Below are positions 1 through 42,392 of a stretch of 42,392 nucleotides of DNA, piece after piece. A model generated the notes under the pieces. It did not search any database, had not been told where the DNA came from, and saw only the letters and a list, made by a program, of their open reading frames with translations. A program made the translations under genes and the position numbers. The stretch is from the NCBI GenBank assembly GCA_002506595.1, contig DAXV01000006.1:17600-59991 (forward strand), in the 5' to 3' direction. Position 1 is the stretch's first letter, and every line of letters starts with the position of its first letter. The DNA is from Acidilobaceae archaeon UBA158 (lineage in GTDB: Archaea > Thermoproteota > Thermoprotei_A > Sulfolobales > Acidilobaceae).

Positions 1-1047
1 ATCAAGACTAGGCTCGAAACAAGAGGTTGTTATCCCAGTTATCTTATTTATTACTTCATAAAGTTTATAGCCTAAAGCAAGCTTTGCTGATACATAAGCT
101 AATGGATATCCTGTTATCTTACTTGCTAAGGCTGATGATCTTGACATTCTTGGATTAGTTTCAATAACATAAATTTTATCACTATTAGGACTTAAAGCAA
201 ATTGCACATTGCTTTCTCCAATTAAATTTATGGAATCTGATACCCTCATAGACATGCTTCTCATAGTTTGATATTCACTATTATCAATAGTTTGACAAGG
301 AGAAATTACAACGCTTTCACCAGTATGCACACCCATTGGGTCTAGATTTTCTATGCATGCTATTACAGCCTTATTTCCAAAAGAATCTCTCATTACTTCA
401 TATTCCAGTTCTTTATAATGATAAAGGAATTTTTCCAATAATATTTCATGTATTTGACTTTGAGAAAATGCCTTATTTATCTTATTTTTTAACTCATTTT
501 CATCCCATGCAACAAAAGACCCCCTTCCTCCTAAATTATAGCTAACCCTTATCATTACAGGATAACCTAGCATTTTTGCCTTTTCAATAGCATCATTTTC
601 GTTATTAGATGTAAAGCTTTGAGGAACTGGAATATTATTATTAATCATTGTTTCTCTAAACTTTTCTCTACTTAATGCTTTTTTAATCCCTTCTATAGGA
701 GTTCCTAAAACCTTTATTCCATATTTATCGAAAATTTTATTTTCATATAATTCTATTCCAACGTTTAATGCAGTTTGCCCACCAAAGCCTATCATTATTC
801 CATCTGGTCTTTCTTTTTCTATTATATTACTTAAAAATCCAAAATTTATGGGAATCATATAAACCTTATCTGCCATTCTATAAGATGTTTGTATAGTTGC
901 TACATTAGGACTTATCAAAATTGTTTCTATTCCTTCTTCCCTAACTGCTTTTAAAGCTTGAGATCCTGAATAATCAAACTCAGCAGCTTCAGCGATCTTT
1001 ATTGGACCCGAACCTATAATAATTACTTTTTTAATTGTTTCTTTCAT
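1..1047 (-). CDS. carB: Carbamoyl-phosphate synthase large subunit, N-terminal part (runs off the window edge)
   Basis: Not in the ORF track. Manual translation from ATG at 1047 gives [54 protein letters not shown]..., later GFGGQTALN and [13 protein letters not shown], all CarB hallmarks. Overlaps the carA stop. Confidence 0.97.
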
Positions 1048-2149
1048 AATTTTTCACCATTTTTTCAAATTTTTCAAATATCCATAACGTATCTAAAGGA
1101 CCTGGTTTACCTTCTGGATGGAATTGAACAGAAAGTATATTCTTTTCTTCATTAACCCAACCTTCTATTATATTATCATCAGGACTAATAAACCAAGGTT
1201 TAACACTTTTAGGCAAATCTTTTATTGATAGAATCGCATACCCATGATTATGCGTTGTAATATAACTCATGCCAGTTATTAAATTAATAACAGGTTTATT
1301 TATCGCCCTATGACCATATTTCATCTTCTTAACTTTTCCTCCTAAGGCTAAAGTTCCAATTTGATGTCCTAAGCATATTCCTAATATTGGTACTCCATAT
1401 TCTATTGTTGAAATATAGGTATCAATTAATTTACTTAATAAATTAGGATTACCTGGTCCATTGCTAAAAACTATACCCTTTGGATCAAATTTCATTATTT
1501 CATTTATATTAGATTTGCAAGGAACTCTAATTATATTATAATGAAATGCATCATAAATACCTTTTAAAATTCCATGTTTTACTCCACAATCAACAACAAC
1601 TATGTTTTTATCGATTTCTCCTTTATGTATTATTATTTGCCTTGGAGAAGTAAATTCAGTAAAGTCTATATTATCATAATTATATCTTTCTAATTCTTTT
1701 AATTCAACACCAGATGAAATGATTCCAGGAACAACTCCTTGATCTCTAATCTTCTTAACAAGAAACCTCGTATCCACATTGCTTAAACCTGGAATTCCAT
1801 GATACGACAGCCATTCATGCAATGACATATAAGAGTTCCATTTATTGGGCTCAGTTTCTTCATCTACAATTAAACCTTCTACTTGAATGTTTTCAGATTC
1901 AAAGTTCTCAATGATATTATTATTCATTAACTTTATTTTAGGTACTCCATAGTTGCCCACTAATGGATGAGTTACAATTAATATCTGTCCTTTATAAGAA
2001 GGATCTGTTAGAGCTTCAGGATATCCATTCATCGTTGTTGTAAAAACGACCTCTCCAAATTTATAGCCAAAAGAACCAAAACCACAACCTTTAATAATTG
2101 TTCCATCGTATAAATATAGATATCCCTTTCTATTTCTTTTACATAACAT
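1031..2149 (-). CDS. carA: Carbamoyl-phosphate synthase small (glutaminase) subunit
   Basis: [36 protein letters not shown] (catalytic Cys) and QFHPE motifs. Start moved to ATG 2149, which follows a GGTGA Shine-Dalgarno (SD) site. Confidence 0.97.
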
Positions 2150-2516
2150 AATAATCACCATAAATTAAAAAAGAAATTATTTGATAAATTAAAAAAATAT
2201 AACTTAAAAACAAGATAAAGGAGTTCTCTTTTATATTCGCCCATATTACGATTTTATTTATAATGCCCACACATTTTATTGAATTAGGAAATATATAAAT
2301 TTTTCTTTATTTTCTTAGTTATTAAATAAGAAGTAATTTTGTGTAATAATAGAATACTATATATTTTAGATTTATGAAATTCCTTCATTTGAATAGATTG
2401 TGTTATATTTTAATTAGTTAATTATAACATAAATATTAGCATTACTTAACATTAATATAAATTCTTCATTTTTCATATATCAAAATAATAAATAATAAAA
2501 TTTATTAACTTTTATC

Positions 2517-3338
2517 ATGACCAAATTAAAAGAAGGTAAAATTATGAACATACTTCATGTATTATTATCAATCATAAATGACGATTATAACAAAAAAGAT
2601 AATAAAGAGAAAATATCCTTATATAATTCTCAAACATCTGAATATCATTCTAATTCAACCGCACTAAAAGTTTCGAGATTAAAAAAGATTAAGATTCTAA
2701 TTTTAGTAGCATTAATCCTTGCTGGTTCCATTACAATTATATATGGGATAGAGCTAATTAATGATACAATATGGATACCAGCTGTTTTTATGTCTTTAAA
2801 TGGAACCAGAATCATACCTGCAGGTGGCTTTATTACTCTTTCTACTTATCCATTATCTCTTGAAAACTATCTAACACCACGACCACATATCTATAGAGTT
2901 ATAGCCCATTGGAATATAACTTTTGATTCAACTCTGCAAGAACCTTCAACTGGGCCAATATTCGGAGTTATTGGATTTAAAAATGGAACGAAATTTGCAA
3001 CCTATGGACTTCCTAACAGAATTAATTGGACAAGTATAGTAATTAACCATAACAGTACTCTTTTAATTACCACTTCTAATAATACTATAGGCAATGTAAA
3101 CGGTTACATTATTGGTTTTGCAAAACTCACATTTTCCGTTCCATTAAAAGATGCAGGATTAGGATTTGTCTGGGTTAATCCAAATCAATCACCAATAATT
3201 TTTAACTCTGGGGAATTAACCTTGGAGGCAGAATATCATCCCTATACTCAGACAGGACTTAATTTCATAATTTTCGGTATTATTTTTAATGTTCTCACTA
3301 TTATAGTATATATTTTAATACAACTCAATCTCAAATAA
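2517..3338 (+). CDS. Hypothetical membrane/surface protein with two TM segments
   Basis: 273-aa ORF with hydrophobic stretches ILILVALILAGSITIIYGI and LNFIIFGIIFNVLTIIVYILI flanking a Thr/Asn/aromatic-rich domain. Start codon uncertain. Confidence 0.7.
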   Translation: MTKLKEGKIMNILHVLLSIINDDYNKKDNKEKISLYNSQTSEYHSNSTALKVSRLKKIKILILVALILAGSITIIYGIELINDTIWIPAVFMSLNGTRIIPAGGFITLSTYPLSLENYLTPRPHIYRVIAHWNITFDSTLQEPSTGPIFGVIGFKNGTKFATYGLPNRINWTSIVINHNSTLLITTSNNTIGNVNGYIIGFAKLTFSVPLKDAGLGFVWVNPNQSPIIFNSGELTLEAEYHPYTQTGLNFIIFGIIFNVLTIIVYILIQLNLK

Positions 3339-3752
3339 TTTTTTAAAATTATATTATTAAGATAATTTATTAATACCTAAAAGCTTAAATAATAAATAAA
3401 AACCTTAAGATTTTAAAAAGGCTATTAGTATATTTATTTTTATTTCAATTGCAAAATTCTTATTATATGAAATAATCATAATTAATAAAAGGTTACCTTA
3501 ATGTAATACTTTAATAAACAATTGTATTAAATCAATATAGGTCTAAATTCGATATATTAATAGATATTATCATATAAACAAAGCTTCACCATAAAGCGTT
3601 AAAAGAAACTATATTTAAAATAATAATCAAAACTTTCTCTTAATTTATTCATAAACATATTTAAATATAATTTATATCATTAAAATACTATTATTATAAT
3701 TATACTATAACATGTTCTATTTCATAAAAGTCTTAACCATAAAAATTAACTA

Positions 3753-3838
3753 CGCCGGGGGCGGGATTTGAACCCGCGTGTCCCTTACGGGACAGTAGGT
3801 CTCCAGCCTACCCCCTTAGGCCGCTCGGGCACCCCGGC
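3753..3838 (-). tRNA. tRNA-Ser(GGA)
   Basis: Reverse complement folds as a cloverleaf: acceptor GCCGGGG, anticodon arm GTAGG-CTGGAGA-CCTAC, long variable arm TGTCCC-GTAA-GGGACA, T-loop TTCAAAT. CCA not encoded. Confidence 0.97.
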
Positions 3839-3902
3839 TCAATAATTAAATCTATAGACTAAGATTTAAAAACATAACATTTTAAAATTAGTTAATATAA
3901 AT

Positions 3903-4223
3903 TTATTTTCCAGACTTTATTTCAATGTAAACATCAGGTGGCACTTGTATTCTCATTAATCTCCTCAATACCCTTTCATCAGCCTCTATATCAATTAATC
4001 TTTTGTGTATTCTCATTTCCCAATGTTCCCAGTGCTTACTACCTTCTCCATGAGGCAATCTTAATAAAGGTATTTCTAATCTTTTTGTTGGTAATGGTAT
4101 TGGACCTCTAATAGGCACACCAGTTTTTTGTGCTATTTCTCTAATTTGATTTACTACTGATTCTAAGCTTTTTACATTGGTGCTCCATAGCCATATTCTT
4201 ACTTTGAATGCCAAATCTGCCAC
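3903..4223 (-). CDS. rps10: 30S ribosomal protein S10 (uS10)
   Basis: [11 protein letters not shown] and [15 protein letters not shown] motifs, directly downstream of tuf. True start may be TTG at 4214. Confidence 0.97.
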
Positions 4224-4242
4224 CGATTATTATTTAGCTGTT

Positions 4243-5553
4243 TTATTTCTTAATCTCTATCTTTGCCGGCTTAACCTCTGTAACTATACCTATACCAACT
4301 GTTCTGTTCATATCTCTCATAGCGAATCTTCCTAATTGTGGGAAGTCGCTGTATTTTTCAACAACTACTGGTTTTATTGGCTTGAATCTTATCATAGCTA
4401 CATCACCAGCTTTTAAGAATTGCGGGTTCTTTTCAACTTCTTTACCAGTTCTTGGATCTAATTTTGATATTATCTCGGTTACCTTAGCGCTAACTGTAGC
4501 CGTGTGCACGTGAATAACTGGTGTATAGCCTACTGCTATAGCGCTTGGATGCCAAACTACGAATACTCTTGCAATAAATTCATCAGCAACTGTTGGTGGT
4601 GCATCATAAGGACCTACTACATCTCCTCTCTTTATTTGACTTTTTTCAACACCTCTAACTGAGAATCCTATGTTGTCTCCGGGCTCTGCTTTCTGCAAAT
4701 CTTGATAATGCATCTGTATACTCCTTACTTCTCCTCCAACGCCTGCTGGCATGAATATTACTTTATCTCCTACTTTCATAACACCTGTTTCAACTCTTCC
4801 TACTGGAACAGTACCAGCGCCTGGAATCGTATAGACATTTTGAACAGGCAATCTTAGTGGTTTATCTACTGGCTTTGGAGGTATCTGCAAGTTATCGAAT
4901 GCCTCTACTAATATTGGCCCTTTATACCAAGGCATGTTAGGACTTCTTTCAATTATGTTGTCTCCAGTCCATGCACTTACTGGAACAAATGGTATGGCAT
5001 CAACATTATAACCTAAACCTTTCATAAATTTCTTTAATGTGTTTGCGATTTCTTCGTATCTCTTTTGATCATAATTAACATCTGGTGCATCCATTTTATT
5101 AACTGCAACTATCATTTGGTCAATGCCCAATGTTTTTGCTAATAATAAGTGTTCTCTAGTCTGTCCTTCAGGGCTCATACCTGCTTCAAATTCACCTTTT
5201 CTTGATGATACGACTAACATAGCAGCATCAGCTTGGCTTGCACCGGTTATCATATTTTTAACGAAGTCCCTATGACCTGGGGCATCTATTATAGTGAAAA
5301 CATATTTCTTAGTTTCGAATTTCATAAATGATAAGTCTATTGTTATACCTCTTTCTCTCTCCTCTTTCATTTTATCTAATATCCATGCATATTTGAATGA
5401 TTCTTTACCTGCATTCTTTGCTTGTTCTTCTAATTCCCTCATTTTCTTTTCATCGACAATACCTAATCTATATAATAAATGTCCAGTTAATGTGCTCTTA
5501 CCATGATCTATGTGCCCTATTACTACTAAATTTAAGTGCGGCTTCTCAGGCAT
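4243..5553 (-). CDS. tuf: Translation elongation factor EF-1 alpha
   Basis: GHIDHGKST, ERERGITID, DAPGHRDFVKNMITG, NKMD and LGRFAMRDM motifs. Confidence 0.99.
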   Translation of the reverse strand: MPEKPHLNLVVIGHIDHGKSTLTGHLLYRLGIVDEKKMRELEEQAKNAGKESFKYAWILDKMKEERERGITIDLSFMKFETKKYVFTIIDAPGHRDFVKNMITGASQADAAMLVVSSRKGEFEAGMSPEGQTREHLLLAKTLGIDQMIVAVNKMDAPDVNYDQKRYEEIANTLKKFMKGLGYNVDAIPFVPVSAWTGDNIIERSPNMPWYKGPILVEAFDNLQIPPKPVDKPLRLPVQNVYTIPGAGTVPVGRVETGVMKVGDKVIFMPAGVGGEVRSIQMHYQDLQKAEPGDNIGFSVRGVEKSQIKRGDVVGPYDAPPTVADEFIARVFVVWHPSAIAVGYTPVIHVHTATVSAKVTEIISKLDPRTGKEVEKNPQFLKAGDVAMIRFKPIKPVVVEKYSDFPQLGRFAMRDMNRTVGIGIVTEVKPAKIEIKK

Positions 5554-5686
5554 GCATTTACACCTCTCTTATTTATCGTTTTCCCTCATTTTAAGCTTAA
5601 ACAGGGATTTAAAAATACTATGGTTAATAAATCCATGAATTTTTAATGAGTAAAATAAAATAATAATATAACCCAAATAAAAGGGT

Positions 5687-6310
5687 TTATCTTGAACTTA
5701 GAGCTATTCTTTCTATTTCTTCTTTTTGTTTAATAGAATAGCTTTGTGGATCATTCTTTGCGGCTAACAGAATTTCTTCAGCCAAACATTGCTCTATAGG
5801 CTTTACCTTACCAAAAGAGCATTCTCTAGCTCCCTCTGTTATAAATCTAATTGCTAAATCTACTCTACGCTGTGAAGAGACATCTACTGAAACTCTATAG
5901 ACTATACCTCCATACATAATCCTTGTTGTTTCTTCTCTAGGGGCCGAGTTTTCTATAGCCCTTACAAATACTTGTATTGGATTTTCTTTAGTTTCTAAAT
6001 GTATTATATCAAAAGCGTTTCTTACTATATTATATGCCATCATCTTTTTGCCTCCATTTTTTCCGGGATACATCAATCTATTAATTAATCTTTCTACAAT
6101 GTTTACTTCTGCCTTACCAAATCTCTTATGTTCATGTCTTCCTCCACTATGAGGCAAATAAGTTGGCTTAAGACTTATATACTTCTTTAAGCTTGGATCT
6201 CTAATTTCAATTCCCTCCCATGACCATTTATCAAATAATTTTATCTCATTTAAACCGCTTCCTATTTTGTCTATATCTGGTAGTTGCGTTTGACTACTCA
6301 ATTCTCTCAC
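5687..6310 (-). CDS. rps7: 30S ribosomal protein S7 (uS7)
   Basis: [37 protein letters not shown] and [12 protein letters not shown]. Start may be TTG at 6301. Confidence 0.98.
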
Positions 6311-6440
6311 TCCTTATTATTTATAAAGAGTTTAGTTTTTAAAAATATTGTTTCTAGCATTTTCTATAGAGAAATTGTTTAATACAAGCTTTAAACTTAA
6401 GAATTTTAGTCTATAATATGATACAAGCGAGGGAATTAGT

Positions 6441-6944
6441 TTGAGTGAAAATCTACTTAGGGTGACAAATGTACAAACATATTATAAAGTTATACAAGAT
6501 ATGGGTAGTGGATTTGGTACATATATAATTGGCATGACATTATCCCTAGAAGATGGAAGAATGTTTTCATTAGTTAACATTCCTGCAGATGTCGCAGAAG
6601 CAATTAGAATATACAATGATGGTGAAGTTCCTCCTAGAAGGCAATCTTTATTTTCTTTTTTAATGAATCATGAAGAATTCAAGGATTTAATAGGAAAAAC
6701 GTTAAAAAGAGTTATTATTGATGAACTTGATTCAACGAATGGGCTTTATACAGCATCTGTTGAATTCGAATCAGAAGGATTAAATATAAGCATAAAAATG
6801 ATACCTAGTCATGCAATATACTTGGGTATTATTTCTGGTAAACCAATTTATGTATCAAAAAAGCTTGCTGATATGGAAGAACAAAATCAAGAACGAGGAG
6901 ATAAAGATGATGAAGGCGACAATGATGAAGGTGAAGATCAATAA
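6441..6944 (+). CDS. Bifunctional nuclease (DUF151/BFN) family protein with acidic tail
   Basis: AEAI...PPRRQSL...RVIIDEL...GLYTA...MIPSHAIYLG...KPIYV follows the DUF151 pattern. C-terminal tail is Asp/Glu-rich. Confidence 0.8.
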   Translation: MSENLLRVTNVQTYYKVIQDMGSGFGTYIIGMTLSLEDGRMFSLVNIPADVAEAIRIYNDGEVPPRRQSLFSFLMNHEEFKDLIGKTLKRVIIDELDSTNGLYTASVEFESEGLNISIKMIPSHAIYLGIISGKPIYVSKKLADMEEQNQERGDKDDEGDNDEGEDQ

Positions 6945-6980
6945 TTATAAACGATTAAAATTTTTGTAAAGAAATATTTG

Positions 6981-7424
6981 CTATCTCTTAACTTTCTGCT
7001 TCTTCCCTTTCCATAAAGCATCTAAGGAAACTCCATTTACCATAACTACTTTATATCTTACTCCAGGTATATCACCTAAGGAGCCTCCCTTAGGTCCTCC
7101 TATACCTTCTATTATAACTTCATCATGCTCATCAATATATAGCACTCCACCATCTTTTGGAACAAAAGCTGTAACAACTTTTTTATTTTTAATCAATTGG
7201 CACCTAACGCACTTTCTTAACGCTGAATTAGGCTGTCTTGATTCAACACCAACCTTCTCCAATACTATAGCCCTTGCCATTGGAGATCCTTCTAAAGGAT
7301 CATATTTTTCAGTTAACTTGAGCATTCTTCTTTTATATTCTTTCTGAGACCATTTAAATTTCATTCTCTTCTTTCTTAATTGCCTCGCTGCAAATAGTCC
7401 ATTAGGTGATTTTCCTTCACCCAT
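6981..7424 (-). CDS. rps12: 30S ribosomal protein S12 (uS12)
   Basis: [19 protein letters not shown] and [11 protein letters not shown]. Confidence 0.98.
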
Positions 7425-7481
7425 TATTTGTCACCGCTCTAGCATATCCTAAGTATCTATTCCTAGAATATAAACTTTGTT

Positions 7482-7919
7482 TCATTTTACAACAACCTTT
7501 TCAATGCCATAAAGCTTGCTCAATATTATTTTGGCTCTTTTTACATTTTTTCCATCTTTTCCTATAGCCTTACCTTTTTCATCATCTTTGACCTTTATAT
7601 ACAATGTTTTCATATTATCTTTATCTATTAAATCAACCTTCAATATCGTTATCCCAGGAAATAAATTCTTTGCCATTTCTTCTATTTTATCTGAATACTC
7701 TACTATTTCAATATTTTTATTCAATATTTTGGATAAAGATTTTACATTTTTTCCATCTTTTCCTATAGCCTTACCTAGATCGTTTTTACCTACTAAATAA
7801 AATACTCTGTTTGATTCGTTGTCTGAAATACATCTATAAGCCATAGCCCCAGTCAGATCTTGAAACAAAGATAAATATCTAAGTTCTTCTAAATCTATTC
7901 TATCCCCATTATTTTCCAT
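7482..7919 (-). CDS. nusA: Archaeal NusA (two KH domains)
   Basis: Two GKAIGKDGKNVK KH motifs and the conserved position between rpl30e and rps12. Start moved to ATG 7919 to remove the overlap with rpl30e. Confidence 0.95.
   Translation of the reverse strand: MENNGDRIDLEELRYLSLFQDLTGAMAYRCISDNESNRVFYLVGKNDLGKAIGKDGKNVKSLSKILNKNIEIVEYSDKIEEMAKNLFPGITILKVDLIDKDNMKTLYIKVKDDEKGKAIGKDGKNVKRAKIILSKLYGIEKVVVK
7539..7776. repeat. Perfect 37-nt direct repeat inside nusA (7539-7575 and 7740-7776)
   Basis: ttttacattttttccatcttttcctatagccttacct occurs twice, 201 nt apart, and encodes both KH GxxG loops. Confidence 0.9.
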
Positions 7920-7929
7920 TACTTGCACC

Positions 7930-8238
7930 CTAAGACGTGCCAACAAGATCAAGTATTCTTGATTCACCAGTATCAATAATGCTTATTGACGATACCTTAA
8001 AAGGCTTACCTAATAATGCCCCCAATTCTATTGATGTACCTTTAAAAACATATATTGGTATATTTGATAGCTTTGCATTATTTTCTATCTTAGACCGATA
8101 ACTTTGAGGGATATTATCAGCTATTATTACCATTTTTGCTTCTCCTCTTAATACTGATTTTATTGTCTTGCTTACACCTAAATAATATTTACCGCTTTTA
8201 GTTAAGTTCTTTAATTCTTTTTCCAGCGAGACAGACAT
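7930..8238 (-). CDS. rpl30e: 50S ribosomal protein L30e
   Basis: KSGKYYLG, AKMVIIADN and GTSIELGALLGKPFKVS. Confidence 0.97.
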   Translation of the reverse strand: MSVSLEKELKNLTKSGKYYLGVSKTIKSVLRGEAKMVIIADNIPQSYRSKIENNAKLSNIPIYVFKGTSIELGALLGKPFKVSSISIIDTGESRILDLVGTS

Positions 8239-8272
8239 ATTTTTTCCCTCGCTCTAATCTGTAAGTTCCTAC

Positions 8273-12216
<3,944 letters not shown>

Positions 12217-12218
12217 CT

Positions 12219-15200
12219 TTAAGCACCTCCATTTTCTACATTTTCTTTTATTTTATTATCAGAATTTTCATCACTTTTAGATGAATTATTACCTTGTAAT
12301 TCTAATTCACCTGTTATTTTTTTCATTACACTTATTTTATCAGAAACTTTAATCTCGGGCTTCACGCCCATACTAATAATTTCCTGTAAAAATAATTTGA
12401 AAGCATAAGGAACCTTTATAGGCCTTATATCTCCGGAATCTCCATGAATTGGACATTCATAAACTCCTCTCTTGCTATTATACCATGCGATGTGGCCACA
12501 TAAATTACAAACGTGCATCACGTATAAATCGCTATTTTCAAGCATTCTATCTCTGAGCATCATTGTTGCTCCATATCCTACTAAGCAGTCTCTTTCCATT
12601 TCCCCAAATCTTAAACCTCCTTGTCTTGCTTTACCTTCCGTTGGTTGTCTTGTCAATAGTTGAACTTTTCCTGTTGCCCTTGCATGCATCTTATCAGAAA
12701 CCATATGATATAGTCTTTGATAAAATGCAATACCTATTGTTATTGTATTTTCAATAAGCCTTCCTGTTCTCCCATCATACATTACTTCCTTGCTATTGGG
12801 ATCGAATCCTTTCTTAACTAATACTAGTTGCAAATTATTAATATCTTCCTTATAAAATGGCGTGCCATCAACATACCTACCTAATAATGCTCCAGCCTTT
12901 GCTGAAACTAACTCCAATAATTGTCCGACTGTCATTCTTGATGGTATACCATGAGGATTAACTATAATATCTGGGGTTATACCATCTTCTGTATAAGGCA
13001 TATCGTATCTTGGGAATAACATGCCAACAACTCCTTTCTGTCCATGCCTGCTTGCAAACTTATCTCCAAGTTCTGGTATTCTTAAGTCTCTTACTTTAAC
13101 TTTTACTAGCTTGTTTCTTTCAGATGTCTGGCTTATTATAACAGTATCAACTACACCGCTTTCTCCATACCTTAATTGTACACTTGTATCTCTCTTTGAT
13201 AAAACCCCTGGACCAATAACTCTTTCCTCTCCAATAAATCTTGGAGGACTTTCTCTACCAACTAAAACGTCTCCACCCACAACTTCAGCTTCTGGCTCGA
13301 CAATTCCATCAGGTCCTAATTTTGTATAATATTGATCTCCCTTATGATCATATAATTTAGGTGATGGAACTGTTATTCTGTCGCTTAAGCCTCCTGGATA
13401 ATCATTTTCTGTTGCAGCATAAACTCTGAAGAAATGGGCCCTACCTAGGCCCATATCTATACTTGTTTTGTTAAATATAATAGCGTCTTCAATATTATAT
13501 CCAGTAAACGACATAAATGCTACTATAAAGTTCTGTCCAGAAGGTCTTTGATTGTAACCCATCTCCTCTAAGTGCCTTGTTTGAACTATCGGTTTCTGTG
13601 GGTAATGCAATAAATAGCCATGGCTATCCATCCTTAAGTTATAGTTTAAAGCATATATTCCTAATGCCTGCTTTGCCATTGCTGATTGATATGTATTTCT
13701 TGGACTTTGATTATGCTCTAAAAATGGTATAGTTGAGGCAGCAACACCAAATATGCCTGCAACCCATAATTCTAAATGTGTTGTATCTTTATTTATATCT
13801 TCTATACGTTCTGCAACATATGCATTTTCTTCTTCATCTGGATCAATGAATTCAATTATCCCCATTCTAACTAAATTCCAAAAACTTAACTCACCACTTT
13901 TAACTTTATTAATTATTTCTTTTGTAAGTTTAGGCTCACCGTTATCAACAACTATTAAAGGTCTTAATAATCTTCCCTCATCTGTATTTATATAAACTTC
14001 ATTAGAATTCTCTCCTTTTATTAATGAAATGCCTAGTTCAAAGCTTAATTCTCCTTTCCTTCTCATTGCTCTTAATTTCTTAACTAATTCTTCTCCATTT
14101 TCAACGTAACCAATTGGGCTTCCATTTAAAAATACCTTCGCTCCATTGTTTACCAAATTTGCAATGCTATTATTATCCTCTGATGACATCTTTATTATAT
14201 CATCCATTAAAATAACTCCTTGATTTCTCAAAAGCCTTTCTACTTCTTGTTCATCTACTCCTACTGAAATATATGTCATTAAAGCCAAATTCTTGACTAA
14301 ACCACAGTTTATGCCTTCAGGCGTTTCAAATGGACATAATCTGCCCCAATGTGTGCCATGTAAATCTCTTGCTTCGAAATGAGTTTGGCCTCTACTTAAT
14401 GGTGATATAACCCTTCTTAAATGACTCAATAAACTAATCCAATTAGTCCTATCTAATGCTTGACTCACACCAGTTCTATTCTGAGTCCAATTACCTGTTG
14501 CTAATGCTGCTCTTAATCTTTCAGTTATAATATCTGACCTAACCAAAAATCTTAATCTTAATTTTTTGCGTTGGCTTATATATTCTTCTAATTGGCTTGA
14601 TACTGTATTAACAAATTGTTGAAATGCATCTCTAAATATTTCTGCTATTAAATCACCAGCCAACCTTAACCTTTTATTTGAATAATGGTCTTTATCGTCT
14701 TCGCCTCTCTTATTTAAATATAATTGTAAAACCCTATTCGCCATTTCACCTAAGAAATAGGCTTTCTTTTTCCTATCTTCTGGTTTGCTTCCTAAATGCG
14801 GTAAGAATTGATTATCTATGAAATCTTCTGCTCTAGCAATTCTTATCTCTCTAGGCTGACCAGGAGCTAATCTATTTCCTATATATTCTAACGCATCTTC
14901 AGTTGTCTTAATTGTAAAAGCAACCTTTTCAAAGCTTGGTAAAAGTTCCCTTTGCACGTCAGGATCAAAAGAAACAGATGCTGCAATTTCTGCATCTTTT
15001 TCTAATCCTAAGGCTTTCATCATTACAACAAATGGTATTCTATAGCCTAATCTACTCATACTTAATTCAAGTGTACCATCATTCATTCTATCAACTATTA
15101 CTTGTCTTCTTAAACCTAATACAGTTGAAACAACTTTTGCAGTATGTGTTATCTTAGCGGTATTAGCTGTTGAAAGGCCTACAATAATTCTATTAACTGC

Positions 15201-15746
15201 AAGATCCTCTTGCGCAACAATAACTCTTTCGCTACCATTTATGATAAAATATCCACCAGGATCATAAGGATCTTCTCCTATATTAATAAGCTCATCTTCT
15301 TTATATTTAGATATAGGGTCTATTACTGATTTTACCATGATTGGAAAGTCAGCTATTTTTAGCTCTTCTCTTTCTATCTCATTTCCATTTTCAATGAGTG
15401 CCATTTCTAAGTATAATGGTGCAGAGTATGTTAAGTTTCTTATTCTCGCTTCTGTTGGAGTTATTTGATGTGTAAATCCATCAGCTTCTTTAATTTGAGG
15501 ATCCAATATTCTAATCCTACCTAACACGACTCTTATATCAGGCCCTTCTTCACCCATTTCACTTTTCTTAACTTGTTTAAATGCAGGTCTTATTTCTCCA
15601 TAAGAATCTATAATTTTTTGCAATCTCTCTTTAACAAATGAATTAAATGAATCTAGATGTTGCCTAGACAAACCATTTTCATGAAGATACTGCTTAAATA
15701 AAGACCATAAATCGTCCGTATTTAACTTAGACTCTTCAATAGACAA
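12219..15746 (-). CDS. rpoB: RNA polymerase subunit B (Rpo2), unsplit
   Basis: GGYFIINGSERV, CPFETPEG, GDKFASRHGQKG, GGLRFGEMERD and C-terminal zinc ribbon CNLC...CPIH. Confidence 0.99.
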   Translation of the reverse strand: MSIEESKLNTDDLWSLFKQYLHENGLSRQHLDSFNSFVKERLQKIIDSYGEIRPAFKQVKKSEMGEEGPDIRVVLGRIRILDPQIKEADGFTHQITPTEARIRNLTYSAPLYLEMALIENGNEIEREELKIADFPIMVKSVIDPISKYKEDELINIGEDPYDPGGYFIINGSERVIVAQEDLAVNRIIVGLSTANTAKITHTAKVVSTVLGLRRQVIVDRMNDGTLELSMSRLGYRIPFVVMMKALGLEKDAEIAASVSFDPDVQRELLPSFEKVAFTIKTTEDALEYIGNRLAPGQPREIRIARAEDFIDNQFLPHLGSKPEDRKKKAYFLGEMANRVLQLYLNKRGEDDKDHYSNKRLRLAGDLIAEIFRDAFQQFVNTVSSQLEEYISQRKKLRLRFLVRSDIITERLRAALATGNWTQNRTGVSQALDRTNWISLLSHLRRVISPLSRGQTHFEARDLHGTHWGRLCPFETPEGINCGLVKNLALMTYISVGVDEQEVERLLRNQGVILMDDIIKMSSEDNNSIANLVNNGAKVFLNGSPIGYVENGEELVKKLRAMRRKGELSFELGISLIKGENSNEVYINTDEGRLLRPLIVVDNGEPKLTKEIINKVKSGELSFWNLVRMGIIEFIDPDEEENAYVAERIEDINKDTTHLELWVAGIFGVAASTIPFLEHNQSPRNTYQSAMAKQALGIYALNYNLRMDSHGYLLHYPQKPIVQTRHLEEMGYNQRPSGQNFIVAFMSFTGYNIEDAIIFNKTSIDMGLGRAHFFRVYAATENDYPGGLSDRITVPSPKLYDHKGDQYYTKLGPDGIVEPEAEVVGGDVLVGRESPPRFIGEERVIGPGVLSKRDTSVQLRYGESGVVDTVIISQTSERNKLVKVKVRDLRIPELGDKFASRHGQKGVVGMLFPRYDMPYTEDGITPDIIVNPHGIPSRMTVGQLLELVSAKAGALLGRYVDGTPFYKEDINNLQLVLVKKGFDPNSKEVMYDGRTGRLIENTITIGIAFYQRLYHMVSDKMHARATGKVQLLTRQPTEGKARQGGLRFGEMERDCLVGYGATMMLRDRMLENSDLYVMHVCNLCGHIAWYNSKRGVYECPIHGDSGDIRPIKVPYAFKLFLQEIISMGVKPEIKVSDKISVMKKITGELELQGNNSSKSDENSDNKIKENVENGGA

Positions 15747-15760
15747 AAACTGGCACCTCT

Positions 15761-16015
15761 TTAATAAGAAACAACAACCCTATATGCTTTATATTTACCT
15801 GCTGTTGGTGAATCTCTTTCTATTTCTATTATATCTCCTGGCTTTCCTCCTAAAATCTTAACTACAGGATCATTAATACTAATACGCGGTAATTGCCATG
15901 GCTTAATTCCTAACGACTTTAAAACCTCAACAGATTCCTCTAATGATAATATTCTATGTTTTGGAACTAAATAATGACCTAATATTTTATCTTCTTCCCT
16001 TAATTTTGAAGGCAA
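15761..16015 (-). CDS. rpoH: RNA polymerase subunit H (Rpo5)
   Basis: [21 protein letters not shown] and IERDSPTAG. Confidence 0.98.
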
Positions 16016-16113
16016 ATTTCTATGCCACCTCTCTACTGCAAAAAGTAAAGTTAGAGCCCGGGCTTATTAGTATTATCTTAAAAGGAATTGAGTTGTGGAG
16101 CCCATTATGGGTG

Positions 16114-16225
<112 letters not shown>

Positions 16226-16314
16226 TCCGCTATATTTGTTTCTTGTCTTGGGATTAAAAACACTACTGCAATAAAATCAAAAAGAAATAAATTAATATTC
16301 CTTTATTTAAAAGT

Positions 16315-16755
16315 TTATTGAGATTTCTTAGATCTAGCACAAGCACCTAATCCTTTGGCTATATCGATAAGTATTCCTAAGCCTTGAGCAACATCAGGAT
16401 CTCCTAAAGCTCTCATTAAACCAAGCAAACCTAGTTTTCTTTCTTTTGAAACATCTATATTTCCTAAAGCATTAAATGCACAACTTGTTAAATCTTCCAT
16501 AGCCATCTTAGCTTTTGCATATTGTGTACCGTCAACTTTTTCAATACCTCTCCCCAATGTTGCCAATAAGCCTGCTAATCTCATCAAAACCGGATCATCA
16601 GCAACTGTTAAGAATGTATCGTCTGACTTTTCTGCTAAATAATTTAACAAACCTAGAAGACCGCTCTTTTTAAGAGCTGATATTGAATTTAATAATTGGC
16701 CAATTGTTTGAGCCTGTACTTCAGGAGAAATTTCCTCAACATTATTTTCTGCCAT
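16315..16755 (-). CDS. DUF1641 family helical protein
   Basis: LKKSGLLGLL near the N-terminus and the C-terminal signature KLGLLGLMRALGDPDVAQGLGILIDIAKGLG. Confidence 0.88.
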   Translation of the reverse strand: MAENNVEEISPEVQAQTIGQLLNSISALKKSGLLGLLNYLAEKSDDTFLTVADDPVLMRLAGLLATLGRGIEKVDGTQYAKAKMAMEDLTSCAFNALGNIDVSKERKLGLLGLMRALGDPDVAQGLGILIDIAKGLGACARSKKSQ

Positions 16756-16766
16756 CTTTTCTCACC

Positions 16767-17948
16767 TCAGAATTTTAATGAGTCTATCCAACCTCCATAA
16801 AAGCCTTGCTTTAATAATCTTCCAACAGTGTATTTACCTACAAAATAGCACTTTGGTACATACATACCTTTTTGCTCATCAAACGGAGTTTCACAAGTAC
16901 CAAGCCATCCTCTTTCTCCGGCATAACCAACACACGTTACTGGACTATATGGCTGTGCTGGAGCAAATCCAGTTAAATCAGCAATTATGTTTCCTGTTGC
17001 AGTTATAGCCATAGATTCCACGAATACTCCAGCCAATCCAATTCCTATAGTTGGTAAGCTATGCTCTCCTGCCATATAAACATCATCATATTGTGGATGC
17101 CTCATGGTTCTCGGCATAGCTGGAGACCATCTAGGATCTTGTTTAAATACAAAGCCTTCACTGTTTTCTAATGCCTTTGGTAATCTTGCTGGAGGTACCT
17201 TAACTAATAAGTCGTATTTGAATTCGCCTGAACTTGTAACAACTGTTTTCTTTTGCACATCAACTTCTCTTAGCTTTGCATTAGGTACATATTCTACTCC
17301 ATATTCATCTAAAGTTTCCTTTAAAAACCTTGATATTTCAGGACCTAATCCTCCATTTGGAACTGGCATTATAGGTGCTGGTATTGGATCTAACAAAGTA
17401 ACTTTAACTTTCTTACCTCTTTGTTTCATATATAAGGAAAGCATAGGCGCAGCTTCATATGGATATATTCCACATCTATATGGAAATTCCGGAACCAATA
17501 ATACTATATTTGAACCATCTTTTACTTGACTTAATGCCTTTCTCATTTCTAATGCTCCTTCTAATGTGAAGTTATGTACTCCATCTTTATCTAAACCTGG
17601 ATACGCATTCCATCCTTGATCTGTACCTAATGATACAATCAAATAATCGTACTGATATTTACCTTTTGCACCTATAACTGTTCTATTAGCTGCATCTATT
17701 TTAGTAATTTCATCAACTGCAGTTTTAATTCCATATTTTTCCATGTTAACTATCGGTGCTCTAGTATCTTCAGGCTCTCCATAATTAAATGCAACGTCAA
17801 AGAATAAAGGAGGCATATAATGAAATCCATCTTTGTTTACAACTAGTACTTCAGCATCTATATTTTTCTTTTTAATTTGTTCCGTCAATCTTTTTGCTGA
17901 GATATAACCGCCTATTCCACCGCCAGCAATAACAATTTTTTTAGTCAA
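16767..17948 (-). CDS. FAD-dependent sulfide oxidoreductase, SQR/FCSD family (copy 2)
   Basis: Rossmann motif IVIAGGGIGG, YDYLIVSLG, Cys motif PYRCGIYPYE, VYMAGE, LAGVF and distal Cys PVTCVG. Confidence 0.85.
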   Translation of the reverse strand: MTKKIVIAGGGIGGYISAKRLTEQIKKKNIDAEVLVVNKDGFHYMPPLFFDVAFNYGEPEDTRAPIVNMEKYGIKTAVDEITKIDAANRTVIGAKGKYQYDYLIVSLGTDQGWNAYPGLDKDGVHNFTLEGALEMRKALSQVKDGSNIVLLVPEFPYRCGIYPYEAAPMLSLYMKQRGKKVKVTLLDPIPAPIMPVPNGGLGPEISRFLKETLDEYGVEYVPNAKLREVDVQKKTVVTSSGEFKYDLLVKVPPARLPKALENSEGFVFKQDPRWSPAMPRTMRHPQYDDVYMAGEHSLPTIGIGLAGVFVESMAITATGNIIADLTGFAPAQPYSPVTCVGYAGERGWLGTCETPFDEQKGMYVPKCYFVGKYTVGRLLKQGFYGGWIDSLKF

Positions 17949-18075
17949 GACTATTCACCAATCCTATTTAATTATCATTTAATAGATTTTAAAAATCTTT
18001 CTAATGAGATGTATTATATTTAGAGAAAAGAAGTTAATAAAAATTATTAATTAATATTAACAAATAAAAGATTTG

Positions 18076-18486
18076 TTATGAACCTAAGACTTTTAATAAA
18101 TTTAGCATCAAGCTTAAACCTTTAGATACTTCAGGTTGTGATAAAGAAGTTATTAATCCTGATAGGGACATTGGTTTAGCTTCTTCTTTTTTCTTCATAA
18201 CTGATAAAGAATCTCCCATTTTATTTAATATTTCTTTATCTAATGATTCCAATAAACCTAACAAAAGATCTAATTTTTCTAAATTTTCTTGTCTTGTTAA
18301 TTTTTCAATTAATTTAATTAGTTGAGGTAATCTATCTATTACTAAAAACGTTTCTTCGCTTACTAAGAGATTTGATATCGCCTTTAATAATTCCTCATCT
18401 TTTAAGATGTTATTTAACAATTCAACAAGATTAAGAAGTCTTTCAATGCTTTCTGATTGAAGTTCAGCCTCATTTATTTCTTCCAT
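18076..18486 (-). CDS. DUF1641 family helical protein
   Basis: C-terminal KPMSLSGLITSLSQPEVSKGLSLMLNLLKVLG. Start moved to ATG 18486 after a GGTGA SD. Confidence 0.85.
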   Translation of the reverse strand: MEEINEAELQSESIERLLNLVELLNNILKDEELLKAISNLLVSEETFLVIDRLPQLIKLIEKLTRQENLEKLDLLLGLLESLDKEILNKMGDSLSVMKKKEEAKPMSLSGLITSLSQPEVSKGLSLMLNLLKVLGS

Positions 18487-18496
18487 AATAATCACC

Positions 18497-19684
18497 TTAT
18501 TTAAATATCCTCCACAAAACTTCAGGCTCTGTTCTTTCAAAATAAACATCAAATATTGGATCCCAGAATTCTGGATGTTTTATAACATCCCAATATACAT
18601 CCGCAAACAATCTTTTCATAATAAAGTTAATTGTATTTGCTGGAACTTTTACTGCAGGATGATTATAATCACTTATAACAAATGTACCTTTTTGAAAACC
18701 TATTTCTGTTGGACAATTTGTTCTACCAGTATTTTTAGCATCTAAGCCTAAGACTCTCTTGGCAACTACTTTAGCTTGTAAATGGGCCGTGACGCCAGTT
18801 TTAGCATTTGTTGACGTTGATGCATCCCCTATCGCAAAAGCATCATCATAACTTAATATTTGATTTGTTAGTTTATCTGCATTTATAAAACCATCCTGGT
18901 TTACAGAATCTTCAGGCTTAATCTCTATTTTAGGCCCTTTATGAACTGGGACAACAATAGCTGCATCATAACTTAGTTCTTCTCCTTCAAGAGAAGTAAT
19001 CTTTTTATTATCTGTATCTATCTTATCTGCAGTGAAAAATGTCATAACATTTATACCTCTTTCCTTTAATATGGGTTCTAAAACTTCGTTAAATGTTTCA
19101 GCGGGATAAGCCCTTGGATAAGGAACTGCTAATACCATGTTTATATTTTCTCTAACTCCTCTTAATCTAAAAACTTCATCTGCGAGCAAAATACCTTCAT
19201 AAGGAGATGGAGGACATCTATGATAAGGATCTCCTACTGATATCACAAACGTTCCTTTTTTCATGCTATTCACAATATTAAACACCTTTGAAGCATTTTC
19301 AGGAGTAGAGTGAAAATCGCCAAATTGATTAACTAGTTTTTCATTACCTTCAATTGATTTATGATCTATTGTAACTCCAGGAGCAATAGCTATATAGTCA
19401 TAACTTAATTTTTTATTTGTGCTTAAAGTAATGCTTCTTTCTTGTAAGTCTATCTTCTTAACACTATCAATGATTAAATTAACTCCTTTAACTAAAAGCG
19501 AGCTTAATGGCCTATATAAATTGGAATAATCATTTCTAAATGCTATTTGTAAAAGTTGAGGCCAATAATAATGATTAGGAGAGTCATTTATTACTGTTAC
19601 ATCAAACTCTTTAGCTAAAGAATTAGCTAAGATTGCCCCTCCAGAACCACCACCTACTATTAAAAATTTCTCTTTTTCAATCAT
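18497..19684 (-). CDS. sqr: Sulfide:quinone oxidoreductase-like flavoprotein (copy 1)
   Basis: LIVGGGSGG, YDYIAIAPG, PYHRCPPSPYE, FAIGDA, AKTGVTAHLQA and GRTNCP, i.e. two-Cys SQR-type motifs. Confidence 0.87.
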   Translation of the reverse strand: MIEKEKFLIVGGGSGGAILANSLAKEFDVTVINDSPNHYYWPQLLQIAFRNDYSNLYRPLSSLLVKGVNLIIDSVKKIDLQERSITLSTNKKLSYDYIAIAPGVTIDHKSIEGNEKLVNQFGDFHSTPENASKVFNIVNSMKKGTFVISVGDPYHRCPPSPYEGILLADEVFRLRGVRENINMVLAVPYPRAYPAETFNEVLEPILKERGINVMTFFTADKIDTDNKKITSLEGEELSYDAAIVVPVHKGPKIEIKPEDSVNQDGFINADKLTNQILSYDDAFAIGDASTSTNAKTGVTAHLQAKVVAKRVLGLDAKNTGRTNCPTEIGFQKGTFVISDYNHPAVKVPANTINFIMKRLFADVYWDVIKHPEFWDPIFDVYFERTEPEVLWRIFK

Positions 19685-19709
19685 TTTAATCAATCCTCTA
19701 AGAAAAAAA

Positions 19710-19952
19710 TTATTTTTTTGCTGTAATTTTAATCACAGCGATTATCTTATCTTTATCTTCTTTTAAATCTACCAGCTCGTTCTTTGTTCTTTCTATCCAT
19801 GCTTTAATATCACTCTTAAATCCGGGATCTGTGGCCCAAATTTCTAATACGTCACCATTTTTTGCATTTCTATATGCTTTAGTTAAATTTGTTATAGGAC
19901 CTGGACAAGATAAACCCCTTGCATCTATTACCTTTTTTTCTTTTTCACTCAT
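19710..19952 (-). CDS. tusA: Sulfur carrier TusA/SirA family protein
   Basis: IDARGLSCPGP (CPxP) and ATDPGFKSDIKAW. ATG 19952 follows a GGTGA SD. Confidence 0.95.
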   Translation of the reverse strand: MSEKEKKVIDARGLSCPGPITNLTKAYRNAKNGDVLEIWATDPGFKSDIKAWIERTKNELVDLKEDKDKIIAVIKITAKK

Positions 19953-19962
19953 ATTTTTCACC

Positions 19963-20367
19963 TCAAATAAATAACGTCTGACCCCCTTCAGAATTCTGTA
20001 AAAATGTTGCTACACCAACAACATCATCTACCAATTCATTAAAGTCTTCCTTCTTTAATCCCATAACAGATGCCATTAGACTGCATGCATATATCTTTAC
20101 TCCCATTGATTTTGCTTCTTTTAGCATATCAACCCATGATGGAGCATTATTTTTCTTCATACCTTCCATTAATAATGGAACCATGTTTTCGAATTCTTTC
20201 GGCCAAACAGGACTTGCAGGTTTTTTAGTAAATTTAGTTAAGGCCCATCCAGTAACAAATATTTGGACGTCCATTCCCATAGCTGCAGCTCCTTGAGCAA
20301 TTACTCCAACAGGTATAAGTTTATCATCTGTTCCAGAATATACAATAATAGATAGTTTAGACATCAT
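19963..20367 (-). CDS. dsrE: DsrE/DsrF-like sulfurtransferase (soluble)
   Basis: KLSIIVYSG, GAAAMGMDVQIFVTGW, conserved Cys in KIYACSLMASVMG and VGVATFL. Confidence 0.92.
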   Translation of the reverse strand: MMSKLSIIVYSGTDDKLIPVGVIAQGAAAMGMDVQIFVTGWALTKFTKKPASPVWPKEFENMVPLLMEGMKKNNAPSWVDMLKEAKSMGVKIYACSLMASVMGLKKEDFNELVDDVVGVATFLQNSEGGQTLFI

Positions 20368-20449
20368 ACCACCTCTTCCACTTATTTTTTCTTTTTAGAG
20401 AATTTTATTTCTTAATATATGCTGTATCTATACGAATAGAATATTAGTG

Positions 20450-20473
20450 CTTATATAGTAATCTCTATATAAG
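20450..20473. promoter_or_regulatory. Perfect 9-6-9 inverted repeat in the divergent dsrE / 20531 intergenic region (candidate operator or back-to-back TATA boxes)
   Basis: CTTATATAG-taatct-CTATATAAG read directly from the sequence. Function is inferred. Confidence 0.5.
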
Positions 20474-20530
20474 AAATTATCATTTTATTAATATAAATTT
20501 AAATATTCCAAAGTATAAAATACTATATAG

Positions 20531-20977
20531 GTGTTAAACGAGCTTATGGATCAATTCCCACTAGTTTATGTTGACCAAGTAATTGGGTTGGTAAAGTATT
20601 TGAATTCCATTGGCGGAAAAGTTGATTCATCAAGATTAGATGAAATGTTAGATGTAGATATTGATTTATTACCCCATGTTATAAAAGCAGCTGAAATAAT
20701 TGGATTAGTAAAGCAATCAAATGGAGACTTAATTATTACAGAAAACGGTAAAAAAATTGAAGAAGCGGAAAATAAAGATATGAGAATAATTATGAAAAAA
20801 TTAATTAAGAATGTAGAACCATTTAAGGAAATAATATCTAATGCGAAGAGGAATCAGATTAATGTAGAAAAACTAACAGAGATATTAGAAAAAAATGGCT
20901 ATAATAATATTGATGAAGCTATTAATATTATAACACAATGGTTAGCCCTAATCGGAATAAATGTAATACTAGAATAA
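20531..20977 (+). CDS. Stand-alone AAA-associated (winged-helix) domain protein
   Basis: LDVDIDLLPHVIKAAEIIGLVKQSNGDLIITENGKK and TQW resemble the C-terminal domain of NitT/TauT-type ABC ATPases. No Walker motifs. Confidence 0.7.
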   Translation: MLNELMDQFPLVYVDQVIGLVKYLNSIGGKVDSSRLDEMLDVDIDLLPHVIKAAEIIGLVKQSNGDLIITENGKKIEEAENKDMRIIMKKLIKNVEPFKEIISNAKRNQINVEKLTEILEKNGYNNIDEAINIITQWLALIGINVILE

Positions 20978-21004
20978 ATTTAAAATAAGAAAACAAATAA
21001 AGAT

Positions 21005-21364
21005 TTAGATTAAGTCCTTTTCTTGTGATTCTTGTAATTTTTCTGGAGTTATAACCATAACCATTTTATTTACCATTAATTCTACTATCTTTTTTATTCC
21101 TCTTTGGCCAGGAGAATATTTTGACCTGACAATATCTACTTCTTCAAGCCTCCTTATTTGGCTACTTACATTTGCTTTGCTTTGATTTACTAAATTTGCT
21201 AGATCCTCTAAATCTGCAGGTCCTTTTTGCAATATTGCTAATATTTTTGCTCTTGTATCACTAGCTAATGCAGACGAAACTTTAGCTATAGCCTTAGGAC
21301 CTATTACATACAATACTTTATCTCTTTCATAAATACCTTCCTTTGTAGGTATATTTTCTGACAT
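21005..21364 (-). CDS. ArsR-family winged HTH transcriptional regulator
   Basis: ALASDTRAKIL...DLANLVNQSKANVSSQIRRLEEVDIVRSKYSPGQRGIKKI. Confidence 0.9.
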   Translation of the reverse strand: MSENIPTKEGIYERDKVLYVIGPKAIAKVSSALASDTRAKILAILQKGPADLEDLANLVNQSKANVSSQIRRLEEVDIVRSKYSPGQRGIKKIVELMVNKMVMVITPEKLQESQEKDLI

Positions 21365-21618
21365 ATCATTTCACTCCTTTTTCTTACTTATCTCTACGGT
21401 CTATACCTATGTAATACTGGGTTAATATTTTTTTGTATCCAATACATTTATTAGATTATTAATTTTATTTTTTTAAAAACTTCTTATCTATCTATTTAAA
21501 TTATATTTATAAATATTTCCCACTTAAAGATAATAAATAATACTATGTTATTAAATTATAACAAATTTAAATTTAGACAAAAAGACTATAATATTGAGCA
21601 ACAAAAAAGTGATAAAAA

Positions 21619-22512
21619 TTGGGTTTATCATTAAAAGAAAAATATTATCAGATGAATAATAATGATTTTAAGACATTATTCATAATAGAAAAACTCATGC
21701 ATAACTATGGTTTCGTTCCATTAGAAGTCATAGAAAATAAATCCTCTATAAATCAAAATCAAGTCAAAAAGTCGATTGAAAAGCTTCTTGACTTAGGATT
21801 AATTATATCTGAAACTTCCCCTTTCTATGGTTATCAGTTAACCTTTAATGGATTAGATATTTTAGCTCTAAGATTTTACTTTAATAAAAAGATAATTATT
21901 GATATAGGGGATAAAATAAATTCAGGAAAGGAAAGTGATATATATAATGCCAAGTTAATTTCTGAGAAAGATGCAATTATAAAATTTCATAAAGAAGGAA
22001 GGACATCATTTAAGGCAATTAAAAGGAAAAGATCGTTTGAATTTAAAAAGTGGAACTCTTGGATCGAGTTATCTAAAAAAATAGCAAATAGAGAGTTTTC
22101 AATATTAACTAATCTATGGAAAAGAGGTGCATTAGTTCCGGAACCTATATATAATAATAGGCATTCAATAATAATGGAAAAAATAGATGGAGTAGAATTA
22201 TATAAAATTAAAGAATTAAGCGAAGAAATGCTAAAAAACATAATAAATGATGTTATAGTTACATTAAAAATTGCATATAAAGAAATAGGCATAATACATG
22301 GGGATCTAAGCCCTTATAACATATTAGTAAGTAATGGCCAAAATTCCAGAGGGTATATAATTGATTGGCCACAATTTATTGATGCTAAAGATAAAAATGC
22401 AGATTTAATTTTAAAAAAAGAACTAGAATATTTAGCCTCTTATTTTTACAAAAGATTTGAGATAGAAGTAAGCGTTGAGGAATTAATAAATTCCATAAAA
22501 GGGGGGAATTGA
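21619..22512 (+). CDS. rio2: RIO2 family Ser/Thr kinase
   Basis: N-terminal winged helix (YGFVPLE...GYQLTFNGLDILAL), GKESDIY, HGDLSPYNIL and IDWPQ. Confidence 0.93.
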   Translation: MGLSLKEKYYQMNNNDFKTLFIIEKLMHNYGFVPLEVIENKSSINQNQVKKSIEKLLDLGLIISETSPFYGYQLTFNGLDILALRFYFNKKIIIDIGDKINSGKESDIYNAKLISEKDAIIKFHKEGRTSFKAIKRKRSFEFKKWNSWIELSKKIANREFSILTNLWKRGALVPEPIYNNRHSIIMEKIDGVELYKIKELSEEMLKNIINDVIVTLKIAYKEIGIIHGDLSPYNILVSNGQNSRGYIIDWPQFIDAKDKNADLILKKELEYLASYFYKRFEIEVSVEELINSIKGGN

Positions 22513-24488
22513 TGGAAGATAAAAGAGAATTCTACATGGGTATAGACATAGAAAGTGGGAGCCCCCTCTCTAAGGAAAATCACAAATTCTATGCTGTAAT
22601 AATAGATAATGATTTAAGAATAGTTAATAAAATAAAAGAAGTTACGTTATCATCATTAATAAGACTTGCGTGGGAATGGAAACCAAAAGTGATAGCAACT
22701 GATAATATTTTTGAAATCGTTAAAGATGAAAAATCGTTATCAAAAATTCTTTCACTCTTACCTTCACAAACCCAACTTGTACAAGTTACCATAAATGAAG
22801 GGAGGTTTGCTGATATAAAAGAGATAGCAAAACAAATAAACTTAGACATAGAACAAGGTAAGTTAACCCCAAGTAAAACAGCATATATAGCAGCTATTAT
22901 AGCGTCAAAAGGTAAAGGAACGAAGATATCATTTTCGAATGAGAAGACCCAAATAATTGTTTCCAAAGGTAGGTGGTCAAAAAGCGGAGGCATGAGCCAA
23001 AGTAGATATCAAAGAAGAATAAGGGCTTCAGTAAATATAGCTGCAAACAAAATTAAAGATCTATTAGAAAGATCTGGTATCGATTATGATATGTTCGTTA
23101 AAAAAGGAGAAGGAGGAATAGATTCAGCAATTTTTACTGTATATGCGCCTAGAGAAAAGCTCTATGGAATTGTAAGGCCTCATAAAGGTATTGATTATTC
23201 TATAGCAATTAAATCGATTTATGATGGAAAAATCTTATTTGGAAATAACTTAGATAAACCCGATAGACCTATTATTGTAGGTATAGATCCAGGCATTACT
23301 ACAGGCATTGCTATAATTGATTTAGAAGGAAATGTTTTATACTTAGGCAGCAAAAAAGAAATGGATCGAGGAGACATTATTTCATTAATATATTCTTATG
23401 GGAGACCTATATTGCTAGCCGTGGATGTAGATATAATACCAGATATGGTAAAGAAACTTGCCGGCCAAATAAATGCAGAAATATATGTACCAAAAGAAGA
23501 CATGCTTGTGGCAGATAAAAGCATATTAGCATTAAAAGCAACAGGTGGAGAAAATCCAGATACAACTCATGAAAGGGACGCATTAGCATCTGCATATAAG
23601 GCTTTTCTTAATTACAAATCCAAGTTATCTCAAGTAGAATCTTATGTAGAAAAAATAGATATAGACTTAGATATAGATAAAATAAAAGCTGATGTAATAA
23701 GAGGTATAACAATTGCAGATGCTATAGATAAACAAATTAATGAAATGCTAAACTTAAATAATGAAGAATATAAAGAAGAAACGGATAGTAATTGCAGCCA
23801 GGAAAAGCAATCAGATAATGAACTAATTTCTAAAATACAAAAATTAGAGGCAGAAAAAATTATATTAGAAAATAAGATAAATGAACTAATGAAATCCTTA
23901 GCCATTTCTGAAAGTGAAATCAAGTTAGCAAAACAAAAATTAAAAAGTGAATTACTAAAAGACGAAGAAATCAAAAAACTAAAAAATGATGTATCTAGGT
24001 TAAATTCACTAGTCAATGAACTCGAAGTAAGCATAAATATTGCTAATGAAAAGAATAATTTATTTAAATATATGATAATGAAAATATTAAACAATGAAAT
24101 AATAATTATAAAAAGACTTCAATCGTTAAGAATGAATAGCATTAAAAAAGTAGAAGACGTTTATGGTAAACTAAAGCCAGGAGATGTGATTTTAGTAGAA
24201 GAACAAGGATCTTTTGAAAACGATGCGATAAACTATATAATAAAAAATGATATAATGGCAGTTATAGTTAATAGAGAAGATACAACTTTAGCGGATTTAT
24301 TAAAGAAAAAAGGTATACCAGTTTTAAACAAAAGCAACTACAATATATTTGATATTGATATCTTTACCTTTGGCCCTTCATCTATTTTAAGAGATGCCTC
24401 AATAAAAAGTAAAGAATTGAAGAAAAATAATGCAGAAGGAATAGATTTAATGAATATAATAGATCAATATAGAAAAAATAAAATATAA
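22512..24488 (+). CDS. DUF460 (COG2433) protein: RNase H-like domains plus coiled coil
   Basis: MGIDIE, IATDNIFE, GGMSQSRYQRRI, IVGIDPGITTGIAIIDLEG, HERDALASAYKA and a heptad region. TGATG coupling to rio2. Confidence 0.9.
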   Translation: MEDKREFYMGIDIESGSPLSKENHKFYAVIIDNDLRIVNKIKEVTLSSLIRLAWEWKPKVIATDNIFEIVKDEKSLSKILSLLPSQTQLVQVTINEGRFADIKEIAKQINLDIEQGKLTPSKTAYIAAIIASKGKGTKISFSNEKTQIIVSKGRWSKSGGMSQSRYQRRIRASVNIAANKIKDLLERSGIDYDMFVKKGEGGIDSAIFTVYAPREKLYGIVRPHKGIDYSIAIKSIYDGKILFGNNLDKPDRPIIVGIDPGITTGIAIIDLEGNVLYLGSKKEMDRGDIISLIYSYGRPILLAVDVDIIPDMVKKLAGQINAEIYVPKEDMLVADKSILALKATGGENPDTTHERDALASAYKAFLNYKSKLSQVESYVEKIDIDLDIDKIKADVIRGITIADAIDKQINEMLNLNNEEYKEETDSNCSQEKQSDNELISKIQKLEAEKIILENKINELMKSLAISESEIKLAKQKLKSELLKDEEIKKLKNDVSRLNSLVNELEVSINIANEKNNLFKYMIMKILNNEIIIIKRLQSLRMNSIKKVEDVYGKLKPGDVILVEEQGSFENDAINYIIKNDIMAVIVNREDTTLADLLKKKGIPVLNKSNYNIFDIDIFTFGPSSILRDASIKSKELKKNNAEGIDLMNIIDQYRKNKI

Positions 24489-24489
24489 A

Positions 24490-25710
24490 CTAATAGAGAG
24501 TTGTTTCACCCTTTAAAATTCTCATTGTTAAAGCTGGCAAATTCTCAAGATATTCATCAACAATACTATTTATTTCTTGCTTTATATTTGAAGTAAGTTT
24601 AGTATTATTATCAAGTATAACTGCTACATCTGCAATTAGCGGATCATTAATTGGTCTACCTATTTGGCCTAATAGTCTTATAGTTACTTCTTTTAATCCA
24701 TTTACTTTAGAGTATATTTCCTCGGCAAGCTCTTTTGATGCAATATTATATATCTTACCAATATGTGTAACTGGGTTCTTACCTGCAGTTGCTTCTAAAC
24801 TCATAGGTCTCATCGGTGTTATAAGTCCATTAGCTCTATTGCCTCTACCAGTTGCACCATCATCTCCATGTTCTGCGCTAGTTCCAGTTACAGTTAAATA
24901 GAAAACACCCTCATCAGGTAAATCACCATTATTAACATAAACCCTAACATTATAGTTTGGAGCAATTTTAGATGAAAGATCTAAGATCTTTTCTTTTATT
25001 TCTTCCTTTATTTCTAAATATTCGCTTGGCGTATTAACAAATCTTGAAACAATTGCATTTGCTATTGTTATATCTATATTATTTCCATTTCTTAATCCCA
25101 TAACCTTAACATCTTCTCCAGAAGCTGGAACCCTATTTTTAAAATCTTTGCTATTTAATGTCCTTTCAGTTTCATATACTAGCCTTTCTAAAGTTGACAT
25201 AGGAGCAAATCCTGCACCAAAACTCGTATCGTTTGATCTATGTGATTGGGATTTTGAATCATATATACCTCTTAGATCAGAACTTCCTTTACCTATTTTA
25301 TAATCAACAATAACATGTTGTTCTGGATCTAGGAATCTTAAATTATTTGATATCCAATCTTTAACAGCTTTAACTACTATGCGACCAACTGGTATTTCTT
25401 CAACACCTTCGGATGTCCTTACTTCCGTTGTAGCTCTACCAGAAACTATTATGTAAATAGGTTGAATAACATCGCCTCCTCCCCATCTTGGTGTTGCCTG
25501 TCCTCCAACAAGCAACACCTTATCTAAATTATGGTGCATTATTACCCCATATTTTTGCAAATAATATAAACTTAGTTGCCTACTAGCCTCTTCAGAAGCT
25601 GCATCACTTATATAATCAGGATGGCCAAGGCCCTTCCTTTCAACAAGTTCTATTTGATTGTCCTGAACCGAAGATGCAGTAATTTCTCTAACAACTATAT
25701 TTTTCACCAA
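24490..25710 (-). CDS. mat: Archaeal-type S-adenosylmethionine synthetase
   Basis: [47 protein letters not shown] and [13 protein letters not shown]. Confidence 0.98.
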
Positions 25711-25915
25711 TTTTCACACCCTTTAATCCATACCTCTGAATTTTCAAATAATATGTAAAGTTTTAAATTATTTTGCTCTATACTTATTAGTTTTATTTAT
25801 ATACAAAAATTTAATATTTTATAAAAACTAGCTAATTGTATTTATATAGTTAATTGAAAAAAATCAGAAGATAGACATAAATACCTATAAATCTATAATA
25901 TAAAAGGGTGAAAAA

Positions 25916-26743
25916 TTGCAAAAATCTTTTTTGTATGAAATAGGAAATACAAAAGTCTTTACTATTATTGATAAAACAAGACCAATAGCGTATAGTGATG
26001 ATTCAATAGCAACATTAAGGAAGATTATAAGAACTACTGGTGCTAGAGCATTGCCAATACTTGATAGAAATTCAGGTGAATTTTTAGGAATTATTAATAG
26101 AAGCGATGTATTAATAGTATCATCGACGAAAACAAATGCAACTTCCTCATCAATAGTTAAAGAACCCTTAATAGAAATTAATGAAAACAATACAGTGTTC
26201 GAAGCTTTAAATTTAATGTTTAAATATGATTTATGGGAAGTTCCTATATTAGATGAGAAAAAATATATGGGTTTATTAAGTATATCAGACATAGTAAGAT
26301 TACTATTTAATAAGGCTAAAGATTATTTAAAAAATCTTAGTGTAGAGAATTATATGACAAAAGATCCTATAACAGTTAACATTGATGACCCAATATCAAA
26401 AATTTGGAAGAAAATGATGGAATATAAATATGCAGGTTTCCCAGTTATAAATGATAAAGAAAAGCTTGTTGGGATAATTACTCAATTTGATCTTATTAAA
26501 AAAGGTTATACAAGAATACATTTAGAAAGTGAATCTGGGATAACAAATCCTACTAAAGTTAAAGATGCTATGACTTATACTGTAATATATGGATATCCAT
26601 GGTCAACACTTTATGAAATTGCTATACCTATAGTAAAAAAGGATTATGGAAGAATACCTATAGTATCTAGCGAAAACGATAAAAAAGTGGTTGGGATAAT
26701 TGATAGAGAAGATATAGCTAAAGTGATAACTAGAGGTGAATAA
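25916..26743 (+). CDS. CBS-domain protein (four CBS repeats) 1
   Basis: Repeats ALPILD..GIINRSD, VPILD..GLLSISD, FPVIN..GIITQFD and IPIVS..GIIDRED. Confidence 0.92.
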   Translation: MQKSFLYEIGNTKVFTIIDKTRPIAYSDDSIATLRKIIRTTGARALPILDRNSGEFLGIINRSDVLIVSSTKTNATSSSIVKEPLIEINENNTVFEALNLMFKYDLWEVPILDEKKYMGLLSISDIVRLLFNKAKDYLKNLSVENYMTKDPITVNIDDPISKIWKKMMEYKYAGFPVINDKEKLVGIITQFDLIKKGYTRIHLESESGITNPTKVKDAMTYTVIYGYPWSTLYEIAIPIVKKDYGRIPIVSSENDKKVVGIIDREDIAKVITRGE

Positions 26744-26745
26744 AC

Positions 26746-27735
26746 TTGAGTAGCTCAAAAAAGATGACAAATATTAAGATATCTAAGTATGTTAAACCTA
26801 TAACAAATGTATCTTCTAAATATTCAATAGGCTATAGATACATTAGGGCTGATAGCGAACCTAATTGGTCACAAAGAGTTAAAGAAAAAAGTGGAGATGC
26901 AGGTCTGTTAGCTTCAAAACCAGCTATTACTATAAATCAAAATTCAACTATATTGGAAGCGTTAGAAAGGATGTCCTCTTCCAATGTTAGAGGATTAATT
27001 GTATCTGATACAAAACAATTATTAAAAGGAATAATTATGGCAACGGATCTAGTTAATTACCTTGGAGGAGGGGAATTTTATAATATAATCCAACAGAGAT
27101 ATAACAAAAACTTATTTAATGCACTTCAAAATGAAAAGGTATCTAGCATAATGAATACAATGCCTGTCTTTGTCAAATCATCTCAAAAATTAACAGAAAT
27201 AATAAAATTAATGGCAATAAATAACTTAGGTATGTTACCGGTTGTAGATGATCAAAATAAAGTTATTGGAGTTATAACAGAACACGATATTGTAAAACAA
27301 ATAACATACAAAGACACTGGCAAAAAAGTTTCGTCGATAATGACATCTAATATTGTTTCTGCATATGAAAATGACACTTTAAAAAGGGCTGCCCAGCTAA
27401 TGTCATTATATGGATTTAGAAGAATACCGATAATTTCTATGAAAGGAAATGAAATTATAGGCATTGTTTCGGCTAAGGATTTCGTTAATTTCTTCGGATC
27501 ACATGAAGTTTTTAAGAATGCCAGCTCATATAATATAGAAGATATATTATCATTACAATTAACCCTGATAATGAAAAAAGAAATAAACACAATTAATGAA
27601 AATGCAGACATTGGAGAAGCTGCATCAGAAATGATGAAACATAATACAAACAGTTTAATAGTTATTAACGATAACAATGAGGCTGTTGGTATCATAACTG
27701 AAAGAGATTTATTAATGTCATTAGCATTGAGGTGA
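26746..27735 (+). CDS. CBS-domain protein (four CBS repeats) 2
   Basis: GIIMATDLVNYLGGG, LPVVD..GVITEHD, RRIPII..GIVSAKD and GIITERD. Confidence 0.92.
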   Translation: MSSSKKMTNIKISKYVKPITNVSSKYSIGYRYIRADSEPNWSQRVKEKSGDAGLLASKPAITINQNSTILEALERMSSSNVRGLIVSDTKQLLKGIIMATDLVNYLGGGEFYNIIQQRYNKNLFNALQNEKVSSIMNTMPVFVKSSQKLTEIIKLMAINNLGMLPVVDDQNKVIGVITEHDIVKQITYKDTGKKVSSIMTSNIVSAYENDTLKRAAQLMSLYGFRRIPIISMKGNEIIGIVSAKDFVNFFGSHEVFKNASSYNIEDILSLQLTLIMKKEINTINENADIGEAASEMMKHNTNSLIVINDNNEAVGIITERDLLMSLALR

Positions 27736-27739
27736 AATT

Positions 27740-28597
27740 ATGGCACCAAGAATTTCTTCATATATGAAGACCCCAGTATATGCAGTATCTTCTAACGACT
27801 CTTTAGCACACGCTAGAAATCTAATGCTCAAAAAAGAAATAAGCAGACTAGTAATAGTTAATGAGAAAGATGAGCCTGTTGGAATACTAACCACAACAGA
27901 TATTATAGATGCTTTATTTGGAAAAAATTATCAAAAACCCTTAGAATCAATATTAGTTGGAGAAGTCATGACTAAGGATCCTATAATTATTGAAGAATCT
28001 AAGAGTTTGAAGTCTGCTTCTCAATTAATGCTGAAGCACAGAATAGGAGGATTACCAGTCGTAGATGCTAACAAAAAACTTGTAGGAATTTTAACAAAAA
28101 CTGATATAGTAAAGGCATTTTATGATAAATATAAAGGAAAATATAAAGTTGGAGATATAATGAGAAAAGATTATTCAACCGCATTACCTGGACATAGCAT
28201 ATTTTATATAGCTAGGTTAATTGAAAGTGATCCAACCGGTAAAGTTATAATTATAGACGAATCTAATAAACCTATTGGAATAATAGCCAAGAAAGATATA
28301 GCTTATGCTCAATTACCCTTGTCTATTTTAATGTCAAGAGGTAAAGATAGATTCATAAGAAACAAAGTTCCAGATTTATATAAAGAAAAAATTATTAGTT
28401 TGAGAATGTATCTTGTGCCTATAGCAGAAGATATAATGTCATCAAATCCATTTATAGTTAGGCCTGAAGATGATGCAGCCGATGCAGCAAAAATAATGAT
28501 CGAAGAAAATATAGGTGTTTTACCAGTTGTAGATAATAATGCACTAATAGGAATAGTGAGCAAACTAGAATTAATGAATGTAATAGCAAAGGATTAA
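27740..28597 (+). CDS. CBS-domain protein (four CBS repeats) 3
   Basis: HARNLMLK..GILTTTD, GGLPVVD..GILTKTD, GIIAKKD and LPVVD..GIVSKLE. Confidence 0.92.
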   Translation: MAPRISSYMKTPVYAVSSNDSLAHARNLMLKKEISRLVIVNEKDEPVGILTTTDIIDALFGKNYQKPLESILVGEVMTKDPIIIEESKSLKSASQLMLKHRIGGLPVVDANKKLVGILTKTDIVKAFYDKYKGKYKVGDIMRKDYSTALPGHSIFYIARLIESDPTGKVIIIDESNKPIGIIAKKDIAYAQLPLSILMSRGKDRFIRNKVPDLYKEKIISLRMYLVPIAEDIMSSNPFIVRPEDDAADAAKIMIEENIGVLPVVDNNALIGIVSKLELMNVIAKD

Positions 28598-28612
28598 TCA
28601 AGATAATATTTA

Positions 28613-29527
28613 TCAATCAAATAAGTTATTTACATATTCTTTCGGATCAAATTTCTTTATGTCATCATAACTTTGTCCATACCCCAAATAAATAATTGGC
28701 TTTTTAGTAATACTTGAAACTGATATTGCTACGCCTCCTTTTACATCAGCATCTATCTTAGTTATAATAATAGCATCAATTCCTATATTTTCGTTAAATA
28801 ATCTTGCCTGCTCTACTGCATCATTTCCAGTTAATGCATCTATCACCAATATCTTCATATCAGGCTTTGTTACTCTAGTTATTTTTTTCAATTCCTCCAT
28901 TAGATCAACATCGCTATGCATCCTTCCAGCTGTATCTATTAATACAGTACAAATCCCTCTAGACTTTGCATATAAAATTGCATTATACGCAACGCTTGCA
29001 GGATCTCCACCATATTGACCTTTTATTATAGGAATATCGAGTCTTTTTGCGTGGACATCTATTTGTTCTTGTGCACCTGCTCTAAAGGTATCTGCACCAG
29101 CAATTACAACAGATATATTATTTTTCTTTAAAACATTCGAAAACTTAGCTATGGTTGTTGTTTTACCAACTCCATTTATACCCAAAAATACTATAACAAA
29201 AGGTTCATTTTTAGAACATTTATTTCTTATCTTTGCTATTATATCATCACTTTCATATTCCATAAGTTTCATTATAGAGTTTTTGAGAGAATCTTTAACT
29301 ACATCTTCAATATCTTCTCCTCTTTTAATTCGATATCCTATCAATTCTTTTTTTATGTTTTCAATTATATTTTCTGCCACATCAAATGCTACATCATTTT
29401 CTATCATGTCTAATTTAAGATCTTCTAAAACTTCCTCTATATCATCCTCTTTTAATTCTTTATATTCTACTTTTTCCTTAATAGTATTTGATAATTTTTG
29501 AAAGGCCTTTTTAAGGCCTTCAAACAA
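28613..29527 (-). CDS. ftsY: Signal recognition particle receptor FtsY
   Basis: GINGVGKTTTIAK, DTFRAGA, DTAGR and TKIDADVKGG. Start moved to TTG 29527 (MFEGLKK), just after the pfdA stop. Confidence 0.96.
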   Translation of the reverse strand: MFEGLKKAFQKLSNTIKEKVEYKELKEDDIEEVLEDLKLDMIENDVAFDVAENIIENIKKELIGYRIKRGEDIEDVVKDSLKNSIMKLMEYESDDIIAKIRNKCSKNEPFVIVFLGINGVGKTTTIAKFSNVLKKNNISVVIAGADTFRAGAQEQIDVHAKRLDIPIIKGQYGGDPASVAYNAILYAKSRGICTVLIDTAGRMHSDVDLMEELKKITRVTKPDMKILVIDALTGNDAVEQARLFNENIGIDAIIITKIDADVKGGVAISVSSITKKPIIYLGYGQSYDDIKKFDPKEYVNNLFD

Positions 29528-29531
29528 AATA

Positions 29532-29969
29532 TCACACCTTTTGCTGTTGAGCTTGTTCACTTATTTGTTGCAAAACTGCTTCATATTGATCCTGTAGTTT
29601 CTCAAGCTGAGATAATCTTTGACCAACATCATTTATTGCATTGTTTAATTCCCCTTCTCTTTCAGTTAAAATTTTCATAGCCTCATTTGTTTCTAATTTT
29701 GCATAAATATCAGCGCCAAGATATATAATGAAATGGTTCTTATCTATAGGTTTTGCTATGCTCATAGCTGTATATCCAGGATCCAAAGGAAATATAATAT
29801 TTTCTTCGTTGTTGTTACTAATCGCATCTATACTAGATTTTGCTTTTGCTATTCCATCTCTTTGTAATAATAATTGGGAAATAAGAGATCTTAATTGGGA
29901 AATTTCAGATCTTATGGCCTCAAGTTGGACTATTAGTGTATTTACATCTATTGTTTGAGTTTTCGACAT
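29532..29969 (-). CDS. pfdA: Prefoldin alpha subunit
   Basis: Two coiled coils around beta-hairpins (IIFPLD...IIYLGADIYAK) and the conserved rplX-pfdA-ftsY order. Confidence 0.93.
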   Translation of the reverse strand: MSKTQTIDVNTLIVQLEAIRSEISQLRSLISQLLLQRDGIAKAKSSIDAISNNNEENIIFPLDPGYTAMSIAKPIDKNHFIIYLGADIYAKLETNEAMKILTEREGELNNAINDVGQRLSQLEKLQDQYEAVLQQISEQAQQQKV

Positions 29970-30235
29970 TAAAACTTCACCACTTTATTTGTTTCTAGCA
30001 ATTTTAATATATATGGATCAGAAACTTGATCAAGAGGAACTTCGTCTATTGACTCTATTTTTATGTGTTCTCTCTTTAATTTATGCCTACTGCCTAATTC
30101 AGAATATATTCTTTCTATAGCATGCTCCTTTTTCGTTGCTCTAACATATATCTCAAATTTATTCCATATTGGGTATTTATCATGAGATAACATCATTTTA
30201 CCTTTGACAAGATATACCTTTATTTCATTTGACAT
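29969..30235 (-). CDS. rplX: 50S ribosomal protein L18Ae/LX (eL20)
   Basis: AIERIYSELGSRHKLKR..IKI signature. Confidence 0.95.
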   Translation of the reverse strand: MSNEIKVYLVKGKMMLSHDKYPIWNKFEIYVRATKKEHAIERIYSELGSRHKLKREHIKIESIDEVPLDQVSDPYILKLLETNKVVKF

Positions 30236-30397
30236 CTTTAATCCTCTCTCTTTTCTTTGATCCCCATCGCATAATTATTCAAGCAACTTTTTAAATGTTT
30301 TTAAAACAATGTGATAATTTATTATTAATCAAATAAAATGTAACACTCCATTTTAGTTTATAAATTCTAGGATATCGTAAAGATATGGTGCTGAAAT

Positions 30398-30685
30398 TTG
30401 CCAAAGAAGAGAGAAAGCAGAGGAAGAAGGAAAGGAGATAAAGGTAAATCAAAGCTAATACAATGTGATAATTGTGGAAGATTAGTTCCAGAAGACAAAG
30501 CAATATGTGTTACTAGAAATTATATGCCAGTCGATCCTCAATTAGCAGAAGAATTAACCAAAAAAGGAGCCATAATACCAAAATATCCAGTGACTAAATG
30601 CTATTGCATAAGTTGTGCAATTCATTTCGGATTAGTTAAAATAAGGGCAGAGGACTCAAGAAAACCAAGAACCAACCTATTTTAG
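30398..30685 (+). CDS. rps26e: 30S ribosomal protein S26e
   Basis: PKKRESRGRRKGDKG, CDNCGRLVPEDKAI and YCISCAIH. Confidence 0.97.
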   Translation: MPKKRESRGRRKGDKGKSKLIQCDNCGRLVPEDKAICVTRNYMPVDPQLAEELTKKGAIIPKYPVTKCYCISCAIHFGLVKIRAEDSRKPRTNLF

Positions 30686-30704
30686 GTAGTTCTTGGGGAT
30701 TTTA

Positions 30705-31652
30705 ATGAAAAACGAAGTTTTAATCTCTGCACCTAGTCATGTACATGTAGGAAACATAGACCTAAACGGAAGTTTGGGAAGGAAATATGGAACATTAGGT
30801 TTTGCATTAGAAAGCCCTAGACTTGTTTTAAAATTAAAAATATCTGATAAGGATTTCATAAACGATAAAAATGCATTAAATTACATTTCATTATTTAAGC
30901 AATACCTTAATTGCAATAAATATTTTGAAGCCAAAATTTTAGAAGATATACCTGCTCATGTAGGCTTAGGAAGAACTACAGCATTAGCATTATCGATTGG
31001 TTTTGGAATTAATTATTTATGCAATAAAAAAGCAAGCATTGAGGAATTGGCGAAAGCCTCTAATAGAGGTAATCAAAATTCTGGATTAGGAGTAAATTCC
31101 TTCAAACATGGAGGATTTATAATAGATGGAGGAATTAAAGCAAATAACGTTGCACCACTAATTTTCAAAGGAATAGTCCCAGATAATCTAAGAATAGTAG
31201 TTGCTTTACCAGAAAGGCCAATCCAAAGTATATTAGAAATTAAAAAAAGGGAAGATGAGATACTTTCTAATTTACCTATTATGGAAGAGGCTTTTTCATC
31301 ATATTTATCAAGGATTGTGTTAATGAAGATAATGCCTAGTTTTGTCGAAGGTGATTTTAAATCCTTTGGAGAGGGATTAACTGAATTTAATTCCTCATTA
31401 GGAAAATATTGGAAAAAATATCAAGATGATATCTATTGCTGTAAGGAAACAGAAGAAATAATAAAAAAATTCCTAAATATAGGAGCTTATTGTGCTTGCC
31501 AATCAAGCTGGGGACCTACTAGTTATGCAATTTTTGACTATAATGATTCCATAAAAGCCGCTGAAGAAGTTAAAAAATTAATAAAAGATTTGGGCGGAGG
31601 AAATATTTGGATAACAAAAATAGATAATGTTGGAGCATTCTTAAAGGCTTAA
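30705..31652 (+). CDS. Beta-ribofuranosylaminobenzene 5'-phosphate (RFAP) synthase-like protein, GHMP fold
   Basis: PSHVHVGNIDLNGSLGRKYG, IPAHVGLG, SGLG..SFKHGGFIIDGG and QSSWGPT. Confidence 0.88.
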   Translation: MKNEVLISAPSHVHVGNIDLNGSLGRKYGTLGFALESPRLVLKLKISDKDFINDKNALNYISLFKQYLNCNKYFEAKILEDIPAHVGLGRTTALALSIGFGINYLCNKKASIEELAKASNRGNQNSGLGVNSFKHGGFIIDGGIKANNVAPLIFKGIVPDNLRIVVALPERPIQSILEIKKREDEILSNLPIMEEAFSSYLSRIVLMKIMPSFVEGDFKSFGEGLTEFNSSLGKYWKKYQDDIYCCKETEEIIKKFLNIGAYCACQSSWGPTSYAIFDYNDSIKAAEEVKKLIKDLGGGNIWITKIDNVGAFLKA

Positions 31653-31734
31653 TTTTCCATATATTTATCAAGAAAAAATAATACATAAAAATTTATGAAT
31701 TCCCTTAAATCATTAAAAAGGCGAGTAGATAAAG

Positions 31735-32382
31735 ATGCAGGAGAAAAGAAATAAAATAGGAGATATAATAAAATCAATAGATACATATTTAAAAAAATTA
31801 GATTCTATTAGGGAGGAAATTGTTAAGATATCAAGAGATGTTATAAGATATAGTGGATGGAGCATTACTGAAGTTCATAAAGGAGATGTAAATAATGCCT
31901 TAAAGTATTTGATCGAATGTGAAAATAAAGCAAAAGAATTAATAAAGCTCTCGTTAAATGCTCCGGAATTAACTTATTCAGGTCTAGTATACAATGCGCT
32001 AAGTGAATATGTTGAAGCGAAAGTCTTTTTGAACATAATAACAGATAAAGAAATTCCAACAAATGATGAATTAAATGTTCCACCTGTTCCTTATCTTCAA
32101 GGTTTAGGTGATGTTGTCGGAGAATTGAAAAGATATTCTCTTGAATCTGTCAGAAAAGGAGATTTCGATACTGCGTGGAAATCATTAGAAACAATGGAGA
32201 CCATTTATTTAGAAATGAGAGGTCTTGATTATTCTGATTCAATATTACCCGGAGTAAGACATAAGATTGATGTAGCAAGAAATTTGATTGATGAAACAAA
32301 ATCTCTGCTTGTAGATTTACAGTCAAGAGAGGATTTAAAAAGCATATTAAATAATTTATTGGAGAGGAAGAAAAATGAGTAA
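31735..32382 (+). CDS. Translin/TRAX family protein (archaeal C3PO-like RNase)
   Basis: REEIVKISRD, EYVEA and YLQGLGDVVGELKR, with TRAX-type acidic catalytic residues present. Confidence 0.9.
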   Translation: MQEKRNKIGDIIKSIDTYLKKLDSIREEIVKISRDVIRYSGWSITEVHKGDVNNALKYLIECENKAKELIKLSLNAPELTYSGLVYNALSEYVEAKVFLNIITDKEIPTNDELNVPPVPYLQGLGDVVGELKRYSLESVRKGDFDTAWKSLETMETIYLEMRGLDYSDSILPGVRHKIDVARNLIDETKSLLVDLQSREDLKSILNNLLERKKNE

Positions 32383-32920
32383 TACAGATCCTATAGATCA
32401 AGCATTTAGAAATATAATGGAAAAAATCTATTGGATAGAGGATTCTAACGAAGCTGAAAAAGAATTAGTAAAATGGTTAAATAAAATGGACGAAGATTTA
32501 AAGAATCTCTTATTAGAAAGAAGGAAAAAATATTGCGGAAATCCAATGTCAATAATGGAAGTAATCGGGTTGCAAAATTATTTAGATCAAAACGAAGAAA
32601 ATAAAAAAGATATTGAATATAAAATCGCTATGGCTAAAGAATTAATAGATATGGGTTTATTACTTCAATGCCTTCAAGTTTGGAATGACATGGAGCCAAA
32701 AATAAAAGCAAAAGTTTTGGCACCATTGTATAAGGCATCTTATGCTTATGAATTAGCTTTAAAAAATGGGTTAAATGATATTGATGAAACTCATTTAAAT
32801 AAATCTATAGAAATGGCAGAAGAGGCCTTAGAAAGAGCAGATGATTTAGGATTATTAAGCGAGCTTAGATCTTATTTGGAAAGTTCCTTAGGAAGATTCG
32901 TTTCCAGCACATTTAATTAA
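32375..32920 (+). CDS. Hypothetical alpha-helical protein
   Basis: 181-aa ORF with an SD (GGAGAGG) that overlaps the translin stop. No motif recognised. Confidence 0.75.
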   Translation: MSNTDPIDQAFRNIMEKIYWIEDSNEAEKELVKWLNKMDEDLKNLLLERRKKYCGNPMSIMEVIGLQNYLDQNEENKKDIEYKIAMAKELIDMGLLLQCLQVWNDMEPKIKAKVLAPLYKASYAYELALKNGLNDIDETHLNKSIEMAEEALERADDLGLLSELRSYLESSLGRFVSSTFN

Positions 32921-32933
32921 ATTCTTTAAAAGG

Positions 32934-34067
32934 GTGGTTAATTTGGTAAAAGCAATTGGTATAGATTCTGGAACTATGAGCATGGATTTATTGGGATTTG
33001 ATGATAAAGATAATAGCTTATTTTTAGATGAAGCAATTCCTAGAGAAATCATAACAAACAATCCAGAAAAACCGATTGAAATTATTAAATCTTTGGGAAA
33101 AGTAGATGCAATAGTTGTATCTAGTGGTTACGGTATTCCATTTAAGAGAGCTCAAGAAGCATCAGATAAGGAAATAGAATTTGCAACGTTTATTAACAAA
33201 GATGATTTTGAAAGAAAGTTAAAGATTGTAGGCCTGAGAAATCTTATGAAATTATTTAAATCATCTGATTTACCTGCTTATTTTGTTCCAGGCATAATTC
33301 AATTAAGCACTGTTCCCGAATATAGAAAAATAAATAGAATAGATATAGGAACATCTGATAAATTATTTAGTGCTGTAGAAGCATTAAGAAATGAAAAAGT
33401 ATATTATAAAAAAGATCCTAAGGAAGCGAATATAATTGTTGTAGAAATAGGCTATGCATATACAGCCTCTATCTCGATTTTAAATGGTGAAATTGTTGAT
33501 GGAATTGGTGGAACAAGCGGTTTTCCAGGATATAAAGGTATGGGTGCAATAGATGGAGAAATAGCTTATGCGATGGCTAGTGCAGAGCCCTACTTTAGCA
33601 AACTTAGACTTTTTCAAGGTGGAATTGCTGATTACATTGGATTTGATAACATAGAAAGATTAAATAAAATTGCTAAAAATAATAAAGATAACAAGGCATT
33701 AAAATTGTTTGTTGAATCAATATTAAAAGATATTAGCATAATGTTAGTTTCAAATACAAAGCCTGAAAGAATTTACTTAAGTGGAAGATTTATCAGATAT
33801 GATAACTTATATACATATATTAAAGAATCAATAGAGGAATTTTTGGAAAAAATTTCTATAAAGGCTTCCGTTGTCAAACTTATAGGATTAGGCAAAAAAG
33901 CTAAAGAAGCTGCATCAGGAGCTGCTGTTTTAGCTAATGGCATTTCCAATGGAATTTATAAAGATATATTTGAATCACTTAAAATAGCAGAATCGAAAGG
34001 AAACATATTTGATTTTGTGTTACCATTAGATCTCAAAAAAGAGATCGAAAATTATTTTTCTAAATAA
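32934..34067 (+). CDS. DUF1464 family ASKHA-fold putative kinase
   Basis: IGIDSGT, SGYGIP, PGIIQLSTVPEYRKINRIDIGTSDKL, GEIVDGIGGT, GAIDGEIAY and KEAASGAA. Confidence 0.88.
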   Translation: MVNLVKAIGIDSGTMSMDLLGFDDKDNSLFLDEAIPREIITNNPEKPIEIIKSLGKVDAIVVSSGYGIPFKRAQEASDKEIEFATFINKDDFERKLKIVGLRNLMKLFKSSDLPAYFVPGIIQLSTVPEYRKINRIDIGTSDKLFSAVEALRNEKVYYKKDPKEANIIVVEIGYAYTASISILNGEIVDGIGGTSGFPGYKGMGAIDGEIAYAMASAEPYFSKLRLFQGGIADYIGFDNIERLNKIAKNNKDNKALKLFVESILKDISIMLVSNTKPERIYLSGRFIRYDNLYTYIKESIEEFLEKISIKASVVKLIGLGKKAKEAASGAAVLANGISNGIYKDIFESLKIAESKGNIFDFVLPLDLKKEIENYFSK

Positions 34068-34073
34068 TCTAAA

Positions 34074-34247
34074 TCATTGTGCTTTGAACTTTGCTAGCTC
34101 TTTCTTCTTAGGTCTTAAATCTGTTCCCCTGCATCTTCTACATTTCTTAGCATTTAATGGATTTTTAGCTCCACATCTTCTGCATATACTAACCTCAAAT
34201 ACTCTTTTTTCAACAATTCTTATTAATTCTGGATCAGTTATTGGCAT
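34074..34247 (-). CDS. rpl40e: 50S ribosomal protein L40e
   Basis: Below the ORF-track cutoff. Manual translation gives [57 protein letters not shown] (57 aa, C4 zinc finger), with a GGAGGT SD. Confidence 0.96.
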
Positions 34248-34376
34248 TTTTACCTCCCCCTAAACTGTTATAAAATAGAGGATTTAAATAAATATTTTTT
34301 AAATTTTACTTTATTTTAAATAATATATATAAAAGTTTAAATGTTACTAAATAGAAATAGTTTCTAGGTGAAAAAT

Positions 34377-34997
34377 ATGTCTGCGTCTGCAGGAAAACTA
34401 AGCATAGGTGAAGAGGTTTATTTGAGAGGATTAACGGGTAGGCTTGTTGGAATATATCTTTTTAAGGGATTTAATAAAGTAGCAATATTAACTTATCCTG
34501 ACAGAATTTGCGAATCTATTTCATCTGCAGCTGCAGTCTCTTATCTGGACAGCTATGGATATGCTGAAAATAAGATTAAGGTATTTGATTATAGCGAAAA
34601 TATAGATACTGTTATAAAGAATATTGTTAATTGGAATCCTGAGGCAATATATTTAGCATTTGGTGGAGAACAAAAAATGGCAAATGTAAATGACATGACA
34701 ATAAAAGTTCTAGATTCACTAAGAAAGAACGGATTTAAAGGAAATATCTTAATACACGTTAGAGTATGGCTTGCTACAAAGCAATTCTCAACAATAGTAT
34801 CTAACAATGAGTTAAGAGAATATTTAATGTCGATTCAAGGATTAAGGTTATTCACAGCTGATGCTAATTCTAAAAAGTTTATGTTCCATTATATATTAAT
34901 ATCAAAAGATGGAAAGGTTACATTAAACAAATATGCAGAGACTGATATAACTCAAGAGCATTCAGATTTGCTAAAGCTATCATTACCACCTTCTTAA
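34377..34997 (+). CDS. Hypothetical soluble alpha/beta protein
   Basis: Clean ORF with a GGTGA SD before ATG 34377 and a T-rich terminator-like tract after it. Family not recognised. Confidence 0.75.
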   Translation: MSASAGKLSIGEEVYLRGLTGRLVGIYLFKGFNKVAILTYPDRICESISSAAAVSYLDSYGYAENKIKVFDYSENIDTVIKNIVNWNPEAIYLAFGGEQKMANVNDMTIKVLDSLRKNGFKGNILIHVRVWLATKQFSTIVSNNELREYLMSIQGLRLFTADANSKKFMFHYILISKDGKVTLNKYAETDITQEHSDLLKLSLPPS

Positions 34998-35091
34998 TTT
35001 TATAAATATTTTTTAATTAATATTTTATCAGTATAACACTCAAAACTTAAAAATTTAGTCTGCAGATATATATATTGAGATGAGTTAACTA

Positions 35092-36036
35092 TTGGACAAC
35101 GAAATAGTAACGATAAACCTAAGTAGAGAATTTAAAAATAATAAAAAGGTAATTAAGGCTTTAAATAATATTAATATAGAAATACCTAAAAGCGTTACTG
35201 CAGCATTAGTGGGCCCAAATGGTGCAGGAAAAACTACATTAATAAAAATCCTCTCTACTTTAATGTTACCCACTTCAGGAACTGCATATGTTCATGGCTT
35301 TGATATAATTAAGGAGGCAAATAATGTAAGATCTTCAATAGGCTTAGCCACTGGAGGAGAAAGAACTTTTTATTTTAGGTTAACAGGTTATGAAAATTTA
35401 GTATTTTTTGCATCTCTTTATGGATTGTCTTTGAAAGAAGCTAAATCTAGAAGCAAAGAGTTGTTAGATATTGTAGGTCTTTCAGATTTTGCTGATTACC
35501 CATACATGAAATACAGCCTAGGAATGCAAAGAAGGCTTGCTTTGGCAAGAGCTCTTATAAACGATCCCCCTATTTTATTGCTAGATGAGCCTACATTAGG
35601 AATCGATCCAATTTCGGCTAGAGAGTTTAGAAGACTTATTAAAATGATATCATCAAAGAAAACAATTTTATTAACAAGCCATTATATGGGAGAGATCGAA
35701 GAGCTTTCAGACATAATATTTCTTATAAAGGATGGAAGAATTATTCTTAAAGGGACTTCGCAAGAACTTAAAGATAGAATAGGAAAAATTGTTGAGGCTA
35801 TTATTCCAGTAACGCAAATCTCAGATAAAATATCAAAATTCGTTGTAGGAATAAGAGGTAATAGAGCTTATTTAAGATTACCAAAAACATTAATTGACCA
35901 GATAGATGGAAATTCAGAAATTATTGGAGAAACCGATCCAACATTGGAAGACGTTTATGCTGCAATTATTGGAAGTGGCCCAATAGATAAAGGTAGCAGA
36001 GTTAAACCTGTGAGGTTTGGAAGATGGCAAGCTTAA
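35092..36036 (+). CDS. ABC exporter ATP-binding protein (DrrA/NodI type)
   Basis: Walker A GPNGAGKTT, signature YSLGMQRR, Walker B LLLDEP, H-loop TSH and C-terminal PTLEDVY. Confidence 0.95.
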   Translation: MDNEIVTINLSREFKNNKKVIKALNNINIEIPKSVTAALVGPNGAGKTTLIKILSTLMLPTSGTAYVHGFDIIKEANNVRSSIGLATGGERTFYFRLTGYENLVFFASLYGLSLKEAKSRSKELLDIVGLSDFADYPYMKYSLGMQRRLALARALINDPPILLLDEPTLGIDPISAREFRRLIKMISSKKTILLTSHYMGEIEELSDIIFLIKDGRIILKGTSQELKDRIGKIVEAIIPVTQISDKISKFVVGIRGNRAYLRLPKTLIDQIDGNSEIIGETDPTLEDVYAAIIGSGPIDKGSRVKPVRFGRWQA

Positions 36037-36842
36037 GTTCAATTTATTCTAAACTTTATTCATTTGTATATCTAAGGGGATTTAAAATATGGATAAGTTA
36101 TAAAACACAGGTTATTTTAAATGTACTAAGCTGGGTTATACCAGTTTTTACATATTATTTTGTTGGAACATCTTTAGGCCAAAAATTTGTATCTTATATA
36201 AATACACAAAATTATACAGCTTTTATTGTTATTGGACTAGCATTTCAAGGATATGTATCATCAGTAATAACAACAATCAGCGGTAGAATGAGAAATGAAC
36301 AATTATTTGGTACATTAGAATATTATATGCTTTCTCCAACAGGAGTCTTTGGAATGCTATTTTATTCTGCAGCATGGGGTTTCGTTTTAAATACTATAAA
36401 TGCTGTTGTAATCATCTTAGTAGGTTTTGGATTAGGGGTATCTTTTATCAATGCTAATATTGTAGGTGCTTTAATCATTATTATAGAATTACTTATTTCA
36501 ACGTTAGGACTATCAATGATAGCAGGAGGTATTGTTATGATTACTAAACAAGGTAATCCTATATCATTTTTCTTCTCTACAATAACAACACTTCTTTCCG
36601 GAACTGTTTTTCCAATTAGTATTTTACCACAATATATTAAGGATTTAAGCTACGCAATACCTTTAACATTTGCTCTTAATGGCTTAAGGGCGGCTTTACT
36701 GAGTGCTGCTACGCTATCTCAGCTAGTTCATTACTTCATAATACTTTTAATATTTGATGTTATCTTACTTCCTCTAGGTGCTTTTATTTATAAGATAGGA
36801 TTTGATATAGCAAGAAAACAAGGCACTTTGAGTGAATATTAA
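36024..36842 (+). CDS. ABC-2 type permease
   Basis: About six TM segments, EQLFGTLEY, LSGTVFPISILP and PLTFALNGLR. Overlaps the ATPase gene. Confidence 0.93.
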   Translation: MASLSSIYSKLYSFVYLRGFKIWISYKTQVILNVLSWVIPVFTYYFVGTSLGQKFVSYINTQNYTAFIVIGLAFQGYVSSVITTISGRMRNEQLFGTLEYYMLSPTGVFGMLFYSAAWGFVLNTINAVVIILVGFGLGVSFINANIVGALIIIIELLISTLGLSMIAGGIVMITKQGNPISFFFSTITTLLSGTVFPISILPQYIKDLSYAIPLTFALNGLRAALLSAATLSQLVHYFIILLIFDVILLPLGAFIYKIGFDIARKQGTLSEY

Positions 36843-36847
36843 GAATC

Positions 36848-38086
36848 TTAAATAAACATAACTAATATTAAAACTCCAACTAATATTAAGGTTAATATTA
36901 AGGTTAAACTTCTTACATATTTATCTTTAGATAGAAATATTAAGAACCCCTTTTCAATTATTCCTGCCATTATTGACAATTGAATTAAATATGCAGCATA
37001 TTTAGCATTGATTTGTCCATGAATATAAAGTAATGCAATTGAAAATACAACTCCAGCGACATTTGCAAATGACGAAGCAAATAATGCTAAAGGTAATAAA
37101 TAAGATACTAATATTGAGACTAATTTGGAAATAACCATTACTATAAAGAAGACAACTGCGAATTCTATTACTTTGCCTATTGGCAAAGGAGTTTCTGGCG
37201 GTGCTATACCAGATACAGAAATATGCTTATAACCAATTGCTCCTATAATAATCAATGTTAAAGTTAATGATATAATCGATGGTGCTATATAATAAATTAA
37301 CTTTGAAGAATATGTTGAAAAATACGAAAAAGCTAATCCCTGAACTAAAACTAATGGCACGTTCGATAATACTATATTATAGGCTATAGTCTTTCCAATA
37401 TTTCTTTCTTTATTACTTAATTCTAATAAACTTAATGTAACAGTTGTGCTTGAAACAAGGCCACCAATGATGGAAAACGCTATTAATCCCTTTTTGTATA
37501 TTTTTAACACAATATATTGCGCGATAAATATAATCCCAATTATAACGACTATAAGCCAAAACTCGAATGGATTAAAAATTCCATACGGACCAATATTTTT
37601 ATCAGGCAAAAGAGGTAAGATAATCAAAGAAAATATCATTAAGTTCAGTATAGCCAAAAGTTCTTCCTTTCTAATCTTTGATATTGCATCCAATAATTGT
37701 GTTTTATAAATTCCTAATGCTGCAACTAATACAGATATAATTACACCCAATTCATAATAACCCAATCCTTCTAGCATACCTGAAAAGAAAACTAAGAATA
37801 TACTTACATAAGTCGTACCTCCAGGAGAACCTGTTACTCGAACTTTTTCTAAATATATAGATGTTGAAATAGTAGTAATTGTTATAATTGCACTCAACAA
37901 TGCAATGTAGTTTGGAAATAATAATGTAAAGATTGAAAACATATATCCTAATAATGAAATAAATATTGCAGTTCTTAATCCTAAGAAAAGTTTTGCACCT
38001 GAAATTTTTCTGTATTCATTTACAAATCCCACTATACCTCCTACAGCTATTGCCATTAGTAGATTTGTTATGTTTATATTTATCAT
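36848..38086 (-). CDS. MgtC/SapB plus DUF4010 membrane protein
   Basis: N-terminal GGIVG..E...GLRT, ILPLLPD...GPYGIFNP..FWLIVV and GGLVSSTTVT, with many TM segments. Confidence 0.85.
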   Translation of the reverse strand: MININITNLLMAIAVGGIVGFVNEYRKISGAKLFLGLRTAIFISLLGYMFSIFTLLFPNYIALLSAIITITTISTSIYLEKVRVTGSPGGTTYVSIFLVFFSGMLEGLGYYELGVIISVLVAALGIYKTQLLDAISKIRKEELLAILNLMIFSLIILPLLPDKNIGPYGIFNPFEFWLIVVIIGIIFIAQYIVLKIYKKGLIAFSIIGGLVSSTTVTLSLLELSNKERNIGKTIAYNIVLSNVPLVLVQGLAFSYFSTYSSKLIYYIAPSIISLTLTLIIIGAIGYKHISVSGIAPPETPLPIGKVIEFAVVFFIVMVISKLVSILVSYLLPLALFASSFANVAGVVFSIALLYIHGQINAKYAAYLIQLSIMAGIIEKGFLIFLSKDKYVRSLTLILTLILVGVLILVMFI

Positions 38087-38208
38087 GTTTTCAGCCTTTC
38101 CATTCCTTCCGTTATTTGATATACTGTTAACTTTTTAAGCATTTTTTTAATTTTTTAAACAGTTAAAAACTATACCTTAATAAATCCAAAATATAGAAGA
38201 AAATATGA

Positions 38209-38282
38209 GGGCCCGTAGCTCAGCCTGGTGGAGCGCTCGGCTGATAACCGAGAAGTCGGGGGTTCGAATCCCCCCGGGCCCA
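38209..38282 (+). tRNA. tRNA-Ile(GAT)
   Basis: GGGCCCG TA GCTCAGCCTGGTGGAGC G CTCGG CTGATAA CCGAG AAGTC GGGGG TTCGAAT CCCCC CGGGCCC A. No intron, CCA not encoded. Confidence 0.97.
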
Positions 38283-38335
38283 TTTCTGATAAATAATATT
38301 AACCTTGTTTTCTAATTATTTTAGTGATGACATAA

Positions 38336-39478
38336 ATGACATCAAGTTACGCGGATCTCCCACTACATAATGGCCATGTTCCCTACTGGATGCTAAAATA
38401 TATGAGGGAACTTACTGAAGTTATTACAAAATTTATAATAGAAGAAAGGGGTGTTAACAATTTTATAAAGGCATTATCTGACCCATTATGGTTTCAGGCT
38501 TTTAATAACGTTATTGGCATGGATTGGGATAGCAGCGGTAGTACTACTGTTTTGTTATCCTTGCTCAAAGAAGTCTCTATGAAAAAAGATTTAGGTTTTT
38601 TAGTTTTCGGGGGAAAAGGAAAGCACATGCTAAATATTAAGGATGAATTAAGCATTTTTTCAAAGAAATATGATTTAGATATTGACAATATAATAAAGTT
38701 TAGCAAAATTGCAGCAAAAGCTGATTCATCATTTTTGCTTGATGGCTATGATATTTATATTCATACAATAATTGTTCCTATAACAAGAGGTAATTTATTA
38801 GTTATACAACAGGGTATGAATACTAATAATTTAATGGCAAGAAGATACCATGTCGATAAGGCTGCATTAGAGAATCCTAATAATGGAATAACTGGAATTA
38901 AAGAAGAAAATGTAATTGATATGACATCAAAAATGAGCAGAGAAGCAAGAAAGCTATTCATTGATCTTTTATCGGAAGGAAAAGAAAAGTTTAGGAATAA
39001 TTTAGTTCAAGCAAACAATATTCTTGGGAAGAAATCCCTCGATTATTTTATATACGGTCAAGAAAATAGAAATGATATAAAGAAATATTACTATCCAATA
39101 ATACCATCAAAGAAATTGCTAAAAGCAGTTGATGATATAGCAAAAAAACCACCATCTAATGAAATTGAACTAGCATTAACCCCTAATGTTGGACCAAAAT
39201 TGGTTAGAGCCTTAGCATTAATATCTGATGTTATATATTCTGTTCCTGTCTCTCATAAAGATCCAGTAAATTTATCGTTAGACCCATTTAGTTATTCTTA
39301 TGCTATAGGTGGAAAGGATGGAATACCATATCCTTTTGATGCAAAAACAGCTAAAGATGCAATAGAATTTTTAAGAAATGCCTTAGAAGAAGCTGGTATA
39401 AATGAAAAAGTAAGAAGGTTAGCTCTTCAAAGACTTAACATTTTTGTAAAAAGAATAAAATTTAATGAGAACCTTTAA
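38336..39478 (+). CDS. DUF763 family protein
   Basis: ADLPLHNGHVP.W, DPLWFQAF..VIGMDWDSSGSTT, GGKG, QQGMN...ARRYH, VGPKLVRALAL and GGKDGIPYP. Confidence 0.92.
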   Translation: MTSSYADLPLHNGHVPYWMLKYMRELTEVITKFIIEERGVNNFIKALSDPLWFQAFNNVIGMDWDSSGSTTVLLSLLKEVSMKKDLGFLVFGGKGKHMLNIKDELSIFSKKYDLDIDNIIKFSKIAAKADSSFLLDGYDIYIHTIIVPITRGNLLVIQQGMNTNNLMARRYHVDKAALENPNNGITGIKEENVIDMTSKMSREARKLFIDLLSEGKEKFRNNLVQANNILGKKSLDYFIYGQENRNDIKKYYYPIIPSKKLLKAVDDIAKKPPSNEIELALTPNVGPKLVRALALISDVIYSVPVSHKDPVNLSLDPFSYSYAIGGKDGIPYPFDAKTAKDAIEFLRNALEEAGINEKVRRLALQRLNIFVKRIKFNENL

Positions 39479-39509
39479 CCTTTTTTATCTTAATTTTTAC
39501 TATAATTAA

Positions 39510-40121
39510 TTGGGAAATCAAATGGTAACTAAGATAATTCATATAAGTGATATTCATTGCAATAACTATATGTTAGAAAAAATTAAGAAACTTAACTATG
39601 ATATATTGATTTCTTCTGGAGATTTTGAATGCCTAGAAACAGCAGAAATATTTTCAGAATTCAAAAATTCATTTGCTGTCTCAGGTAATTTAGATGATAT
39701 ATCTATAATGAAACATTTATCGAAAAAAGGAATTCTATTAGATGGAAAAATTAAAACATTTAATGAATTAACTTTTATAGGTATAGGAGGTATTGATCCT
39801 ATAAATAATATATCTGTTATAAAAAATTTTTCTTTTACTAAGTATAAATATATTATATTAGTATCTCATAATCCACCGTATGGTATTTTAGATAAAACAT
39901 TCTTTAATGTTAGGGCAGGATTAAAAGAAATAAATTCAGTATTAAATTATATTAAACCAATAATGCATCTTTTTGGCCATATACACGAAAGTAGCGGAAT
40001 AGAAAACATAAATAACACAATTTATATAAATCCTGGGCCATTAAGTAATGGCAATTATGCTGAAATAATTTTAGGCGATAAAATAAAAGCTGAAATCAAG
40101 AACTTGAACGAAGGAAATTAA
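39510..40121 (+). CDS. Calcineurin-like metallophosphoesterase
   Basis: SDIH, SGDF, GNLD, SHNPP, GHIHE and NPG motifs. Start may be ATG 39522. Confidence 0.92.
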   Translation: MGNQMVTKIIHISDIHCNNYMLEKIKKLNYDILISSGDFECLETAEIFSEFKNSFAVSGNLDDISIMKHLSKKGILLDGKIKTFNELTFIGIGGIDPINNISVIKNFSFTKYKYIILVSHNPPYGILDKTFFNVRAGLKEINSVLNYIKPIMHLFGHIHESSGIENINNTIYINPGPLSNGNYAEIILGDKIKAEIKNLNEGN

Positions 40122-41949
40122 TTATCTCTGGCATTGTATCATTAAATTCATCAATACTTTTGGTCACTTTATTATATTTTAGCCTTAAAAGCTTTTTTAT
40201 TTCACCATATAAATATCTGTAATCCATTAAAAAATAAATACCCTTATCATCAGGAGATCTTATTGCTCTACCAAGAGCTTGCTTTATTCTTATATATGCA
40301 GCTATTTTATATAAGTAATATTTCGTCTTAGTTATGCCTAGCCTCTTAGATAGAACCTCTTCTTGAGCAATTAAATAGGCATCCCTTTGAGGGTAAGGAA
40401 TACCTATAATTGCTACTATCTTTATCTTGCTTTTTCCTCCTTCAGTAATTTCTATTCCTTCAGTAATTTTACCCCCGGCAACAGAATTAATTATTATATT
40501 ACTATCTTTTGAAACTTCGTTTAAGACACTTTCTAAAGAAGTATCCTTACTTTCTTCAATGTGATGAATTTGATCATTTAGTCCCTTAACTATCCTTTCC
40601 ATAAGATCATAACTCGGATAAACAAATAACTTAACTCCATCAAGTTTGCTTATTTGATTTAAATAATATGAGATTCTCTTATACATTACTTCTCCTCTTG
40701 TTTTGTATAGAGTTGAAACATCACCTAATACAATAGTCATGCTTTTACCTATTCTACCTTTAATTCCGAGCATTATTTCAGCATCATAAAAAGTTCTGTT
40801 TTTATTTATGTTAAGCATTTCATTTACAAAGTCTCCAGGAGGTATTGTTCCACTAATTAAAATTGCAGACCTAACTTTCTGTAAAGGATTGCTAACAACT
40901 GTAGAGGGATCTAAAGGTGTTGATATCAATTTATAAATTCCATCATTCGTAGAAACAAATAAATATGAGTTATCATTTTTTAAGCTCGATAACCATGATA
41001 ATAAGTGAGTTAAATAAACTCTTATAGCGTTATTTCCATTAAAGTACCTTTGAAATTTCTTTTCTCTTATATCTTCACTAACGTCAGCAATTATATCTAA
41101 ATAATCCAAGGAATCTTTGAATTTATTCTTATCAACCTTTCTGACGATTTCATCAGATTTAGGCTTTAATTCCTTTGCTATTTCATATATATTTAAAATA
41201 ACTTTTTCTATTTCAGTATTTGAATATCCATACTCCTTCAATTCATTTACTGACTGCTCTAAATCTCTTAGTGTTATTGTTGTTTCTAAAATGCTATGAG
41301 CATTCATAAGACTATGTGCTTCATCAACTACGACGACAAGTTTATTTAAATCTAAAAAATCTAAAACCCTTTCAAATATTTCATCTTTGAAATAATAAGG
41401 ATATGTAGCAATAATAAACCTTGTATCTTTTGATAGCTCAGCCAATGAAAAGAAAGGGCACGAATTTATCTTATTTACTATTGCATAGGCTTGTTCTAAA
41501 CTACTAAATGAAGCTATCCTGTCAATGACATCCCATATATCCTTATTACTTAACTCTATACTTTTTACATAATAATTACATGACCCCTTAATCCTGGCCA
41601 TTCTACAATTTTCCCAAAAATCTTCTGAAGAAATTGCGTTATCACTCTGATTTCTAAAAAGAGGACAAGTCCTTTTCGCACTGAATAGAAAGGAATAATC
41701 TAAATTAAACCTCTTAAGTTCTCTAATAACAGGATCTATTTCATTTACTGTTCTAACAATCCATAAAATTTTTTCTGCATTACTTTCAACTATACCTTTT
41801 ATTACAGCTGCAGTTTTACCAAATCCTGTAGGAGCATTTATAATAGCTATGCTATTCTTTTCTATTACATCTTTTACTATTTCCGCTATCTCCATTTGAC
41901 CAGGTCTTAGTTCATTATATGGAAATTTTTTATTCTCCGATGAAGACAA
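40096..41949 (-). CDS. xpd: XPD/Rad3-family Fe-S DNA helicase
   Basis: Q-motif LRPGQ, APTGFGKT, four Cys (RTC, ENC, GSC, SCPF), DEAH, ISGT, GKITEGI and QALGRAIRSPDDKG. Confidence 0.92.
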   Translation of the reverse strand: MSSSENKKFPYNELRPGQMEIAEIVKDVIEKNSIAIINAPTGFGKTAAVIKGIVESNAEKILWIVRTVNEIDPVIRELKRFNLDYSFLFSAKRTCPLFRNQSDNAISSEDFWENCRMARIKGSCNYYVKSIELSNKDIWDVIDRIASFSSLEQAYAIVNKINSCPFFSLAELSKDTRFIIATYPYYFKDEIFERVLDFLDLNKLVVVVDEAHSLMNAHSILETTITLRDLEQSVNELKEYGYSNTEIEKVILNIYEIAKELKPKSDEIVRKVDKNKFKDSLDYLDIIADVSEDIREKKFQRYFNGNNAIRVYLTHLLSWLSSLKNDNSYLFVSTNDGIYKLISTPLDPSTVVSNPLQKVRSAILISGTIPPGDFVNEMLNINKNRTFYDAEIMLGIKGRIGKSMTIVLGDVSTLYKTRGEVMYKRISYYLNQISKLDGVKLFVYPSYDLMERIVKGLNDQIHHIEESKDTSLESVLNEVSKDSNIIINSVAGGKITEGIEITEGGKSKIKIVAIIGIPYPQRDAYLIAQEEVLSKRLGITKTKYYLYKIAAYIRIKQALGRAIRSPDDKGIYFLMDYRYLYGEIKKLLRLKYNKVTKSIDEFNDTMPEIINFLRSSS

Positions 41950-42340
41950 TTTTTATCATCCTTTTTCTAGGCCCATCAAGTTCAATAAATAAAATTCTCT
42001 GCCAAGTACCTAAAACTATTTTTCCAGATTCTATTAATAATGATCTAGAATTTCCTATAAGACTTGATGCCAAATGTGCATGAGCGTTATTATCTATTAA
42101 ATTATGCTTCCAATTTCCATCTGGCTTAAATATTTCCTTTATGATTCTCTTTAAATCTTCTTCCAAATTAGGCTCATATTCATTTAATGTAATTGCTGCT
42201 GTTGTATGCAAAACATATAAATTCAAAATTCCATTTTTATAACCATTTTGGTTAACAATATTTTCTACTTTATCTGTAATATCTAATATCTCTATTCTTT
42301 CATTAGTATTAATTTCTAAACTTGAAACTTCAAATTTCAA
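41930..42340 (-). CDS. yjbQ: YjbQ/UPF0047 family protein
   Basis: HTTAAITLNE, NAHAHL and LGTWQRILFIELDGPR. Confidence 0.94.
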   Translation of the reverse strand: MKFEVSSLEINTNERIEILDITDKVENIVNQNGYKNGILNLYVLHTTAAITLNEYEPNLEEDLKRIIKEIFKPDGNWKHNLIDNNAHAHLASSLIGNSRSLLIESGKIVLGTWQRILFIELDGPRKRMIKIVFIGE

Positions 42341-42392
42341 ATTCTCCCCTATAATTTAATTAAGGAGAGATATTTTATTTTTAGCTCATTTA

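What the first reader, a model, noticed from the sequence alone, without database searches (positions are those of the whole stretch)
16315..21364. Compact sulfur-trafficking islet: dsrE-tusA-SQR-DUF1641 plus a second SQR-DUF1641, with adjacent regulators
Seen: six co-directional genes between core loci (rpoH/tRNA-Lys and rio2). The first four have gaps of roughly 1-25 nt. DsrE (YACS), TusA (CPGP) and both flavoproteins keep their catalytic Cys. No persulfide dioxygenase, rhodanese, TauE, Hdr-like or Dsr genes are in the window. Known: DsrE and TusA relay persulfide/thiosulfonate sulfur, for example beside sHdr clusters in Sulfolobales, and SQR/FCSD enzymes interconvert sulfide and sulfane sulfur. 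Inference: this is a self-contained DsrE-TusA-SQR relay that may run reductively (S0/polysulfide respiration) or as oxygen-independent sulfide detoxification. It is the best candidate for an under-described system in this window.
Basis: partly seen in the sequence, partly recalled or inferred. Interest (0 to 1): 0.75.

Follow-up and report, generated by a model that had tools for sequence, protein, structure and literature searches.

The report
Sulfide oxidase on a quinone tube
A hot-spring archaeon carries six co-directional genes for two small sulfur-carrier proteins and two sulfide:quinone-oxidoreductase-type flavoenzymes, each flavoenzyme gene followed by a helper of a family that elsewhere builds quinone-carrying tubes; the enzymes are predicted to dock on these helpers and likely oxidise toxic sulfide, likely handing the sulfur to the carriers.

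Summary
The genes, gaps and cysteines are as described. A model of SQR1 with four HMP1 scores 0.65 (best control 0.00), docking through SQR1's C-terminal helices.

The locus is two separable units. Unit A, dsrE-tusA-SQR1-HMP1, is conserved across several archaeal phyla: DsrE within 1 kb in 62 of 70 loci, TusA nearby in 52 of 70, HMP directly downstream in 51 of 80. Unit B, SQR2-HMP2, often stands alone.

Direction is unproven; oxidation is favoured. 29 of 31 unit-A genomes tested have a terminal oxidase, and a bacterial SQR-TusA-DsrE2 operon is sulfide-induced. Reduction stays open because this genome shows no Psr/Sre anchor. The neighbouring regulators lack cysteines and are not shown to belong.

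SQR-HMP synteny, enriched in Crenarchaeota, is already in print, as are TusA-SQR-DsrE clusters. This scan found similar cassettes on other DNA (8 notes). I found no paper with a purified SQR-HMP complex. Verdict: real and testable, a variant of known kinds, not a new system.

The parts
19963..20367 (-). DsrE-family sulfur carrier, DsrE2B-like, single Cys95
   Evidence: Pfam DrsE_2 84 bits. Best PDB hit 2QS7, E 2.4e-36, which PMC4175335 names DsrE2B. 48.5% identity to the DsrE beside tusA in locus L198, against 32.6% to the DsrE downstream of an SQR there.
19710..19952 (-). TusA sulfur carrier, CPGP motif, Cys16
   Evidence: Pfam TusA 76.6 bits; Cys position.
18497..19684 (-). SQR1: two-cysteine SQR-family flavoprotein (Cys157, Cys324), no signal peptide seen; partner of unit A
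   Evidence: Best NCBIfam model is type III SQR, 209.7 bits, below that subtype's cut-off of 525. Best PDB sequence and structure match is human SQOR (E 3.7e-26; TM 0.85). Both Cys invariant in 109 of 109 aligned relatives.
18076..18486 (-). HMP1: DUF1641 / helical-membrane-plugin protein, predicted tetrameric quinone-tube scaffold for SQR1
   Evidence: DUF1641 39.1 bits at residues 99-137. Complex model with SQR1 scores 0.65 against 0.00.
17985..18003 (-). TATA-like box with a purine-rich BRE-like stretch in the 127-nt gap; possible separate promoter of unit B
   Evidence: A TTTTTAA box lies at a similar distance upstream of SQR2 in the 5 same-genus loci printed. Read by eye in AT-rich DNA; no transcript data.
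16767..17948 (-). SQR2: divergent SQR/FCSD-like flavoprotein (23% identical to SQR1), Cys159/Cys339 plus a conserved Cys352/Cys367 pair
   Evidence: FCSD_central 51.4 bits; best PDB hit the FccB chain of 5N1T, E 6e-23; identity. The four Cys are kept in 47, 47, 47 and 46 of 47 aligned sequences.
16315..16755 (-). HMP2: DUF1641 / HMP protein with a co-occurring Cys92/Cys139 pair
   Evidence: DUF1641 45.6 bits. Top PDB sequence hits are HucM (E 0.017) and ForE1 (E 0.23). All-helical model whose top VIA hit is HucM, Z 4.8, rmsd 8.0, 121 aligned, which is weak. Both Cys in 42 of 50, neither in 6, one in 2.
20531..20977 (+). Stand-alone AAA_assoc_C (winged-helix-like) protein, divergent from dsrE; link to the module unproven
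   Evidence: PF09821 68.9 bits; no Cys. Divergent from dsrE in Caldisphaera and Acidilobus loci, within about 3 kb in 5 Thermoproteus-family loci, not seen at the other loci.
21005..21364 (-). ArsR-family HTH protein without cysteines; probably not a persulfide sensor
   Evidence: HTH_5 34.4 bits; no Cys; its position varies among same-genus and same-family loci.
16114..16225 (-). tRNA-Lys(UUU) with a 17-nt intron (flank marker)
   Evidence: Rfam tRNA 62.9 bits; ARAGORN with introns.

Best explanation
The locus encodes two SQR-family flavoproteins, each followed by a DUF1641/HMP gene; each enzyme is predicted to dock by its C-terminal helices on a tetramer of its HMP protein, which likely pipes membrane quinone to it, and the complex likely oxidises cytoplasmic sulfide, likely passing the sulfane sulfur from SQR1 to DsrE/TusA and the electrons to cytochrome bd. 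Shown: gene order, families, catalytic cysteines, conservation of dsrE-tusA-SQR1, independence of the SQR2-HMP2 pair. Predicted: the SQR1-HMP1 interface. Inferred by homology to Huc, ForCE and Ndh-YjlC: the hollow tetramer and quinone transport. Inferred: SQR1 needs a thiol acceptor as human SQOR does, and DsrE2B/TusA is that acceptor. Inferred and least certain: the oxidative direction, serving sulfide detoxification and oxygen scavenging in a sulfidic, low-oxygen spring. The persulfide would then leave through the rhodanese, the CoA-dependent reductase or biosynthesis encoded elsewhere.
For: Family: both small ORFs pass the DUF1641 cut-off. PMC13524794 and PMC13433803 show such proteins form quinone tubes and that Ndh docks through its C-terminal helices. 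Model: SQR1 with 4 HMP1 scores 0.65 against a best control of 0.00; this mark was reached by 116 of 157 solved complexes and 2 of 215 mismatched pairs, counts that hold only roughly here; runs agree in at least 92% of contacts; partner pLDDT at least 89; the interface is mainly SQR1 350-393 against two HMP1 copies. Conservation: among 80 named loci, DsrE within 1 kb in 62 of the 70 with enough upstream DNA, TusA within 2.2 kb in 52 of 70, HMP directly downstream in 51 of 80. No SQR2-clade protein had DsrE within 450 nt (0 of 38 rows). SQR1's closest solved structure is human SQOR (TM 0.85); that it needs an acceptor is recalled. Direction: 29 of 31 unit-A genomes have cytochrome bd (26) or a strong COX1 match (3 more), against 20 of 31 with an NrfD anchor. 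Six complete or near-complete genomes of SQR-negative families lack bd, COX1 and NrfD. 15 unit-A genomes have 3-6 UbiA-family matches against 1-2 in 5 SQR-negative genomes. The bacterial type III SQR-TusA-DsrE2 operon of Methylacidiphilum is induced about 1.7-fold by sulfide along with a sulfide-insensitive oxidase (PMC10205796 passages). TusA-SQR-DUF1641 also occurs on both haloarchaeal plasmids I opened.
Against: No activity, transcript or purified complex exists for this locus. The model may pass by likeness to solved Ndh-YjlC/Huc complexes, and only SQR1-HMP1 was modelled. HMP is dispensable in part of the family: 29 of 80 loci lack it downstream, mostly Micrarchaeota and Thermoplasmatota. 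TusA is missing from between dsrE and SQR1 in Acidilobus-type loci. M. cuprina DsrE2B, the closest characterised DsrE, reacted with none of six sulfur compounds and did not bind TusA (PMC4175335). The quinone is not identified: this genome has only a partial MqnA/D match at a contig end, a complete same-genus genome has none, 21 of 31 unit-A genomes lack it, and no MenD passed cut-off in 21 genomes. Two unit-A genomes (G034, complete; G076, 96%) have no oxidase match. Caldisphaera is described as an anaerobe (passages). No persulfide dioxygenase partner lies in the cluster. Genomes counted are kin and not independent.
Confidence: 0.55

Rival explanations
1. Same SQR-HMP architecture, run backwards: quinol from the tube reduces carrier-bound persulfide or polysulfide to H2S, so the locus is a cytoplasmic, quinone-linked sulfur reductase replacing Psr/Sre.
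For: This genome (95.8% complete) and a complete same-genus genome have no NrfD anchor. The two molybdopterin enzymes here start with an Fe-S domain and sit behind NuoF-like genes, unlike PsrA/SreA (read by eye). A YeeE-type importer is present. In the obligate H2/S0 respirer Ignicoccus hospitalis a 385-aa FAD oxidoreductase and its DUF1641 neighbour are abundant and rise 5- and 10-fold together, while the sulfur reductase is scarce (PMC3149612). Three genomes of family f9 carry SQR2-type genes and no oxidase. G034 keeps unit A with no oxidase.
Against: Uphill under standard conditions (S0/HS- about -270 mV against menaquinone about -74 mV; recalled values). 20 of 31 unit-A genomes have an NrfD anchor anyway, and 6 genomes of families f20/f34 keep the unit alongside full heme-copper oxidases. 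An Npsr/CoA-disulfide-reductase-like gene beside yeeE offers another route to H2S (PMC3654217 passage). The family-f9 orthologues lack the second catalytic Cys, so they may do other chemistry.
Confidence: 0.2
2. Unit A mainly makes protein persulfide from environmental sulfide to supply sulfur for biosynthesis (tRNA thiolation, molybdo/tungstopterin, Fe-S clusters); quinone reduction only disposes of the electrons.
For: TusA and DsrE/TusD serve as biosynthetic sulfur relays (PMC4175335 abstract for TusA; TusD recalled). The three-gene core is kept in many Micrarchaeota genomes and in G034, which has no oxidase.
Against: No thiolase, Moco or Fe-S gene recurs among the neighbour clusters of loci L072-L181 (top 30 clusters read by eye). 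The Methylacidiphilum operon rises with sulfide while sulfur assimilation falls.
Confidence: 0.13
3. The SQRs bind the membrane directly like other monotopic SQRs; the DUF1641 genes are neighbours that serve another enzyme, or none.
For: 29 of 80 close SQR1 relatives have no HMP downstream yet keep the same C-terminal helices. A C-terminal charge difference between the two groups did not hold in other clades.
Against: The HMP gene follows the SQR by about -10 to +25 nt in most loci. Both DUF1641 matches in this genome lie behind an SQR. The complex model passes. PMC13433803 reports most HMP genes next to SQR.
Confidence: 0.08

Closest known systems
HMP/DUF1641 quinone-tube complexes: Ndh-YjlC (Ncp), ForCE, Huc (PMC13433803; PMC13524794)
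   Same: C-terminal DUF1641 helix pair, all-helical protein, basic C-terminal and acidic N-terminal part, gene adjacent to a quinone-linked oxidoreductase of the NDH-2/SQR superfamily, predicted docking through the enzyme's C-terminal helices. PMC13433803 already states that most HMP genes lie next to SQR, that they are enriched in Crenarchaeota, and that SQR was probably the ancestral partner.
   Different: The enzyme is a two-Cys SQR, not an NADH, formate or H2 dehydrogenase; the host is an archaeon; two paralogous pairs lie in tandem; sulfur carriers are attached. No SQR-HMP complex was purified or solved in the papers I could read. The aromatic residue at the YjlC head (Phe108) has no obvious match here, and filament formation is untested.
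Type III SQR-TusA-DsrE2 operon of Methylacidiphilum fumariolicum SolV (MFUM_v2_0219-21; PMC10205796)
   Same: The same three gene families in one operon; induced by sulfide; linked to a sulfide-insensitive oxidase.
   Different: Bacterial aerobe; reverse gene order; no DUF1641 named in the passages read; no second SQR; sequence orthology not tested here.
Metallosphaera cuprina tusA-sqr-dsrE4 (Mcup_1722-1724) and dsrE3A-dsrE2B-tusA beside sHdr (PMC4175335)
   Same: TusA, SQR and DsrE together in an archaeon; loci of family f13 with this order also end in a long DUF1641 gene.
   Different: The window's DsrE and TusA are closer to the dsrE2B-tusA pair (48.5% and 43.5%) than to the SQR-flanking DsrE4/TusA (32.6% and 27.9%). 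So the pair that sits beside sHdr in Sulfolobales is joined to an SQR here. No DsrE3A or sHdr in the window.
Staphylococcus cst and Bacillus licheniformis yrk/sqr-pdo sulfide-detoxification clusters (PMC9918477)
   Same: SQR with TusA- and DsrE-type carriers (fused in CstA).
   Different: Those clusters include persulfide dioxygenase, rhodanese, TauE and a Cys-based repressor; this one has none in the cluster and has HMP genes instead.
Human SQOR (type II SQR; PDB 6OI5, 8DHK)
   Same: Closest solved structure of SQR1 (TM 0.85); two-Cys active site at equivalent positions.
   Different: 22% identity; binds the membrane directly; uses small-thiol acceptors (recalled).

Membership tests
SQR/FCSD flavoprotein family | FAD-binding Rossmann fold with two redox cysteines at the SQR positions | tested here: met
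   Cys invariant in 109 of 109 (SQR1 group) and 47 of 47 (SQR2 group).
SQR/FCSD flavoprotein family | Sulfide:quinone oxidoreductase activity | not testable with these tools
   No assay possible.
Type III SQR (as against type II or FCSD) | Falls in the type III clade of a reference tree or passes a type III model | tested here: inconclusive
   Best NCBIfam model is NF049943 (209.7 and 128.6 bits, cut-off 525 for its selenoprotein subtype). Best PDB hits are type II SQOR for SQR1 and FccB for SQR2. My tree had no typed references.
Flavocytochrome c sulfide dehydrogenase (FccAB) | Export signal on the flavoprotein and an adjacent cytochrome c subunit | tested here: not met
   Both proteins start directly with the FAD-binding strand; the neighbours are DUF1641 genes, not cytochromes.
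HMP/DUF1641 scaffold | C-terminal DUF1641 domain above the curated cut-off | tested here: met
   45.6 and 39.1 bits against 21.
HMP/DUF1641 scaffold | Gene adjacent to a quinone-linked oxidoreductase that docks on it | tested here: met
   Adjacency. Docking is predicted only: 0.65 against 0.00.
HMP/DUF1641 scaffold | Fold like HucM/ForE/YjlC | tested here: inconclusive
   Foldseek gave nothing at E 0.001 or better; VIA top hit HucM, Z 4.8, rmsd 8.0, tied with unrelated helical chains.
HMP/DUF1641 scaffold | Hollow tetramer holding quinone or lipid and binding the membrane | not testable with these tools
   No coordinates are returned; the tetramer itself was not scored (HMP pLDDT 69-72).
DsrE2B-TusA sulfur carriers | Closest to DsrE2B, with the conserved active-site Cys; TusA CPxP motif | tested here: met
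DsrE2B-TusA sulfur carriers | Persulfide loading and transfer | not testable with these tools
   The one characterised DsrE2B was unreactive in vitro (PMC4175335).
sHdr-LbpA sulfur-oxidation cluster | shdr and lbpA genes beside the carriers | tested here: not met
   No CCG match on the window's contig; the 4 matches lie on three other contigs, two of them beside LUD or FAD-oxidase genes.
cst/yrk-type SQR-PDO detoxification operon | Persulfide dioxygenase, rhodanese, TauE and a Cys-based sensor in the cluster | tested here: not met
   matches only on other contigs; the regulators have no Cys.
Psr/Sre polysulfide or sulfur reductase | Molybdopterin catalytic subunit with an NrfD-type anchor | tested here: not met
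   No NrfD match in this genome (95.8% complete) or in G006 (complete).

The most novel reading that the evidence does not exclude
Caldisphaera and its relatives respire elemental sulfur with a cytoplasmic SQR run in reverse on an HMP quinone tube, fed with sulfane sulfur by DsrE2B/TusA: a quinol-driven sulfur reductase with no molybdenum enzyme and no membrane anchor, possibly polymerising into filaments, with SQR1 and SQR2 specialised for opposite directions or substrates. It would be the proposed ancestral form of all HMP complexes.
Probability: 0.2. Interest if true: 0.8.

Novelty: new variant of a known kind. Interest (0 to 1): 0.5.

Why it matters
Three HMP quinone-tube complexes have been solved, all bacterial. 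The commonest and proposed ancestral form, SQR-HMP, is known only as gene synteny in the papers I could read. This locus offers two small thermophilic SQR-HMP pairs with a confident docking model, so the idea can be tested by co-expression and cryo-EM. It also suggests a job for DsrE2B, a carrier that showed no reactivity in vitro, as an enzyme-loaded acceptor. And it bears on how sulfur-reducing archaea without Psr/Sre handle sulfur. The cassette itself is widespread and partly described, so the value lies in testability, not in rarity.

Tried and rejected
Horizontal-transfer islet: no compositional contrast and a conserved position beside rpoH.

One six-gene system: rejected. SQR2-HMP2 occurs without DsrE/TusA in at least 14 fetched loci, and the 127-nt gap has a TATA-like box.

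Persulfide-sensing by the neighbouring ArsR or winged-helix gene: no Cys, variable position.

C-terminal charge as a marker of HMP docking: +0.3 (70 rows) against +3.2 (39 rows) within the SQR1 group, but other HMP-linked clades are at about +3, so I rejected it as a lineage trait.

Operator search: exact repeats in the intergenic gaps were only AT-rich matches. A CTCTA-NN-TAGAG dyad appeared in 4-5 of 27 upstream regions, all close kin, overlapping the ribosome-binding site and not exact in the window (the 27 were those my start-finding pattern caught). The sigma-70 scan was at chance level and does not suit archaea.

Expression: no RNA holder was listed.

HMP2 fold search: no Foldseek match; YjlC and ForE were not listed in the VIA search.

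The maximum-likelihood tree did not finish; the FastTree versions have long branches and no typed references, so I use them only for grouping.

A Pfam scan of the whole window was not completed: 12 proteins around the locus were scanned, the rest read as translations and covered by whole-genome family scans.

Papers not held: Broc et al. 2025 on ForCE/HMP and Lencina et al. 2013 on the Caldivirga SQR.


Full report
OBSERVATION. The six genes are present on the minus strand with gaps of 10, 25, 10, 127 and 11 nt. Families pass curated cut-offs: DrsE_2, TusA, Pyr_redox_2 twice and DUF1641 twice. Cysteines are DsrE C95, TusA C16, SQR1 C157/C324 and SQR2 C159/C339/C352/C367. The two flavoproteins are 23% identical and the two DUF1641 proteins align only at the C-terminus, so the tandem is not a recent duplication. 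Named homologues at 78-87% identity point to the genus Caldisphaera. GC content does not mark the cluster as foreign. In same-genus and Acidilobus loci it lies beside rpoH, in either orientation.

WHAT THE DUF1641 GENES ARE. A library search for the term gave 16 papers. PMC13524794 (abstract, sections 7, 12, 13 and passages read; 14 supplements listed, not read) and PMC13433803 (sections 6, 11 and passages; one supplement searched without hits) show that DUF1641/HMP proteins form tetrameric hydrophobic tubes carrying quinone to Ndh, formate dehydrogenase or hydrogenase. PMC13433803 states that most HMP genes lie next to SQR, that copies are enriched in Crenarchaeota, and that SQR was probably the ancestral partner, citing Broc et al. 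2025 (not held). The window's HMP2 has HucM and ForE1 as its top two PDB sequence hits, both weak. Its model is all-helical, with HucM the top but unconvincing structural hit. Score 0.65, best of 3 controls 0.00; the mark was reached by 116 of 157 solved complexes and 2 of 215 mismatched pairs, counts that hold only roughly for this job; runs agree in at least 92% of contacts; partner pLDDT at least 89. The interface is mainly SQR1 350-393 on two HMP1 chains. That is the region Ndh uses on YjlC, so the pass may reflect likeness to solved complexes.

TWO UNITS. DUF1641 was found in 23 of 41 related genomes, including the window's; 34 regions around the matches were fetched. An SQR1 alignment (80 of the 120 listed hits) gave 216 confirmed stretches in the genome collection, of which the best 80 were returned. 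Ten lacked 900 nt upstream and were dropped for upstream counts. DsrE lay within 1 kb in 62 of 70, TusA within 2.2 kb in 52 of 70, and an HMP gene directly downstream in 51 of 80 (profiles were built from these same loci). Carriers include Acidilobus, Thermoproteus, Vulcanisaeta, Caldivirga, Thermocladium, Thermofilaceae, Pyrodictiaceae, Bathyarchaeia, one Promethearchaeati contig, Micrarchaeota and Thermoplasmatota. Micrarchaeota and Thermoplasmatota loci lack the HMP gene; 8 Thermoplasmata loci lack DsrE and TusA; Acidilobus-type loci lack tusA at this place. In a phylum sample, 110 of 251 genomes had an SQR-family match at E 1e-30. Forty further regions down that ranking show dsrE-tusA-SQR continuing to about 320 bits, then tusA-SQR-dsrE-long HMP in family f13, then SQR-HMP pairs without carriers. 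In a FastTree of 176 proteins the SQR2 clade (38 rows) had no DsrE within 450 nt, and 28 rows had HMP downstream (biased, since many loci were fetched by DUF1641). So DsrE/TusA go with SQR1, and SQR2-HMP2 is an independent unit with a possible own promoter.

THE CARRIERS. DsrE's best PDB hit is 2QS7, which PMC4175335 (passages) identifies as DsrE2B. In locus L198, which holds both arrangements, the window's DsrE and TusA are closer to the dsrE/tusA pair (48.5%, 43.5%) than to the genes flanking the SQR (32.6%, 27.9%). The same paper already notes tusA-sqr-dsrE4 in M. cuprina, and found DsrE2B unreactive with six sulfur compounds and not binding TusA. That is evidence against a simple chemical relay, though it fits a carrier that is loaded only by an enzyme (inference). 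SQR1's model (pLDDT 95.7) is closest to human SQOR (TM 0.85). That type II SQRs need a thiol acceptor is recalled, not from a call.

DIRECTION. I took 31 genomes in which the dsrE-(tusA)-SQR1 context was seen directly, out of 51 handles searched. Cytochrome bd was found in 26 and a strong COX1 match in 3 more; G034 (complete) and G076 had neither. NrfD was found in 20 of 31, MqnA/D in 10 of 31, counting a partial match in this genome. MenD passed cut-off in 0 of 21. UbiA-family matches numbered 3-6 in 15 unit-A genomes and 1-2 in 5 SQR-negative ones. These are kin, so no test is claimed. The pattern fits a quinone-linked enzyme that usually has an oxidase downstream, but the quinone of Caldisphaera is unidentified. 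For oxidation: PMC10205796 (passages) reports a type III SQR-TusA-DsrE2 operon induced about 1.7-fold by sulfide; TusA-SQR-DUF1641 sits on both haloarchaeal plasmids I opened of 104 records with a match; and in 4 of 4 family-f20 loci printed an ArsR with two cysteines follows SQR1. For reduction: no Psr/Sre anchor here or in G006. PMC3149612 (section 7 part 1 and passages) shows a 385-aa FAD oxidoreductase and its DUF1641 neighbour abundant and co-induced in Ignicoccus hospitalis. Handle G187 has an SQR2-type gene of 385 aa followed by DUF1641, which I take as the orthologous pair. It lacks the second catalytic Cys, so its chemistry may differ. This genome also has an Npsr/CoA-disulfide-reductase-like gene beside a YeeE-type transporter (the Npsr label is from recalled motif and domain set), an alternative route to H2S of the kind PMC3654217 proposes for such archaea (passages).

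REGULATORS. The ArsR and the AAA_assoc_C protein have no Cys. The first moves among relatives; the second stays divergent from dsrE only in Caldisphaera and Acidilobus and nearby in Thermoproteus-family loci. Neither is shown to control the cluster.

PRIOR ART AND NOVELTY. Nine library searches found the synteny statements above but no purified or solved SQR-HMP complex, and no description of this four-gene unit in anaerobic Thermoprotei. Subscription papers, Broc et al. 2025 and unread supplements may hold one. Other papers seen as passages only: PMC8808070, PMC11724291, PMC6378623, PMC9918477, PMC11323534, PMC8551704, PMC11094781, PMC4668684, PMC4187147. This scan's notes hold 8 similar cassettes in other genomes and none near this locus; I had reached the HMP reading before that look-up (note), and took from it the Methylacidiphilum lead, which I checked.

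VERDICT. A real, conserved, two-unit locus. Best reading: HMP-tethered SQRs, with SQR1 coupled to a DsrE2B-TusA pair, likely oxidising sulfide (0.55). Reverse operation as a sulfur reductase 0.2; biosynthetic sulfur supply 0.13; no SQR-HMP complex 0.08. New variant of a known kind; interest 0.5.

Noticed in passing
window 16315-16755: HMP2 has two cysteines (C92, C139) that occur together in 42 of 50 relatives and are both absent in 6; possibly a structural disulfide near the tube head. SQR2 likewise has an extra near-invariant pair (C352, C367).
   Followed up: partly
L084-L087 (about 1330-2150) and L150: A DsrC/TusE-like gene (label by eye) directly followed by a second HMP gene lies about 3 kb from unit A in Thermoproteus-family loci.
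   Followed up: no
L118, L120, L126, L133, L139, L140, L146: In these Thermoplasmata loci SQR1 has no DsrE/TusA and converges on a 250-296 aa leucine-rich helical protein, in most cases behind a second SQR. The one scanned had no Pfam match; it may be a long, divergent HMP.
   Followed up: partly
L113-L151 (Micrarchaeota loci): Many Micrarchaeota keep dsrE-tusA-SQR1 without HMP, unexpected for small host-associated genomes.
   Followed up: no
L179-L183, directly after SQR: An ArsR-family gene with two cysteines (BigR/SqrR-like spacing, recalled) follows the unit in family f20; the family-f34 counterpart keeps only the C-terminal one.
   Followed up: partly
L226 1036-2655 and L230 1498-2601: The family-f9 SQR2 orthologue lacks the second catalytic cysteine but has a CGC motif at the first; a second, 367-aa SQR-like protein in the same genome has no HMP neighbour.
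   Followed up: partly
G000:C14:14949-20650 (L244): CoA-disulfide/Npsr-like flavoprotein, YeeE-type sulfur transporter, a MerA-like flavoprotein and an ArsR gene lie together: a candidate S0 uptake and reduction locus.
   Followed up: partly
G000:C27:13133-15331: A 732-aa heme-copper-family protein with a weak COX1 match, by length like a quinol-dependent NO reductase; similar in G006 and several relatives.
   Followed up: no
G218:C1:438260-441074 (L168, L236): A UbiA-family prenyltransferase gene lies within about 1 kb upstream of unit A.
   Followed up: no
upstream of dsrE in L051, L078, L082, L112: A CTCTA-NN-TAGAG palindrome overlaps the ribosome-binding site in Acidilobus-type loci; only partial versions in the window (20367-20530).
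   Followed up: partly
window 25916-28597: Three tandem proteins that read as CBS-domain repeats (label by eye) follow the MAT gene.
   Followed up: no
G000:C58:12560-12956 (L247): A partial MqnA/D-family gene at a contig end, absent from the complete same-genus genome G006; quinone synthesis in this genus is unresolved.
   Followed up: partly
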